A stretch of 64,000 bases of DNA from Candidatus Hodarchaeota archaeon. GTDB lineage: Archaea; Asgardarchaeota; Lokiarchaeia; Sigyniarchaeales; SOKP01. Shown here one piece after another: positions 1 through 64,000 of this stretch. The notes below the pieces were generated by a model, which was given only the letters and a program-made list of their open reading frames with translations, did not search any database and was not told where the DNA came from. The first letter of the stretch is position 1. Each line of letters starts with the position of its first letter. The position numbers were made by a program, and so were the translations under genes. The DNA is taken from assembly GCA_048887225.1 (NCBI GenBank), contig JBHLJY010000005.1, forward strand, positions 160,656 to 224,655, read 5' to 3'.

Positions 1-990
1 GATGTTAAGTCATTAATTCTAGAATACGATTCAGAAAGGCTATATGAATATATATCTTCTGAAAGGAGTCCAAATATTCAGGTCTTTTTTAAAGAATTTG
101 AAAAATTCTTAAAAAAATATGGAGATCGTGGATTCACACGAGAAATTTATTATCCAAGGTGGAGTGAGTCCCCAAATTATGTTTTTGATATTCTCAAAAC
201 GCTTGTTGTTGGTATTGAAGAAAAAATTAATTTTAAAAAATTAAAATCCAAAAACATAAGATACAGAGATAATATTGAAAGATATATAGAATCTAAAATC
301 AGATCACAGCGATTTGGATTAATAAAATGGAAATTATTTTCAAAAATTTTAGAATATAGCCGTAAATATATTATTTTTCGAGAAGATCAAAGATATAATC
401 TTGATCGCTGGATTGTTAGAAATAGAAGAGTTTTTTTAGAAATTGGCAGATTTTTAATGTCTAAAGGAATATTAAAAGATTCAATGGACATTTTCTTTTT
501 ACACAAAAAAGAAATTAATAAAATAGCACTTGAAAAGTTGGATCTTGATATTTCTTCTTTAATTAAAAAACGAAAAGATGAATTTTTTAAATATGAATAT
601 ACAGTTCCACCAAAATTCATATATGGATCGCGCGAATTCGATGATATTTTTGAATTTACTCAAGAGAGTACTTCATTTCAAGGGATTCCTGCTAGTCACG
701 GAATCTTTACCGCAAAAGTTCGCGTACTTCATAAAATTGATGAAATCACAACTGTACAAGCAGGAGAAATCCTGGTTGTTCCTAAAACGGACCCTGGATG
801 GACACCTGTTTTTTCAAAAATAAAGGGCTTAATCACAGAAACGGGGGGAATTCTTTCACATGGTGCAGTCGTCTCACGCGAATACGGTATACCTTCGGTT
901 ACAAATATTCCTAATGCTTGTAAAATCTTTAAAACGGGTCAAAATATAACAATTAATGGTTATACAGGTTCTATTATAATAAAAAATTAA
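1..990 (+). CDS. PEP-utilizing enzyme (PPDK/rifampin phosphotransferase-like), C-terminal part; 5' end outside window
   Basis: Frame 1 is open from base 1 (DVKSLILEY...FLKKYGDRG...YPRWSE) through the 457-990 ORF; phosphohistidine swivel motif TDPGWTP...TETGGILSHGAVVSREYGIP. Confidence 0.85.
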   Translation, partial: DVKSLILEYDSERLYEYISSERSPNIQVFFKEFEKFLKKYGDRGFTREIYYPRWSESPNYVFDILKTLVVGIEEKINFKKLKSKNIRYRDNIERYIESKIRSQRFGLIKWKLFSKILEYSRKYIIFREDQRYNLDRWIVRNRRVFLEIGRFLMSKGILKDSMDIFFLHKKEINKIALEKLDLDISSLIKKRKDEFFKYEYTVPPKFIYGSREFDDIFEFTQESTSFQGIPASHGIFTAKVRVLHKIDEITTVQAGEILVVPKTDPGWTPVFSKIKGLITETGGILSHGAVVSREYGIPSVTNIPNACKIFKTGQNITINGYTGSIIIKN

Positions 991-1029
991 AAATGAATTG
1001 GAAAATTCAAAAAAATTTTGTAAAAAGAT

Positions 1030-2025
1030 ATGGAGCCAATTACACATCCAGTTATCTCAGATAATCCCGAATGGAATGAATCTTATTATTTTGCTTTTTT
1101 TAATAAGAAGCATAATTTAGGGGGCGTGTCGCGAATAGGATTCAAGCCTAACAAGCAAGAAGGAATGACTTTTTTTTTTTTATTCTTACCTGATAGTTCA
1201 GCTGCTATATACCATCAAGTTGAAGAAATTAAAGAATATTTGGATTTACCTCCTGTAGGTGGTATGGCTCATAATTGGCAATCGGATGGAAAATGGTATT
1301 ATAAATTTAGAGGTAAGATGATTTTCTTGAAAAATCCAGAAGATTTACCCAAAATTCGTGAACAGCCAAAATTAGCTTTATTGTTTAAAATAATTCGCAA
1401 GAAATTATCCAAAAAACTAGTTAAAATGAATCTTGCCTTTAATCCAGTCAATGATGTTTATGAATATAGCGAGTTCATGACACCTGAATCCTTAAAACTT
1501 GGAAAAAAAGCAGGTGATAAGCATTGGGAGCAGATTGCTATTATATCGGGTGAAATTCAAGTGGGTAAAAAAAAATATTTAATTAGTAATACAATTGGCC
1601 AAAGAGACCACACCTATGGAATCCGAGATTGGACAGGCGTAGGTAATTGGTTATATTATGTAATCTGGTTTAATAAGAATTTAGCAATAAATCCAGCTGC
1701 CATTGTTGGAGATGATGGAAGTCTATCCACTGGTGGATTTCTATTCAAAAATGGAAAAAATATACCCTTAAAAACCATCCGTATTATTGATCAACAATTT
1801 CGCGAAAATGGCGTTCTTCCTGTTAGCTCAAAACTAGAAATAATAGATTTCCAAGAAGAAAAACATATTCTTAAAGCAAAGGTTGGACCAATAATTCCAG
1901 TTAAATTCGTCGATGACGATGGAAATATATCAATACTAGTTCAATCATTTGGTAATTTCGAATTAAATGGAAAAACCGGCGGGTATGGAACTTTTGAAAC
2001 GCTACGCAAAGTTAGAAATAGATAA
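1030..2025 (+). CDS. Hypothetical protein, lipocalin-like/tocopherol cyclase-like fold
   Basis: WNESYYF N-terminal motif and GQRDHTYGIRDW motif. Confidence 0.55.
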   Translation: MEPITHPVISDNPEWNESYYFAFFNKKHNLGGVSRIGFKPNKQEGMTFFFLFLPDSSAAIYHQVEEIKEYLDLPPVGGMAHNWQSDGKWYYKFRGKMIFLKNPEDLPKIREQPKLALLFKIIRKKLSKKLVKMNLAFNPVNDVYEYSEFMTPESLKLGKKAGDKHWEQIAIISGEIQVGKKKYLISNTIGQRDHTYGIRDWTGVGNWLYYVIWFNKNLAINPAAIVGDDGSLSTGGFLFKNGKNIPLKTIRIIDQQFRENGVLPVSSKLEIIDFQEEKHILKAKVGPIIPVKFVDDDGNISILVQSFGNFELNGKTGGYGTFETLRKVRNR

Positions 2026-2209
2026 TTTATAGAAATAAGAGAAATTTTTTTTTTGGATTTGAATAATTAAAATTATAGAATGTATTTTTGATTAAGAAAC
2101 TTAAAATTAAATATACCTAATTGTTTATTATTAAATTAAGTTAAAATTAAATATGTTTAATTTTATATTATAATACGAACAGAAATTAAAGAGAGAGGAA
2201 AATCGAAAG

Positions 2210-2608
2210 ATGGTTTCACGACTCGAGATGGTCTTAAAAGAACTGAATGAGAATGGTAGCTTTAGAGCTTCAATTTTCTCAACTTCAGCTGGTCTTGTAC
2301 TAGCATCTCAAAAGGCTGAAGATGTTGATGAAAGAGTGGTTGCAGCAATGGGTTCGCTTCTAAGTGACGCAGCATTAAAGGCCGGGGAGGAGATGAACCT
2401 AAGCGAAGCAGAAGTTATGAAAATTTTCTATAAGAGTGATTATATCATTTGTAGAAATATACTCATGACTGATAATAAAACACAATTTTTATTAGCAGTA
2501 CTTACAAAGCGACCTGAAAGTGACAATGTTGAGAAATACATAGACCAATTATTGGATTGGGCTGAAGAGAACTCCAAAGCTGATTTGGAGAAACTCTCTA
2601 GTATTTAA
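2210..2608 (+). CDS. Roadblock/LC7 domain protein
   Basis: 132 aa; pattern STSAGLVLAS...DERVVAAMGSLLSDAA...EEMNL typical of Roadblock/LC7. Confidence 0.8.
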   Translation: MVSRLEMVLKELNENGSFRASIFSTSAGLVLASQKAEDVDERVVAAMGSLLSDAALKAGEEMNLSEAEVMKIFYKSDYIICRNILMTDNKTQFLLAVLTKRPESDNVEKYIDQLLDWAEENSKADLEKLSSI

Positions 2609-2719
2609 TCTTTTGACTTTTTTATTCTAAGTTTTTGCTTTTTGGAATTTATAAATTAAATAAACTGAAAGGTATAAAAGCAAAACAAATCAGATTGGAA
2701 AATTTTTATTAAAAATTGA

Positions 2720-3355
2720 TTAAAATCTTGAACTGTAAAAATGAACTACTTCAGCTGCAACCTGGTCTTCATATCCCCCATAAAAATGATCAGCTCCCTT
2801 AACTATTTTATATTCTTTAGGATCCTGATAGGTCTTATAGTGGGCTTCGAATCTATCGTAACGAGCAATATCATCTCTATCTCCTTGTAAAAACAGCTTA
2901 GGTTTGTCAGTTTGAGAAAGTTTTTGATATTTCGAACCCACGAAATCCCATGGAAATGAAATTGCTGCAAATCCAATGATTTTTTCAGAATAATTTATGG
3001 CAGAACATCCTATTGCTGCCCCATATGAATATCCGCAAATAAAAATTTTCTTATTATCTTTTTTATTAATTAAAAAATCAATGCAAGCTTTCACATCGCT
3101 TAGTTCTCCCCTTCCACTTGTGTGTTCTCCGCTTGATCTTCCAACAGCTCGAAAGTTGAATCTTAAACATGAGATATCTTTTTTAATTAATTCGCAAAAA
3201 ACTCCAGAAACGACATTGTTCAACATATTGCCACCGAATTGAGGGTGAGGGTGACAAATTAAAACTGCTGAGGTTTTATCAGAATTAGATTGAAAATATT
3301 CGGCTTCAAGTTTGATGCCATTATTTTCAATAAAAAATTTCTCAGTTTCTACCAT
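2720..3355 (-). CDS. Alpha/beta hydrolase
   Basis: CHPHPQFGG, RFNFRAVGRS, nucleophile GYSYG, GDRD, GADHFY. Confidence 0.9.
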   Translation of the reverse strand: MVETEKFFIENNGIKLEAEYFQSNSDKTSAVLICHPHPQFGGNMLNNVVSGVFCELIKKDISCLRFNFRAVGRSSGEHTSGRGELSDVKACIDFLINKKDNKKIFICGYSYGAAIGCSAINYSEKIIGFAAISFPWDFVGSKYQKLSQTDKPKLFLQGDRDDIARYDRFEAHYKTYQDPKEYKIVKGADHFYGGYEDQVAAEVVHFYSSRF

Positions 3356-3553
3356 AATTCATTAAAAACTACCTAATTAAAAATTTTAATGCTTTAATTC
3401 AATATCACAAATGAAAGATTATTTACATTTTTTAAGAGCAACCAAAAAAAGAATAAAGTAATAAAATTTAAATGGTAATATGTTATATTTTAGAAATTAG
3501 GTGAAGTAATTAAAATACAATTTTGTAAAATTATTGAGGAGCGATAGAAAATT

Positions 3554-4015
3554 ATGTATTCAAGAGTGGAAGATATGCCTTCTGAGAACGGAAAAAAGGT
3601 TAATCAGTTATCGAAACAAATTCTTGCATTACAAACACAAATTCAAACTCTTAAAATTCTACTTAATGATAAAGATTATATAATAAGCCAATTAAAAGAG
3701 GAGAACTCACAATTAAAAGATCAAATTCATACAATCCAACAACAAGCAAATATAGTACAACCCCCTAATCAGTATATAAACCCACTAAAACCCACTAATC
3801 AATATATAAATCCATTAAAACCCCCTAATCAATATATAAACCCAACAATAACTGCCAATACAGGAACAAATACTATTAAAAGAAAGTGTCCTATTTGTGG
3901 GGCTATGGGATTTGCTATTAAAGAATTCGATGATAAAAGCCGGATTATTAGTTACATTCCAAGAATTATTTATGCACGAAAGAGAGTCTGTACTAAATGT
4001 AAGCATGAATTTTAA
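3554..4015 (+). CDS. Hypothetical protein: coiled coil, Pro/Asn repeat linker, C-terminal Zn ribbon
   Basis: Heptad-rich N-terminus; CPICG...CTKC; three 10-aa repeats. Confidence 0.7.
   Translation: MYSRVEDMPSENGKKVNQLSKQILALQTQIQTLKILLNDKDYIISQLKEENSQLKDQIHTIQQQANIVQPPNQYINPLKPTNQYINPLKPPNQYINPTITANTGTNTIKRKCPICGAMGFAIKEFDDKSRIISYIPRIIYARKRVCTKCKHEF
3761..3850 (+). repeat. 3 x 30-bp in-frame tandem repeat
   Basis: ccccctaatcagtatataaacccactaaaa / cccactaatcaatatataaatccattaaaa / ccccctaatcaatatataaacccaacaata (PPNQYINPLK-type units). Confidence 0.95.
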
Positions 4016-4246
4016 ATTATAGCACTTACATATACGCTTTTAAGCAATTTTTCTTTTTAGAAGATAAAAAGTATACTTTACTATGAGCAAGGGAACTTTC
4101 GACCTCTCTACTAAAATATTTTTAATACGTTTCAGAAATGATTAAGTTTCGTATTATAATTTAATTAAAATTTATATACGAAAGTAAAAAAATCATGATT
4201 CTTTCAAACTTATTAAACCTTAATACTATAAAGAATTCAATAAAAT

Positions 4247-5101
4247 ATGAGTTATAATAATATCATAATTGAGCGGAAATTAAGGGAATTTTTAGAAGAG
4301 GATTGCGCATTTCAGGACGTGACTTCTAATTTTATAGCTGAAGAAAACCAGAAATCTGCTAAAATTATTGCAAAAAGTAAAGGTTTCATTTCTGGGCTTG
4401 CAGAATTGAAAATTTTATATGATATATTGAAAGTTAAGACTAATTTTTTAAAAAAAGATGGTGAAGAAGTCAAAAAAGGAGATATTATTGTTGAATTAAA
4501 AGGTAATACAAGATATATTTTACTTGGAGAGAGAGTTGGCCTTAATCTTATAACTCATATGAGTGCAATAACTTCAACAACCCGAAAATACATCAATATT
4601 ATTAAAGATACCGGAAAAAATGTTAAAATAGCATGTACTCGAAAGACTTTACCGGGGCTACGAATTTTCCAAAAGAAAGCCGTTTCTTTAGGGGGAGGGG
4701 ACCCTCATAGATTCTCATTGGATGATATGATCTTACTCAAAGACACGCATTTAAGATCTTACAAGGGAGATATCGTAAATCTTTTAAAGGATGTAAAAAA
4801 TCATGCAAGTTTTTCAAAAAAAATTGAGATTGAAATCGAAAAGGTTGAAGATGTCATAATGGCTGCTCAAAATGGTGCGGACATTATAATGTTGGATAAT
4901 ATGAGTCCTGATGAGGTAGAGGACGCCATAAATTTACTTAAGAAAAAGAACTTAAGGGAGAAGGTAGTTATTGAAGTTTCAGGGAGCGTTATTTTAGATA
5001 ATATCGTAGATTATCTACTTTCGGAGCCAGACGTTATAAGTACCAGCGAATTAACACTACAACCCTCAGAACAAGTAGATTTATCTCTAAGGTTTGATTA
5101 G
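4247..5101 (+). CDS. nadC: Quinolinate phosphoribosyltransferase (nicotinate-nucleotide diphosphorylase)
   Basis: TRKTLPGLR, HRFSLDDMILLKDTH, DIIMLDNM motifs. Confidence 0.95.
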   Translation: MSYNNIIIERKLREFLEEDCAFQDVTSNFIAEENQKSAKIIAKSKGFISGLAELKILYDILKVKTNFLKKDGEEVKKGDIIVELKGNTRYILLGERVGLNLITHMSAITSTTRKYINIIKDTGKNVKIACTRKTLPGLRIFQKKAVSLGGGDPHRFSLDDMILLKDTHLRSYKGDIVNLLKDVKNHASFSKKIEIEIEKVEDVIMAAQNGADIIMLDNMSPDEVEDAINLLKKKNLREKVVIEVSGSVILDNIVDYLLSEPDVISTSELTLQPSEQVDLSLRFD

Positions 5102-5103
5102 AA

Positions 5104-5496
5104 TTACTCAATGACTACTTCATGGATTGAACAGAGAAGATCTTTTATTTTAGCTATCGAATTTTTTAAATCCTTTATAAGACCAAATTCTCCTACAGCT
5201 AATATAATTTCAATTTTCTTATCTAAGATGCGCCAATCTGTCACAGTTTTTATTATTTGATTAAACTGATTGTAAATTTCAGATATTTCATCGATAATCA
5301 CTTCTTTGAAAGGATAGACCAAGCTAATGGTCATTATTTTGTATCCTTCCATATTTTCGAATTTTTCTTGATTTTCAATGAAGCCCACTATAGCATCTCT
5401 TAAAGCTTCGCTTTTAGAGTTAAAACCGCTTAAAATCCGGATTTTTTCAAATCTTTCTAATAAATTATCATTAATTTGTAATGATATTATCGGCAT
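5104..5496 (-). CDS. CopG/NikR-like ribbon-helix-helix transcriptional regulator
   Basis: N-terminal RHH (IISLQI...SKSEALRDAI) plus ACT-like C-terminus; NikR His/Cys nickel ligands not evident. Confidence 0.75.
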   Translation of the reverse strand: MPIISLQINDNLLERFEKIRILSGFNSKSEALRDAIVGFIENQEKFENMEGYKIMTISLVYPFKEVIIDEISEIYNQFNQIIKTVTDWRILDKKIEIILAVGEFGLIKDLKNSIAKIKDLLCSIHEVVIE

Positions 5497-5551
5497 TATA
5501 AACTCATTAAAGAAAGGTATATAAATAAGTTTTATTTGAATAAAATCTTGG

Positions 5552-6589
5552 TTAATCTCTAGGTAATCTATCGTTTACAGCTAGAAGTGGTTTGAATTTT
5601 TTATGAGGTTCATTCTGATACCAGTAGGCAGTTGAGGACCAATCATCAGATCGTTGATTAGCATGACCATGTTCTATTTTAACTTTAAGGTTTTTGTGAA
5701 AAAAGATAGGATCTTCAATATGATATCTATAATAGGATATTTTACCACTCCAATTTTTACGTCCTGGTAATGTTATACCAAAATAAGGAGAACAATAATA
5801 TTTTGCAGGAGCCCACGCAGTACAAAAATAATCTTCCGTACCTGTTCCGTATAAAATAATTTCTCCATCATCTATTTCAATATAATCATCTCCCTCACCT
5901 GGCCAATTCTGCTTTTTTGTCTCGTATAAGTTATGAATATCTAAATGACAGCCAACATAATGACCTTCTCCTTCTGCCTCTAAAATTAAATAATCATTTT
6001 CGTGATTTAGATTCTTTTTAAACCATTTAGAGACTTTTTTAATTTTTTGATAATCACTACCTTTACATGGATTTTCTCGATTCCAGGTAGCGTGAAATCT
6101 CCCATAGCTTGAATCTAATTTTAGATATTCTTCATAATCTACATAATAATAACATATTAAATTAACATCTGTTTCATTTTCTACCTCAATTCTTGCTCTT
6201 TCTGAAAATGGCATTGGAAAAAAGCAATTAAAGCCTTTACCGTCGCGAGGACTCATGGATAGGGGTAAACTCCAAAAATTTACTGTTTTTGCATGCCCTA
6301 TACCAAAAAAATCGCCAATTGGGCACTCAACAGATGGATCTTTTTCTTTATCCCACCATATACGAATGATTATTTTTCTCAAATAATTTGGATCTTGAGA
6401 TAATAGAGTCATCCAAATATGTTTTATACATCCAGCAACACTAATATTGCATATTGCATATTTCTCTTTTGGACCTATTTGGCTAAAATCATTATTAGCT
6501 CCTGTTTTATCATAACTTGAAATTCGTTTTCTTTTAATGTCCTTTCTTATTCTTGCCAAATTTGTTAAAGAATGGTGTCCAATATTCAT
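5552..6589 (-). CDS. DUF2961 / glycoside hydrolase family 172 protein
   Basis: SSYDKTGANND, GCIKHIWMT, PSVECPIGDFFG, GEGDD, GTGTEDYF, EHGHAN. Confidence 0.9.
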   Translation of the reverse strand: MNIGHHSLTNLARIRKDIKRKRISSYDKTGANNDFSQIGPKEKYAICNISVAGCIKHIWMTLLSQDPNYLRKIIIRIWWDKEKDPSVECPIGDFFGIGHAKTVNFWSLPLSMSPRDGKGFNCFFPMPFSERARIEVENETDVNLICYYYVDYEEYLKLDSSYGRFHATWNRENPCKGSDYQKIKKVSKWFKKNLNHENDYLILEAEGEGHYVGCHLDIHNLYETKKQNWPGEGDDYIEIDDGEIILYGTGTEDYFCTAWAPAKYYCSPYFGITLPGRKNWSGKISYYRYHIEDPIFFHKNLKVKIEHGHANQRSDDWSSTAYWYQNEPHKKFKPLLAVNDRLPRD

Positions 6590-6738
6590 TTAAAATTACC
6601 TATTAATTATTTCTAAAATTTTATCTAAGCTAATTATAATAGTTGCTTATTAAAAAAATTGAAAACATTTAATTATTTTCATAAAGAGATATTATTAATT
6701 TATATTGTAATAGCATTCACAAATCAAACTGAATTTTT

Positions 6739-8103
6739 ATGGAAAAATCATCATCTATAAAACTTAGTAATAAGAAAAAAATTGGATACGCTTTAGGTGC
6801 GATTCCTAACGGATTATTAATCTATATTTTTGACCTTAAGTACATTGAATTCTTCTTTAATGATTTAAAACTACTTCCACTTTACTTTATTGTTGGACAA
6901 ATCATATATCTAGTCATAAATGCTTTCAACGACCCACTCTTAGGTCACCTTTCGGACAAAACGAATAGAGAAAAATGGGGTAATAGGAGAATTATTTACA
7001 TAAAATACGGAGGACCTATTTGGGCCTTAGCATTTCTATTGGTATGGTTTCCGTGGAGTCTTGATAATCAAATTATAATATTTATTCATTATGTAATAAC
7101 AATATGTTTATTTGACATATTTTTTACTCTCGTCGTAACAGTATGGTTGGCATTATTACCAGAAATGACTTCAGATACAGATGAGCGAGGGAAAGTTCAA
7201 TTTTTAGTATTGTTAATAGGAGCTTTTGCTGTATTGCCCGTGTTTCTAATAGTAGGAGATTTGAAACCGATTTCTACAACTTTTAAAATAATCGCTATTT
7301 TTATTGCAATTCTATCAACAATAGTGCAATTTATCGTAGTAAAGACCTGTGAGGAGAGACCAGAATTTCAAAAAGATGAAGTTTTTTCATTAGGGAAATC
7401 AATAAAAGAATGCTTTAGATTAAAATCATTTAGACTCTATATTGGTTTCATATTTTTTGCTACTTTAATTGAAAGTGTCTTTTTTAGCTATTTATTTGCT
7501 TATCTATTCGTTTTCGGGGATAATGGTTTAATAATATTTTTTTTATTATACATTATTGGAGTTTACAGTTCATATGTTGTTTGTTTGAAATTAAGACCAA
7601 AATGGGGAATTAGGACCATAATTCTAAGATTTGGGCTGCTGAAAATAATAGGAACAACAGTAATTTTTATATTATGGCTAATAACATCATTAGAATCTTT
7701 AATCGTGCTTGGTTATGCTTGGTTAATGTTTTTTGGGGGATATACTATATTTAATTTCCCTATGTTGCATTTATCCATAGACGAGGACGAGGTTATTCAT
7801 AAGACGCGAAGAGATGGCATGTTTTTCGGCATTCAAGCTCTTTTTAACAAACCGGCGGTTAGTATTGGTCCCATTATTGCGACTATAATCTTAGTGTCGT
7901 TTGGTTATATACAGGGATCTGAGGTACAACCCGAGTCAGCTCTGTTTGGAATAATTTTATTGCTTCTTATATATCCCATAATAATGAGTGCTTCAAGTTT
8001 GATTTTTGTTTATTTTTATCCATTACACGGCGAGAAACTTAAAGATATGAAAGAGAAATTAGAAGCATTACATAAAACGAAATTGGAAAAATCTCAACAG
8101 TAA
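6739..8103 (+). CDS. MFS transporter, GPH (sugar:cation symporter) family
   Basis: About 12 hydrophobic segments; NAFNDPLLGHLSD, ALLPEMT, DEDE...RRDGMFFG. Confidence 0.9.
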   Translation: MEKSSSIKLSNKKKIGYALGAIPNGLLIYIFDLKYIEFFFNDLKLLPLYFIVGQIIYLVINAFNDPLLGHLSDKTNREKWGNRRIIYIKYGGPIWALAFLLVWFPWSLDNQIIIFIHYVITICLFDIFFTLVVTVWLALLPEMTSDTDERGKVQFLVLLIGAFAVLPVFLIVGDLKPISTTFKIIAIFIAILSTIVQFIVVKTCEERPEFQKDEVFSLGKSIKECFRLKSFRLYIGFIFFATLIESVFFSYLFAYLFVFGDNGLIIFFLLYIIGVYSSYVVCLKLRPKWGIRTIILRFGLLKIIGTTVIFILWLITSLESLIVLGYAWLMFFGGYTIFNFPMLHLSIDEDEVIHKTRRDGMFFGIQALFNKPAVSIGPIIATIILVSFGYIQGSEVQPESALFGIILLLLIYPIIMSASSLIFVYFYPLHGEKLKDMKEKLEALHKTKLEKSQQ

Positions 8104-8146
8104 ATTATGAAAAAGTGAGAGAAAAATTTTTTTATTATCTTTCCTC

Positions 8147-8992
8147 TTATAGGAATTTTTTAACAAATTCTATGCTTTTTGGTAAATCTTTTGCCGAAGA
8201 CAACTCAATTATTAGGCCACCATTATAGTCGTATTCATCTATTATCTTAAATATTTCGTTAAAATTAACTTTTCCTGTTCCTAATCCAGGATGATTATCC
8301 TTATCCTTATCAGAATTATCAACCAAATGAATATTTTTGATGAGTTTATTGAATTTTTTCCAAAAAATTTTAACATCTACGTCACAAGTCCATGAATGGC
8401 TTGTATCCCAAGTTAAAAAAATGTCGTGCCGATTCAAGTTTGTGAAAAATCCTTCAATTTCAGGAATTCCTAAAAAGATATTAACATTTTTCGGCATATT
8501 CTCCAGACATACTTTTAAGGTCTTACTCTTAATGGAATCTAAAAAAAAGTTGATTGCTTCTAGTAATATTTGTTTATTATATATATAAAATGATTTGACG
8601 AGAAAATTTGCTGAGCCGGGATGAATTGTCAAAATTTTTGAATCAATCTCTTTGCAGATTTTAGCCGATTCTATATATGATTCAACAGTTGCTTTAGATA
8701 TGAATTTATTATGAGAACAAAGGCATAAATCGAGAAATGGTGCGTGAACTTGTTTTTTAATATGAGGGAACGAGTTACATAAATCGAAAAATTTTTGCTT
8801 TTTTTCAACCGTTGAAATTTCTGGAGGATCTAAAACAAGTTCACATACATTAATATTGTTTTTCTCAGCGAATTTGAGACAGGATTCAGTAGCATCAAAT
8901 AATAAGTTAAATAAACTTTTAAACTTCCCCGAAAGCCCTAAATCCACGATATAACCGAGAGAACTTATCCCTAATTCCATTGATTTCAACAA
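8147..8992 (-). CDS. Sugar phosphate isomerase/epimerase (xylose isomerase-like TIM barrel)
   Basis: VHAPF, TIHPG, LENMP, WDTSH, IHLVDN, HPGLGTGKVNF. Confidence 0.85.
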   Translation of the reverse strand: MLKSMELGISSLGYIVDLGLSGKFKSLFNLLFDATESCLKFAEKNNINVCELVLDPPEISTVEKKQKFFDLCNSFPHIKKQVHAPFLDLCLCSHNKFISKATVESYIESAKICKEIDSKILTIHPGSANFLVKSFYIYNKQILLEAINFFLDSIKSKTLKVCLENMPKNVNIFLGIPEIEGFFTNLNRHDIFLTWDTSHSWTCDVDVKIFWKKFNKLIKNIHLVDNSDKDKDNHPGLGTGKVNFNEIFKIIDEYDYNGGLIIELSSAKDLPKSIEFVKKFL

Positions 8993-9000
8993 AGAGTAGT

Positions 9001-9675
9001 TTATTTAAGCATTTTCCGTGGATAATTGGCAAATAAGCTATTAAAGAGTCTATAAAACCTTTCACATTGTTCTTTCGGAATTATTTTTGGTTCCCCAATT
9101 TGCAAGGCACCCCAATATATTTTTGCAAGTTTCTCTGTTAATTCCGCGAATTTTACAGAATTTTCCACAGATTTTCCACATACAATTGCTCCATGATTCG
9201 CCAATAAAGCAGCATTTTTTATACCTAATGCTTTTAAAGCTGACTGACCTATTTCTTCTGTATGTGCTTCGCCAAATGGAGATATATCAACAGATCCTCC
9301 CAAAAATACGATTTGTTCCTCCATGATTATAGGGATGGTCATATGATTTACTGAAAGCATTGTAGCATAGGGAGAATGAGTGTGTATTACACTTTGTACC
9401 TTAGGGCGAGATTTATAAATCATTGTATGCATTGTTGCCTCAGTCGATGGCAATTTTCCTTTGCTTAAAGCGGTTCCATCAAATTTAATATGTACAACTT
9501 GATCATCTGTTAATGTCTCGTAATTATTAAATGAGGGAGTAATAAATAATTCATCTTTTCTTCCATTTCTCACACTAACATTTCCCTCTCCAAAATCAAC
9601 TAAATTTCTCTTATAAATGGCTTTAGCCCCTTTAACAACTTCGCTTCTATATAACGCTACTTTATCTGATGCCAT
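9001..9675 (-). CDS. Class II aldolase/adducin family (L-fuculose-1-phosphate aldolase-like)
   Basis: GNVSVR, ITPS, PSTE..MH, VIHTHS, LLANHG. Confidence 0.9.
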   Translation of the reverse strand: MASDKVALYRSEVVKGAKAIYKRNLVDFGEGNVSVRNGRKDELFITPSFNNYETLTDDQVVHIKFDGTALSKGKLPSTEATMHTMIYKSRPKVQSVIHTHSPYATMLSVNHMTIPIIMEEQIVFLGGSVDISPFGEAHTEEIGQSALKALGIKNAALLANHGAIVCGKSVENSVKFAELTEKLAKIYWGALQIGEPKIIPKEQCERFYRLFNSLFANYPRKMLK

Positions 9676-9849
9676 ATATTATTTAATTAAGAATTCGTTA
9701 AAAAGATACTTAGCTTTTTAAAGTTAAATATCATCGTTTAATAGTAATTTCATGAGGTCTTATTTTATAAATTTAAATTATTCATATCCATTATGACTTT
9801 ATTTATTTATTAATTATAGAGAAGTGGAATTATTAAGTAAAATATTGAA

Positions 9850-10938
9850 ATGAACAGAATTATCTTACATTGTGATTTAGATTGTTTTTTTGCTGCTGTC
9901 GAGATAAGAGATAATCCTAAATTGAAAGGAAAATCCGTTATTATTGGCGCAGATCCGAAAGGTGGAAAAGGTAGAGGAGTAATATCAACTTGTTCTTACG
10001 AAGCAAGAAAATTTGGACTTCATTCAGGAATGTCAATATCCCAAGCGTACCAAAGATGCCCCCATGGTATTTATTTGAGACCTAATTTTAAGAGATATAT
10101 CAGTGCATCAAAAAAAGTTATGCAGATAATCAGTAAATATTCTGAGAATTTCCAACAAGTTGGAAATGATGAAGCTTATCTTGATCTGACAGAGATTTGT
10201 TCGGATTTTAACGAGGTTAAACAAATTGCTGAACAAATCCAAAAAGAAATTTCTGAAAAAGTAGGAATAACGATTTCTATAGGATGCGCCCCGACAAAAT
10301 CATTGGCGAAGATTGCCTCTGACTTTAATAAGCCGAATGGGATTACGATATTTAAACCAGAAAACTTTAAAGAATATATAAGAAATTTAGATATAATTCA
10401 TATTCCTGGAATAGGAAAGAAATTAAAAGTATATTACAATAAAAAAGGATTAAAGAACATAGGGGATATTATAAATACACCATTACCAAAAATGATTGAA
10501 TTATTTGGTAAACATGGTAAATGGGTGTGGGATATAGCACAAGGCATTGATGGAAGATCGGTTAAAAACTTTCACGAAACAAGGAAATCTGTTAGTTCAG
10601 AGAGAACTTTTTTCGAAGATACAGATGATTTTGATTTTCTTTTATCAAAATTTAAGGTTATTAATGAAAGAATTCATAAGTCAATCGTTAAAGATAATAT
10701 ATCATATAAAACAATTACTTTAAAAATAAGATTTGAAGGATTCAAAACTTTCACACGTTCTAAAACGCTTCCTTTTCCAATCCAGAATAAAGATAAAGTA
10801 ATGGGGATTATATTAGATTTATATAAAGAATTTTCAAAAAATAATAAAAAAGTTCGTCTTGTAGGAATCAAGTTATCTAACTTAGAAAAAAATTTGAAAA
10901 CTAAACAGAAAACACTAATAGATTACGCTAAAATTTAA
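9850..10938 (+). CDS. dinB: DNA polymerase IV (Y family)
   Basis: HCDLDCFFAAVE, CSYEARKFG, DEAYLD, AKIASDFNKPNG; C-terminal PIP-like QKTLIDY. Confidence 0.95.
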   Translation: MNRIILHCDLDCFFAAVEIRDNPKLKGKSVIIGADPKGGKGRGVISTCSYEARKFGLHSGMSISQAYQRCPHGIYLRPNFKRYISASKKVMQIISKYSENFQQVGNDEAYLDLTEICSDFNEVKQIAEQIQKEISEKVGITISIGCAPTKSLAKIASDFNKPNGITIFKPENFKEYIRNLDIIHIPGIGKKLKVYYNKKGLKNIGDIINTPLPKMIELFGKHGKWVWDIAQGIDGRSVKNFHETRKSVSSERTFFEDTDDFDFLLSKFKVINERIHKSIVKDNISYKTITLKIRFEGFKTFTRSKTLPFPIQNKDKVMGIILDLYKEFSKNNKKVRLVGIKLSNLEKNLKTKQKTLIDYAKI

Positions 10939-10967
10939 AAAACAAACCAATTAATTAAGATTCTTGG

Positions 10968-11903
10968 TTAATTTGTTTCTATGGAAAAGAATGTTTTTCT
11001 GATTATATCAGCGACTTCTCGATGGAGAATTCCATTTGTCGTAAGAATGCCAGGGGCTCTTAATATACATTTATTGTTTTCAAATATTAAACGTTCCTCG
11101 TCGAGATCTGTTACTATACCACCTGCTTCTCTCACTAGTAAATCCCCTGCGCAATAATCCCAAGAATACGCTTCAAAACCCATAATTGGTTTAATATATA
11201 TATCATAGCTCCCATCTGCTATCATACAGAATTTAGCCATGCTATCAAGTTGAATTCTTTCAGTAATACCAGTCTTGTCAGCAAATTGAACCACCCAAGG
11301 CATATCATAATGTAATGAATGACACATACGCGCCTTTTTGATATCGTTTTGAGTACTTACATGTATGGTGTTAAAATCAGATCCTCTATAAGAAGCTTTT
11401 GCTCCTTGATATAATTCGGCACTAAAAATAGCTGAACCGTTTCCGTTATAGTTTGGTACTCCGATCACACTAATTTTTTGATCAGATTTTTCTACTAAAC
11501 AAATACCGATGGCGTACGATAAATCTTTCTGATATCCTAAAGTCCCGTCAATTGGATCTACGTTCCATTGTCGAGGAGAGGGCTTTCCCCTGTAATTTAA
11601 CATTGCCTTAAAATCTATTATGTTATCGATATTTAAATCGCGAAAACATTGTTCAATTGCCTCTTCAGCTTTATGATCAACTAAATTGAGTTCATCTTCT
11701 TCAGCAAAAATTTGATCCCTTGGAAATAATTCTTTTAATTTTGAGATTATATAGATTTGAGAGGCAAAATCAGCCATCGTTACAGTACTCTTATCATATT
11801 TCTTATATATTTCAAAGCCTGACTTTCTAAACCACTCCGTAATTTCAGAGGCCTTTTTTACAATCTCTATAGCAATAGATAATTCTTTATCATAATCTGA
11901 CAT
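10968..11903 (-). CDS. Inositol monophosphatase superfamily, 3'(2'),5'-bisphosphate nucleotidase-like
   Basis: VTMADF, AEED, VDPIDGT, LDSMAKF, WDYCAG..LVREAGG.VTD. Confidence 0.88.
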   Translation of the reverse strand: MSDYDKELSIAIEIVKKASEITEWFRKSGFEIYKKYDKSTVTMADFASQIYIISKLKELFPRDQIFAEEDELNLVDHKAEEAIEQCFRDLNIDNIIDFKAMLNYRGKPSPRQWNVDPIDGTLGYQKDLSYAIGICLVEKSDQKISVIGVPNYNGNGSAIFSAELYQGAKASYRGSDFNTIHVSTQNDIKKARMCHSLHYDMPWVVQFADKTGITERIQLDSMAKFCMIADGSYDIYIKPIMGFEAYSWDYCAGDLLVREAGGIVTDLDEERLIFENNKCILRAPGILTTNGILHREVADIIRKTFFSIETN

Positions 11904-12041
11904 TACTATATTTAATACTAAAGCGTTACATTCTTAAAATTTATATTATTAAGATATGATTAAGTCAGTATTTTACTAAAATTTTTACAGAATTAAAAAA
12001 TTTTTTTTATTTAATTTAGTTAGTTTTTCTATAAAATATAA

Positions 12042-12875
12042 TTATTGAACAACTTGAAATCGTTCGAATTGCATTGTTTTTAAGTCAATTATAACATAAA
12101 TCAAATAATCTTGATAATGGTGAGACTGTCCAGGCTGAATGCAAATTGTTTTACCTAATTTTGAATACCATTTGCCTGATACATCTGGACTTTCGTGAAT
12201 ATGACCGTGCAACGTCAATAATGGCTGGGTTTTTTTAATAAAATTAAAAATTGCTTTTGAACCAACTTTTCGACCATCATGACATACGTCAAGACTAAGA
12301 TCACTAGGTGGTGTGTGAATTATATATATGGCTTGTTCCATATTTTTTGGTTTTATTAATTGATTCATTTCCTCTTCAATAGTAGGTATTGAATCTGCAT
12401 AGGAAACCCAATCATTTAATCTTTTCCAACCATTTGTGGTAGATAATACCGGATTTCCAAATTGTTTGGGAAAAATAAAATCCTTCATATCTTTGCGTGC
12501 TCTATCTTTAAGAACAAACGGAAAATCTACCACCCAGTTCATACCTATGTATTCATAATTATCAACTGTGAAGTTTTTTTGAGCAATATTTATTATGTAA
12601 GAATATTTGTCGCAAATTTTTTGGAACATATTATCGAATATTCTTAGGTCATCATTTCCTAAATAGCAAAGGTAAAAAATCTTTCTTGAATTAAATTTTG
12701 AGAAATATTCATCAAGAAAATCAAGGATAAATTTATCTTGTTTCATTAAATTACCCATTGGTAACATGTCGCCACCATTTATTACGGTTTTAATTTTTGA
12801 AGATCTTATGACCTCAAAAATTCGCTCGTATTTCCATTGAACTCCATGCAAGTCAGTAACATATAAAAAATTCAT
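12042..12875 (-). CDS. Calcineurin-like metallophosphoesterase
   Basis: DLHG, GGD, GNDD, HTPP, HGHIHE. Confidence 0.9.
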   Translation of the reverse strand: MNFLYVTDLHGVQWKYERIFEVIRSSKIKTVINGGDMLPMGNLMKQDKFILDFLDEYFSKFNSRKIFYLCYLGNDDLRIFDNMFQKICDKYSYIINIAQKNFTVDNYEYIGMNWVVDFPFVLKDRARKDMKDFIFPKQFGNPVLSTTNGWKRLNDWVSYADSIPTIEEEMNQLIKPKNMEQAIYIIHTPPSDLSLDVCHDGRKVGSKAIFNFIKKTQPLLTLHGHIHESPDVSGKWYSKLGKTICIQPGQSHHYQDYLIYVIIDLKTMQFERFQVVQ

Positions 12876-12891
12876 AGAAATTAAATAAATT

Positions 12892-14958
12892 TTATAAGTT
12901 CAAGATTTTTTTTATCTCATTTAAGTATGTTTCCGCTGAAATTAATTCTAATTCGCTTTCTTTTTCTTTTTCTATTTTTTTTATCTTTTCGAATTTCATA
13001 TTGTACATTTTTAAAAACCAGAATAAAGAATAAATTTCGACTTTCTTATTGAATTCATTATCAATCTTATAGTTATTATAATTCATATAACCCTGCTTAA
13101 ATGAATCGTTTAATTGAGGTTTTTTTAAATAATTTAACATCCAGTAATCCATTTTAACAAAATCTAAAGCTCGCACCCCTATGCGCCAATCATCAAAATC
13201 TATTAAACCATTTATTCGAATTGTTTTTGATTCATCCTTAACGATAACATTATTTCCTTGATAATCGTTATGTAATAAAATAGGTTCGTTTTCTTCTTCA
13301 ATTAACATTGCATTTTCACTTAAATAATCGGTAATAGCCTCCGTAAATTCCATGTTATATTTTTTAGCCTCTTGAATCTCAGCTTCTAATTCCGCGCTAA
13401 ATATCTCAGGCCAATTTTTCTTTTTTTTAGTTCCTATATCAGTAATTTTTTCATAAAAAGACTCAAATTTAATTTCGTGTAATTTAGCTAACATCTCTCC
13501 TATATCATTAAAAAGATTTATAAATTTTTTTGTAGTTATACTACGGTTTTCTTTAAGATATTGTTCTATTAAGCGATAAAGTGGTTTACCATGAATATAA
13601 TCCATTATTGTGAATAGGTAAGGAACTCTTTTTTTAGTTTCATCGTAATAAATTAAGTTTGCCACTGGAACGATGGGTGGCTTTTGTTTATCAAAAAAGT
13701 GAATTCCAATCTGAGTTTTAATAATTTCTTCTATTTTTTTATAAAAACTTGGGCTATTTCCTGCTAAAAAGTGATATAATAATTTTTCTTTTAAGATATT
13801 TTCATATTTGAAAGATTTAGAGGTTCTAAATCTAAATATATATTGCGAATCTTCAAATTTTACTCTATATATCGTGTTTATTTTACTAACAAAAGGACCA
13901 ATAATTTTCTTAATCTTACCTTGTTCGCTTAAAATTGGAATATCTGAAAATAAATTAATTATTTCATCTAACCGATAAACTTCTTCTTTATTTAGGGAAT
14001 ACAATTGATAAATATACTTTTGATTTATTAAATAATTGACAGTTGCTTCAATTATATCTATACTTGTTGAATCAAGATCTTTTTGAAAATTGTCTAAAGT
14101 AATGGATAATAGATCCTTATACAGATAAAGAAAAGCATATCTTAATCCTTGAAATCGTTGTCCTTTTTCAAATTTAAAATAAATTTTATCTCTAATATCT
14201 TCTAATAATTCTTGCATTTGAATAATTTCTAAAACATTATCTTCGAGTGCGGCCTTAAATAGGTTCGCACAAATATTTACTAAATTCCCCATACTAGATA
14301 CGATTCCAGAATTTATTCTAAATTCTTTTGGAATTAATTGGAGAAAAGTAGAAAATTTAGCAACATTACTGCAAAAAACCGAAAAATTATCATTTATTAA
14401 ATTAATATAAGCTTTATAAAGGCTGATTTTGTCAGATGCGTCAATAATGCCTTTAAGATTTGGAAATTCTATTAATTTACTTAAAATTTTGGGTTCAATT
14501 TCATTACCAGCAAATTGAATGGGATTATTATATAAAAAAACAGGATTATCAAGAGTTAAAGAACTTAAAATATTTTCAAAATTAGTCCTTAATTCACTTG
14601 AACTCATTTTTTCTGATACTTGTGGTGATATGATAAAATTAAGCTTGTTGAATTTCTTTCCTAAATCTTCAATTTGATCAATAATATTATCCAGTTCATC
14701 TCCATCAACCCCAAATATAACTGGAAATTTTTTACCTGTAACATTATAAGCGTTTTTAATGAATTTTATTTGTTGATCATAAACATCTGGAAAATTCTGC
14801 TCTTTATAGGAATTAAAAAGCAAAATTGCATTAGCACCATTCAAAATAATATGTCTGAATAACACTAAATTCAATTGGGTATTAATTTCAAAGTTATTAT
14901 TGTAAAATGTAATTGATGGAACAATTACACCATTTATCGATGACATTTTATTTTGCAT
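12892..14958 (-). CDS. Fusion: degenerate DapA/NAL-family TIM barrel plus aminoglycoside-phosphotransferase-like kinase
   Basis: N-half DapA-like (VIVPSITF, FLYNNP, NLKGIIDAS); C-half LAKLH, LLHNDYQGNNV, GLIDFDD. Confidence 0.75.
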   Translation of the reverse strand: MQNKMSSINGVIVPSITFYNNNFEINTQLNLVLFRHIILNGANAILLFNSYKEQNFPDVYDQQIKFIKNAYNVTGKKFPVIFGVDGDELDNIIDQIEDLGKKFNKLNFIISPQVSEKMSSSELRTNFENILSSLTLDNPVFLYNNPIQFAGNEIEPKILSKLIEFPNLKGIIDASDKISLYKAYINLINDNFSVFCSNVAKFSTFLQLIPKEFRINSGIVSSMGNLVNICANLFKAALEDNVLEIIQMQELLEDIRDKIYFKFEKGQRFQGLRYAFLYLYKDLLSITLDNFQKDLDSTSIDIIEATVNYLINQKYIYQLYSLNKEEVYRLDEIINLFSDIPILSEQGKIKKIIGPFVSKINTIYRVKFEDSQYIFRFRTSKSFKYENILKEKLLYHFLAGNSPSFYKKIEEIIKTQIGIHFFDKQKPPIVPVANLIYYDETKKRVPYLFTIMDYIHGKPLYRLIEQYLKENRSITTKKFINLFNDIGEMLAKLHEIKFESFYEKITDIGTKKKKNWPEIFSAELEAEIQEAKKYNMEFTEAITDYLSENAMLIEEENEPILLHNDYQGNNVIVKDESKTIRINGLIDFDDWRIGVRALDFVKMDYWMLNYLKKPQLNDSFKQGYMNYNNYKIDNEFNKKVEIYSLFWFLKMYNMKFEKIKKIEKEKESELELISAETYLNEIKKILNL

Positions 14959-15151
14959 CTTTTTTAGATAAATAATATAAAGTTAAATTAGATTTCAAAT
15001 AAAATTAGTGAGAATGAGGTTTAATTATCTTTAGTGTTTTAAAATATTTTTAAATTTAATTTTATTTCTAAGAATTAAATCTTTTAATCTAGTAAATGAT
15101 AGTCTTATTAATAAACATATATCAATTATGAATTCTTGATTTATTCCAGAA

Positions 15152-15883
15152 GTGATAATAATTTATTGTAAGATCGATGGGAAAGATATTCCGTTAGTTA
15201 CAACAGGCACAAGTCCATTTATCGGTGCAGGACAATTTGGGTTTAAAGCTTATGAATGGCATCGTAAATTTTTAAATAATCCAGATGCTATGGTGGAAAT
15301 TTTAAAAGCAGGCTACCATGCTGGGGCGCGAGGAATCGAAGCAATACCTATTGGAAAAATAATGGAGGCCTCTCGTATAATGACAGAAACTCATGATGAT
15401 TATATTGTATTAGGCTCGACATCTCCAAATCGAAGTAGGGGATCCATAAAGGATCTAATTGAGGGCGGAGCTAAGTTAATATTTGTACATGGAATAGTTT
15501 CAGATTGTAAAGGGGAACATCTCTTACAGCTATTGAACGAGATTTCCTCGCAAGGTATCATACCAGGAATAGCAACACATGACCCAATTTCTACTTTAAA
15601 ATATTGCTTTGAAAACTCTATAAATGTGAAAGCTTTTTTAATCCCTTTTAATGCTAAAGGTTATATGATGGGGAACGTAGAAGAATTAGAAAGTATTGTG
15701 GATAATAATAAAGACGGCTATTGGTTTATTGGAATGAAAACTTTAGCAGCTGGAAGATTGAGTCCTACAGAAGCTTTCGAATATATATCAAAGCATAATA
15801 TTTGCTCAGTAACCATCGGAATGGTTACAACAGAAGAAGCAGAGATAACAACAAAAATCGCTTTGAAAGCATTAAGTAAATAA
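15152..15883 (+). CDS. Hypothetical TIM-barrel protein (aldo/keto reductase-like); start uncertain
   Basis: GTSPFIGAGQFG, PGIATH, GMKTLAAGRL; GTG at 15152 overlaps an AGTGA SD-like motif. Confidence 0.6.
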   Translation: MIIIYCKIDGKDIPLVTTGTSPFIGAGQFGFKAYEWHRKFLNNPDAMVEILKAGYHAGARGIEAIPIGKIMEASRIMTETHDDYIVLGSTSPNRSRGSIKDLIEGGAKLIFVHGIVSDCKGEHLLQLLNEISSQGIIPGIATHDPISTLKYCFENSINVKAFLIPFNAKGYMMGNVEELESIVDNNKDGYWFIGMKTLAAGRLSPTEAFEYISKHNICSVTIGMVTTEEAEITTKIALKALSK

Positions 15884-15926
15884 TTAATAGTATCATAATA
15901 AAAATAAAAAGAAAAGGGTTGATTTT

Positions 15927-16496
15927 ATGGAAAAAAAGAAAATTAGGCCAAGTCCTTATTTATTTCCTATGCCTACCGTATTAGTAGGTGCGAATGTGAA
16001 TGGTAAACCAAATTTTGTAACAATTGCCTTTTGTGGTAGTCTTCAATATAAACCACCAATGTTAGTAATTTCTTCTGGCAAAAATCATTTTACAAATATA
16101 GGCATAAGAGAAAATAATACTTTTAGTGTAAATATACCTTCTATAGAGATGGTTGAAGTTACTGATTATATTGGTACTAAGTCTGGAAAACAAATAGACA
16201 AGTCAAATTTATTTGAAATCTTTTATGGAGATTTGGAAAACGCACCTATGATAAGTGAAGCACCTGTCAATCATGAGTGTAAAGTAGTAAAAATTATTGA
16301 TCTAAAGGGTACTAATGATATTATTATTGGAGAAATTGTTCAAACTTATGTAAATGAAGAATGCATTACTAATGGAAAACCAGATATTCAAAAAATACAA
16401 CCAATATTATTTTCTGGCTTTGATGCTAATTATATGAAAGTGGGAGATATTTTAGCTCGAGCTTATAAAGTCGGTCGAAATTATAAAAAAGAGTAA
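15927..16496 (+). CDS. Flavin reductase-like FMN-binding (flavoredoxin-type) protein
   Basis: PMPTVLVG...GKPN, FSVNIP, GTKSG...DKS, APMI.E.PV..ECKV. Confidence 0.9.
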   Translation: MEKKKIRPSPYLFPMPTVLVGANVNGKPNFVTIAFCGSLQYKPPMLVISSGKNHFTNIGIRENNTFSVNIPSIEMVEVTDYIGTKSGKQIDKSNLFEIFYGDLENAPMISEAPVNHECKVVKIIDLKGTNDIIIGEIVQTYVNEECITNGKPDIQKIQPILFSGFDANYMKVGDILARAYKVGRNYKKE

Positions 16497-16540
16497 TTTA
16501 CTACACCTATAAAATTCGAAAGATAAAAAAGAAATTAGCT

Positions 16541-17173
16541 TTATTTAATATATTTTCTTACGACTTTCCCTCTTGGTGTTTTTTCTTCAAATAAGATAGC
16601 TTGAAATGAGTAAATTTTAGTATTTAAATCTTCCCACGCATCTTCGGGAAGCCATGCTTTTTGACATGTATTAGACAAGAAGGTAGGGACATCCCAGTTC
16701 CGATTTTGATCAACTGGGACTTGGGGAAGTAGTAGACCTCTTCTCATTCCTCTTTCCGCTATAAGTCCATCCCTTCCAATAACGATTTTTTGAAGATACT
16801 CTTTAGGATCGTTTACTTCAATTTGTTTAGGTGGTGTCAAAATAGATAACTCAATAACAATATCATCCATTTCTTTTAGCGTAACTGAGGGAAAACGAGG
16901 ATCTTCTATAGCTGAGCTAATTGAAACTTTATGAATAACATCATATAAGGGGTAAATTGGTTCTATATAGCCAATACATCCTCTCAAAGGATTACCACTA
17001 ACATTAAATTTATTTAAGGTTACAAATGCGCCATACTTATCGGCAAATTTTTGCTTGATTTCATCAGGTACAGGAATTCTTCTATCGTTTCTTAGAAAAA
17101 ATTCAATGTTTTCTCTGGTAAAATCGATAAGCATACTGCCCTCCTCTACATTAAATTTCTCCTCATCTGACAT
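16541..17173 (-). CDS. AMMECR1 domain protein
   Basis: GAFVTL, LRGCIG, DPRF, GRDGL, GLLLPQVP. Confidence 0.92.
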   Translation of the reverse strand: MSDEEKFNVEEGSMLIDFTRENIEFFLRNDRRIPVPDEIKQKFADKYGAFVTLNKFNVSGNPLRGCIGYIEPIYPLYDVIHKVSISSAIEDPRFPSVTLKEMDDIVIELSILTPPKQIEVNDPKEYLQKIVIGRDGLIAERGMRRGLLLPQVPVDQNRNWDVPTFLSNTCQKAWLPEDAWEDLNTKIYSFQAILFEEKTPRGKVVRKYIK

Positions 17174-17233
17174 TATCTTAAACCAAAAAATTTCGTTTAA
17201 TATATATAATTAAGTTGCTTGATTTTTTATATT

Positions 17234-18625
17234 TTATATGAATTTAATTATCATTCCTATTGGTTTAGAATTTTCAATATTAATTTCTATTCCTCTCAAA
17301 AATACTTTCCAAATTTGGATCTGAGACGTATAATTCTCGTAAGGGGTATATTTTGCTTTAGTTATAAAATTTTGTGGATTAATCTTTTGATTTAAAACTC
17401 GATCAACGATAATTAAATCTGCATCGTATCCTTTTCGGATAAATCCTTTATTTTTTAAATTGAATTGTTTTGCCGGATTCTCTGATGCTACCTTTACGAA
17501 TCTTTCTAAAGAAAGTTCGTATCTACTAACTTTGTCTAACATTATTAGAGGATATGTTTCAAAACCCGGAAATCCTGATGGAGCATTAAAATATTTTTTT
17601 GATTTCTCTATTAACGTATGAGGCGCATGATCCGTTCCAATAAAGTCTATATTTCCTTCTATGAGTTCATTATATAAAAATTTATGATGATCCTCATTGC
17701 GTAAAGGAGGTAAAACTTTACCATAATTATCATTACTTAGCTTAATTTTATTGGATAAAAGTAAGTGATGAGGTGTAATTTCAAATGTGATTTTTAAGGT
17801 TTTATATTGTTTTATTGCTTTTTTTATTAAGGAATAACTTTCTATACAACTTATATGACAGAAATGAATGATTGGATAGTTTTTAGAATTTAAATCATTA
17901 TCAGCAACAATTTTATAATAATTTTCAAGAATAAAATTCACGTATTCCGCTTCCATCTGACATGGATAAAGCATGTTATGTAATTCTAGTGCTGTAGAAT
18001 TTTCCAAGGTGTTTTCTTGAAGGATATTATCTTTTTTATCCTCAGATATCGGCCAATCAGGGTGAATAAAAATAGGAATTTGGAATTTTGATGATATATG
18101 AAGAATCTTTTGAACATTTAACGAGTCAGTCCAATCAACTTCATTCAAAGAATTGAGTGGATATATCTTAAACCCAATTACTCCTAAATCTATAATTTTG
18201 ATGATTTCATCGTAATTAATTTCTTTAGGAACTCCTGCTATAAAACAAACGTCTACATAAATGTTATTTTGAGCCCTATTCATCCAATTTTTAACTTGAT
18301 GGGCGGTAATTGCGGGAGGCTTTGTATTAGGCATATTAAAAACAGTTGTTATTCCAGAAAAAGCAGCGGCCTTTGTTCCCGTTAAAAATGTTTCTTTTTC
18401 GGACTGGTCCATATCACGTAAATGTGAATGGATATCGATAATTCCTGGTATAATTAATTTATTTTCGCAATCAATTTCTATTTCATCATCGTTTTGTTTA
18501 GTAATGTAATTGTAATCTTCTATGGAGGGATTAAAATTAATTGATTGAATAATTCCATTATTAATCAGGATTGCTCCTTTATGTATTATCCCCTCAGCAT
18601 ATATTTTGGCGTTTTTTAAAATCAT
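17234..18625 (-). CDS. pyrC: Dihydroorotase
   Basis: PGIIDIHSHLR, MPNTKP, EITPHHL, PPLR, TDHAPH, SENPAK. Confidence 0.88.
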   Translation of the reverse strand: MILKNAKIYAEGIIHKGAILINNGIIQSINFNPSIEDYNYITKQNDDEIEIDCENKLIIPGIIDIHSHLRDMDQSEKETFLTGTKAAAFSGITTVFNMPNTKPPAITAHQVKNWMNRAQNNIYVDVCFIAGVPKEINYDEIIKIIDLGVIGFKIYPLNSLNEVDWTDSLNVQKILHISSKFQIPIFIHPDWPISEDKKDNILQENTLENSTALELHNMLYPCQMEAEYVNFILENYYKIVADNDLNSKNYPIIHFCHISCIESYSLIKKAIKQYKTLKITFEITPHHLLLSNKIKLSNDNYGKVLPPLRNEDHHKFLYNELIEGNIDFIGTDHAPHTLIEKSKKYFNAPSGFPGFETYPLIMLDKVSRYELSLERFVKVASENPAKQFNLKNKGFIRKGYDADLIIVDRVLNQKINPQNFITKAKYTPYENYTSQIQIWKVFLRGIEINIENSKPIGMIIKFI

Positions 18626-18631
18626 ATTAAT

Positions 18632-19285
18632 TTATTTTTTCAATAGATCTAATCGAAAATTAATATACAAAAACTTATTTTCTATTCTATTAATTTTTGA
18701 AAGAGTTAAAAATTTTATATCTTTCAAATCTTTGAATGTTTGAAAAAAATTGGAATCTTCAATTATTATATTGTATGCGGGAATAATGTAGAAAAATTCA
18801 GATAGAGTATTTAAAGTTTCAAATTCATTAACCGTAAGAAAAGAATTTACTTTTCCAACATCGTTATCATTAATTAGAAAAATAGGATTGAAAAATACAA
18901 AAGATTTAAAATATTTAATGAATGATTCGTTATTGGAGAATTTCCTTACATAAATTCCTGGTGTTGATTTTTTCCAATTTTCAATATCCGAAGAATTAAA
19001 TAAGTTTACGTTGTCTATAGCTTTTCTTAATAACAATGCTTGAGAGCGCTCATCCGGACCTAAGTATTTTAATTTCTTCCCTTCAAATTTTATTAATATA
19101 CCATCATTTTGAATATATATAAACAAGTTATTCTCTTTTCTTATCGCATAGGATAGACAGAAAATTTCCCGAATACAAGAGCAAATTTCGTAAATTTCAA
19201 GAGGAATTTTTCCTATATCAATATCATTTTTATTATAATTAATGAGATTTTTAACTAATAGTAAAAAATTAACCAAATTAATCAA
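18632..19285 (-). CDS. TrmY-like (tRNA pseudouridine-54 N1-methyltransferase-related) protein, divergent
   Basis: FCLSYAIRK, LGPDERS, STPGIYV resemble the TrmY N-half; C-terminal SPOUT motifs not recognisable. Confidence 0.55.
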   Translation of the reverse strand: MINLVNFLLLVKNLINYNKNDIDIGKIPLEIYEICSCIREIFCLSYAIRKENNLFIYIQNDGILIKFEGKKLKYLGPDERSQALLLRKAIDNVNLFNSSDIENWKKSTPGIYVRKFSNNESFIKYFKSFVFFNPIFLINDNDVGKVNSFLTVNEFETLNTLSEFFYIIPAYNIIIEDSNFFQTFKDLKDIKFLTLSKINRIENKFLYINFRLDLLKK

Positions 19286-19300
19286 GAAAAGTAAGAATAG

Positions 19301-20674
19301 TTAAAATTTAAAATTTTTACTTAACTTATCCATAAACGCTGCGGCACCTTTTCCCATTCCAGGAATTTGTAATCCTTTTCCTTTTTTACGTGCTTGCATA
19401 AATCTTCGCATTAGTTTTTTCATTTGGGAGTATTGGTCGAGCATTTTATTAATTACAGCATATTCCGTGCCCGACCCTATAGCAATCCTCTTTTTCCTTG
19501 TTTTTCTAATGATTTTTGGGGATTCTTTCTCCTCCTGCGTCATTGAATCTAATACCACGCGCCATTTTTCAATGTTTCTTTCCGCGTCTTCTTTCAGTAC
19601 ATCTGGAATATTCCCTCCGCCCATCATTGCGAGTATTTCTTTGAATTTTCCTATTTTTTTAATGTTTTTCAATTGAAGGTAGAGATCTTCTAAATTAAAT
19701 TTTCCGCGCATCATTCTTTTAACCGTTTCTGGATCTGGCATAGCTTCCGCTTCTTGAACCCTTTGAACTAGCGCATCTAAATTTGGTACACCCAATAGGG
19801 TACCTACAAAACTGGTAGGTTCGAACTCTTCTATAGCTTCTATTTTTTCACCAACACCGATAAATCTGATACCGATATTTGCAGCAACACAAGCTGATAA
19901 GGCACCACCTCCTTTAGCAGTTCCATCTAATTTTGTTACAATAATCGAACCGAGATTCGTTGTTTTGGCAAATTCTTCGGCTTGATTAAAAGCTTGTTGT
20001 CCAAGTGTTCCGTCTATTACAAGAATTACTTCGTTTGGCTTTAATTTTTGTTCTAAAACCGCCATTTCTTTCATTAATTCTTTTTCTTCTTTGTGTCTCC
20101 CCGCAGTATCCACTATAATTATTTCATTTCCATCATTCATTGCTTTTTTTGTTTCTTGAATGCCAATTTTAATAGCATTTTTCTCTTTAGGATTTCCATA
20201 ACATTTAACTCCGATTTGTTTCGTCAATTGAACAAGTTGTTCATAAGCTCCAGGACGATAAGTATCAGTCGTTAATGCAGCGACATTATAGCCCTTACTT
20301 TTATAAAATTTTGCCAGTTTTCCAACCGTTGTCGTCTTACCTGACCCTTGGATACCCACAAGTAAAATTATATTTTTTTTCCCTGATTTTAACCGCATGG
20401 GAGCTTGTTTTCCACCTAAAACGCGAATGAGTTCGTCGTGAATTAACGAAATAATGAAATCTTTTCTCTTAGCTTTCTGAAGTTTCGTATTCATTGCTTC
20501 TCTCTTTATATTCTCTGTCATTTCATAGACAAGCTCAACTTTAACATCACCACTAAGTAAACTGCGCTGCAAATCTTGAATGAGGGCATTTATTGCGTCT
20601 TTATCAACTTTAGGTAAGCGCCTTATTTTTCGAATAGCATTGTCTAAAGATCTTCCAAGCTTTTCTAAAACCAT
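19301..20674 (-). CDS. srp54: Signal recognition particle 54 kDa protein
   Basis: GIQGSGKTTT, DTAGRH, TKLDGTAKGGGALS, Met-rich M domain. Confidence 0.97.
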   Translation of the reverse strand: MVLEKLGRSLDNAIRKIRRLPKVDKDAINALIQDLQRSLLSGDVKVELVYEMTENIKREAMNTKLQKAKRKDFIISLIHDELIRVLGGKQAPMRLKSGKKNIILLVGIQGSGKTTTVGKLAKFYKSKGYNVAALTTDTYRPGAYEQLVQLTKQIGVKCYGNPKEKNAIKIGIQETKKAMNDGNEIIIVDTAGRHKEEKELMKEMAVLEQKLKPNEVILVIDGTLGQQAFNQAEEFAKTTNLGSIIVTKLDGTAKGGGALSACVAANIGIRFIGVGEKIEAIEEFEPTSFVGTLLGVPNLDALVQRVQEAEAMPDPETVKRMMRGKFNLEDLYLQLKNIKKIGKFKEILAMMGGGNIPDVLKEDAERNIEKWRVVLDSMTQEEKESPKIIRKTRKKRIAIGSGTEYAVINKMLDQYSQMKKLMRRFMQARKKGKGLQIPGMGKGAAAFMDKLSKNFKF

Positions 20675-20808
20675 AAGTCAAATAAACTCTACTTTTTTTC
20701 CCTATTCTAAAAAATACTTAAAAACTAATATTTTTTTTTGACTAAAAATAAATATTATATAAAAAAAAAGAAATATCAAAATTAAAAATATTTGTAAATT
20801 AACTAGGA

Positions 20809-21249
20809 TTGGTGTTTACAATTAGCATCCGTAGAACTGAGATTCAGAAGCTTAAAACTGGAAATTTTATTATGGTTGATGACGAGCCTTGTGTTATAAA
20901 AAGTACCGAACGCTCAAAAAGTGGCAAACATGGGCATGCGAAAGTCCGGGTGGTGTGTGTAGGAACGTTTGACAATAATAAGAGATCATTAACTTTTCCA
21001 AGCGGTCAGATGGTTGAAGTTCCTGAGATTATAAAAGGCAGTGCACAGATTAATTATATTGAGGACACACTCATTAATATCATGGATTTAGAAAGTTACG
21101 AATCAATGGATATAAACTGGCCCAAAGATGAAAATTTAGTAAAAAAATTAAAAGATCTCCAAGCAGTTCCTAGCAAAATGTCATCTGCACAAGTAGAATA
21201 TTGGCAATTGGCTGGAAAAACACTGATTAATAGAGTATTTACTACATAA
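20809..21249 (+). CDS. eif5a: Translation factor aIF5A; true start may be GTG 20812 or ATT 20821
   Basis: Hypusination motif SKSGKHGHAK. Confidence 0.95.
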   Translation: MVFTISIRRTEIQKLKTGNFIMVDDEPCVIKSTERSKSGKHGHAKVRVVCVGTFDNNKRSLTFPSGQMVEVPEIIKGSAQINYIEDTLINIMDLESYESMDINWPKDENLVKKLKDLQAVPSKMSSAQVEYWQLAGKTLINRVFTT

Positions 21250-21347
21250 CTCCTTTCATAGAATCTTATTTAATAGTTCTTATTTAATTATTTTTTTAAA
21301 AAATATTAAAAACTATTTAATTCCAATTAAGAGAGTTTGGTTTTCTT

Positions 21348-22256
21348 ATGGAGAAAAAAGCGATTGCAATAGCTTGCCGAATGGATTCGGAAAGAGCAAT
21401 TAAATTAGCTAAGAGAGTTTTTGAGTTTCTCATAAAAAAAGGCGAAGTAGTTTATTTAGAAACTAGGATAGCGCCAAAAATCTTAATCCATAGTGGGAAA
21501 GACCTAAATGATATGACCTCAAAGAGTATAAAATTTTTAATATCGATTGGCGGTGATGGAACCATTCTCAGAGTATCAAATGGTTTGTCTCAACACGATC
21601 CGCCCCCTATATTTGGAGTAAATATTGGCTCTGTAGGATTTTTGGACGAATCAAACGAAAGAATAGTATTTAAAGATTTAACGCCCTTATTAAATGGAGA
21701 TTATCTAATTGAAAAATGTTCTAAAATCACCCCTTATATAGTTAAAGAGAACGATGAAATAAAACTCAGCAACGCGCTAAACGAGATATTAATTGTTTCT
21801 TCCAAGAGTTCAAAAGTTTTACAAGTTTCTATTTCTATTAATGGGGTTTTCCTCAATCGAAGCTATTTAGATGGAGTAATTATTTCGACGTCTACAGGTT
21901 CCACTGCATATAATTTAAGTGCTGGTGGTTCAATACTTACACCAAACACGGAAATCATGCAATTGACTCCTCTAAATTCGTTTGCTCGTTCTGGATTAAG
22001 ACCTATAGTTCTTCCTATTGAATCAGAAGTAGAAATTAGACTTCTGAGACCCCGATTGAACGCTAAAATTGTAATAGATGGTCAACAAACCATAAAAGAT
22101 ATTCAGCCAAATACGATAATAAGAGTTAGGAAAGCAAATTCTGAGACACACCTCATCCGCTTATCTAAAAACCTATATGAGAATTATTTTAAAAGATTAA
22201 GAAAGAAAATTATTGGAACAGTAAGGGTTCCTTTAGATGACTCTCCAGAGGAATAA
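21348..22256 (+). CDS. nadK: NAD(+) kinase
   Basis: GGDGTIL, ALNE, DGVIISTSTGSTAYNLSAGG. Confidence 0.95.
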   Translation: MEKKAIAIACRMDSERAIKLAKRVFEFLIKKGEVVYLETRIAPKILIHSGKDLNDMTSKSIKFLISIGGDGTILRVSNGLSQHDPPPIFGVNIGSVGFLDESNERIVFKDLTPLLNGDYLIEKCSKITPYIVKENDEIKLSNALNEILIVSSKSSKVLQVSISINGVFLNRSYLDGVIISTSTGSTAYNLSAGGSILTPNTEIMQLTPLNSFARSGLRPIVLPIESEVEIRLLRPRLNAKIVIDGQQTIKDIQPNTIIRVRKANSETHLIRLSKNLYENYFKRLRKKIIGTVRVPLDDSPEE

Positions 22257-22791
22257 TAATAAAAATAAAGAAATTTTAATTTTTGATACAAACATTTTTC
22301 TAACTGGTATAGACTTCAATTTAATTAACGGTATAATATATAGTACGCCAAATATCATTAATGAAATTAAAATAGATAAATATGTTAATAAAAATAGAAA
22401 TATTTTGAATAAAATCCAAGCTGCAATTGACACTAAAAAGCTAATTTTAAAAGTACCATCAAATGAATACATAGATGAGGTAGAAAAAAAATCAAGATTA
22501 ACCGGAGATTATAGCGCTTTATCAAATGCAGATAAAGAATTAATCGGGTTAACTTTAGAGTTGATGGAAACACTAACCAAAAACGTAATAATTTATACGA
22601 ACGATTATTCAATAGAAAATGTATGTTCGCAATTGAACATCCCTTTCTCTCCTTTATTAAAAAATGGAATTAAATCAAAAATTATCTGGGAAATTTTTTG
22701 CCCTTTCTGTAAAGAAAGTCATAAAGCTGAAGATTTAAATAAAAACTGTGTAAGATGTGGATCAAAACTAAAGAGAAGACCAAAAAAATAA
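22237..22791 (+). CDS. nob1: NOB1-family PIN endonuclease
   Basis: FDTN, TGD...LSNAD, TNDYSIENV, C-terminal CPFC...CVRCG. Confidence 0.9.
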   Translation: MTLQRNNNKNKEILIFDTNIFLTGIDFNLINGIIYSTPNIINEIKIDKYVNKNRNILNKIQAAIDTKKLILKVPSNEYIDEVEKKSRLTGDYSALSNADKELIGLTLELMETLTKNVIIYTNDYSIENVCSQLNIPFSPLLKNGIKSKIIWEIFCPFCKESHKAEDLNKNCVRCGSKLKRRPKK

Positions 22792-22861
22792 AAGATCTTA
22801 GTGGTTATTATCTAAGTAAGCATCTAAATAATAATTAAAGAACTCTCAACCAAGATAAAAA

Positions 22862-23896
22862 ATGGGCGTCAAAATAAACGATTTGGTGAAAACAGTAAAA
22901 AGATCTATAACCTTCGAGAATTTATTTTCAAAAGTAGTAGCCATCGATGCATTTAATACCATATACCAATTCTTAGCTATTATACGTCAAAGAGATGGAA
23001 CGCCTTTAAAAGATTACGAGGGTAATGTTACATCACATCTTTCAGGTTTATTTTATAGAACAATCAATTTTTTAGAGAATAATATTAAGCCTATATATGT
23101 ATTTGATGGAACGCCTTCGGATTTAAAATTAGAAACAATAATAGAAAGAAAAAAAGTAAAAAACGAAGCTAAAGAGAAAATGATAAAAGCACAAGAGAGA
23201 GAGGACTTTAGAGAAGCAAAAAAATTTGCTCAAATGACTTCCAAGCTCGATTCTAATATGATTCAAGAGAGTAAAAAATTAATACAAAATCTTGGGATTC
23301 CAATTGTACAAGCAACTTCGGAAGGAGAGGCTCAATCTGCATATTTAGTTGAGAAAGGTGATGCATGGGCGTGTGCATCTCAAGATTACGATACATTATT
23401 ATTTGGATCTGAGAGATTAGTGCGAAATTTCGCAGTAAGTCGAAGTAAAAAGGTTAAGGATACTACAGTTACTTTAGATATCGAATATATTTCTTTATCA
23501 AAATTTTTAAACAATTTAGGGATAACCAGAGAACAATTAATTGATATGGGGATTTTAATAGGAACAGATTTTTTTCCAGGTATTAAAGGAATCGGACAAC
23601 ATAAAGCTTTAGAGTTAATAAGAGAACATAAATCAATAGAAAGTATTATAAAAAATAAGGTTAAAGGGATTGAAATAGAATTAGAAGTAGTTAATCGAAT
23701 AAAAGAAATTTTTTTAAGTCCTGATATCAAAAAAGAATATCCGAAATTAGTCTGGAGTAAAATTAACTACGATAATATTGAAGAGTTATTAATTGAGCAA
23801 CATAATTTTTCGAAATCGAGAGTTCAAAATGCATTAGAACGTTTAAGGAAAAAAGATACTTCTAAAACTCAAATTTCACTGGATAAATATTTTTAA
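22862..23896 (+). CDS. fen: Flap endonuclease 1
   Basis: AIDAFNTIYQFL, SHLSGLFYRT, EGEAQ, SQDYD, GTDF; PIP box QISLDKYF. Confidence 0.97.
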   Translation: MGVKINDLVKTVKRSITFENLFSKVVAIDAFNTIYQFLAIIRQRDGTPLKDYEGNVTSHLSGLFYRTINFLENNIKPIYVFDGTPSDLKLETIIERKKVKNEAKEKMIKAQEREDFREAKKFAQMTSKLDSNMIQESKKLIQNLGIPIVQATSEGEAQSAYLVEKGDAWACASQDYDTLLFGSERLVRNFAVSRSKKVKDTTVTLDIEYISLSKFLNNLGITREQLIDMGILIGTDFFPGIKGIGQHKALELIREHKSIESIIKNKVKGIEIELEVVNRIKEIFLSPDIKKEYPKLVWSKINYDNIEELLIEQHNFSKSRVQNALERLRKKDTSKTQISLDKYF

Positions 23897-23996
23897 CAAA
23901 TAAAAATTTCTTTTATATTTGCAAAAGCAAAAACTTTTACAGAATTTAATTATTTAATATATATAACATATTAATTCTAATAATAATTGAATATTT

Positions 23997-26225
23997 ATGA
24001 CTGAAGGAGAAAAAACCGATAAAATCGACGATTCATACCCTAGACATACTCTCAGAGTCCAGAAGGCCAAGAAACGTGATATCGGAAGAAATATTATTCG
24101 AATTGACCCTGAAACAATGGAAAAACTAAATATTCAAACAGGTGATGTTATTGCTTTACAGGGTAAGAAAGAGAGTGCCGGTATTGCGTGGCCTAGTTAT
24201 CCTCAAGATAATGGTTTAGGAATTGTTCGAATTGATTCTAGATTAAGGAAAAATACAGGAACTAGTATTGATGATTCTATTGAAATTAGGAAAATAGATG
24301 CGAAGATAGCACAAAATATTGTATTAGCTCCAGCCAGCGTTAAAATTAGAACAAATCCAAGATTTGAATCTTTTGTAAAAAGAAAATTAAACAATTATCC
24401 AGTTACTATAGATGATATCATTCTCATTTCAATAGGGATAAGTAGAGAAATAACCTTTAAAGTAATTAGCTTAAGACCAAAGGGAATATGTATTATAAAA
24501 CAAGATTCATCTTTGCATATCAGTGAACGTGTTACAGAAGAAGAAGAGAGGGGTGCTAATTACATAACATATGAAGATGTTGGTGGTTTAGACAGAGAGA
24601 TACAGAGAGTGCGAGAAATGGTTGAATTACCCTTACGCCATCCTTCATTATTTAAACGTTTAGGGATAGACCCTCCAAAAGGAGTGCTATTAAGGGGACC
24701 ACCAGGGTGTGGGAAGACTTTATTGGCTAGAGCGGTTGCCAATGAAAGTGAAGCACACTTCATATCAATAAATGGTCCAGAAATTATGAGCAAATTTTAT
24801 GGTGAATCTGAAAAAAAATTGAGGAAGCTTTTTATTGAAGCAGAAGAAAAAAGTCCTTCAATAATTTTTATAGATGAACTTGACGCTATTGCTCCAAAAA
24901 GAGAAACTGTGACAGGAGAAGTAGAGCGTAGAGTTGTAGCACAATTACTCGCTTTAATGGATGGATTACATAGTAGAGGGAGAACAATTGTTATAGGTGC
25001 TACAAATAGACCTAACAGCTTAGATTCCGCTTTACGCCGTCCAGGCCGATTTGATCGTGAAATTGAAATAAAAGTTCCTAATGAAAAGGGACGTCGAGAA
25101 ATTTTTCAAATACACACCAGAAATATGCCACTTGATAAGAAGATCTCATTAAAAGAATTTTCTCAAATAACTCATGGATTTGTAGGAGCTGATATATCAG
25201 CAGTTTGCCGAGAAGCAGCTATGTCCGCTCTAAGAAGATATTTACCTAAAATAGATTTAGAATCTGAATATATTGATCCTGAACTGTTAGAACAAATTCA
25301 AGTAACACCAAACGATTTTGAACAAGCATTAAAAGAAGTAATGCCTTCTGGAATAAGAGAAGTATTTGTGGAAGTACCAAATGTAACATGGGACCAAATA
25401 GGTGGATTAGATGATTTGAAGCAAAAATTAATAGAAGCGGTAGATTGGCCTCTATCGCATCCGAAAATATTTAGCAGGATGGGTATCACTCCACCAAAAG
25501 GAATTTTGCTTTATGGACCACCTGGTTGTGGTAAAACTTTATTAGCTAGAGCAATAGCAACAGAAAGCAAAGCAAATTTTATATCTATCAAAGGTCCGGA
25601 GCTATTATCAAAATGGGTTGGAGAAAGTGAAAAAGCTATAAGAGAAGTGTTTAGAAAAGCTAAGATGGCGGCTCCATGCATTATTTTTTTTGACGAATTT
25701 GATTCAATTGCTCCTACTCGAGGTCGACACACATCAGATTCTGGTGTGTCAGAAAAGGTTTTATCTCAATTTTTAACTGAACTAGATGGATTAGAGGTTA
25801 AAAAAGATATCGTAGTAATAGCAGCAACAAATCGACCCGATATCTTAGATCCCGCATTGATTAGACCAGGTAGAATTGACCGTATTTTATTAGTTCCCCC
25901 CCCAGATGAGAATGGTACATTGGAAATTTTAAAAATCTATACTAGAGATATGCCCTTAACAAGTAATTTAAAGCTTACTACTTTAAATCAAATAGTTAAA
26001 GGTTTTTCTGGTGCGGATATAGAAACATATTGTCGTGAAGCCGCTATGATCGCGCTAAGGGAAAATATTCGTGCTCGGAAAATATCGGAAGAGCATTTTA
26101 GGGAAGCAAGAGAATTAGTTAATCCAAGCATTACTCAAGAAATTATTGATTGGTATAGAAAATTCGGAGAACGTTTAAAACTACGAAGAATAGAAGAATC
26201 AAAAGAAGATAGATTATTCGTATAA
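23997..26225 (+). CDS. cdc48: CDC48/p97 (VAT) AAA+ ATPase
   Basis: N domain plus two AAA modules with GPPGCGKT, FIDELD/FFDEFD, RPGRFDR/RPGRIDR. Confidence 0.97.
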   Translation: MTEGEKTDKIDDSYPRHTLRVQKAKKRDIGRNIIRIDPETMEKLNIQTGDVIALQGKKESAGIAWPSYPQDNGLGIVRIDSRLRKNTGTSIDDSIEIRKIDAKIAQNIVLAPASVKIRTNPRFESFVKRKLNNYPVTIDDIILISIGISREITFKVISLRPKGICIIKQDSSLHISERVTEEEERGANYITYEDVGGLDREIQRVREMVELPLRHPSLFKRLGIDPPKGVLLRGPPGCGKTLLARAVANESEAHFISINGPEIMSKFYGESEKKLRKLFIEAEEKSPSIIFIDELDAIAPKRETVTGEVERRVVAQLLALMDGLHSRGRTIVIGATNRPNSLDSALRRPGRFDREIEIKVPNEKGRREIFQIHTRNMPLDKKISLKEFSQITHGFVGADISAVCREAAMSALRRYLPKIDLESEYIDPELLEQIQVTPNDFEQALKEVMPSGIREVFVEVPNVTWDQIGGLDDLKQKLIEAVDWPLSHPKIFSRMGITPPKGILLYGPPGCGKTLLARAIATESKANFISIKGPELLSKWVGESEKAIREVFRKAKMAAPCIIFFDEFDSIAPTRGRHTSDSGVSEKVLSQFLTELDGLEVKKDIVVIAATNRPDILDPALIRPGRIDRILLVPPPDENGTLEILKIYTRDMPLTSNLKLTTLNQIVKGFSGADIETYCREAAMIALRENIRARKISEEHFREARELVNPSITQEIIDWYRKFGERLKLRRIEESKEDRLFV

Positions 26226-26329
26226 AATTAAGAAAATTAATTAAAGAGATATTATTTTTAAAAACATCAATTAGTATCTATTTTTCAGTTGTATATATTG
26301 GTTAAAAAGATAAGAATTTAAATTTTAAT

Positions 26330-26334
26330 GGTGA
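26330..26334 (+). promoter_or_regulatory. Shine-Dalgarno-like GGTGA, 6 nt before ATC 26341
   Basis: ggtga-aatttt-atc; same spacing as GGTGA-6nt-ATG at 40475-40488. Confidence 0.5.
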
Positions 26335-26340
26335 AATTTT

Positions 26341-26613
26341 ATCGAATCGTATCGATGGAACCAAAAACCGATATTAAACTCAATTATCGAATTGATTATT
26401 AAAAATAAGGGAGAGATTCTAGATAAAAGAATAGAAGAATTACTGAAAAAAGAGTTTCCGTTTATTAACGCATTAATTTTAGAAGAAATTTTTATGAAAC
26501 TGGAGATAATGAACATTATAAAGGTTTTCAGAGTTTCAAAGAATAAAAAGATGATTGTTTTAAATAAGGATAGTGAAATTATAAATGATCAATTGATGCG
26601 TGAATTGCATTAA
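26341..26613 (+). CDS. Small winged-helix-like protein downstream of cdc48; probable ATC start (ORF track start TTG 26392)
   Basis: Frame open from 26335 after in-frame TGA at 26332; (M)ESYRWNQKPILNSIIELI...FMKLEIMNIIKV. Confidence 0.6.
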   Translation: MESYRWNQKPILNSIIELIIKNKGEILDKRIEELLKKEFPFINALILEEIFMKLEIMNIIKVFRVSKNKKMIVLNKDSEIINDQLMRELH

Positions 26614-28136
26614 TTAATTTGTTTATCATGCCAATTTAAACAAACTTGAGATAATGAAATATCTTCAACATTCGATTTATATTTCCTTTTTCTAATATCA
26701 ATAAAAATCGGGTAATTTACGGCATTTCCAATTAATAACATTTCTCCCACACCTAAACTTGATATCATATTAGCGTATCCTTTAGAAATTGCCTCCGAAC
26801 TGTCCATTAAATGCTTTAAATCATAAGGATTTTTTATGTTTAATATCAATTTTGAATTTAGTTGAGAGAGCGCTGTTGCACTCAATCTTTTTGGTCTCTG
26901 GCTAATAAGACATAAGCATGCCATAAATTTCCTTCCTTCCCTTGCAATAGTCTCTATGATTGATTTTGATATTGCTCTTGAATGTGCTGCTTCCGGACAA
27001 AATTGGTGAGCTTCTTCAAGTATTAATAGAAAGGGAGGTATTTTTCTGAGTCTTCTTAAATAAAATAACCGGTTGCATAGATAATCAATAATAATTTGTT
27101 TTTTTCTGATACTAATTTCATTTGCGAGGTTAAAAATAGTTAATTCTCCTTGTTTGACAATATTATTTATAATTGGATTTTCTTGAGGTCCAAATAAATT
27201 TAGGCGATCTAATTCTGATAACCAACCAATCAAAGCTTGTTTAGTACTTTTACTCAATTTTGTATCTCCATCAATAATATCAATTATATCTCTTAGAGAA
27301 AAGTTGTTTTTTTTATCGGGATCCCTATTAAGTTTCTGAATATATGTTGTTAATTCGCGTATTTGCACATTAGAAATTTGTTCTTGATATTTCTTGAAAG
27401 ACCATGCATTTAACTTAGGAACAGCAATATTCATATACGAAATATCTTGTATTTTTATTTCATCCCTTAATTCATTCACTTCATTTAAATATACATATTC
27501 TCCATGTACATCAATTAAAATAATTGCTGGTGTGCCTAATTTATCTTCTCGGGTTAATAATTCTTCAATAATAATTGAGGCCAAATAACTTTTTCCGCCT
27601 CCGGAAATAGAGAGGATTGCAAAATGTTTATTGAATAAACGGTTCATGCTGATTTTAGCATCAAAATTTGAGATATTAACTTTCCCTAAATTTAAACCCT
27701 GTTTAGGATCAAATCCAATAAAAATATTTAAAATATTCTCTTCCACTAAATATACTTCTCCTCCTGGACTTGCGGGATAAGTCATTCTTTGAATCTTTTT
27801 TATCTTTTTTTGTTCTTCGTTTTCGAATTCAATTATTCCCAAACATTTAACGATAGCAATAGCAAACTCAAAATCTTCGCTAGGAAAAAGTCCTTTCAAA
27901 ATATTAGGATTATTATTGCTATTATAGGCTTTTATAGTTAATGCATCAGAAAAATATTCGTTTAACAGTATTATTTTTTCAATTATACCAATCAAAAAAC
28001 CTTCAATGGATTTAGTGTAAACAAATAAACCCTTCTTTACTAAAATTCTATCTCTTCTTTTGTTTATTACAAAAGGAAATTTAGATACATCAGGTAGTTG
28101 GAGATAATTGAAAACAATTCCTACTTTAATAGACAT
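26610..28136 (-). CDS. HerA/DUF87-family ATPase
   Basis: HAS-barrel-like N-terminus; HFAILSISGGGKS, IDVHGEY, LEEAHQF, IAREGRKF, SQRP. Confidence 0.9.
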   Translation of the reverse strand: MSIKVGIVFNYLQLPDVSKFPFVINKRRDRILVKKGLFVYTKSIEGFLIGIIEKIILLNEYFSDALTIKAYNSNNNPNILKGLFPSEDFEFAIAIVKCLGIIEFENEEQKKIKKIQRMTYPASPGGEVYLVEENILNIFIGFDPKQGLNLGKVNISNFDAKISMNRLFNKHFAILSISGGGKSYLASIIIEELLTREDKLGTPAIILIDVHGEYVYLNEVNELRDEIKIQDISYMNIAVPKLNAWSFKKYQEQISNVQIRELTTYIQKLNRDPDKKNNFSLRDIIDIIDGDTKLSKSTKQALIGWLSELDRLNLFGPQENPIINNIVKQGELTIFNLANEISIRKKQIIIDYLCNRLFYLRRLRKIPPFLLILEEAHQFCPEAAHSRAISKSIIETIAREGRKFMACLCLISQRPKRLSATALSQLNSKLILNIKNPYDLKHLMDSSEAISKGYANMISSLGVGEMLLIGNAVNYPIFIDIRKRKYKSNVEDISLSQVCLNWHDKQIN

Positions 28137-28268
28137 GATATCTTTATATTTAAAATTTGAGTTAATTAATCTGCTTGAATTTATTTAAAAATAAGAGTAA
28201 ATTTAAAGAAAATAAGAGTATTGATTTTTTGACTTTTGATACTCTCTAAAAAAAAGAGAAAATGGAGA

Positions 28269-28856
28269 TTAAATTTCTTCTTCGGGTGGCGATTTCTCTA
28301 AAGTAAAAAACATTGAAACAATTAAATAATAACCATTATGCCAAAGATAAAAGAATCCAATAACTAAACCCACAATCATAAAAATTATAAGCCCGACAAA
28401 CAAAACTAACTGTCCTTGAGAGAAATCTTGCAAGAAAGTAAAAGAAATGCCAATAAAGAGTTCATAAAAGAAGGCAACTATTATACCAAGAATTATTGCT
28501 AAAACGCTTACCAATAAGCATATAGTTATAATTTGTATTGATATCCTATTTTTGTATTTAGAAAGTAAAACACGCTCACGAAAAATTGTCCTTAAAAAAA
28601 AAATGCGACCTTTTTTACTCATACCAATGCCAATAACTATTAACACAAATAACCCAGCAAAAAGAGCCCCAATTATCGCAATCTGTAGACCAAGATTTAG
28701 ACCTTGGAATAATTCTAACTTTCCTTCAGCCATAATTAGATCGGCAATCGTGTATACAACTCCTCCTATGGTTATAATACACGAAATAACAATTGCTATA
28801 TAGAATATATTCGCTATGATTTTCTGGTAATTTGAATATATATTCATTTCATTCAT
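28269..28856 (-). CDS. Hypothetical multi-pass membrane protein (paralog of 28902-29492)
   Basis: Hydrophobic segments; shared GK.ELF..L.LG.QIAIIG...AGLF, KYKNR, W.NGY motifs. Confidence 0.75.
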   Translation of the reverse strand: MNEMNIYSNYQKIIANIFYIAIVISCIITIGGVVYTIADLIMAEGKLELFQGLNLGLQIAIIGALFAGLFVLIVIGIGMSKKGRIFFLRTIFRERVLLSKYKNRISIQIITICLLVSVLAIILGIIVAFFYELFIGISFTFLQDFSQGQLVLFVGLIIFMIVGLVIGFFYLWHNGYYLIVSMFFTLEKSPPEEEI

Positions 28857-28901
28857 ATTTATTATATATTCTGAAATATTCCAATTCTTTTTTTAATTCT
28901 T

Positions 28902-29492
28902 TTAATCTTCTTCTTCAAGCGAATATAATAATTTAATTATAAGTCCGTAGCCATTGAACCACATATAAACACAGCCAAAAGCCAATAAAGTTACAATAAA
29001 ATATAAAATACTGATGGTTAATGCTATTTGCCCCCCCGATAAATTTTCAGTAATGCCACCAAGCGTAAATTCAGTACCACCAATGATAGAACGAAGAATT
29101 TCGTAAATAAGCGCAATTACGATACCTATTATTATGGCAAATAAACTCAGCATTAAAGCTCCCGCAGCAAATTTTACAGTTTTTCTATTTTTATATTTAT
29201 CAACAAGTTCTCTTGGTCTATAGATGATGTTTAATAGGGCTGAGACACCTCTCCTAAATAATCCATAAAATAGAATCAATAGAAAAAAGAGTCCTGCTAA
29301 AATACCGCCGATTATTGCGATTTGAATTCCCAAACTGAGCCTTAGAAATAGTTCAGTTTTCCCTACAGCCATTATTATATCCAATATGGTCCAGATTAAG
29401 GATCCAATTATCATTATAAATGAAATAACAAAGGAAATATAAAGTACAGTACCAGTTATTTTTTGTCTATTTGTGTATTTTATATCGTTCAT
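28902..29492 (-). CDS. Hypothetical multi-pass membrane protein (paralog of 28269-28856)
   Basis: Same motifs as the neighbouring gene. Confidence 0.75.
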   Translation of the reverse strand: MNDIKYTNRQKITGTVLYISFVISFIMIIGSLIWTILDIIMAVGKTELFLRLSLGIQIAIIGGILAGLFFLLILFYGLFRRGVSALLNIIYRPRELVDKYKNRKTVKFAAGALMLSLFAIIIGIVIALIYEILRSIIGGTEFTLGGITENLSGGQIALTISILYFIVTLLAFGCVYMWFNGYGLIIKLLYSLEEED

Positions 29493-29676
29493 AATAATTT
29501 CTAACCAAAAATTTTATTTTATTATTGAAAAAATACCATTTAAGATATTTAAAATTGCTGATATTGTTGACTATAAATATGTTTTTTTTCTATAAAAAAT
29601 AATATTATTAATCTTAGAATTTTAAAACCTTAAATTTATATCATTCTTTAAAATAATAATAAAAAAAAAGAAATGC

Positions 29677-31245
29677 TTATTCAGCATCCTTAATCTGGGT
29701 TAAATCATCAAAAATTTTGTATATATTTTGATCTTTTAATAAATCGTAGAGGTTTGCCGAAAAATTATAAATTTTATCGTATAATATATGACGATTTTGA
29801 TTGGGTAGCCATTTTTTATCAACTTTACATAAATTCTCTGCCGCTTTTGCTATATCAGGGAATAGCCCTGCTCCTGAAGCTGCTAATATTGCAGCTCCTA
29901 AAGAGGTCGCTTCCTCAATTATATTACGTACACATGTAATACCTAACACATCTGCGTAAATTTGATTCCAGAAATCTGAACGAGAACCTCCACCAGTAAG
30001 CAACAGTTCTTTCGGTTCAATATCAAGCTCTTTAAATATTTGGATGTTTTTCTTCACTTCAAAGGCAACACCTTCAAGTACAGCCCGATATAGGTCTCTT
30101 CTTTGATGGCCTAGAGATAAACCAAAAATTAATCCTTTTGCATATGGATTCCAGTGAGGAGCTCCAGCTCCAATTAAATGAGGGATTAAAATTAATCCAT
30201 TTGCTCCTATGGGTGATTTTTCAGCTTCAGCAGTGATTATATTATATGGGTCTTGTCCCTCTTCAGCAGCCATACATTCTGGTTGACCTACTTGATCTCT
30301 AAACCATCGAAGTGTAGCTCCAGAAGTAAAGATACTCGCCTCTTGAACCCAAGAACCTGGAATCGCATGACAGCTACATAAAACTCTTTTTTTTGGGTCA
30401 AATTTTGGCTCATTTAAATATGCTAAAATAAAACTACCCGTTCCTGTTGTACACTTGATTTCTCCTGGAGAAACAACTCCTACTCCTAGCGCCGCAGATT
30501 GTTGATCTCCAGCACCAGTAATTACTAAAGTTTTATTATCAAAATCAGTTTCATCATTAATTATTTCGCCAATATCGACTCCGCTTTCAAAAGGTTCAGG
30601 CATTTTATCTAAATCTATTCCCATTTCAGAGGCAATATCTTCTGAGTATCTTAAATTATTAATATCAAACAACATAGTTCTACTTAAATTACTATGATCA
30701 CTAACAAATTTCCCAGTTAATTTATATATAATAAAATCTGAAACTAACAAAAATTTATGAGCTTTTTGATAAATATCAGGCTTCTTATCTTTAAACCATA
30801 ATATTTTTGTAGAAGAAAAATAAGGATCTATTGTTAAACCCGTAATTTTGTAAATTCTATCAAGACCTATTTTGTTTCTTATAAACTCAACTTGATCAGT
30901 CGTACGTCTATCTTGCCAAACTAAAGCATTATGGAGTGGATTACCTTCTTTATCTACTGGAACAACTGTTTCTCTTTAATCTTTCGGAAAGAAGTTTTAA
31001 ACCGAAATTTGATTGGTGATAGAACAGCTAACTATTTCCGTCTTATCAATCCCGCTTTTGCTTATAGCGTTTTTAATCGTATCTTTTATGGAAATCCACC
31101 ATTCATTAGCGTCTTGCTCTACAAAAGAAGGTGAGGGATAATAGCTAGGATATTCTTTATAATCTGAACCAACAATAGCTCCAGCTAAATCAAAAATGTT
31201 TGTTCGACATCCTGTCGTACCAAGATCCAAAGATGCTACATACAT
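29677..31245 (-). CDS. FGGY-family carbohydrate kinase (glycerol-kinase-like), two exons: 31245-31009 and 30975-29677; spliced product 511 aa
   Basis: DLGTTG, VEQD, ITNQ|RETVV, VWQDRRT, DPYFSSTK, SRTMLFD, GDQQSA, TGTGSF, GAPHW, LEGVAF, GGGSRS, EATSLGAA. Both parts are in the same frame and exon 2 is stop-free from 30975. Confidence 0.85.
30976..31008 (-). other. Candidate 33-nt bulge-helix-bulge (BHB) intron in mRNA
   Basis: Minus strand AAUC-AA^A-UUUCGG-(14 nt)-CCGAAA-GAUU-AA^A-GAG: 4-bp central helix, two 3-nt bulges, 6-bp intron helix; excision gives AAU CAA AGA GAA ACA (NQRET). Confidence 0.8.
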
Positions 31246-31449
31246 TTTAATAACTCTATTAATTTAAAATTTAAAAAATATACTTCAACTTAATTGGAAT
31301 ATGAATAAAAAAGGTGTTCTTCTTAAAATAATTAACTCTCGTTCTAAAAATTAAAATAAGATTTTATTGTACTTTAGGATTTAAAATAGATAAACATAAT
31401 ATTAATATAACTTTTCTTTAATAATTAAAAGATTAAATTCTTTTTCTTT

Positions 31450-32655
31450 TTGTTTTTCAATGACGATATATTAATGATTTCTATGGAGAAGAAAAGATTT
31501 AAGACTATTGATATATTACGTGGATTTTGTATGTTTTATATGATTGGTGGACATCTTATGGACTGGTGGATTCAACCAGATAGCCGTTGGTTGTGGTATT
31601 TTCTAATTTTTATCGGTTCATGGGCAGCAGCAGCGGGATTTTTATTTGTTTCAGGAATAAGTGGTATTATCTCGTATAGGAAAGGAATGATTATGGCGGA
31701 AAAATCAGATACGTTTACTATACAAATGGTAAAAAACTCTTTTATCTTAAGAGCGTTAATAATAATTTTAATCGCCTTAATCTACAATACGATTTTCGCT
31801 ATTGTGTTGATGAATCCATTACTTATTTGGACATGGTTTGTCTTATTAACAATAGGCATATCACTATTATTATCAGTTCCATTATTAAATACTTCGAAAA
31901 TTACAAGAATCTGTGTTTCAGGAGCATTATGGATTGCAAATCATTTATTATTCTCATTTTTAACTGTATATGCTGGACAGCTAAATTTTTTTGGTATAAT
32001 GTATCATATATTTTACAATTCTCCTGAACAAGATGTAATTTTAGGGTTTTTTCCATTTCTTCTCTATGGAACTGTTGTAGGAGATATATTATTCGAGATA
32101 AGTAATATTGAAAATCCAATTAAAAGGAAGGGTGACATTAGAAATAAACTTTTAATTCCTTCATTAATTATAGGGGCAATTCTTATTATCTTTGGATTGT
32201 GGTTCTGGTATCCAAATTTTGATGTAAAAGTTTTAACTCACCCAACTAGTTTTTATTGGGCGATTTTTTCTTGCGGAATTCAATTAGTAATATTCTCAAT
32301 TGGTATATATATTGAAGAATTTGTTAAAACTGAAAGAAGTTATCGATTTCTTTTCTATTTTTCTTATTATTCTTTAACAATCTACCTAGCGCATTATCTT
32401 TTATTTTTTATTCCATTACACCAGAAATTAAACGCGATAAATTTTTGGTACTTTTTTATACCGGTTTTCATCATTATGGGTTTTATTCTTAGAGGGCTCT
32501 ATAAAAAGTATAAGGCTAAAATTGCGTTGAAAACTCTAATAGGTATTATAAGTATGATTTTAACTTTGAAAGCTGAGAAGAAAAAGAGAAATTTATCGAA
32601 AACATCAATTAAAGTCCTTAAAAAGATATATTTTGGTAATATTTTTAAGAAGTAA
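31450..32655 (+). CDS. DUF1624 / heparan-alpha-glucosaminide N-acetyltransferase-like membrane protein
   Basis: RFKTIDILRG...MIGGH, FLFVSG, YSLTIYLAH; multi-pass; start may be a later ATG. Confidence 0.75.
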   Translation: MFFNDDILMISMEKKRFKTIDILRGFCMFYMIGGHLMDWWIQPDSRWLWYFLIFIGSWAAAAGFLFVSGISGIISYRKGMIMAEKSDTFTIQMVKNSFILRALIIILIALIYNTIFAIVLMNPLLIWTWFVLLTIGISLLLSVPLLNTSKITRICVSGALWIANHLLFSFLTVYAGQLNFFGIMYHIFYNSPEQDVILGFFPFLLYGTVVGDILFEISNIENPIKRKGDIRNKLLIPSLIIGAILIIFGLWFWYPNFDVKVLTHPTSFYWAIFSCGIQLVIFSIGIYIEEFVKTERSYRFLFYFSYYSLTIYLAHYLLFFIPLHQKLNAINFWYFFIPVFIIMGFILRGLYKKYKAKIALKTLIGIISMILTLKAEKKKRNLSKTSIKVLKKIYFGNIFKK

Positions 32656-32697
32656 GAATTGATGAGCAAACCGAATTAATAAATTTTCTTAAATATT

Positions 32698-33381
32698 CTA
32701 TTTTACCTTTTTATATCCGCATTGAGGACAAACTAACTTGCCAAAACCAATTCTGTAATCTTGTATCTCTGTCAGAAAGGTATTACAAATAGGACATCGA
32801 GGTTCGTTGGAAGGAAACCAATCTCCTCGGATATTCGGCATGGTTTTTAACTTATTTATAAATTTAAACTTTCCCATATTTCTTTTATAATACTCGAAAA
32901 TTTGCTGCTCTTCAGCTAAAGACTTTCCCTTAGGAGTGAGAATCATTAAGAAATTGACTTTAGAAGGAGTGTTAAGTAAAGAGAGCACTCTAACGATTGC
33001 TTTATTTTGATGATGTTCGAACAATTTAGCAAGCTCGGGAGGTGCTAATGCGACTAAAATTGCTCGTAGATTGTCCTTTTTATTAACATTTTGAAACAAA
33101 AATTGATACATCCGATTTTTGTTGTCAAATGCCCAAATAAAGTTAAAACTTGAAATATCGTAATCCTCTTTATTAGGCCCAATAATTCTTTTGATGCTTT
33201 TTGTAATAGAATAATGATCGTAATTATATGCTTTTGATAATAAATCATCGAAAAATTCTTTTTCAACTATTGGGAAGCTCTTAAAAAGACTTTTCAACGA
33301 TAATAATCTAACTTGAGTCAATTCGTTTGTATTTAGCCCATCCCAGGGTGTTTCAGTGTAAATAACGAAAAAACTACTCAT
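32698..33381 (-). CDS. Hypothetical protein with C-terminal Zn ribbon
   Basis: CPICN...CPQCGY. Confidence 0.65.
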   Translation of the reverse strand: MSSFFVIYTETPWDGLNTNELTQVRLLSLKSLFKSFPIVEKEFFDDLLSKAYNYDHYSITKSIKRIIGPNKEDYDISSFNFIWAFDNKNRMYQFLFQNVNKKDNLRAILVALAPPELAKLFEHHQNKAIVRVLSLLNTPSKVNFLMILTPKGKSLAEEQQIFEYYKRNMGKFKFINKLKTMPNIRGDWFPSNEPRCPICNTFLTEIQDYRIGFGKLVCPQCGYKKVK

Positions 33382-33470
33382 TAATAATACAAAAGAATTT
33401 GATTATAATAAATTCATTTTATACCTTAAAAAAACAAAATTTAAAAGTGAAAATAACAAATTTCTCACTA

Positions 33471-34637
33471 ATGAACGATATCTGGGACACTAGAGCCGAT
33501 TCAGTGACTAAAGGAGATAAGCGTAGAGATGTTTTACCTCTAACAGAAAAGACTTTTATAAGTGAAGATGGTTTTACACACTATTTTTTCAGCAAGTTAA
33601 TGTTTAAGAATCTCTGGTATAGTATCCCAGATGAAGAATTTGAGTTATTCAAGGATTTTGTTAATGGAGGGTCAAGATCCTATCCATCCGATGGGAGTAT
33701 CCCTTGCGATATTGTTGCAGGAGAAGCTCGGGTGCTTCTCAATAAAATTGTAGAATTATCCAATGATACTGGTTCACATCATTACGGTGAGGCTCGGGAA
33801 GTGTTGAAAAATGGAAAAATAGCACTCGTAAGAGGGACGATAAAGCTTTATTTAGGAAAATATACAACCAGAGATTGGCGAAGAAAAAGATTTACTGATG
33901 ATATAGATTTTTGGGTTCGGAAAATTCATGTATTACATCATGTATTAAGAAGATCTGGATGGATGAAGAACAAGAATACTCGAGAATGGGAAAAGAATAT
34001 TGTGTGGGTAAATCCTCTAACAGGAGAAAGAAGAGAACACATTCTTATTGCGGCTAATGATCTTGATCAATTATTAGATTTTGGAGCAGGAAGTTATCTT
34101 GAGGGAGGATCATTAAAACAAATTTTTCAAAAAAAAATTAAAAGAGGACATGAAGTCGACCTTAGTGATCTAATAAATGTGGTGATGGTAAATGGAATGG
34201 ATGAGAAAATCCAAGATAAAGATGCTAGAGAGAAAGAATGGAAAGATGCATGGGAGGCGTTTGAAGCCGCAGCAAATATGAGAAATACTAGGACAACTTC
34301 AAATTTAATTAGTACGTGTCGTTATTCACTTGCCATTGCCGATCACATTGAGAAAGTAAGCCAATCAATTATTAAATACAATGACCTTATTTTTGATAAA
34401 TTAGTATTTCCTGATGATCAATTAAAGAGAATTTGTAGAACTTCTATACATTGGTTAGAATTTCTTAGCATTTATGGGCCTGATGAGACTCGAAAAATGC
34501 TTCATGAGTTTTATCATGAACACGCAGAAATAAAACCCCATCATGCAACAAATCTCAGAGATTTCGCAAGAAATTTGCTAAAGCTACTTAATTCTAAATA
34601 TAAACATTTAAAAATCGTTTTTGATATAGAGAAATAA
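33471..34637 (+). CDS. Hypothetical protein with nucleotidyltransferase-like motifs
   Basis: First ATG at 33471; VRGT...RFTDDIDFW and KIKRGHEVDLSDL resemble G-x-A...R-x-T-x-D-x-D and K...D-x-x-D signatures. Confidence 0.55.
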   Translation: MNDIWDTRADSVTKGDKRRDVLPLTEKTFISEDGFTHYFFSKLMFKNLWYSIPDEEFELFKDFVNGGSRSYPSDGSIPCDIVAGEARVLLNKIVELSNDTGSHHYGEAREVLKNGKIALVRGTIKLYLGKYTTRDWRRKRFTDDIDFWVRKIHVLHHVLRRSGWMKNKNTREWEKNIVWVNPLTGERREHILIAANDLDQLLDFGAGSYLEGGSLKQIFQKKIKRGHEVDLSDLINVVMVNGMDEKIQDKDAREKEWKDAWEAFEAAANMRNTRTTSNLISTCRYSLAIADHIEKVSQSIIKYNDLIFDKLVFPDDQLKRICRTSIHWLEFLSIYGPDETRKMLHEFYHEHAEIKPHHATNLRDFARNLLKLLNSKYKHLKIVFDIEK

Positions 34638-34731
34638 TATCTAATCCTATTAAATGGATTATTCTTGGAAAGATTTATTAGAAGTTGTAAAACACTTATA
34701 ATTAAATTATAAATAAAAAACTGATTCTAGA

Positions 34732-34926
34732 ATGTATGATTATTTATTAAGTGAAGAAAATAAAAGATTTAGAGAAGAAGTCCGCGAGTTTGTAAAAAAT
34801 GAAGTTCCTCCTTCTTTATTAAAGAAAATGGATAAAGATGAAGTTCAATATCCAGCAGAATTTGTAAAGGCAATGGCTAAGCATAACATGATTGGAATCA
34901 GATTTCCAAGATGCTTTAGATTCTGA
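34732..34926 (+). pseudogene. Acyl-CoA dehydrogenase N-terminal fragment
   Basis: LSEENKRFREEVREFV...YPAEFVKAM...GIRFP then stop; remainder absent before the next gene. Confidence 0.7.
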
Positions 34927-35015
34927 GCATGAGGAAGAAAAACATTTTGGTTAAAATTACCCTATTTATTTTAAATTTGATTTTAATAAAATAAAAAGGA
35001 TTATAAACAAATAAC

Positions 35016-36191
35016 TTATTGTTTTGATAAATAGCGAATTTTAACGAGTAAATCACGAATTTCCATTTTATCATTCTCAGGTGTTATGTATTTCTTTTTC
35101 ACACCTTCAGAGAGAGGGAATGTTGTAATTTGATTTCCTTGCAGAGAGACCATTTTACCAAAATCTCCTTCCAACACGAGTTTCATAGCTGCTAATCCGA
35201 ATCTTAACCCTAATATTCGATCAAATGAATTGGGAGTTCCTGCTCTCATTGTATGTCCTAAGACGACGCTTCGTATTTCAAAGTCAACACCGTTTTTTTG
35301 AAATTCCTCCTTTAAATCATCTCTTAAGTTTAATTCTTTAACAAGAATTTGAGATATATTTAAGGCAGGTAATATTGGATTACCAAAAACATCTTTAGGC
35401 AGCTTATCAATGGTTTCTTGTGTAATTGTCTTAAAATCTCGTTGGAGTGATTTTTTGACGGGATAAGCACCTTCAGAACACGCAATAATGTGATAATTAT
35501 ATCCCGATCTAACTCTTTTTTTAAGAACTTCAACAACATCCTCTTCTAAATCAAAGGGAGTTTCTGGAATCAAGATAATATCAGCACCGCTCGAAATTCC
35601 ACTATACATGGTTAGAAAGCCAGCATCACGTCCCATTACCTCAACGACAAATACTCGTTGATGAGATTTTGCTGTGGTTGTAAGATTATCCATGGCGTTT
35701 GAGGCTAGTTGGACAGCACTCCAGAATCCAAATGTATAATGAGTTCCTGCTAAGTCATTGTCAATTGTCTTCGGGCACCCGACTATTTTTACTTTTGTAT
35801 ATTTGACCATAGAGTCGGCGACGCTTAACGTATCATCACCACCAATGACAATCAAAGCATCAATACCCAATGTATCAAATTTAGTGGCCATTTCTTTTGC
35901 AATATTTTCTCTAATCTTCTCCTTTTCTTCTTTGGTTTTAGCTTCTTGAACCTTTTTAAATGGGTTCGTTCTGCTAGTATATAAAATAGTTCCACCAATA
36001 GTGTGAAGATCGTCATGGTCAGCAATGTTAAGTGGTATTGTTAAATTTTCCATAAACCCTTTCCATCCTTTAAGAATTCCAACACACTCAACACCAGCGT
36101 CAAAAGCTTTAAGCATGATTCCATATAGGACACTATTTAAACCCGGGCAATCTCCTCCACCGGTAAGAATACCCACCTTCTTAATAGTCGT
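35016..36191 (-). CDS. pfkA: 6-phosphofructokinase, PfkA family, probably PPi-dependent; probable ACG start
   Basis: GILTGGGDCPGLN, GGDDT, PKTIDND, EVMGRDAG; in-frame extension ACG ACT ATT AAG AAG GTG = (M)TIKKV after an in-frame TAG. Confidence 0.9.
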   Translation of the reverse strand, partial: TTIKKVGILTGGGDCPGLNSVLYGIMLKAFDAGVECVGILKGWKGFMENLTIPLNIADHDDLHTIGGTILYTSRTNPFKKVQEAKTKEEKEKIRENIAKEMATKFDTLGIDALIVIGGDDTLSVADSMVKYTKVKIVGCPKTIDNDLAGTHYTFGFWSAVQLASNAMDNLTTTAKSHQRVFVVEVMGRDAGFLTMYSGISSGADIILIPETPFDLEEDVVEVLKKRVRSGYNYHIIACSEGAYPVKKSLQRDFKTITQETIDKLPKDVFGNPILPALNISQILVKELNLRDDLKEEFQKNGVDFEIRSVVLGHTMRAGTPNSFDRILGLRFGLAAMKLVLEGDFGKMVSLQGNQITTFPLSEGVKKKYITPENDKMEIRDLLVKIRYLSKQ

Positions 36192-36197
36192 CTATTT

Positions 36198-36203
36198 TCA
36201 CCT
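36198..36203 (-). promoter_or_regulatory. Shine-Dalgarno AGGTGA, 6 nt before ACG of pfk
   Basis: Minus strand aaggtga-aaatag-acg. Confidence 0.6.
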
Positions 36204-36297
36204 TCAATTTTATTATTTATTAATATAGATTGTTTAGAGATTTTCAATTAAAAATATTATGGGATTTCAAATTTTAATTATTATTCAAACTTAGTTT

Positions 36298-36852
36298 TTA
36301 AATTTTTTCAAATTTATATTTTGATTTATCAATTGGGATTATATAACTTCCTCCAGCTGGATCTGTTATTTTTAAAGTAAATTCAAGATCACCCTTCATT
36401 GCTTTTTTTAAATCTTTTAATGCTTCTTTAATTTCATTTTTTTCAGGATGATCACTGTCAAGATCATTGTAATAAATCTCAACAGCGCGTTCAAATCTAA
36501 ATAGAATTCCTTCTATATTAGTATAATAAAACTCAGCAGTCGGTCCAGGTTCTACTTTTAAATCCAATTCAGGTATTTCTAATATTCCAGTCGTTGAACG
36601 GTATATTTTAGATTTTAGATCGTTTTCGTTCGTTATCTTTAAAGTCATAATACCTGCATCCATTATAGTAATTAACGGTATAATATCATTCTTTTCAAAG
36701 TCGCATTTGTTACATTCAAATTTTAAAAATAGCATTTTATCCTTATCAGGAAGGTCGTAGATAGTTTTATTTATCAGAACATTGCCATTTTTACATATTG
36801 GACATTTAAAATCTGTAATTTCTTCCGTAGATTCTCTAGCTTTCTCAGACAT
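36298..36852 (-). CDS. ZPR1-type zinc finger protein
   Basis: CPIC...CNKC, IPELDLKVEPGP, TNIEGIL, ITDPAGGSYI. Confidence 0.92.
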   Translation of the reverse strand: MSEKARESTEEITDFKCPICKNGNVLINKTIYDLPDKDKMLFLKFECNKCDFEKNDIIPLITIMDAGIMTLKITNENDLKSKIYRSTTGILEIPELDLKVEPGPTAEFYYTNIEGILFRFERAVEIYYNDLDSDHPEKNEIKEALKDLKKAMKGDLEFTLKITDPAGGSYIIPIDKSKYKFEKI

Positions 36853-37191
36853 AACGAAATGATAAAGATTTAATTAAATTATCAAAAGGTATTATATTTT
36901 TATTCTTCTTCTAAAATAAATTGTTCATAATTCTATATTTTTTTTTTCAATTTGCTGTTTAGAGTTGTCCTTTTATAATGCTTTTAAGGAGCTTACTTAA
37001 AAACTTTATCCGTAAATTTTTAATAGTATTTTTTTTTTAAAAAGATAACACTCTTTTAATAATGTTATAAATCGATAATATAAAGTTGGGAATTTATGCG
37101 CAAAGTAAAGAGAAAAAATTATTCAATCACTCCAGACTCTATATTATTGTTATTAATTATTCTCTTAGTAGTACAAGTAGTATTAATTTTA

Positions 37192-37240
37192 TAGTGCAAC
37201 CATAAAAATGTAAATTTCTGCGTTTTGATTGGTTGCATTG
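37192..37240 (+). promoter_or_regulatory. Long imperfect hairpin / inverted repeat upstream of the oxidoreductase operon
   Basis: AGUGCAACCA pairs with UGGUUGCAUU; inner AAAAUGUA pairs with UGCGUUUU. Confidence 0.5.
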
Positions 37241-37284
37241 GTTATAAATAAATAAAAATTAAAAAAGAAAAAAGTTGGAATGAA

Positions 37285-37860
37285 TTGAAGGATAAGGATG
37301 TAATAGAGATTACATTTCATGGCCGAGGAGGACAAACGAGTGTTACAGCTAGCCAGCTATTGGCTGAATTTGCTTATCATGAAGGCTTTAGGGATACAAT
37401 CGCGATCCCTATCATTGGTGCGGAAAGAAGGGGAGCTCCAATCCAAGCATTTACTAAATTATCAAAAAATAAATCGATTAGAACTTACGATAGTGTTAAA
37501 GATCCTGATTATATTTTTATATTTGACACTTCTCTATTAGATATTCCAAGAGTAAGAGACACTATTAAAGAAGGGGTAACGCTTATTGCTGATAGTTTTG
37601 AGCCTCTTGATAAATCTAAATTACCGAAAGATGTAAAAATCTATATTGTAGATGCTACAGGAATATGTATTAATAGAGATTTTATGCATTCAAGTGGTCC
37701 AATCCTTAATATACCTATGCTTGGAGCGTTTGGAAAAGTCTCCGGCTATTATGATCTTGAAACTATGGAGAAAGTTTTGAAAAAGGAATTTGGAGAAAAA
37801 AAAATAGAACAAAATATGAATGTGGCACGAGATGCCTATGAATCTGTAAAGGAGGTTTAA
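37285..37860 (+). CDS. porG: Pyruvate/2-oxoacid:ferredoxin oxidoreductase gamma subunit
   Basis: HGRGGQ, GAERRGAP, VDATGI, NIPMLGA. Confidence 0.9.
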   Translation: MKDKDVIEITFHGRGGQTSVTASQLLAEFAYHEGFRDTIAIPIIGAERRGAPIQAFTKLSKNKSIRTYDSVKDPDYIFIFDTSLLDIPRVRDTIKEGVTLIADSFEPLDKSKLPKDVKIYIVDATGICINRDFMHSSGPILNIPMLGAFGKVSGYYDLETMEKVLKKEFGEKKIEQNMNVARDAYESVKEV

Positions 37861-37863
37861 TAA

Positions 37864-38214
37864 ATGGCAGATACAGAAAAATGGAAGAAAATAAATAAAT
37901 CGAAAGACGAGCGTCCTAAAGTTCAAGAATATTCCTGTTGGGAAGAATTATCCCCCATTCCTATCTCATTACCTATTGATGGAGCAATAGGGATTACAGG
38001 AGATTGGAGAACATTTAGACCTATAATTGATCAGGAGAATTGTAATCAATGTGGGTTCTGTTGGATGTATTGTCCTGAAGGAACGATAAGCAAACGTGAA
38101 GGTGGTTTGTTTCAAATAGATTATGTTTATTGTAAAGGATGTGGTATTTGCGCAAAAGAATGTCCTACAAAGAATATTGAAATGAAAAGGGAGGATGAAG
38201 TAAAAAATGATTAA
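37864..38214 (+). CDS. porD: Pyruvate/2-oxoacid:ferredoxin oxidoreductase delta subunit
   Basis: TGDWRTFRP, two CxxCxxCxxxCP motifs. Confidence 0.9.
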   Translation: MADTEKWKKINKSKDERPKVQEYSCWEELSPIPISLPIDGAIGITGDWRTFRPIIDQENCNQCGFCWMYCPEGTISKREGGLFQIDYVYCKGCGICAKECPTKNIEMKREDEVKND

Positions 38215-39466
38215 ACCAGAACAAAAAGATTTTATTCAGGAAAAAGAAGTAAAAATAATTAAAGGAAACGAAGCAGCAGCATATGCAGCTAAATCTGCGA
38301 GAGTTCAAGTAATTAGTGCGTATCCCATAACACCGCAAACTACTGTAGTTGAAAAATTATCCGAATTTGTTGATGGAGGTGAAATGCCCGGTACGCAATA
38401 TATTAAGGTAGAGAGTGAGCATAGTGTTATGGCTTCCATAGTTGGTGCCAGCATCGCCGGAACCCGAACTTTTACAGCAACCTCAGGGCAAGGTATTTTT
38501 TATATGCATGAAATGCTTCATTGGGCAGCAGGCACGAGGCTTCCTATTGTTGTAGCAATAGCATCTAGAGGACCCGCACCTCCTTGGAACATTTGGGCAG
38601 ATTTTACTGACGTTTGTAGCCAACGCGATACAGGATGGATGAGTTCCTTTTGTGCTACTCATCAAGAAATTTATGATGAAATTCTAATGTCTTACAAAGT
38701 TTGTGAAGATTATGATATTTTATTGCCAAAGTTTGTTGCTTATGGAGGATTTATATTATCTCATACCTCCAAACCAATAATGATTGAAAATCAAGAAGTT
38801 GTTGATGCTTATTTACCGCCATTGCCAGATGAGAAGGGCTGGCCCCATATTTTCATAGATCCACAAAGACCAATGATGCATGGAAATCTTATAATGCCTT
38901 CAGGCTTTTATGCTGAATTTCGGATGAAAATACAGGAGGCTATGATAAAGGCGAAAGAAAAAATAAAAATCGCAGCAAAAGAATTTGAAAAAGTATTTGG
39001 CAGAAACTACGGAAACGGCTTAATACAGGAATATAAAATGGATGATGCTGATATAGGTATGTTAATTTATGGAGATCTTGCCTTACAAATGGAAGAAGCA
39101 GTAGATCAAGTAAGAGAAGAAGGCTATAAGGTTGGAATGGCAAAATTAAGACACTTTAGACCATTTCCAGTGGAAGATATTATAGAGATCGCTAAAAAGG
39201 TGAAAGTTCTTGGCGTAATAGATCGAGCAACTGCCTTTGGTTCCCAGACAGGAGGGCCGGTATCTAGCGAAGTTAAATCCGCATTACAAGATATTGAGGT
39301 AACTGCAAAGATATTACCAATGATGAATGGTATTGGAGGGCGGGAAGTGACTTTAGATCAACAAAAAGATCAATTAAAAATTCTGGTAAAAATGCATGAA
39401 ACTGGGGAGCTTCCAGATGATCTATTATATGGAACTCTCTGGCATGGAAAATTAGAGGTGAAATAA
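38207..39466 (+). CDS. porA: Pyruvate/2-oxoacid:ferredoxin oxidoreductase alpha subunit
   Basis: GNEAAA, AYPITPQT, ESEHS, TATSGQG, FRPFP. Confidence 0.92.
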   Translation: MIKPEQKDFIQEKEVKIIKGNEAAAYAAKSARVQVISAYPITPQTTVVEKLSEFVDGGEMPGTQYIKVESEHSVMASIVGASIAGTRTFTATSGQGIFYMHEMLHWAAGTRLPIVVAIASRGPAPPWNIWADFTDVCSQRDTGWMSSFCATHQEIYDEILMSYKVCEDYDILLPKFVAYGGFILSHTSKPIMIENQEVVDAYLPPLPDEKGWPHIFIDPQRPMMHGNLIMPSGFYAEFRMKIQEAMIKAKEKIKIAAKEFEKVFGRNYGNGLIQEYKMDDADIGMLIYGDLALQMEEAVDQVREEGYKVGMAKLRHFRPFPVEDIIEIAKKVKVLGVIDRATAFGSQTGGPVSSEVKSALQDIEVTAKILPMMNGIGGREVTLDQQKDQLKILVKMHETGELPDDLLYGTLWHGKLEVK

Positions 39467-39469
39467 AAG

Positions 39470-40408
39470 ATGGTAACATTAAAACAAGTTTTAGAAGATA
39501 AGTCTTGTCATGAAGAATATTTCCTTCCAGGAAATGCTTGTTGCGCAGGGTGCGGTCTTGAAATCGCTCTCAGATGGGCAATGAAAGCCTTAGGACCGAA
39601 CACTGCTCTTGTAACACCTGCTAGCTGTTTAAACGTAGTTATTGGACTTTATCCAAAAACTGCACCTACCTTTCCTTTCATAAATATGGCTTTCGCTGCA
39701 GGGGCAGCTGCTGCTGCTGGTTTCTCTGCAGCCTTCAAAGCAAAGGCAAATATGTATCCAGATCAAGTCTGGAAAGACATGACTACTTTGGTTTTTGCTG
39801 GTGATGGAGGAACTACTGATATTGGTATCCAAGGACTAAGTGGAGCTGCTGAACGCAATTCTAATCTCATTTATTGCTGTTACGATAACGAAGCTTATAT
39901 GAACACTGGAATTCAACGATCATCGAGCACTCCTCATGGCGCAATAACCACGACTACTCCATTCGGTAAAGAAAGATATAAAAAAAATGTTCCTGCGATT
40001 ATGATGGCTCATGAAATTCCTTATGTTGCTACAGCTTCTATTTCAGAACCGCTTGATATTTATGAAAAATTTAAAAAAGCTAAATCAATTGAAGGTTGCA
40101 AATACATTCAAATTCTAGCACCATGTCCTCCAGGGTGGGGATTTCCTTCTGAAGACGCAATTGAAGTTGCTAAATTAGCAGTTAAAACGGGTTTTTGGAT
40201 TCTATACGAATATGAAAATGGGATTTTGAAATTAAGTAAAAAATCTGAACGTTTATTAGATCCCTCAAAGCGAACACCTCTTATAGAATATCTCTCTATA
40301 CAAAAAAGATTTTCTCACATATCTGAAAAAGAGTTAATAGAATTACAAAAAAGAATCGATTACGATTGGAAGAAGATTGCTGCTACTTTAAAGAGCCAAG
40401 AAGAATGA
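39470..40408 (+). CDS. porB: Pyruvate/2-oxoacid:ferredoxin oxidoreductase beta subunit
   Basis: CAGCG, TPP-binding GDGG...YDNEAYMNTGIQRS, APCPPGW. Confidence 0.92.
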   Translation: MVTLKQVLEDKSCHEEYFLPGNACCAGCGLEIALRWAMKALGPNTALVTPASCLNVVIGLYPKTAPTFPFINMAFAAGAAAAAGFSAAFKAKANMYPDQVWKDMTTLVFAGDGGTTDIGIQGLSGAAERNSNLIYCCYDNEAYMNTGIQRSSSTPHGAITTTTPFGKERYKKNVPAIMMAHEIPYVATASISEPLDIYEKFKKAKSIEGCKYIQILAPCPPGWGFPSEDAIEVAKLAVKTGFWILYEYENGILKLSKKSERLLDPSKRTPLIEYLSIQKRFSHISEKELIELQKRIDYDWKKIAATLKSQEE

Positions 40409-40485
40409 ATCAATTAAAATCTTGAAGAAATAGAGTATGTAAAAATATTAAAAATATTTTATATTTTTTTATATGGTGAAATTGT

Positions 40486-40911
40486 ATGGAAGAATATGAA
40501 AAAGAAAATTTATTTATAACTTTAAAGGGAGTCCTTGAGAGTATAATAGAAGATAAACGAAAAAATCCTAAGAATTTAAAAATTCTTAATAAATTTAAAG
40601 CGAGAATAAATTTAGGCTATCAAATTAATGAAGATTTCTACTTTTGGTGTAATTTAATCTCAAAAGATGGAAATTACAAGCTTACGAGAGATGAGTTGGA
40701 AGAGTATGATTTAGTTTTAAAAATGACTCCTGAAGATGCGTTATTTTATCATAGTGGAGAGTATTCTATTCTTCATATGTTAATAAAAAAAAATATGTTT
40801 GGATATAAAAAATTACGATTTGAAAAAGGAAGCAATGGGAAACGTAATCTTGGTATTTTATTAAAACTACCAAAAATTTTCGTTTTAGATAAGCTTAAGC
40901 ACCCTAAATAA
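40486..40911 (+). CDS. Hypothetical protein, possibly SCP2-like
   Basis: 141-aa ORF with GGTGA SD 6 nt upstream; fold guess is weak. Confidence 0.55.
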   Translation: MEEYEKENLFITLKGVLESIIEDKRKNPKNLKILNKFKARINLGYQINEDFYFWCNLISKDGNYKLTRDELEEYDLVLKMTPEDALFYHSGEYSILHMLIKKNMFGYKKLRFEKGSNGKRNLGILLKLPKIFVLDKLKHPK

Positions 40912-40937
40912 TTTATTTATTTTATATTCTATGATTC

Positions 40938-40972
40938 AAATTTTATCTTTAAACTATATAAAGATAAAATTT
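40938..40972. terminator. Perfect 14-bp inverted repeat between convergent genes
   Basis: AAATTTTATCTTTA-aactata-TAAAGATAAAATTT; terminator role is inferred from position only. Confidence 0.4.
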
Positions 40973-41044
40973 TTAGTAAGAATTAAAGCGTTAGGACCAA
41001 CTAAATGGCATTATAAAAAATAAAAAAATTTTAATTTTAGAATT

Positions 41045-41551
41045 TTATTGAGCTTTCCATTTATATTCCTTCGGGCCTATAAAAATCAATAATAATAAGG
41101 GTATTAAAATTACTAGGCCTCCCCAGAATTGTAGAAAAATCTCTATAATAATACCTATAATTAACATAGTGGGAATCCTAATATTACCAATTTGAATAAC
41201 ATCATTTAGCAAATAATCATAATCTTTTTCTGCCCATTTTTTTGAAAATCGAGGTCTGACTAACAAAATTGCGACAACAATAGTTGCTATCCCTCCTATG
41301 AGATACCATATGTAAAAGAATGTATAATATGCTATATCACCTGCGACAATACCGCCTACACCAGCCTGTTGAGCCAAAGATGCTGCCGCAATACCTGCAG
41401 ATAAACCAATAATTCCCCAAATAATGAAAATCAAGCCTTCTATGATTAATATGATCCATGCCCACTGTCCTAGAAAAGTGACAAAACCCTCAACACTTTC
41501 CCAACTAGATTTTTTTTTTTCTTTTTTTTTTGGAGGTGGTTTTGATGCCAT
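41045..41551 (-). CDS. Hypothetical membrane protein
   Basis: Basic N-terminus plus 3-4 hydrophobic segments. Confidence 0.7.
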   Translation of the reverse strand: MASKPPPKKKEKKKSSWESVEGFVTFLGQWAWIILIIEGLIFIIWGIIGLSAGIAAASLAQQAGVGGIVAGDIAYYTFFYIWYLIGGIATIVVAILLVRPRFSKKWAEKDYDYLLNDVIQIGNIRIPTMLIIGIIIEIFLQFWGGLVILIPLLLLIFIGPKEYKWKAQ

Positions 41552-41659
41552 AAAATCACTCTCTTTTATAAGATATTTAGATTTACCTACTAAATATACT
41601 TATTATTATGTATATTTTTTAAAATTAATAAAGGTAGATAGTATTTCTTTTTTGAGATT

Positions 41660-42322
41660 ATGGGACTTTTAGTAAAGGTTGTAGGTAAGAAGTTAGATGA
41701 GATTCGAGTGTTTCTTGAAAAAGCCGTTGATGTCATAATTTGCGGAGGTCTCGTGGGTTTTCCTACTGATTCTGTTTATGGTATTGGCGGTGATCCCCTA
41801 AATCTAGATTTAGTTGAAAGATTATATAATATAAAATTTCGGGATCGGAATAAAGGATTTTTATTATTAATCTCTGATATTGAGGAGGCACATAAAATCG
41901 CAGAATTTAACGATGTTGCTATAAAATTAGCTAAATTATTTTGGCCGGGGCAATTAACTCTCATTTTAAAAAGAAAGGACCCAAATATTATTCCGTTAGA
42001 GGTATCTGCATTTCGAAATACGATAGGGATACGCGTTCCGGAGAATGAAATTATATTAAATATCTTAAAAATCTTAAAATCCAATGGTCATTTTGGAGGA
42101 ATTATCGGAACATCAGCGAATTATTCGGGTGAACCTCCTTCTATAAGTGGGGAAGAAGTAGCAAAAAAATTTCTAATGTCTATTGATTTTATAATTGATG
42201 GAGGTAAATCTGAATCAAAAATTCCTACTACTATAGTCGATTGTACGACCGAAAAATTAAAATTTTTAAGAATTGGAAAATTATCTGAAGAGGACGTAAG
42301 ACACAAACTTTTAAGCGATTAA
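41660..42322 (+). CDS. sua5: L-threonylcarbamoyladenylate synthase (Sua5/YrdC)
   Basis: FPTDSVYG, FWPGQLTLIL, IGIRVP, TSANYSG, PTTIVD. Confidence 0.92.
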   Translation: MGLLVKVVGKKLDEIRVFLEKAVDVIICGGLVGFPTDSVYGIGGDPLNLDLVERLYNIKFRDRNKGFLLLISDIEEAHKIAEFNDVAIKLAKLFWPGQLTLILKRKDPNIIPLEVSAFRNTIGIRVPENEIILNILKILKSNGHFGGIIGTSANYSGEPPSISGEEVAKKFLMSIDFIIDGGKSESKIPTTIVDCTTEKLKFLRIGKLSEEDVRHKLLSD

Positions 42323-42333
42323 ATCACGTATAA

Positions 42334-42339
42334 AGGTGA
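42334..42339 (+). promoter_or_regulatory. Shine-Dalgarno AGGTGA, 6 nt before ACG of the THUMP gene
   Basis: aaaggtga-atttta-acg aga aac ttt aat ctt ttg. Confidence 0.6.
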
Positions 42340-42345
42340 ATTTTA

Positions 42346-42876
42346 ACGAGAAACTTTAATCTTTTGGTATCATCTTCCAGATTTAATGAAAAAAACGCTA
42401 AGGCGGAGTTATGGTTTATATTATTAATGTGTGGTGATAAATATCCGATAATTTCAGATTTAGAGTTTTCTGGACTAATTACAGCTTTAACAAATTTAGA
42501 TGCTAAAAAAGTAATTCAAAAGATAAAAAAGATTTTAATTAAAGATCCTCAATTTATTCAATATATTTTAAAAATAATTCCTATAGATTTTGTTTGTGAA
42601 ACAAATATTAATGTTATAAATCAAATTGTTCAACAACAGTACGCAAATTTTATTAATGAAAATGACACTTTTAGAATAAGATTAAAGAGAAGGAGTCACG
42701 AATCCATTGATAGGAATTATTTCATTGACACTGTCGCAAAAGGCATCAATAATAAAGTCGACCTTGAAAATCCAAATAAAATCATAAGAATTGAAATTTT
42801 AGGTAATAGCTGTGGAATCGCTTTTCTAAAACCTAACGATATTTTAAAATTCAAGTTTAGGACTTTTTTAGATTAG
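42346..42876 (+). CDS. THUMP domain RNA-binding protein; probable ACG start
   Basis: (M)RNFNLLVSSSRFNE..., TFRIRLKRR, KVDLENPNKIIRIEILG. Confidence 0.85.
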   Translation, partial: TRNFNLLVSSSRFNEKNAKAELWFILLMCGDKYPIISDLEFSGLITALTNLDAKKVIQKIKKILIKDPQFIQYILKIIPIDFVCETNINVINQIVQQQYANFINENDTFRIRLKRRSHESIDRNYFIDTVAKGINNKVDLENPNKIIRIEILGNSCGIAFLKPNDILKFKFRTFLD

Positions 42877-42887
42877 ATTGAATATTT

Positions 42888-43500
42888 ATGGAAAGATTAA
42901 ATAAATTTTTTGATAAGCTTTTTTATATAATACCTGGAGGTGTATTTGGATTGCTCTCTGTCTCTATAGGAATTTTTATTGATATATTAGGTCTCGTCAT
43001 TTCAGGGTATAATATTTTTACGCACTCGGTAAGTTCATTAGGTATTGGCCCTGTGGGCCTATTTTTTAATATTGGATTGATCTTATGTGGGATAACTGCT
43101 GTAATATTTGATGTCTACTTAGGAAGAACAATTAGTAACGAATTTGTCAATGATAAAGCAATAAAAATAACAGTTGCTACATCTGTTATTTCTAGTTTTT
43201 CATTGATCCTTGTAGGAGTTTTTCCCATCAGCCAAGAGAACGATATTATAATGTTTTTACATGTATTTTTTGCCTTTATATCGCTTATTGGGGGATTAAT
43301 TTTTTTTTTTCATTTTCAGTTTATTTATACGAAAAGACCCTAACTTTTTAAAACTACAATGCTACATTGGTTATTTTGTGTGTGGTTTTTTTGTATTATA
43401 TTTATTTATACTTCTGCCTATAACACAGTGGATGGTTGTTTTTGCAATTATTTTTTGGACGATCATCAATGCTTCATGCATGATTTATAAAAAGATATGA
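42888..43500 (+). pseudogene. DUF998-like membrane protein, frameshifted at a T11 tract
   Basis: SVSSLG...FNIGLIL.G...VGVFP...H; deleting one T in 43300-43310 extends the frame through further hydrophobic segments to TGA 43498-43500. Confidence 0.7.
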
Positions 43501-43540
43501 AAAAAAGATAATTTAAAAATGAATGCTTAAAATCTTTAAG

Positions 43541-44209
43541 CTAATCAGCATGGATTTTTTCTAAGCTTAATAAAGCCATTTTTTCACAGATTAGATCGTT
43601 TAACGCTAAAAACAAATTGTCAAGGTTATTTGGGATTAATTTATTACTAAAATTCTTCACTCCATAAGAATTTAGCACAGCATTAATTTGATTATTTGAA
43701 ATTTCAAAGTAAGATTTTATTTGATTAAATTTTTCAGCATTTTTGTTATTCAGCGTTATTTCTATCTCATTTGCTTTTAAATTTTGTAAAATTTCATCGT
43801 TAATTTTGTTCAAGTTATTTTCATTTGAAACGATAATATAACTTATCATTCCTGACTCTAAATCAGAATCATTAATTCCAAATGCTTCAATTGCATTTTT
43901 TATTTGCCGTTTAGAAGCCAAATACAGTAAAAATTCAATATTTTTTCTTTTTGAAATATTTACTTTATTAAAAAACGCTTTTTGTACATAGTAGCAAGCT
44001 GTAAAAAGATGTTCTTGATTTAAAATATATTTATCAGAAAAAAATTGTACCATAGTATTTGTATCCTTTTGAATTTTTTCAATTAAGTTAAATAAAAAAT
44101 CTAAAGAAATTTTTAATTCGCTATGGATTTGATTAATTCCAATAAAATACATCAAATCCAAATCACTAATGTAGAAATCCTTTACAATCATTTTAAACTG
44201 GCAAAGCAA
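43541..44209 (-). CDS. cgi121: KEOPS complex subunit Cgi121
   Basis: QFF...HLFTAC...EFLLYLASKRQIKNAIEAFG...ICEKMALL. Confidence 0.85.
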   Translation of the reverse strand: MLCQFKMIVKDFYISDLDLMYFIGINQIHSELKISLDFLFNLIEKIQKDTNTMVQFFSDKYILNQEHLFTACYYVQKAFFNKVNISKRKNIEFLLYLASKRQIKNAIEAFGINDSDLESGMISYIIVSNENNLNKINDEILQNLKANEIEITLNNKNAEKFNQIKSYFEISNNQINAVLNSYGVKNFSNKLIPNNLDNLFLALNDLICEKMALLSLEKIHAD

Positions 44210-44960
44210 AATGCAGTAATTCTGGCATAAAATTAAATTGAATTCTAACGAAAATTAGAAATGCTAGAAAAATGAACAAATATAATGTAAACAACCAATC
44301 TTTAATAGTATACTTTATAGTATAATAATACGAACGTTCATTAGCACTTCCAAACGCTCTTGATTCAAGAGCTTCCGCCACATTAAAAGCCCTCTTTATT
44401 GAGCAAATTATTAATGGAACTAATAAAGGGAAAAGGTTTTTAATTTGATTTATTAGGCCTTTTTGTTGCATTTCATATCCTCTACTTTGCTGAGCATCTA
44501 GGATATTTTGCGCCTCCAATGCTATTGTAGGTACAAATCTAAAAGCTAGGGAGAAGGAAAAAGCATATGGATATGGTATTTTCATAGAGATTAAAGAAAG
44601 TGCTAATTCATTAGGATGAACAGTTAGGAAGAATATTGAAAACGCAGTAATCATAATACATATTCTGAGTATCATTGCTATTGCGTAAGACAAAGATAAA
44701 AAGAATGTATTTAATACAATTATAAGAAGTATCAAAAAAGAGAGTCCCCGAATACTTTTTAACCATTCTTTTATCATTCTACCAAGTATTATTAAAGGAA
44801 ATAGACTTATTAGAATTAAGAGTAGGGGCACGATTTCTGTAAATAATAAGGCAGCGATACTATATATCACTGAAAACAATAATTTCGTCCTAGGATCTAA
44901 ATTATGAACAAACGTGTCTTTTTTTTGAAACCTAAATGCATTAAGAAATTCTAAGGACAC
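44193..44960 (-). CDS. ecfT: ECF transporter transmembrane component T
   Basis: HNLDPRTKL, AFRFVPT, AQQSRG, ALESRAF. Confidence 0.92.
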   Translation of the reverse strand: MSLEFLNAFRFQKKDTFVHNLDPRTKLLFSVIYSIAALLFTEIVPLLLILISLFPLIILGRMIKEWLKSIRGLSFLILLIIVLNTFFLSLSYAIAMILRICIMITAFSIFFLTVHPNELALSLISMKIPYPYAFSFSLAFRFVPTIALEAQNILDAQQSRGYEMQQKGLINQIKNLFPLLVPLIICSIKRAFNVAEALESRAFGSANERSYYYTIKYTIKDWLFTLYLFIFLAFLIFVRIQFNFMPELLHFALPV

Positions 44961-45830
44961 TTAGTTATTTTCACCTTGAAACTTAATTGATTTAGTTTTT
45001 AAATAATTTATTAGAAAAGCTATCATTTTACTTTTAGAATTTATGTCCTCTGGGCATTGAATTCCTATTTCATTTAATGCTATATTAAATTGTCTTATTT
45101 GCGGCAATATTAAAGAGGATTTGTCGACTAGAAATTTGTTAGCTAATATCTTTTTTGTAGGACCATCAGCAATTATATTCCCACTTTTCATTAAGATTGT
45201 CCGCGGTATATTTTCCATTGCAAATTCTACATTATGAGTAACTATTATAATTGTTTTTCCTCTTTCTTTTTCTTTATTAATTAGATTAACAAAAAAGTCG
45301 AGTTCTTTAGCATCTTGTCCTAATGTAGGTTCGTCAAATACTAATATCTCTGGATCTCTGCAAAAAATTGAAGCAAGTGCTAATTTTTTTGTTTCTCCTC
45401 CTGATAGATTCAGAGGGGATCTCTCTTTATATTTTAGGAGATTAAAGGTATTTAAAATATTATTAGTTTTATTTTGGATTTCTTCTTTACTTAGATTAAG
45501 ACTCTTTAAAGAAAATTTTATTTCCTCCTCAACTGTATTGGAGAATACTTGATGATGTGGATTTTGAAAAATTATACCAACTATTTTAGATAATTTTCCG
45601 ATGCTTTCTGTTTTATTATTTTTACCTTCGAGGTATATATTACCGTTAGATGGCCGTATTAATCCGTTTAAAGTTCTAATCAGAGTGGTTTTTCCTGCTC
45701 CATTCATTCCCATGATTCCAATTATTTCTCCCTTGTATATATTCAAATTTATTTTTTTTAAAGCCATAGTACCATTTGGATAAGTGAAATCCACATTGTT
45801 TATTACAATTAATGGTAATCCAGCATCCAT
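44961..45830 (-). CDS. ecfA: ECF transporter ATPase
   Basis: GMNGAGKTT, FQNP, LSGGE, FDEPT. Confidence 0.9.
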   Translation of the reverse strand: MDAGLPLIVINNVDFTYPNGTMALKKINLNIYKGEIIGIMGMNGAGKTTLIRTLNGLIRPSNGNIYLEGKNNKTESIGKLSKIVGIIFQNPHHQVFSNTVEEEIKFSLKSLNLSKEEIQNKTNNILNTFNLLKYKERSPLNLSGGETKKLALASIFCRDPEILVFDEPTLGQDAKELDFFVNLINKEKERGKTIIIVTHNVEFAMENIPRTILMKSGNIIADGPTKKILANKFLVDKSSLILPQIRQFNIALNEIGIQCPEDINSKSKMIAFLINYLKTKSIKFQGENN

Positions 45831-45842
45831 GCAAATCAACCA

Positions 45843-46688
45843 TCATTTTTGTTTTATTTTTTTAAAATATTCTATTACTTCAGGAACAGAAGTCGGAATT
45901 TTATCTTTATAAAGCTTTTCTTTTTTTAATTGCGTGATTATGGAATATAATACCGGTTTATTAACATTTAAATTTTTAAAATTATTGCCATTGATGGCAT
46001 TTTCTTTAGTATCGTGCTCGACTATTTTACCATCATTAATTAATATTATTTCATCAACAAAAGGCATAATTAGATCCAATCGATGCTCAGCAATAATAAT
46101 AGTTGTATTATTCTCAGTTTGGATTCTTTTTAATAAATAAATTATTTTTTCAGCCATATAAGGGTCTAATAAAGCAGTTGGTTCGTCTAGAATAAGAACT
46201 TTTGGTTCTAAAACCAATATAGATGCGATGGCAACTCGTTGTTGTTCTCCACCGCTCAATTCAAATGGAGCTTTGTCTAATAGATGTTCAATTTCAGTTA
46301 ATTTGACAACTTCATTAATTCTTCCAACCATTTCTTCCTTTGAAACACCTAGATTTTCCATACCAAAAGCAATTTCGTGTTCTACGTTCATTGAAATTAA
46401 TTGATTCTCAGGATTTTGGAAAACAATCCCGATTTCCGTAGATAAATCTGCGATAGGTGTTTCAACTGTATCTTTTCCATTTACTTCTATGCTTCCTTTG
46501 TAAAATCCAGCATAAAATTGTGGTATTAACCCATTCATGCTTCTTATTAAAGTAGTTTTACCCGAACCAGTTTCACCTACTAACAATATAAATTTATTTT
46601 TGTTTATCTTTAAATTAATATTATTTAGCTGATATGTCTCGTTTTTCTTATAACGGAAATAAAAATTGTTAAATTTAATTAAACACAT
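45843..46688 (-). CDS. ecfA: ECF transporter ATPase
   Basis: GETGSGKTT, FQNPENQ, LSGGEQQR, LDEPT. Confidence 0.9.
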   Translation of the reverse strand: MCLIKFNNFYFRYKKNETYQLNNINLKINKNKFILLVGETGSGKTTLIRSMNGLIPQFYAGFYKGSIEVNGKDTVETPIADLSTEIGIVFQNPENQLISMNVEHEIAFGMENLGVSKEEMVGRINEVVKLTEIEHLLDKAPFELSGGEQQRVAIASILVLEPKVLILDEPTALLDPYMAEKIIYLLKRIQTENNTTIIIAEHRLDLIMPFVDEIILINDGKIVEHDTKENAINGNNFKNLNVNKPVLYSIITQLKKEKLYKDKIPTSVPEVIEYFKKIKQK

Positions 46689-46727
46689 CGCAAAAGTGAA
46701 CCTTAGAATTCTCTTTTATAAAAATTT

Positions 46728-47741
46728 TTATTTATTTAAAACTTGTTTTATTTTATCTAATATGATATCTATAACTCTTTTTAAATCCACATTACCTTTT
46801 AATGACGCTGCACCGTCGTGTCCACCAGCACTTCCTCCATACTCTAGAGATACTTCCTTCAAAATTTTACCTAAATGTAAGCCTGTTTTTAAACAAGTAT
46901 TTTTATTTGCTCTTATACTGATTCTATATTCTAATTTTTTCTCAGAATATACAACTCCTACATCACATCCTAATTTAATGAGTGAAGAGGCTACGCTTGC
47001 TTCATGATTTCCTACGTTTGTTAATCCAATCAACCAAGTCCCATCCCGAATTAACTGAACTCTTTGTACCGCTTTTATTTTTGAAATTTTTTTGGAAATT
47101 TCTTTTTCAACTTTTAGCATTGATAAGATTTCTTGATAATTTAATTGGTTGGATAAAAGTCTTGAAACTCGCAGTATAGTATCGTTATTTCCATGTTTGA
47201 AAAACCCAGAATCAGTTAAAATCGCCGCAATAAGAAGATATTTGTAGGGAAGCGATATTTTAACATTAAAATATTCACACATTTCGAATAGAATCTCTGC
47301 CGTAGAAGAAAACTTATCATCTATGATATTTAAAGACGAAATGTTATTGCTATACTCCTTTTCCAGATTTAAATGATGATCTAAAAAAACAAATGGAACA
47401 TTTGAATTTAAAATATTAAAATTGTTAGAAAATTTTACAAGATCTAAGTTATTAGTATCTAAGATAATAATAACATCAATTTTTTCATCATCGATTTCAT
47501 TTTTAAGGGATAAACTAATTTCAGGAAATTTCTCCTTAAGTCTAAAAAAAAAATCTTTGGTTGATTTAGAGATTTCCGGAAATATTAAATGAATGTCATC
47601 TGAATTAAAATATTGATTAAAAAAAAATTTTAAAATAAAACAAGACGCTAATCCATCTATATCAGCTAAGTCGTGAGTGGTAACTAAGACATTTTTATTT
47701 GTTAAAAAAATTTTAAAATCTTCAAATTTAGATTTTAACAT
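46728..47741 (-). CDS. DHH-family phosphoesterase
   Basis: HDLADIDG, LDT, DHH, TDSG.F, GGHDGAA. Confidence 0.92.
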   Translation of the reverse strand: MLKSKFEDFKIFLTNKNVLVTTHDLADIDGLASCFILKFFFNQYFNSDDIHLIFPEISKSTKDFFFRLKEKFPEISLSLKNEIDDEKIDVIIILDTNNLDLVKFSNNFNILNSNVPFVFLDHHLNLEKEYSNNISSLNIIDDKFSSTAEILFEMCEYFNVKISLPYKYLLIAAILTDSGFFKHGNNDTILRVSRLLSNQLNYQEILSMLKVEKEISKKISKIKAVQRVQLIRDGTWLIGLTNVGNHEASVASSLIKLGCDVGVVYSEKKLEYRISIRANKNTCLKTGLHLGKILKEVSLEYGGSAGGHDGAASLKGNVDLKRVIDIILDKIKQVLNK

Positions 47742-47751
47742 TCTAATTCTA

Positions 47752-48114
47752 TTAAGCCCTTTTATTTTGAAGATCAGCTTGAATCGATTTTCTCATAGTA
47801 TCAATTTGATTTTTTGTTCTCTCTAATTTTTGATTTATAGTTTTTACTCTCATTTCAAGAGTAACCTTTAACGATTTTTTTTCATCGAGAAGCTTATTTT
47901 TTTCACTTTTTACAAGAACCCCTCCAATAGATTTGTAGACAACTTCATCAGGATTAATTTTTTCGAGTTCTTGAATAGCTAATTCACATTCTCTTAGCAT
48001 AGATTCCATTTGGATCTTTTGATTTGTTAAGAATTCCATGGTTGCAGATAAATTTTGCAGATTTATGACTTTCTTCCTAACTTCTTCGTCAAGATCATCA
48101 AGATTTATTGTCAT
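47752..48114 (-). CDS. pfdB: Prefoldin beta subunit
   Basis: Coiled coil - VYKSIGGVLV - coiled coil; position in exosome superoperon. Confidence 0.92.
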   Translation of the reverse strand: MTINLDDLDEEVRKKVINLQNLSATMEFLTNQKIQMESMLRECELAIQELEKINPDEVVYKSIGGVLVKSEKNKLLDEKKSLKVTLEMRVKTINQKLERTKNQIDTMRKSIQADLQNKRA

Positions 48115-48166
48115 TACTTTTCACTATCTATTTTCTTATAATAAGATTAATATAACAACTTATAAA

Positions 48167-48433
48167 TTATTTAGTTGTTATTTCGAGAACTCCTTCAATT
48201 ATTTTACCAAATCCAATAATATCATTTATTGAGGCTCGAAATGCTGTAATATCGATACTCTCTAAATAAAAAACTATAGAATTGCTTTTTTTCTCTATTC
48301 TCATTTTAGAGCGTTTAGTTTTTTGTTTATTAAATTCTGGTAATAAGGAGTTATAAGAAATATCGCAAGTTTCAGAATTAGTAAATATTAATTCGACAGT
48401 GGCTTTTATGGTGAAAATATTATATTGATTCAT
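48167..48433 (-). CDS. pcc1: KEOPS complex subunit Pcc1
   Basis: SLLPE...RS...DITAFRASIN; position after eL43. Confidence 0.85.
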   Translation of the reverse strand: MNQYNIFTIKATVELIFTNSETCDISYNSLLPEFNKQKTKRSKMRIEKKSNSIVFYLESIDITAFRASINDIIGFGKIIEGVLEITTK

Positions 48434-48723
48434 TATTCTTCAATAACTTCCAATTCTCTCTGTTTTCGTTTGGAAATTCTGAAGGATTCTGCACCTCTTG
48501 GAGTAGAGATAGAATATGCTCCACCTGTAAATTTAGTTCCACATTTTCTACAGTGCCAAATACCAGTAGAAATTCTGCGGACAGAACCTTTTGTTTGACA
48601 ACGAGGGCATCTAAGATTTTTTCCCTTCATTTTTTCCATGATTTGGCGATACCTCTTCCTTACGACTGAACCATAACGGGCTTGAAATTTTCCACTGATC
48701 CCAACTTTTTTAGTTTTTCCCAA
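48433..48723 (-). CDS. rpl37ae: 50S ribosomal protein L37Ae (eL43); TTG start
   Basis: GKTKKVG..G.F..RYG, CPRC...GIWHCRKC...GGAY. Confidence 0.95.
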   Translation of the reverse strand: MGKTKKVGISGKFQARYGSVVRKRYRQIMEKMKGKNLRCPRCQTKGSVRRISTGIWHCRKCGTKFTGGAYSISTPRGAESFRISKRKQRELEVIEE

Positions 48724-48834
48724 TAAACAGACCACTAATATAGAATTACTAATAATCTATTGAAACCATAATAAAATAAAAATTTTGGCGAAAAAAATTA
48801 AAAATATTAAATTATAAAGAAATCTAAAAAAAAA

Positions 48835-49665
48835 TTATTCAATATTAGTTTTGTATTGCCAAAAATTTAATTGCTTTCTCAATTTTTGACCAATTTCTAT
48901 AGATTTTTTACAGAGCATTTTAATTTCGTCAAAAAAGAACGTTGATGCTCCGCTTTTTTGGATACTAGTAATATTATTTTCCGTGACAGATATAGATATA
49001 CGCCCATCACAAACTAATTCCTCTGCCAAAATCGGGTCCAGAAAGATTATATCATCGATTTTACCATAAGTTATAATTAAGGGAAGTTCATTAACGATTT
49101 GATCACCTGTTAGATACTTTCCAGTCCATTGCAAACCATTTTCTTCTGTCCAAATTCCTTCAGGAATCTGGGCTGAAATTAACGTGGTTAAAGCGCTTAC
49201 TCCACCACAATCTATTAAGTTTCCTTCATAATTTATTACATACATATCAACAAATAAAATATACACAGCTTCATTTTCTTTTATGCATAATTTTTTTGTT
49301 TGAACACAATCCGCATGTCGAATTCCTCGATCTACTACGCGAGCTAACTCAATAGATTGTTCATCTGGAGGACCTCTCTCAAATAACGGAGAAGCTAAGG
49401 GAATTAATTCTGCCATAACCGTACAGACACCCTCATCAGGTAAATCGGGAAATGGCTCCCCTATATCATATTTTAATCCAGTTATAATCCTAGTTTCACC
49501 TAACGAGACGTCAGCAGAACCTTCCGCTGAAGCAATGAAATTGGGTGTTAACTTGAATTCACGATATTCCCATATACCCCGACCATCAATTCGTTCCTCT
49601 TTTTTCAGATTATTCTTAATATATTTACGCTCAATCGTAGATATTACCCGTTTTACATCCATCAT
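48835..49665 (-). CDS. rrp42: Exosome complex component Rrp42
   Basis: RIDGR, AEGSA, PFPD.PDEG, ELARVVDRGIR. Confidence 0.95.
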   Translation of the reverse strand: MMDVKRVISTIERKYIKNNLKKEERIDGRGIWEYREFKLTPNFIASAEGSADVSLGETRIITGLKYDIGEPFPDLPDEGVCTVMAELIPLASPLFERGPPDEQSIELARVVDRGIRHADCVQTKKLCIKENEAVYILFVDMYVINYEGNLIDCGGVSALTTLISAQIPEGIWTEENGLQWTGKYLTGDQIVNELPLIITYGKIDDIIFLDPILAEELVCDGRISISVTENNITSIQKSGASTFFFDEIKMLCKKSIEIGQKLRKQLNFWQYKTNIE

Positions 49666-49667
49666 TT

Positions 49668-50438
49668 TTAGTTTTCCCCTCCAGTTTCTTTTTCGATACT
49701 TTCCTGAATTGTAATATATTTATTTTTTAAAGCTGCTACTTGAATCTTATATATTTTATCTGCTGCTTCTTTAGCAAGGCTTAAAGTTTTATCAATTTCT
49801 TCTAAATCCATATCTCCATCAAATTGTAATAACGAAATACCATTGTTATACCAGGTAATTGCTATTGGAAGATCCGCTTCTCCTGCTTTATCTTCTATTC
49901 CTGAGAGATCCACAACTAATTCACCGTCAATTTTTCCAACAGCTATAGCGGTTACCATACTTTTCATTGGCACACCAGCATCTGCTAAGGCTAAAGAAGC
50001 AACAGTAGTACTAGCGCACCGCGTTCCGCCGTCAGCATCTATTACCTCAATAAAGATTTCAAACGCAGTTCCTGGATAAAGTTCGAGAAATAAAACGGGT
50101 TCCAAACAATCGGCAATAATCATTGAAATTTCTTTTTCCCTCCGCCCTGGAGCAGGTCTTTTTCGTTCAAAAACAGAATAGGTTGCCATCCGATAAAATA
50201 CTCTTAAAATGCCTCTGTCTGGTTTAGCTAAATGATGAGGATGGACTTCTCTGGGTCCAAAAACCGCAGCAAATATTTTATTATTTCCCCATTCTATATA
50301 TGCACTTCCATCTGCATTTTTTAATATTCCAACTTGCATTTTAATGTCTCTTAATTCATTTTTATCCCGTCCATCAAGTCTTTTTCCATCTTCTCGGAAT
50401 AAATTATCTGGATACTCATCTTTAATTAATAATACCAT
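49668..50438 (-). CDS. rrp41: Exosome complex exonuclease Rrp41
   Basis: RLDGR, ADGSAY, GPRE.HP.H, RREKEIS, ADGGTR. Confidence 0.96.
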   Translation of the reverse strand: MVLLIKDEYPDNLFREDGKRLDGRDKNELRDIKMQVGILKNADGSAYIEWGNNKIFAAVFGPREVHPHHLAKPDRGILRVFYRMATYSVFERKRPAPGRREKEISMIIADCLEPVLFLELYPGTAFEIFIEVIDADGGTRCASTTVASLALADAGVPMKSMVTAIAVGKIDGELVVDLSGIEDKAGEADLPIAITWYNNGISLLQFDGDMDLEEIDKTLSLAKEAADKIYKIQVAALKNKYITIQESIEKETGGEN

Positions 50439-50440
50439 AT

Positions 50441-51217
50441 TTATTCGATACCTCTTTTTATTTTTTCATTTTCTATAAACGATTGTATTCTATCAGTCAA
50501 TCCTGTTGTATGTGCTTCTTTCTCTATTTTATGTATTGCTTCTATAAGTAAACGTTCATATGCAATATTATCCCCTTTTAGCCAAATTCGACCATTTTGA
50601 GTAACAAAGATATTACATTTAGTAAGGTTCTTTAACATCTTAATCATACTCCCACTTCTCCCTATTACTCTTGGAATTTTGGGGGGATCTATTGAAATTA
50701 CAATACCACCATTCTTTTTTCCAAGATATTTTCCAACTGTAGTTAATTCGGGTTTATTCAAACGATCTGCTGAAAGAACTTTTACTACTAGAATATCGCC
50801 GATATCATATTTATCAGTAATCGATTCTTCTTGTTCATAAGTGCTACGTCTCCCCAATCGCATTTTAACTCTTTTTGCTGTGTTTTTTGGCTTGAGTTGA
50901 GCAAAATCTTTTGCGTTTATATCGCATTTGAATTTAACGGGGTTTTTATCAACCACAATGGCAATAACTTTATCTCCTGGTTGAGGAGTATAGATACCTC
51001 TTAGTGGTATTACATTTACATAATTTTTCTTAATATTTTTTAAGCCTATATGTAATGAAATAATTTTGGTTTTGTCTTTATTAAGAATCGTACCTCTCCC
51101 AGATAAGTATTCTTGTACATTCTCAGTTAAAACTTCACCAGGTACAACGAGTTCACGAAAAACTTCTTCATCCTCAAACTCGTTATCCACTTGAGTTATT
51201 TCATTTTCTTCTTCCAT
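50441..51217 (-). CDS. rrp4: Exosome complex RNA-binding protein Rrp4
   Basis: VVPGE, S1 domain, KH IPRVIGRSGSMI, QNGRIW, AHTTGLTDR. Confidence 0.95.
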   Translation of the reverse strand: MEEENEITQVDNEFEDEEVFRELVVPGEVLTENVQEYLSGRGTILNKDKTKIISLHIGLKNIKKNYVNVIPLRGIYTPQPGDKVIAIVVDKNPVKFKCDINAKDFAQLKPKNTAKRVKMRLGRRSTYEQEESITDKYDIGDILVVKVLSADRLNKPELTTVGKYLGKKNGGIVISIDPPKIPRVIGRSGSMIKMLKNLTKCNIFVTQNGRIWLKGDNIAYERLLIEAIHKIEKEAHTTGLTDRIQSFIENEKIKRGIE

Positions 51218-51313
51218 AAATATCACCTCTCATTCCTCTTATTTAACATACTTTCATCTAACCTATAAAAAAATAACATAAAAAGAATAAACTAAAAATT
51301 TCTGAGTAGGATT

Positions 51314-52105
51314 TTAAGCTTTTAAGAGTTTAGTTTGAACTCTTCCATGGGTTAATTTATTTAATTTATCAATTAATTCCATTTGTAACCCTGCTGGTAA
51401 ATTGATGATTGAAACCCAAGATCCATCAGATTGCCATTCTTCTTTCTTGATTTGAGCTAATTGAGCAACAATACCATAGCCTTTAGCTGTGAAAGACGAA
51501 GGTATTTTGATTGCGATTTCAACCTGTTCCATCCGAATAGGAATAATTGCTTGAATTTTTTTTATTACGTCATCAATTTGCTCTTCAGCATTTTTAATTA
51601 TATCTATATTAACTTTCGCTTCTTCAATTGCTTTTTCAATCCTTTGATAAGGATGTGGTTTTTTATTTTGAGGATTTATTGCGTTTTTGCTTATAATGGT
51701 TATTATTTGTTTTAATTTTTTTTGTATTTCTTCTTCTCTTTGAGTTTTAGTCCATTGTATTTCTCCATCTAATAAAATATGGCCACTAATTATTTTTCCA
51801 TCGGTAGTATCAAATATCGCTTCCATATCGCCATCCGTGGCCTTTTTCCCTCGTTTCAAGTCTTCAAATACCGTAAAACTTTCGAATATTAATTCTAAAT
51901 TAATTTTTGGTTCATTTAAAATTTCGTCGACAGTCATTCGAGATTTTTTATTACCAGATTTTAATCTTCTATTGATTTCTTCTCTAATAATTTTTTTAGC
52001 TTCCCATGCTTGTTCTGGATCTATTAACATCTCAAAAATTCTTCCACCTTTTTCTAAGCTTCCAATGATGTAATTACCAAGATCTATTCTTGCTCTGTCG
52101 ATCAT
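51314..52105 (-). CDS. Ribosome maturation factor SBDS/Sdo1
   Basis: FEMLID, AINPQ..KPHP..RIEKA, EEWQSDGSW. Confidence 0.93.
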   Translation of the reverse strand: MIDRARIDLGNYIIGSLEKGGRIFEMLIDPEQAWEAKKIIREEINRRLKSGNKKSRMTVDEILNEPKINLELIFESFTVFEDLKRGKKATDGDMEAIFDTTDGKIISGHILLDGEIQWTKTQREEEIQKKLKQIITIISKNAINPQNKKPHPYQRIEKAIEEAKVNIDIIKNAEEQIDDVIKKIQAIIPIRMEQVEIAIKIPSSFTAKGYGIVAQLAQIKKEEWQSDGSWVSIINLPAGLQMELIDKLNKLTHGRVQTKLLKA

Positions 52106-52218
52106 AATAAAAATTTCACAACATTTTAAATTGGTTATACCTACTCAATCCCATCTTATTAATTTTTATAAGGTATTGAAAGATAAAAAAAAATAAGGTA
52201 ATAACCTTGATTTTTAAA

Positions 52219-52932
52219 TTATAATTTTTTTAACAATTCTTCTTTCTCTTCTACATTTAATAACCTAAATTTTAAATCCTCTTTCAAAATAAAAGCTATA
52301 TCACACGAATTTTTATTTAACTTATCGCCCATTAATTCCTTTAATGTTCTTAGTGGCAACAATTTCAATTCTTCATCACTTATCTCATCTTTATAATGTT
52401 CTTCAAGATAAGCTCTTGCTTCCGTAGCTCCAGCACCAATAGCGAAGGCCTTATACCCCCACATGGCTCCAGAAGGATCTGTCAAATATAACGAAGGTCC
52501 ATTAGAATCAATTCCAGCAATTAGAAAAGATACTCCAAAAGGTCTTACTCCTGCATTCTGAGTAAACGCTTGAAGATATTCGCAAATATTTAATGTACTA
52601 TCCTTTACCGAGATTTTTTCATCATATGAAAGTATATTAATTTGAGCTTGAATACGTGCTCTATCTATTAACACACGAGCATCTGCTGTAAGACCTGCAA
52701 TGGCTACTCCAATATGGTCGTCAACTTTAAATATTTTTTCTGAACCAAAACTAACAGCAAGTTCAGAACTTTTCTTTTCTACCGCAAACACTATAGAATT
52801 TTTATTTTTACAACAAATTGCGGTTGTTCCTCTTCTTACCGCCTCAATTGCATATTCTACTTGAAAAAGACGACCTTCTGGTGAAAATTGGGTAATTGCC
52901 ATATCGTATCCTCGACCTGCTTGCTGAAACAT
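52219..52932 (-). CDS. psmA: Proteasome subunit alpha
   Basis: GYDMAITQFSPEGRLFQVEYA, RPFGVS, TDPSG. Confidence 0.97.
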   Translation of the reverse strand: MFQQAGRGYDMAITQFSPEGRLFQVEYAIEAVRRGTTAICCKNKNSIVFAVEKKSSELAVSFGSEKIFKVDDHIGVAIAGLTADARVLIDRARIQAQINILSYDEKISVKDSTLNICEYLQAFTQNAGVRPFGVSFLIAGIDSNGPSLYLTDPSGAMWGYKAFAIGAGATEARAYLEEHYKDEISDEELKLLPLRTLKELMGDKLNKNSCDIAFILKEDLKFRLLNVEEKEELLKKL

Positions 52933-53199
52933 GTTTTTTATTTCCTCCTAATGCTAGAAAAATCCTTAAAAACTAAAATACCTTAAAAATTTTTACTTTT
53001 AATTTATTTATGTTATTTTTTTTTATTTACTGATTTAAACAATATTAATTAAAAACATAATAAATATTTTTTTTATATATTATAAAAAAGATGTAGATCT
53101 GGAAGTAGATACTTATATTTTTATAAATTTATCATTCAAATTTTCTACATCTTGAAATTAACTAATAAAATCGGAAATACATTATTATTAGAATGTAAG

Positions 53200-53580
53200 T
53201 TAACTCCAAGCTAATTTATTAACAAAAATTGACCATTCTAATAAAATCATATCAGTGTCTTGAGATGTGTGAATAAGTAGGTATGAATCACCTTCTTTAG
53301 TAATTGAACCAGCTATGTTTCCTTTTCCACCTGATATATTTTTGGCTGCTAATTGTATATCATCATTTTTTATAATCGCATATCTAAAGTTTTGATATGT
53401 AAGAGAGGTTTCTTTTTCTTTCCAAGCCTTAAGTATTGCTCTTGATTCTTTATTTGTCAGTGGATTAATAGCAGAAGATTTAAATACAACTTCTCCCTCA
53501 GAATCCAAAAGGAATACCTCTTCAACACCTTCATACTTGTTAAATTCATCAACTATGCGAAAAAATTCTTGCTCTTCCAT
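53200..53580 (-). CDS. Profilin-like protein
   Basis: 126 aa; LLDSEGEVVF...ILKAW...LTYQNFRYAII...QLAAKN..GGKGNIAG resembles the Asgard profilin pattern (from memory). Confidence 0.6.
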   Translation of the reverse strand: MEEQEFFRIVDEFNKYEGVEEVFLLDSEGEVVFKSSAINPLTNKESRAILKAWKEKETSLTYQNFRYAIIKNDDIQLAAKNISGGKGNIAGSITKEGDSYLLIHTSQDTDMILLEWSIFVNKLAWS

Positions 53581-53714
53581 ATTCTATAATAAATTATTAA
53601 TGATTTTGCAATTTTATTTTGCAAAAAAAATAATATATTCTTGAAATTTAAACTTTTTAGAAATTATTTATTTGAAGAAAAATTTTTTACGTAAAATATA
53701 TTATTTTAGTCAAT

Positions 53715-54500
53715 ATGGGAAAGAAATTAGTTCTATATGATAAAATTTATAATATCACCTCAGAAAGAAAGAAAAAAAATTTGTTCATAAGATATTTAAA
53801 ATATCTAAAGGAGTATATTAAAGGATTTCCAACCATAAAGATATTTATTAAAAAACTAAGAGATTACGATAATAGATTCGAAATTTTTATTAGTGGTCCT
53901 GAAGAAATTTTTGTTTTTAATTTATTTCGGAAGGAAATAGGGAGTATAAACGAATTTAAAGAAATTCAAGTAGGAAAAATATACAAGGGAACAATGGTTG
54001 ATGTTGGAAAGGTTGGATTTGGAATATTCGTTGATTGTGCAGTTATGAATCCTAAAGTAGATGTTCTAATAAATTTATACTCATTAAGAAAACAATTATG
54101 TAGGGATAAGGAAAAACCATTAAGAGATATTATTAATGCCTACGAATTTATTGATCATTTCCCAGTTTATGTTAAAATTATAAAAGTCGACTCAATAAAT
54201 AATAAAATACAAGGAGAATTAAGTGAAAATTCGCTAAAATTATTTCAAAAAATTTTAGATCAAAATATTGAAGGTGTTTTTATGAGTGGAGAGACAAGAG
54301 GAAAATTTAAAAAAGCTCTTGTAAGAAACGGACATTTAAGAGATGTAATCTCCTTAAAGAGATATGGTTTTTTGGAACATATAGCTTTATTAAAAGAAAA
54401 TTCTAATGCCCCTGGAATTATTTCTAAAATTGGCAAGGATTTGAAAAATTGTAAATTAAGCGCAATACGACCTGAGAGAATTAGAAACTTGTGTTATTAA
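53715..54500 (+). CDS. DUF2110-like archaeal protein (S1-like)
   Basis: YKG..VDVGKVGFGIFVD, GH.RD......GFLEH, APGII..IG. Confidence 0.75.
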   Translation: MGKKLVLYDKIYNITSERKKKNLFIRYLKYLKEYIKGFPTIKIFIKKLRDYDNRFEIFISGPEEIFVFNLFRKEIGSINEFKEIQVGKIYKGTMVDVGKVGFGIFVDCAVMNPKVDVLINLYSLRKQLCRDKEKPLRDIINAYEFIDHFPVYVKIIKVDSINNKIQGELSENSLKLFQKILDQNIEGVFMSGETRGKFKKALVRNGHLRDVISLKRYGFLEHIALLKENSNAPGIISKIGKDLKNCKLSAIRPERIRNLCY

Positions 54501-54512
54501 GTTAAATTGAAA

Positions 54513-54585
54513 TGAGCGAGGAGGGGATTGAACCCCCGACCTTCGCGGTGTAAGCGCGACGTCATAACCACTAGACCACTCGCTC
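54513..54585 (-). tRNA. tRNA-Val(TAC)
   Basis: Acceptor GAGCGAG/CUCGCUC-A; anticodon arm UCGCG-CU UAC AC-CGCGA; T arm GGGGG-UUCAAUC-CCCUC. Confidence 0.95.
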
Positions 54586-54619
54586 TTTATTCCCAACTTA
54601 AGAATATATAAAATTAAAG

Positions 54620-54702
54620 CGCAAACGGTGGGATTTGAACCCACGAGTCCATCGGACACCGGTTTAGCAGACCGGCGCTCTACCAGGCTAAGCGACGTTT
54701 GC
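54620..54702 (-). tRNA. tRNA-Ser(GCT)
   Basis: Acceptor GCAAACG/CGUUUGC-G; CCGGU-CU GCU AA-ACCGG; long variable arm; GUGGG-UUCAAAU-CCCAC. Confidence 0.95.
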
Positions 54703-54824
54703 GTCTTGTAACAAAAGGGGATTAACCTTATATTTTGAATATAACAAATTAAAATTTTAATACTTTTTTATACAACAATAGTAGAATATAAATAAAAAAT
54801 GAAAAAAGTCGGAATTAAGATTTA

Positions 54825-55307
54825 TTATTCAGAAATTATCTCAAAGACCATTTTTTCGATAATGGGTTTTTTGGTGTAGCGTTTATCGTAATACCATCCA
54901 ACGAGATGAGCTTTTTGGTTTTTTTCAGATAAAGACGGAATTACAATGATCATAACACCATTACTTAGATACTTCAATATTCTTTTATCGATTGAGTGGA
55001 GTTTTTCATTACCAGAGGGATGTGAATGCCATTGCCATACAATATCTACACCCAATTCTTGTTTAAACTTCCGCATATTGTAAATCTTAGATTTTTTATA
55101 TCTCATCCAAGATCTTGGCTTAACATGTGTTTTAGTTTTTCGCAAATCAGTATTCATTATAAATTTATTAACGATTCCAAAATTCTCTTTTCGATCAGCA
55201 AACAACCATCCATGAATAATATTAGGGTATTCTTCAGCGGCTTTTTGAGTTATCTCTTTAAACAAACCTTCTGGAATAAGATAACGGAAATCTTTTGCGC
55301 TACTCAT
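54825..55307 (-). CDS. JAB/MPN (JAMM) domain protein, variant motif
   Basis: WHSHP...SID; YPNIIHG at the usual P-x-E-x-x-G position. Confidence 0.75.
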   Translation of the reverse strand: MSSAKDFRYLIPEGLFKEITQKAAEEYPNIIHGWLFADRKENFGIVNKFIMNTDLRKTKTHVKPRSWMRYKKSKIYNMRKFKQELGVDIVWQWHSHPSGNEKLHSIDKRILKYLSNGVMIIVIPSLSEKNQKAHLVGWYYDKRYTKKPIIEKMVFEIISE

Positions 55308-55539
55308 ATTCTTTACTCCTTCTTACATATTAATGAACGACAAAATTTATAGTTTTTGTTAGATTATCCAATACTTTTAGCATTAGAAACCTAAATATAA
55401 AAATGTTTTATAATATCACTACGAATCTCTTATTAGTTCCATAATTTGTTAGTAAATCATAAAAATAATAAATAAAAATATATTCTTTATTATCGTTAGC
55501 ACTTTAGAAAAAATTTTAAATTAGATTTCACTAAAAAAA

Positions 55540-55622
55540 GCAGATGTAGCCTAGTTGGTAAGACGCCAGCCTTGAGAGCTGGTGCGCGTAAGCGCTCGGG
55601 GGTTCGAGTCCCTCCATCTGCG
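55540..55622 (+). tRNA. tRNA-Ser(TGA)
   Basis: Acceptor GCAGAUG/CAUCUGC-G; CCAGC-CU UGA GA-GCUGG; long variable arm; GGGGG-UUCGAGU-CCCUC. Confidence 0.92.
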
Positions 55623-55668
55623 CTTCATAAACTAGTAAGAACCGTTAACACTAATGAAACTCGATAAT

Positions 55669-55772
55669 GGGCTATTGGCGCAGTCAGGTAGCGCAGCAGG
55701 CTCTTAACCTGTAGGTCGGGGGTTCGATACTTCCATTCAAAAAGGACGGATGCGAAATTCCCTCATAGCCCG
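55669..55772 (+). tRNA. tRNA-Lys(CTT) with 30-nt intron (55729-55758) at position 59/60
   Basis: Acceptor GGGCUAU/AUAGCCC-G; GCAGG-CU CUU AA-CCUGU; T loop interrupted; BHB UUCG-AU^A...CGAA-AU^U restores UUCGAUU. Confidence 0.9.
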
Positions 55773-55799
55773 TTATATTGTTTAGAATTAATATATAAT

Positions 55800-56705
55800 T
55801 TATAAATATTCAAGAATAACCTCAAAATCCATCAAATCAAAAGGTTTTAAGATATAACCATCCGCTTTTGTATCTTTTAAATTTTTCTCTACTTCAGTGC
55901 CAGGAATAGCAGTTAAAAAATGGATGGGTATCTTTTTGTATTTTTCATTTGATTTAATTATTTTACAAAGATCATACCCGTTATAATCTGGTAAAATGAT
56001 ATCTAGTAAAATTAATTTAGGAGTTGATCTTTTTAATTCATCAATTCCTTTTTGTCCGCTTATAACTCCTTTGCAAATATGACCTTTGCCTTCAAAATAA
56101 CTTGTAATTAATCGTATAGTTGGAAGATCGTCTTCAATAAGTAAAATGTCATAATCAGAACCTTGACTTTTTATTTCGTCTAAAGATTCCATTATTCTGT
56201 TTTCTAAAAGTAAGCTCTGATCAAAAATGTTTTTTATTGTTGATAAAATCTCATCGCTCAATTCCTCTTTATAATTTTCGAGGAGTAATTGTGAGAATCC
56301 CTTTATTGTAGTTAAAGGTTCCTTTAATGCGTGAGAAATATTAGAAATTGTGTGAGAATTCATTTTAAATAGGTCATCGCTTGTCAAACTTGATTTTCTT
56401 TCAATAAAGTAGTTTACACTATCCCTAATAAGTTTGGAAATGGTTGAATAATTATTTTCTTCAATAAAATCAATCCATTCTTTTTTAACTTCCTCTTTAA
56501 TATATAATGATATCCTCTCTTTATCCCTATCATAAACTTTTTGTCCTTCTTTCCATTTTTTAAATCCTTCAGTGATTATTCCTCTCCAGATCGCATATTT
56601 GCCAGTTTCATTCTCGTATCTCTTCATTTCTTCTGTTTTATCGAGGTCATCACTTTTAGTTGCGTTATTTTTTGAATTATTACTATTTTTACTTGAATTC
56701 TTCAT
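55800..56705 (-). CDS. Response regulator with RHH-like, HisKA-like and REC domains (paralog 1)
   Basis: RISLYI...TISKLIRDSV; ISHALKEPLTTIKGFSQLL; IEDD...LLDIILPD..G...FLTA...KPF. Confidence 0.85.
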   Translation of the reverse strand: MKNSSKNSNNSKNNATKSDDLDKTEEMKRYENETGKYAIWRGIITEGFKKWKEGQKVYDRDKERISLYIKEEVKKEWIDFIEENNYSTISKLIRDSVNYFIERKSSLTSDDLFKMNSHTISNISHALKEPLTTIKGFSQLLLENYKEELSDEILSTIKNIFDQSLLLENRIMESLDEIKSQGSDYDILLIEDDLPTIRLITSYFEGKGHICKGVISGQKGIDELKRSTPKLILLDIILPDYNGYDLCKIIKSNEKYKKIPIHFLTAIPGTEVEKNLKDTKADGYILKPFDLMDFEVILEYL

Positions 56706-56865
56706 AACAAATCGCTAAAGAGTGCGTTAAATACGGATCTTCACGAAATACGACGATTAAAATAATTTGTATTTATTATTATATGTTTGTTTTTTTGTCT
56801 TTAAATTTTTTTTTATTTTAATGAATTTAATTCGATTAATACAAGAGTATCTTGACTTTTAAAAA

Positions 56866-57732
56866 TTAAGCAGCCTTATTTAAAATATCAAGTATCTCTT
56901 CAAAATCCGAGAGATCAAAAGGCTTTAATATATATCCATCTGCTCCTGTTTCTTTCATATTTTTTTCAACCTCAGGACCAGATATTGCTGTTAAAAAATA
57001 GACGGGCGTATCTCTATATTTTGAATCAGTTTTTATCTGTTTACAAATGTCGTACCCGCTAATATCAGGTAAAATAATATCTAATAATATTATTTTTGGA
57101 TGATAACTCTTCAATTCTTCAATACCGTTTGCACCGCTTCCTACGCCCCTACAAATATATCCCTTTGCTTTAAAATAATTCTTTATCAATCGAATTGTCG
57201 CCGTATCGTCTTCAATAAGAAAAACATCGCATTTTTTACCGTCGTCTTTAATATTATCTAAAAATTTTATTATTTTTTTCTCAAGATCTTTACTCTGCTC
57301 AAAAATATTTTTTATCGTTGATAAGATATCATTGTTAAGCTGTTCTTTATAATTTTCAAGCAATAATTGAGAATAACCCTTAATGGACGTCAATGGTTCC
57401 TTTAGAGCGTGTGAAATATCGGAAAATTTCTTAGGATTTCTATTATTATGTCTATTCTCGATAAAATCTTTAACGCTGTCTCTAATTAGCTTTGAAATGG
57501 TCATATAATTGCTCGAATCTATAAAATCAGCCCATTTCTTTTTTGTCTCGTCTGATACATACAGAGAAATACGTTCTTTATCCCTATTATATATTTTCTC
57601 CCCTTTCAACCACTTTTTAAATCCTTCGGTCACTATACCACGCCAAATGGCGTATTTACCCGTTTCTTGCTCGTACCGAATCATATCTTCAGTCTTTTCA
57701 ATCGGATTATTAAGTTCCTCTTTATTGCTCAT
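56866..57732 (-). CDS. Response regulator with RHH-like, HisKA-like and REC domains (paralog 2)
   Basis: Same architecture as 55800-56705. Confidence 0.85.
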   Translation of the reverse strand: MSNKEELNNPIEKTEDMIRYEQETGKYAIWRGIVTEGFKKWLKGEKIYNRDKERISLYVSDETKKKWADFIDSSNYMTISKLIRDSVKDFIENRHNNRNPKKFSDISHALKEPLTSIKGYSQLLLENYKEQLNNDILSTIKNIFEQSKDLEKKIIKFLDNIKDDGKKCDVFLIEDDTATIRLIKNYFKAKGYICRGVGSGANGIEELKSYHPKIILLDIILPDISGYDICKQIKTDSKYRDTPVYFLTAISGPEVEKNMKETGADGYILKPFDLSDFEEILDILNKAA

Positions 57733-58267
57733 TTTTGGGTTGATTAACGAATTTTTTTTATTTAATACTTTTCCTAGAATCCTTCAGTTTGAGGGGGAAA
57801 TTCTAAGAAAATTTGCGATATTTTATTATTTTTTTTACACACAAATTTGTAAAAAATTAAATTTAATCCTTAAAAAACACATAGACCACTTTTATTTAAA
57901 TTTATTGATACAAATAAAATTAAGATTTAGGAAAGAACTAAGGTTTTTATAAATTGATACGTTATATTAGTACACAAAAAAAAAAAAAAGGTATTCTTTT
58001 ATATATTAACTATAAATGATGGAATTATTAATACACTAATAACAACTTTTATATCTTTGATCAAACATTGATTTGATTAATTAAATAAATTTTTATAACA
58101 AAACGTCATTTATAAATAAAATTTTTATAACGAAATATTTAAATGTGAAAATGTGATCAATATATTTATATTTGTGTTCAAAATTTTTTACACAAAAAAA
58201 AATAAAATCTTCAGGTTTAGGTAAAAGAAAAACCTCATTAATATAGCATAAAAGGGGTAATTAAAGA

Positions 58268-59152
58268 ATGGTTCTTGATATAGAAAATATAATGAATTTC
58301 TGCCCTGAATGTGGCGGTTTAATTCAGAATTTTCAAGAGAGAGGGGAAACAGTTTGTAGGCAATGTGGTCTTATTGTTTTTGACAGAGGCTTAGATATTT
58401 CGCATAGTGGGATTAGGGCATATACTAAACAAGAAAAAGACAGAAAAGAGCGCACGGGGTGTCCTATATCTATTTTAATGCCTGATATCGGTCTAAGTAC
58501 GATAATAGACAGAACAAAAATCAAAAGCCCTGATTTAAGAAGAGCAGCAAAATGGAATACACATATGACATGGGAGAAGAGAAACATGCTTATTGCAATA
58601 ACCGAGTTAAAACGGATTGGCAGCAATTTAAATTTTCCAGAGCGCGTTAAAAAAGCAGCAGTGCGACTTTATAAGGAGGTATTTAAGAGGAAATTATTGA
58701 GGGGTAGGTCTATAAACGGCATGGTTGCTGCTTGTTCTTATTTTATATGTAAAGAAGAGAGGATTCCAATCACACTTCAAGAAATCTTAGATGAGGCCTC
58801 TATAAATGCTAACATTGTAAAGAAATGCTATAAGATATTGGTTAGGGAGCTCAATCTAAAGTCCCCTCACATCGATCCTATTTCGCTTATACCTAGATAT
58901 TGCGCAGATTTAGGATTATCTATAGACGTAGAAAAGGAAGCTATCAACGTGTTAAAAAGATTTATTCAAAAAACGTCCATTTGTGGTAAAGATCCAAAAG
59001 GTTTATGTGCGGGATCGATGTATCTTGTAGCAAAGCTTAAGAATAGAAAAGTAAGTCAAAAAGAAATTTCGCAAGTAATTGGCGTTACTGAGGTAACATT
59101 ACGATCAAGATATAAAGAGCTTTTAAAAAGCCTTCGTTTCAACTTCAATTAA
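58268..59152 (+). CDS. tfb: Transcription initiation factor IIB
   Basis: Zn ribbon CPECG...CRQCG; cyclin repeats RGRS, GKDPKG, GVTEVTLRSRYKEL. Confidence 0.96.
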   Translation: MVLDIENIMNFCPECGGLIQNFQERGETVCRQCGLIVFDRGLDISHSGIRAYTKQEKDRKERTGCPISILMPDIGLSTIIDRTKIKSPDLRRAAKWNTHMTWEKRNMLIAITELKRIGSNLNFPERVKKAAVRLYKEVFKRKLLRGRSINGMVAACSYFICKEERIPITLQEILDEASINANIVKKCYKILVRELNLKSPHIDPISLIPRYCADLGLSIDVEKEAINVLKRFIQKTSICGKDPKGLCAGSMYLVAKLKNRKVSQKEISQVIGVTEVTLRSRYKELLKSLRFNFN

Positions 59153-59247
59153 GATTATTTTTGATAATTAACATTTTAGAATTATTATTCTTTTTAGTTG
59201 AATAGGAATTCAATAAAAAAAAGAAAGAGTTATTGAAATTAGAGAAT

Positions 59248-59499
59248 TTACTCTGTTATAAGCTCTAAAAAATATTTGTTCCCTATTTTAAGTCGTTCTG
59301 GAGGGACCATATCCCTTACTTTTATCATCTTAATTGCGTTTTGTGGACAGTTTGCTGCCCATACGCTACATCCAATACATAATTCTTTCCTTAAGATCAT
59401 TTGTTCGTCAGAAGAATATGATTTATCTGGCCATCTATGATAAATTGCTTCATTCGGACATTTTCTTACGCATGTTTCACATTTGGTACAGAGTTCCAT
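59248..59499 (-). pseudogene. 4Fe-4S dicluster domain, probably a degraded fragment of a larger Fe-S protein
   Basis: CTKCETCVRKCP intact; second motif CIGCSVWAANCP has Cys->Trp; frame continues upstream (GVQPSNYEPKFN). Confidence 0.55.
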
Positions 59500-59624
59500 G
59501 TTAAATTTGGGTTCATAATTAGACGGTTGAACCCCTTTAAATGAAATCTTATCATAAAAATATAATTGTCTAAGCGTTAGATGACAAAAAAGTATAAATA
59601 AAAATAGTATAGATAAAAATCTGA

Positions 59625-60344
59625 TTAATTTTGATGTCCAGTTCTTCTTGCAGCAATTTGCCCAACTTTGCGACCTGGAGGTGCATCACGTTTTGTTGTC
59701 GTTGGCTTATGCGGAGATTGTTTAGCCCCTCCTCCATATGGATGAGAAACAGCATTCATAGCAACACCTCTTACAACGGGCCATTTTTTCGCTTTTGATT
59801 TTTTATAGTGAAATTTATTTCCAGCTTTAACGAATGGTTTATCAGTTCTGCCACCACCAGCCACGACTCCTATTGTACAAAGACAATTCTCGTTAAACCA
59901 TTTCCTTTTTTTAGATCGAAATAATACTTCTATCTTATTAGCCTCTCTATTTCTAACAATAGCTCCGACCCCTGAGGCTCGAGCAAATTTACCGCCATCC
60001 TGAGGCGTGCCTTCGATGTTGAAAACAAGCGTACCTAAAGGAATTTCTTTAAGTGGTAAAACGTTTCCAACTTCAACTGGTTGTCCAGCTTTAGCTTGAA
60101 TGAACTCATCTCCCTCAAAAATGCCTTCGGGAGGAAGCCATAATCCTTTTTCACCGTCATTGTATTTGATTTTTGCCACAGGTGCGCCTCTTCCAGGAGA
60201 GTGGATTAATTCAATTACTTTAAATTTAAATAGATTTTCTTCTACAAAAGGGCGATATTTCACAGCTCCTATATGTCGATGACTTGGGGATCGCCAGGCC
60301 AAGGTTCCTCTACCTTTTCTTTGAGCCAGTATTCGCTTACCCAT
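59625..60344 (-). CDS. rpl2: 50S ribosomal protein L2 (uL2)
   Basis: MGKRILAQRKGRG, H.PGRGAP, WPVVRGVAMNAVSHPYGGG. Confidence 0.97.
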   Translation of the reverse strand: MGKRILAQRKGRGTLAWRSPSHRHIGAVKYRPFVEENLFKFKVIELIHSPGRGAPVAKIKYNDGEKGLWLPPEGIFEGDEFIQAKAGQPVEVGNVLPLKEIPLGTLVFNIEGTPQDGGKFARASGVGAIVRNREANKIEVLFRSKKRKWFNENCLCTIGVVAGGGRTDKPFVKAGNKFHYKKSKAKKWPVVRGVAMNAVSHPYGGGAKQSPHKPTTTKRDAPPGRKVGQIAARRTGHQN

Positions 60345-60444
60345 GTAATTCACGAAGTTAGAACTTTTCCTCTGTTTTATTAAATTAACAAAACTTTAAA
60401 TTTTTTATTATTTCAGTCGAGTTTCTAATAACTTTAAAAATAAA

Positions 60445-61803
60445 TTAGAGCTTTTTATCTTTTAGCAATTGATCAATATTATAATTAAACGCAATTGGAA
60501 TTTCTCTATCTATAAACTCACCTGCGATATTTTCCAATAGCAATTTCTTAATCTCACTCGGATCGCTTGTTTGTCCTAATACCCATCCGAGTTTTACATA
60601 TCCCGTCTCAGGCAATAAATTTCGTCCTGGAACGACGCCCATATTAAGCAGTTCACGACCAGTTGAATATACATTCATACCCGTGAAACCATGTAGCGTT
60701 TGTACAGTCATTAATATGGTTATTCCCTCTTGAATTGCCCTTTCAATGGAATTGTATACTTCAGTACTAACGTGCCCTAATCCCGTACCTGCTATCACAA
60801 TACCTTTGTAGCCTTTATCAATATAAATTTCAATAATCTCGTTATTCATCCCAGGATATGAATAAATAAGAGCTGTTTTTTTCTCGAAATTAGTTAGTGC
60901 TTTAGTTTCTGATTTGCTTCTCTTTCTGTAATCTTGTCTAAAAATTTTGATTTTTCTTTCTCGAATAATACCTAGAGGTATGTCATCTATTGTTCTAAAC
61001 GTGTTTCTAAAAGAGGAATGCATTTTTCTTACGAGTGTACCTCTATGAATCAATCCGTAATCATGCGCAGAAGACCCTAACATGCATACTACAACTTCAG
61101 CAATTTCTGAAGTTGCGACAGTAGTGGCATTTATTAAATTCAATGCCGCATCTGAGGAGGGTCTATCAGAACTTCTTTGACTTCCTACTAAAACAACTGG
61201 TATGGATAAATCTTTTAACATGAAAGATAACGCAGCTGCGGTGAATCCCATTGTATCAGTTCCATGACCAATAACAACACCGTCTTTACCAGAATTAACT
61301 GCTTTTTCGATTTTTTTTGCTAATTGCTGCCAATAATCTGGTTTCATATTTTCAGAAAGGATTTCAAATACAATTTCGGTTTCAAGATTGCAGATTTCAG
61401 CTAATTCTGGAACGGCACTAAACAATTCTCCAGGTGTAAATGAAGGAATTACGGCTCCAGTCGTATAATCTAATCGAGACGCGACGGTACCTCCAGTTCC
61501 CAGTAGGAAAATATTTGGCAAATTATTATTTTTAGGAAAATTCTTTTCTGGAATTTTATAATGAGCTTTTTCTTTACCGATTTTTTTTATTTCTTTAATA
61601 TCTGAAGCATTAATTCCAATGTTATAGTTATTTTCTAATTTTATTTCTATGTAATCAGGTGCAGAATATTCGTTTCTAGGTAATACTATTCCTTCATAAG
61701 CTCCTTTATCGGTTTTTATTTCAATAATGTCCCAGATATCAATTTGATTTTTCTCTAAAAGTTCTTTTCCTTTACCTTTGTATCCTTTTAAATTTTCTGC
61801 CAT
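60445..61803 (-). CDS. gatD: Glu-tRNA(Gln) amidotransferase subunit D
   Basis: TGGTVASRLDY.TGAV, HGTDTM, GSQRSSDRPSSD; adjacent to gatE. Confidence 0.96.
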   Translation of the reverse strand: MAENLKGYKGKGKELLEKNQIDIWDIIEIKTDKGAYEGIVLPRNEYSAPDYIEIKLENNYNIGINASDIKEIKKIGKEKAHYKIPEKNFPKNNNLPNIFLLGTGGTVASRLDYTTGAVIPSFTPGELFSAVPELAEICNLETEIVFEILSENMKPDYWQQLAKKIEKAVNSGKDGVVIGHGTDTMGFTAAALSFMLKDLSIPVVLVGSQRSSDRPSSDAALNLINATTVATSEIAEVVVCMLGSSAHDYGLIHRGTLVRKMHSSFRNTFRTIDDIPLGIIRERKIKIFRQDYRKRSKSETKALTNFEKKTALIYSYPGMNNEIIEIYIDKGYKGIVIAGTGLGHVSTEVYNSIERAIQEGITILMTVQTLHGFTGMNVYSTGRELLNMGVVPGRNLLPETGYVKLGWVLGQTSDPSEIKKLLLENIAGEFIDREIPIAFNYNIDQLLKDKKL

Positions 61804-63723
61804 TTATTTCAGCTCCTTTAATTTTGTTTGTAGAGCATTTTTTAATTCTTCAGATGCGACTGCACCATCTATTTTTCCTCTAACTTTTTTCATAACTTCT
61901 CCCATTAAAGGCCCCATTGCTCTCATTTTTCTTTTTTTAATAATGTTTAAGTTGTTATTAATAATTTTATTTATGATTTTTTTAAGATCTTCAACAGAAA
62001 TGCTTTCAATTTTTAACTTCTTTTTTATTCTTTCTATTGAAATTTCTGGTGAATCTGCCTTAAAGCTCATCATCTCTTCAATAGCTTCTTTTCCAATTTC
62101 TTTCTTTTTCAAGAGCGTAAAAATATCTTTATAATCCGTTTCAGAGATATTTTCAACATTTTTTCCATCTCTTCTAAGGGCAGTTCTAGTTTCTAATAAT
62201 GTCGTAATTATTAAAATTGGGTTTTCTGGATAAATTTTAACTAAATCGTTAAATATTGTTAAATTGCCAGTAAATATTAGTTCCTTAATCAATCTTTCTT
62301 CAATTTTATACTTTTTAGAATAATTCTTTATAATATCCCATGGATATTCTGGAAGCTTTTTATTTATAACTTTAATTTCCTCGTCAAAATTTATTATTGC
62401 TTGAGAATCCGTGTCCGGATATAATCTAGCGCCACCATGTAATTCTCTTAAAAATTCAGTATTTCCGTTTTCAAGAGCCCTTCTGGTTTCGGGGGGTATT
62501 CCTTTAAATGCGTATTTTACTCTATCGATAATGATTTTCATTGAGCTATCAACTTCTTTTATAGAACCTAAAACCAATACAAAACAATCATCATCTTTCG
62601 ACTTCAATTGATCTTTAATTTTTTTAATTTCTTCGTTAGAAAATTTGTATTTACTTAAATCTTCATCAGAGTGAATTATTCCTCCTAAACCAGAAATTAA
62701 TTTTACTTTACTACTCACTTCAGTACCGAACCTATAATCCTCCATTAATTCTTTTCCAAATATATCTTTGAATCCTTTAAAATTGATTCCGTATAATTTT
62801 TTTCCTGCTTTTATTCCTTTTGTAATAAAATTAGCTTTAGTTTTTGCCATTATTTTTGACAAATCAACGAGCGTACTAGAAAGATCCTGCTCCCTTAAAT
62901 CTCTTCTTTGCAATTCCTCTTTAATTTCAAGAAGATGAAGTTGTCTTGAAACTTCATGATTAATTAAAATGGGGATCCAATCTAATTTTTGGACGCCTTT
63001 AATTTCAATTCTCGAACCTTCTTTAATACTTACATTAATGTCTTGTCGAATCGAACCGAGAATTTTTTTAACTTTTGTAGACCATAATAATAAGCCTAAT
63101 CTTTCAGCACACTCTCTACATTCCACTGGATCGTTAATATCTGGCTTAGTTGTAATTTCCACTAATGGAATTCCTAATCGATCTAATCTAAAATAATTTG
63201 TTTTTTTTTCTGTTTTTATTTTTCTAGCAGCATCTTCTTCTAAACATATTATATCAATCCCAATTTTTTTCCCGTTCTCTAATTCAACAAATCCATCTTT
63301 TGCCAAAATCATTGTTCTTTGAAAGCCGCAAGGTACACTTCCATCAAGGTAATTTTTTCTGCACACATGCATTTCTTCGATAATATTTGAATTGAGAAGC
63401 AATGCTATTTCTAGAGCAATTCTTCTAGCTTGATCATTACACGCAAAAGGAGGAGTTTCATCTAATTCATAAGTACATATTACATCATTATAGCCTTCAT
63501 ATATAATACTCATACCTTTTTCGTATTCTGTCAGCATAGCTTCATCGTAAGTTCCCATTTCTCCCAAAACAGGTCTCATAAATCTCTTTATTGTAAAATC
63601 AGGCTCTCGAGTTCCTTGTAATTTAGCTGGACACCTACAAAATAATTTTGTTTTTGAATCTAATTGTTGATGAATTTCAAGTCCACATATAAGACCGAGT
63701 TTTTCATAATCAAATTCTTCCAT
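61804..63723 (-). CDS. gatE: Glu-tRNA(Gln) amidotransferase subunit E
   Basis: GLEIHQQL...KLFC, GFQRT, LEEDAAR, LDRLGIPLVEI, IRQDINVSI, GARLYP. Confidence 0.96.
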   Translation of the reverse strand: MEEFDYEKLGLICGLEIHQQLDSKTKLFCRCPAKLQGTREPDFTIKRFMRPVLGEMGTYDEAMLTEYEKGMSIIYEGYNDVICTYELDETPPFACNDQARRIALEIALLLNSNIIEEMHVCRKNYLDGSVPCGFQRTMILAKDGFVELENGKKIGIDIICLEEDAARKIKTEKKTNYFRLDRLGIPLVEITTKPDINDPVECRECAERLGLLLWSTKVKKILGSIRQDINVSIKEGSRIEIKGVQKLDWIPILINHEVSRQLHLLEIKEELQRRDLREQDLSSTLVDLSKIMAKTKANFITKGIKAGKKLYGINFKGFKDIFGKELMEDYRFGTEVSSKVKLISGLGGIIHSDEDLSKYKFSNEEIKKIKDQLKSKDDDCFVLVLGSIKEVDSSMKIIIDRVKYAFKGIPPETRRALENGNTEFLRELHGGARLYPDTDSQAIINFDEEIKVINKKLPEYPWDIIKNYSKKYKIEERLIKELIFTGNLTIFNDLVKIYPENPILIITTLLETRTALRRDGKNVENISETDYKDIFTLLKKKEIGKEAIEEMMSFKADSPEISIERIKKKLKIESISVEDLKKIINKIINNNLNIIKKRKMRAMGPLMGEVMKKVRGKIDGAVASEELKNALQTKLKELK

Positions 63724-63760
63724 ATTTAATCACTATTCTCATTTTAATTTATTATTTATT

Positions 63761-64000
63761 TTATAAAATTTTAGAAACATAAGGTCCGTCTAATTTATAC
63801 CCCAATTCATAAAACCAATCTCTTGCTCCAATACCAGAAATTACAGCTAATTTTTTAGCATCAAAATCTTCTGCGGATATTTTTTCAGCGTTATTCATTA
63901 ACATTTTTCCATAACCACGATGTTGAATTTGAGTAAATCTATTTGGTTTCAAATCTTTAGGAACTAATTCTCCCACAACTTTAATTTCTCTCAAAATTAA
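63761..64000 (-). CDS. elp3: Elp3 (radical SAM/GNAT tRNA modification enzyme), C-terminal part; 5' end outside window
   Basis: REIKVVG...QHRGYGK.L...AE......VISGIGAR.WFYELGY.LDGPYVSK. Confidence 0.9.
   Translation of the reverse strand, partial: LILREIKVVGELVPKDLKPNRFTQIQHRGYGKMLMNNAEKISAEDFDAKKLAVISGIGARDWFYELGYKLDGPYVSKIL

What the first reader, a model, noticed from the sequence alone, without database searches (positions are those of the whole stretch)
30976..31008. Candidate tRNA-type (bulge-helix-bulge) intron in a metabolic protein-coding gene of an Asgard-like archaeon
Seen in sequence: the FGGY kinase is split into two same-frame pieces by exactly 33 nt (minus strand AUUUCGGUUUAAAACUUCUUUCCGAAAGAUUAA) containing two in-frame UAA stops, between Q and R of the conserved ITNQRET motif. 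The RNA folds as central helix AAUC/GAUU (4 bp), a 3-nt AAA bulge on each strand and a 6-bp intron helix UUUCGG/CCGAAA. The exon-side helix is weak: one C-G next to the bulge, with CUGUU/AACAG pairing further out. Cutting after the second base of each bulge and ligating yields AAU CAA AGA GAA ACA and an uninterrupted 511-aa kinase with all motifs intact. Established: archaeal splicing endonuclease EndA cuts BHB motifs this way; the Arg-Glu of TNQRET binds substrate in glycerol kinases; the best-known archaeal mRNA intron is in crenarchaeal cbf5. Inference: the mRNA is spliced by EndA plus RtcB, making expression of a carbon-metabolism enzyme splicing-dependent. Such introns would be misannotated as pseudogenes. 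I cannot confirm from here that this is unreported.
Basis: partly seen in the sequence, partly recalled or inferred. Interest (0 to 1): 0.95.

Follow-up and report, generated by a model that had tools for sequence, protein, structure and literature searches.

The report
tRNA-type mini-intron in Asgard kinase gene
A 33-base insert with two stop codons splits an otherwise intact sugar-kinase gene of a Loki-type Asgard archaeon; it has the RNA shape that the tRNA-splicing enzymes cut, so the mRNA very probably has to be spliced, which the papers I could search report for the coding sequence of only one other archaeal gene (cbf5).

Summary
Observation confirmed. An FGGY sugar kinase (window 29677-31245, minus strand) is split between Q79 and R80 of ITNQ|RET by 33 nt (30976-31008) with two in-frame TAA.

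- **The DNA is real.** An independent metagenome contig carries the insert unchanged.
- **Same-site inserts elsewhere.** Of 152 Lokiarchaeia orthologues, 7 in 4 genera carry a 30-33 nt insert here, as five distinct sequences.
- **Conserved fold.** All five form a 4-bp helix between two AAA bulges plus an inner hairpin. RNAalifold finds this unaided, and 8 of 13 pairs show compensatory changes.
- **Both exons are constrained.** dN/dS is 0.04-0.16. The first 75 codons of exon 2 have no start codon of their own.
- **The enzymes are present.** The genome encodes EndA alpha and beta subunits and one RtcB, whose gene is itself split by a 29-nt insert of this shape.
- **Mosaic history.** Exon 1 with the intron has a different history from exon 2, suggesting spread by recombination.
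- **No RNA evidence.** No RNA run holds the gene, so splicing is inferred (confidence about 0.85).

The outer exon helix is weak, so this is a relaxed motif. The scan has noted similar mini-introns before in this genome and in other Lokiarchaeia. In the searchable papers, cbf5 is the only coding-sequence precedent.

The parts
31009..31245 (-). Exon 1 of the FGGY kinase: 79 codons, M1 to Q79, ending ...ATC ACC AAT CAA
   Evidence: Pfam FGGY_N profile 1-78. dN/dS is 0.16 against the intron-bearing G081 allele.
30976..31008 (-). 33-nt BHB-type intron, phase 0, with two in-frame TAA. Because both bulges are AAA, the boundaries may shift by -2 to +1 nt without changing the product.
   Evidence: Same-site 30-33 nt inserts in 7 genomes. 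Covariation.
29677..30975 (-). Exon 2 of the FGGY kinase: 432 codons from R80 (AGA), plus the stop at 29677-29679
   Evidence: Pfam FGGY_N 79-245 and FGGY_C. dN/dS is 0.04-0.09. No in-frame ATG/GTG/TTG before codon 76.
31011..31014 (-). 5' strand of the central 4-bp helix (AAUC), in exon 1
   Evidence: Pairs with 30978-30981. AAUC/GAUU in G000 and G081 against AACC/GGUU in G017 and G062.
31008..31010 (-). 5' splice-site bulge AAA. A cut after its second base gives exon 1 ending in CAA.
   Evidence: Invariant in all five alleles. The MFE fold and RNAalifold leave it unpaired.
31002..31007 (-). 5' strand of the inner (intron) helix, UUUCGG
   Evidence: Pairs with 30982-30987. Five of six pairs show changes on both sides among the alleles.
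30982..30987 (-). 3' strand of the inner (intron) helix, CCGAAA
30978..30981 (-). 3' strand of the central 4-bp helix (GAUU), inside the intron
30975..30977 (-). 3' splice-site bulge AAA. Its third base is the first base of exon 2 (AGA).
   Evidence: Invariant in all five alleles. It is followed by G30974, which can pair with C31015; this C-G pair is invariant.
31023..31030 (-). Exon-1 arm (UAGCUGUU) of a distal exon-exon helix that may stand in for the weak outer helix
   Evidence: MFE fold. It pairs with 30963-30970. Intron-less orthologues often have similar complementarity, so the support is weak.
30963..30970 (-). Exon-2 arm (AACAGUUG) of the distal exon-exon helix

Best explanation
The 33 nt at 30976-31008 are an archaeal bulge-helix-bulge (tRNA-type) intron inside the coding sequence of an FGGY sugar kinase of a Lokiarchaeia (Asgard) archaeon.

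Proposed mechanism:
1. In the pre-mRNA, AAUC of exon 1 pairs with GAUU at the 3' end of the intron. This 4-bp helix is flanked by two AAA bulges, a 6-bp intron hairpin, and a weak outer helix backed by a distal exon-exon helix.
2. The two-subunit splicing endonuclease EndA cuts in both bulges.
3. RtcB joins the exons to give ...AAU CAA AGA GAA..., restoring the active-site motif TNQRET and a 511-aa enzyme. The intron is probably released as a small circle.

Shown: the insert, its conserved and covarying structure, selection on both exons, and the presence of the enzymes.

Inferred: the cutting and joining themselves.

The intron is patchily distributed (7 of 152 orthologues, 4 genera). It travels with a distinct exon-1 sequence, so it most likely spreads, or is lost, by homologous recombination of the 5' part of the gene between related lineages.
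For: 1. The insertion is clean: Pfam FGGY_N 1-78 | 79-245.

2. In a survey of 161 genomes of the class, inserts sit at exactly this codon boundary in G000 and G002 (33 nt), G081 (33 nt), G132 and G118 (30 nt), and G017 and G062 (30 nt each, diverged). The other 145 orthologues read TNQRET uninterrupted.

3. RNAalifold on the five distinct alleles predicts, unaided, the central 4-bp helix, the 3-nt 5' bulge and the inner hairpin. 8 of 13 pairs have compensatory changes. On the given structure 95.7% of cells pair, against 26-63% when partners are slid by 1-3 columns, and 0 of 500 shuffles reach the covariation score.

4. All 7 intron alleles read ACC AAY CAA | AGR. Intron-less orthologues use ACC in 14 of 55, CAA in 35 of 55 and AGR in 29 of 55.

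5. dN/dS between intron-bearing pairs is 0.07-0.16 for exon 1 and 0.04-0.09 for exon 2.

6. The first 75 codons of exon 2 have no in-frame start codon in G000, G132 and G017, yet their dN/dS is 0.02-0.06.

7. The genome has two tRNA_int_endo genes. One keeps Tyr/His/Lys and aligns without gaps to the Aeropyrum catalytic subunit, including the crenarchaeal loop. The other has Ser in place of the catalytic His. There is also one RtcB. PMC5829648 reports that Asgard archaea have (alpha-beta)2 EndA with the L1 loop that confers relaxed-BHB specificity.

8. tRNA introns of this genome are 28-31 nt hairpins of the same build. Other coding genes carry such inserts: rtcB 29 nt, an acyl-CoA dehydrogenase 36 nt, and a DeoC-type aldolase 32 nt.

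9. An independent study's contig holds the insert.
Against: - No RNA run holds the gene, so no spliced junction or circular intron has been seen.
- The outer helix next to the 3' bulge is one C-G pair, followed by mismatches. In the minimum-energy fold the 3' AAA lies in a 3x3 internal loop, not a clean bulge. The fold of the single sequence is not exceptional (z = -1.55).
- In G132 and G118 the central helix has an A.C mismatch.
- The distal exon-exon helix is only slightly stronger than in intron-less orthologues.
- The covariation rests on five sequences from about four lineages.
- The only RtcB gene itself needs the same splicing. That raises a bootstrap question, which inherited protein could answer.
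Confidence: 0.85

Rival explanations
1. Translational bypass. The ribosome takes off at the end of exon 1 and lands after the insert, as in phage T4 gene 60 or the mitochondrial 'byp' elements, so no RNA splicing is needed.
For: The insert is short and hairpin-forming, contains stop codons, and has identical 3-nt ends. In G132 and G118 the codon before the insert (CAA) equals the last codon of the insert (CAA).
Against: - In four of the five alleles the take-off codon CAA has no matching landing codon, because the insert ends in TAA.
- No stop codon follows the take-off codon directly. In G017 and G062 the only stop is the last codon of the insert.
- What is conserved is a helix between exon 1 and the 3' end of the insert, with two symmetric 3-nt bulges. 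That is the EndA substrate, not a bypass signal.
- From my own knowledge, bypassing is not known in archaea.
Confidence: 0.03
2. Pseudogene, or the footprint of a mobile element. The insert inactivated the kinase and the gene is decaying.
For: There are two in-frame stops in an active-site motif. Distribution among relatives is patchy. The AAA at both ends could be read as a target duplication.
Against: - dN/dS is 0.04-0.16 in both exons between lineages that share the insert, and 0.02-0.06 directly downstream of it.
- No other lesion is present in any of the 7 alleles.
- The insert's helices keep pairing through compensatory changes.
- The sequence is unique in the genome at up to 3 mismatches, and by covariance model (72.7 bits for itself, 17.9 for the next hit).
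- No Rfam family matches.
Confidence: 0.04
3. A truly split gene, or stop-codon read-through. Either two polypeptides (79+ aa and an exon-2 product) assemble without covalent joining, or the stops are read through and 10-11 residues are inserted.
For: Both pieces are conserved, so some product from each is made.
Against: - Exon 2 has no in-frame ATG/GTG/TTG before codon 76 in G000, G132 and G017, yet those 75 codons are strongly constrained.
- The insert peptides are not conserved between alleles (ISV*NFFPKD*, ISEN*FLEGQ, KFGDFSRIG*, NSWNFSVIG*). The RNA pairing is conserved instead.
- Read-through would place 10-11 residues between the Q and the R-E of TNQRET. From established knowledge of glycerol kinases, these residues bind substrate.
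Confidence: 0.04
4. Assembly or binning artefact. The insert is not present in the organism's DNA.
For: The genome is a 49-contig MAG.
Against: - The insert is identical in a second assembly of the same genus (G002).
- Related inserts occur in five other assemblies.
- A contig from a different study (run X5, record 17) spans it with no gap.
Confidence: 0.01

Closest known systems
BHB intron in the cbf5 (pseudouridine synthase) pre-mRNA of Crenarchaeota (Watanabe 2002; Yoshinari 2006; Yokobori 2009, PMC2738675)
   Same: Both are short introns inside a coding sequence, bounded by a frequently relaxed bulge-helix-bulge motif. In both, the host has a hetero-oligomeric EndA with broad specificity. 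In both, presence among relatives is patchy and interpreted as gain and loss.
   Different: - The host is an Asgard (Lokiarchaeia) archaeon, not a crenarchaeon.
- The gene is a carbohydrate kinase, not an RNA-modification enzyme.
- The intron sits inside an active-site motif.
- Here exon 1 and the intron share a history distinct from exon 2.
- cbf5 splicing was shown by RT-PCR and in vitro cleavage. Here it is inferred.
Archaeal tRNA introns, including non-canonical positions and relaxed hBH / HBh' motifs (Marck and Grosjean 2003; PMC4090602)
   Same: The defining structure is the same: a 4-bp helix between two 3-nt bulges. The presumed enzymes are also the same. In this genome the tRNA introns are 28-31 nt hairpins of the same build.
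   Different: The substrate is an mRNA, with no tRNA body to help recognition. The exon-side helix is nearly absent next to the 3' bulge.
BHB intron in the 5' UTR of Haloferax volcanii HVO_1309 mRNA (PMC7714728)
   Same: An mRNA is processed by the tRNA splicing endonuclease, and removal appears to matter for expression.
   Different: That intron lies in the untranslated leader, so the reading frame does not depend on it. Its host has the homodimeric, strict-specificity enzyme.
HAC1/XBP1 unconventional mRNA splicing in eukaryotes (Ire1 cleavage; RtcB ligation in metazoa)
   Same: It is non-spliceosomal excision of a short intron from a coding mRNA at stem-loop sites, followed by RtcB-type ligation. 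This comparison rests on my own knowledge.
   Different: The endonuclease (Ire1) and the RNA motif are different, and the process is regulated by stress. No evidence of regulation exists here.

Membership tests
Archaeal BHB (EndA/RtcB-type) intron | A central 4-bp helix flanked by two 3-nt bulges on opposite strands, each 3' of its helix strand | tested here: met
   AAUC/GAUU with AAA and AAA. RNAalifold on five alleles predicts the helix and the 5' bulge unaided. Pair 9-41 switches between U-A and C-G.
Archaeal BHB (EndA/RtcB-type) intron | Helices on the far side of both bulges (strict hBHBh') | tested here: inconclusive
   The inner helix has 6-9 bp with compensatory changes. The outer helix has only the invariant C-G pair, then mismatches, with a distal 6-9 bp exon-exon helix that intron-less orthologues partly share. 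This fits a relaxed motif, not the strict one.
Archaeal BHB (EndA/RtcB-type) intron | Cuts within the two bulges, followed by joining, give a functional product | tested here: met
   Cutting after the second bulge base on each side gives ...AAT CAA AGA GAA... and a continuous FGGY profile 78|79. Because both bulges are AAA, shifts of -2 to +1 nt give the same product.
Archaeal BHB (EndA/RtcB-type) intron | The structure is conserved among orthologous introns through compensatory change | tested here: met
   8 pairs have changes on both sides. 95.7% of cells pair, against at most 63% when slid. 0 of 500 shuffles reach the covariation score. Only five sequences were available.
Archaeal BHB (EndA/RtcB-type) intron | The host encodes a splicing endonuclease able to cut relaxed motifs ((alpha-beta)2 with the L1/crenarchaeal loop) | tested here: met
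   There are two tRNA_int_endo genes. The alpha subunit's best PDB matches are the Aeropyrum, Sulfolobus and Pyrobaculum catalytic subunits, with the loop region aligned without gaps. The beta subunit lacks the catalytic His. This is sequence-level only; activity was not tested. The literature is PMC5829648.
Archaeal BHB (EndA/RtcB-type) intron | The host encodes the 3'-phosphate RNA ligase RtcB | tested here: met
   There is one RtcB locus on contig C13. Its Pfam profile is split 1-47 | 47-426 by a 29-nt BHB-shaped insert.
Archaeal BHB (EndA/RtcB-type) intron | Excision seen in RNA (spliced junction, circular intron) or in vitro cleavage | not testable with these tools
   No run on record as RNA holds the gene. 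No biochemical tool is available.
FGGY carbohydrate kinase | FGGY_N and FGGY_C domains, each matched over nearly the whole profile | tested here: met
   Pfam FGGY_N 1-245 across the two exons, and FGGY_C 2-196. PDB best hits are glycerol kinases at 1e-83.
FGGY carbohydrate kinase | Substrate class (xylulokinase or glycerol kinase equivalog) | tested here: inconclusive
   The intron-less orthologue P0001 scores 368 bits on XylB (cut-off 380) and 347 bits on GlpK (cut-off 590).
Translational bypass element (T4 gene 60 / mitochondrial byp) | Matched take-off and landing codons, with a stop or slow codon directly after take-off | tested here: not met
   Take-off is CAA and the last insert codon is TAA in four of five alleles. 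The codon after take-off is ATT, AAG or AAT.
Self-splicing group I / group II intron or other curated RNA family | A match to a curated covariance model, and a size of hundreds of nucleotides | tested here: not met
   No Rfam match at E <= 1 in 30700-31300. The insert is 30-33 nt.

The most novel reading that the evidence does not exclude
Lokiarchaeia carry a population of 28-36 nt tRNA-type mini-introns scattered through ordinary protein-coding genes. These include metabolic enzymes and even rtcB, the ligase needed to splice them.

The introns are gained, lost and passed between genera by recombination of the flanking exon, as the exon-1/intron mosaic of this kinase suggests.

If so, the archaeal lineage closest to eukaryotes routinely depends on protein-enzyme mRNA splicing. 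Its gene catalogues would then be systematically mis-annotated with false pseudogenes and split genes.
Probability: 0.55. Interest if true: 0.9.

Novelty: new member of a known kind. Interest (0 to 1): 0.75.

Why it matters
In the papers I could search, through 2026, the coding sequence of only one archaeal gene (crenarchaeal cbf5) is reported to need splicing by the tRNA endonuclease. One Haloferax 5' UTR is the only other mRNA case. Papers from 2020 and 2025 still cite only these.

This report adds a well-supported case in a metabolic gene of an Asgard archaeon. At least three further coding genes of the same genome carry inserts of the same shape.

Why it would matter:
- Protein-enzyme mRNA splicing may be a regular feature of the closest archaeal relatives of eukaryotes.
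- It gives a concrete substrate for testing Asgard EndA and RtcB.
- Automatic annotation will call such genes pseudogenes or fragments, which distorts metabolic reconstructions.
- The exon-1/intron mosaic offers a testable route by which such introns spread without any homing enzyme.

Tried and rejected
- **RNA evidence.** The look-up of sequencing runs listed no RNA holder for the gene, so expression and splicing could not be examined. This says nothing for or against splicing.

- **Strict genome-wide scan.** I scanned for strict BHB geometry (4-bp central helix, 3-nt bulges, inner helix of 5 bp or more, intron 14-150 nt). It gave 99,427 raw hits and 744 'ORF-fusing' ones, with no enrichment of short lengths. 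In this AT-rich genome most are junctions between neighbouring genes. One in-window candidate at 46716-46745 proved to be a DHH-family gene followed by an ABC ATPase gene, so it is a false positive.

- **Relaxed scan.** A relaxed scan gave 1.3 million raw hits and 18,691 ORF-fusing ones. It was usable only with a paralogue-across-the-junction filter. That filter left 6 rows at 5 loci. Three are convincing: this kinase, an acyl-CoA dehydrogenase and a DeoC-type aldolase. It cannot see genes without paralogues. I therefore give no genome-wide count.

- **Distal exon-exon helix as an intron-specific feature.** Intron alleles average about -8.6 kcal/mol against -6.6, but several intron-less orthologues are as strong. 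The sequences are also not independent, so I do not count this as support.

- **Covariance model.** A model of the five alleles, searched on the own genome, found only the kinase intron. The weak hit at C2:310974-311030 lies in a membrane-protein region and was not pursued.

- **Other 'stops_inside' rows.** The rows for G073, G131, G151, G014 and G043 in the class survey are only terminal stops, not inserts.

Full report
**What is there**

On the minus strand of the window an FGGY-family carbohydrate kinase runs from 31245 to 29677. It reads ...ATC ACC AAT CAA, then 33 nt (31008 down to 30976) with two in-frame TAA codons, then AGA GAA ACA....

Pfam places FGGY_N profile positions 1-78 in the 79-codon upstream piece and 79-245 in the downstream piece, followed by FGGY_C. 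The 33 nt are therefore a clean insertion between Q79 and R80 of ITNQ|RET. Without the insert the protein has 511 residues, the same as the uninterrupted orthologue P0001.

The enzyme is closest to xylulokinase among the NCBIfam models (368 bits, cut-off 380) and to glycerol kinases among solved structures.

**Is the DNA real?**

The 33-mer occurs once in the 3.27-Mb, 98%-complete genome. Three lines of evidence support the insert:
- A second assembly of the same genus has it identically.
- A 690-nt contig from a different study's sediment metagenome spans 30645-31245 with nine mismatches, no gap and no change inside the insert.
- Contigs of more distant relatives stop aligning exactly at 30975. 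One of them continues with ...SVTNQRETI, which is the intron-less form.

Misassembly is therefore excluded.

**Organism**

Records of the nearest relatives are Promethearchaeota or Promethearchaeia (Lokiarchaeia) MAGs, so this is an Asgard archaeon.

**Comparative evidence**

In 161 genomes of the class, 152 have the orthologue. Seven of these, in four genera of one family, carry an insert at exactly this codon boundary:

| Genomes | Genus | Insert |
|---|---|---|
| G000, G002 | g1 | 33 nt, identical |
| G081 | g11 | 33 nt, three loop differences |
| G132, G118 | g2 | 30 nt |
| G017, G062 | g9 | 30 nt each, much diverged from one another |

The five distinct alleles align in register. RNAalifold, given no structure, predicts three elements:
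- a 4-bp helix between the last bases of exon 1 and the 3' end of the insert;
- a 3-nt unpaired AAA after it;
- an inner hairpin.

Eight of the 13 predicted pairs keep pairing through changes on both sides. For example, the central helix is AAUC/GAUU in two alleles and AACC/GGUU in two others.

Counting my full structure gives 95.7% of cells paired, against 26-63% when partners are slid by one to three columns. No shuffle of 500 reaches the observed covariation score. Both AAA bulges, and the C-G pair just outside the 3' bulge, are invariant.

All seven intron alleles read ACC AAY CAA | AGR. Intron-less orthologues use these codons only part of the time: ACC in 14 of 55, CAA in 35 of 55 and AGR in 29 of 55.

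This is the geometry of the archaeal bulge-helix-bulge motif: a 4-bp helix flanked by two 3-nt bulges that hold the splice sites (PMC4090602).

**Weak points of the structure**

- Next to the 3' bulge the exon-side helix is a single C-G pair.
- In the minimum-energy fold the 3' AAA faces ACC in an internal loop, and a distal exon-exon helix (31023-31030 with 30963-30970) closes the structure.
- That distal helix is only slightly stronger than in intron-less orthologues, so I do not count it as evidence.
- The single-sequence fold is unremarkable (z = -1.55).

The motif is therefore a relaxed one. The same is reported for the cbf5 introns (PMC2738675).

**Is the gene alive?**

Between lineages that share the insert, dN/dS is 0.07-0.16 in exon 1 and 0.04-0.09 in exon 2.

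In G000, G132 and G017 there is no in-frame ATG, GTG or TTG in the first 75 codons of exon 2. Those codons still have dN/dS of 0.02-0.06. They are evidently translated, and that can happen only if they are joined to exon 1. This argues against a pseudogene and against two separately translated pieces.

The peptides that read-through would insert are not conserved between alleles, whereas the RNA pairs are. A gene-60-like bypass lacks its matched take-off and landing codons in four of the five alleles.

**Enzymes**

The genome has two tRNA_int_endo genes of about 200 codons:
- One keeps the Tyr/His/Lys catalytic residues. It aligns best, and without gaps across the crenarchaeal loop region, to the catalytic subunits of the Aeropyrum, Sulfolobus and Pyrobaculum heterotetramers.
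- The other has Ser in place of the catalytic His.

This agrees with the report that Asgard archaea have (alpha-beta)2 EndA with the L1 loop that allows relaxed motifs (PMC5829648).

There is one RtcB locus. Its Pfam profile is split 1-47 | 47-426 by a 29-nt insert with a textbook shape: UUGG/CCAA, bulges AUA and AAA, and an 8-bp hairpin.

**Context in the genome**

tRNA introns of this genome (His, Val, Asp, Leu) are 28-31 nt hairpins of the same build.

A paralogue-across-the-junction test supports two more coding-gene inserts, besides this kinase and rtcB:
- 36 nt in an acyl-CoA dehydrogenase (C4:215764-215799);
- 32 nt in a DeoC-type aldolase (C1:321212-321243).

My structure-only scans were too noisy for a genome-wide count.

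Earlier notes of this scan list further candidates in this genome (thiolase, iolM, acetoacetyl-CoA synthetase, uL11) and in other Lokiarchaeia. I tested only rtcB and the dehydrogenase myself.

**History**

On the exon-2 tree the intron alleles sit within their own genera, which needs four changes. On the exon-1 tree G000 (genus g1) and G081 (genus g11) are sisters with 100/99 support on a long branch.

AU tests reject both alternatives, with the groups named after seeing the trees:
- holding G000 and G081 together on exon 2 (p = 0.013);
- holding each with its exon-2 sisters on exon 1 (p = 0.001 and 0.003).

G081 and its intron-less congener G080 compare as follows:

| Region relative to the intron | Identity, G081 vs G080 |
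|---|---|
| From about 330 nt downstream onward | 97-100% |
| From about -270 to +330 nt | 63-88% |
| Upstream of the gene | about 50% or less, i.e. not recognisably homologous |

Exon 1 plus the intron therefore has a history of its own. The simplest reading is that the 5' part of the gene was replaced by recombination, carrying the intron along. Whether this is specific to introns is not shown.

**Comparison with what is known**

In the papers I could search, the only archaeal coding sequence known to need EndA splicing is crenarchaeal cbf5. The only other mRNA substrate is the 5' UTR of Haloferax HVO_1309. Papers from 2020 and 2025 still cite only these. Searches that combined Asgard or Lokiarchaeota terms with intron, splicing endonuclease, RtcB or mRNA splicing found nothing on coding-gene introns. 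Subscription journals are largely outside this library.

**Verdict**

This is a new member of a known kind: a cbf5-type BHB intron in a metabolic gene of an Asgard archaeon. My confidence is about 0.85, with RNA-level proof still missing.

Noticed in passing
G000 contig C13:33458-33486 (+), outside the window; loci L104, L105: The only RtcB (RNA ligase) gene of the genome is itself split by a 29-nt frameshifting insert with a clean BHB shape: UUGG/CCAA, bulges AUA and AAA, and an 8-bp hairpin. The Pfam RtcB profile is 1-47 before the insert and 47-426 after it. The ligase mRNA would need the ligase to be spliced.
   Followed up: partly
G000 contig C4:215764-215799 (+), locus L111:764-799: A 36-nt BHB-shaped insert (GGCU/AGCU, 7-bp inner helix) splits an acyl-CoA dehydrogenase. 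A paralogue on C26 aligns across the spliced junction without a gap (290 bits).
   Followed up: partly
G000 contig C1:321212-321243 (+), locus L112:912-943: A 32-nt BHB-shaped insert (GCGU/GCGC, 9-bp inner helix) splits a DeoC/LacD-type aldolase. The Pfam DeoC profile 34-220/229 ends at the junction, and a paralogue on C2 aligns across it.
   Followed up: partly
G000 tRNA genes, e.g. C1:335048-335075 (His), C2:237193-237222 (Val), C4:992-1022 (Asp), C11:4182-4211 (Leu): tRNA introns of 28-31 nt with a 4-bp central helix and a hairpin, several apparently at non-canonical positions. ARAGORN finds only 33 tRNAs in a 98%-complete genome, so more disrupted tRNA genes are probably missed.
   Followed up: no
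L073 (G081) against L032 (G080), kinase locus: The two genomes are 97-100% identical from about 330 nt after the intron site onward. They are only 63-88% identical across the first 330 nt of exon 2 and all of exon 1, and are about 50% or less identical (not recognisably homologous) upstream. This is a sharp recombination mosaic at the intron-bearing end of the gene.
   Followed up: partly
window 46716-46745 (-): A 30-nt AT-rich stretch fits strict BHB geometry and would fuse two long ORFs. Pfam shows a complete DHH/DHHA1 protein followed by a separate ABC-transporter ATPase. It is a false positive, and it shows how easily such motifs arise by chance in this AT-rich genome.
   Followed up: yes
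Record titles of loci L068, L070, L079, L087, L091, L094: Genomes that group in the same genus or family as Promethearchaeota MAGs are labelled Thorarchaeota, Hermodarchaeota or Hodarchaeota in their public records, including the 99%-identical G002. The deposited taxonomy labels look inconsistent.
   Followed up: no
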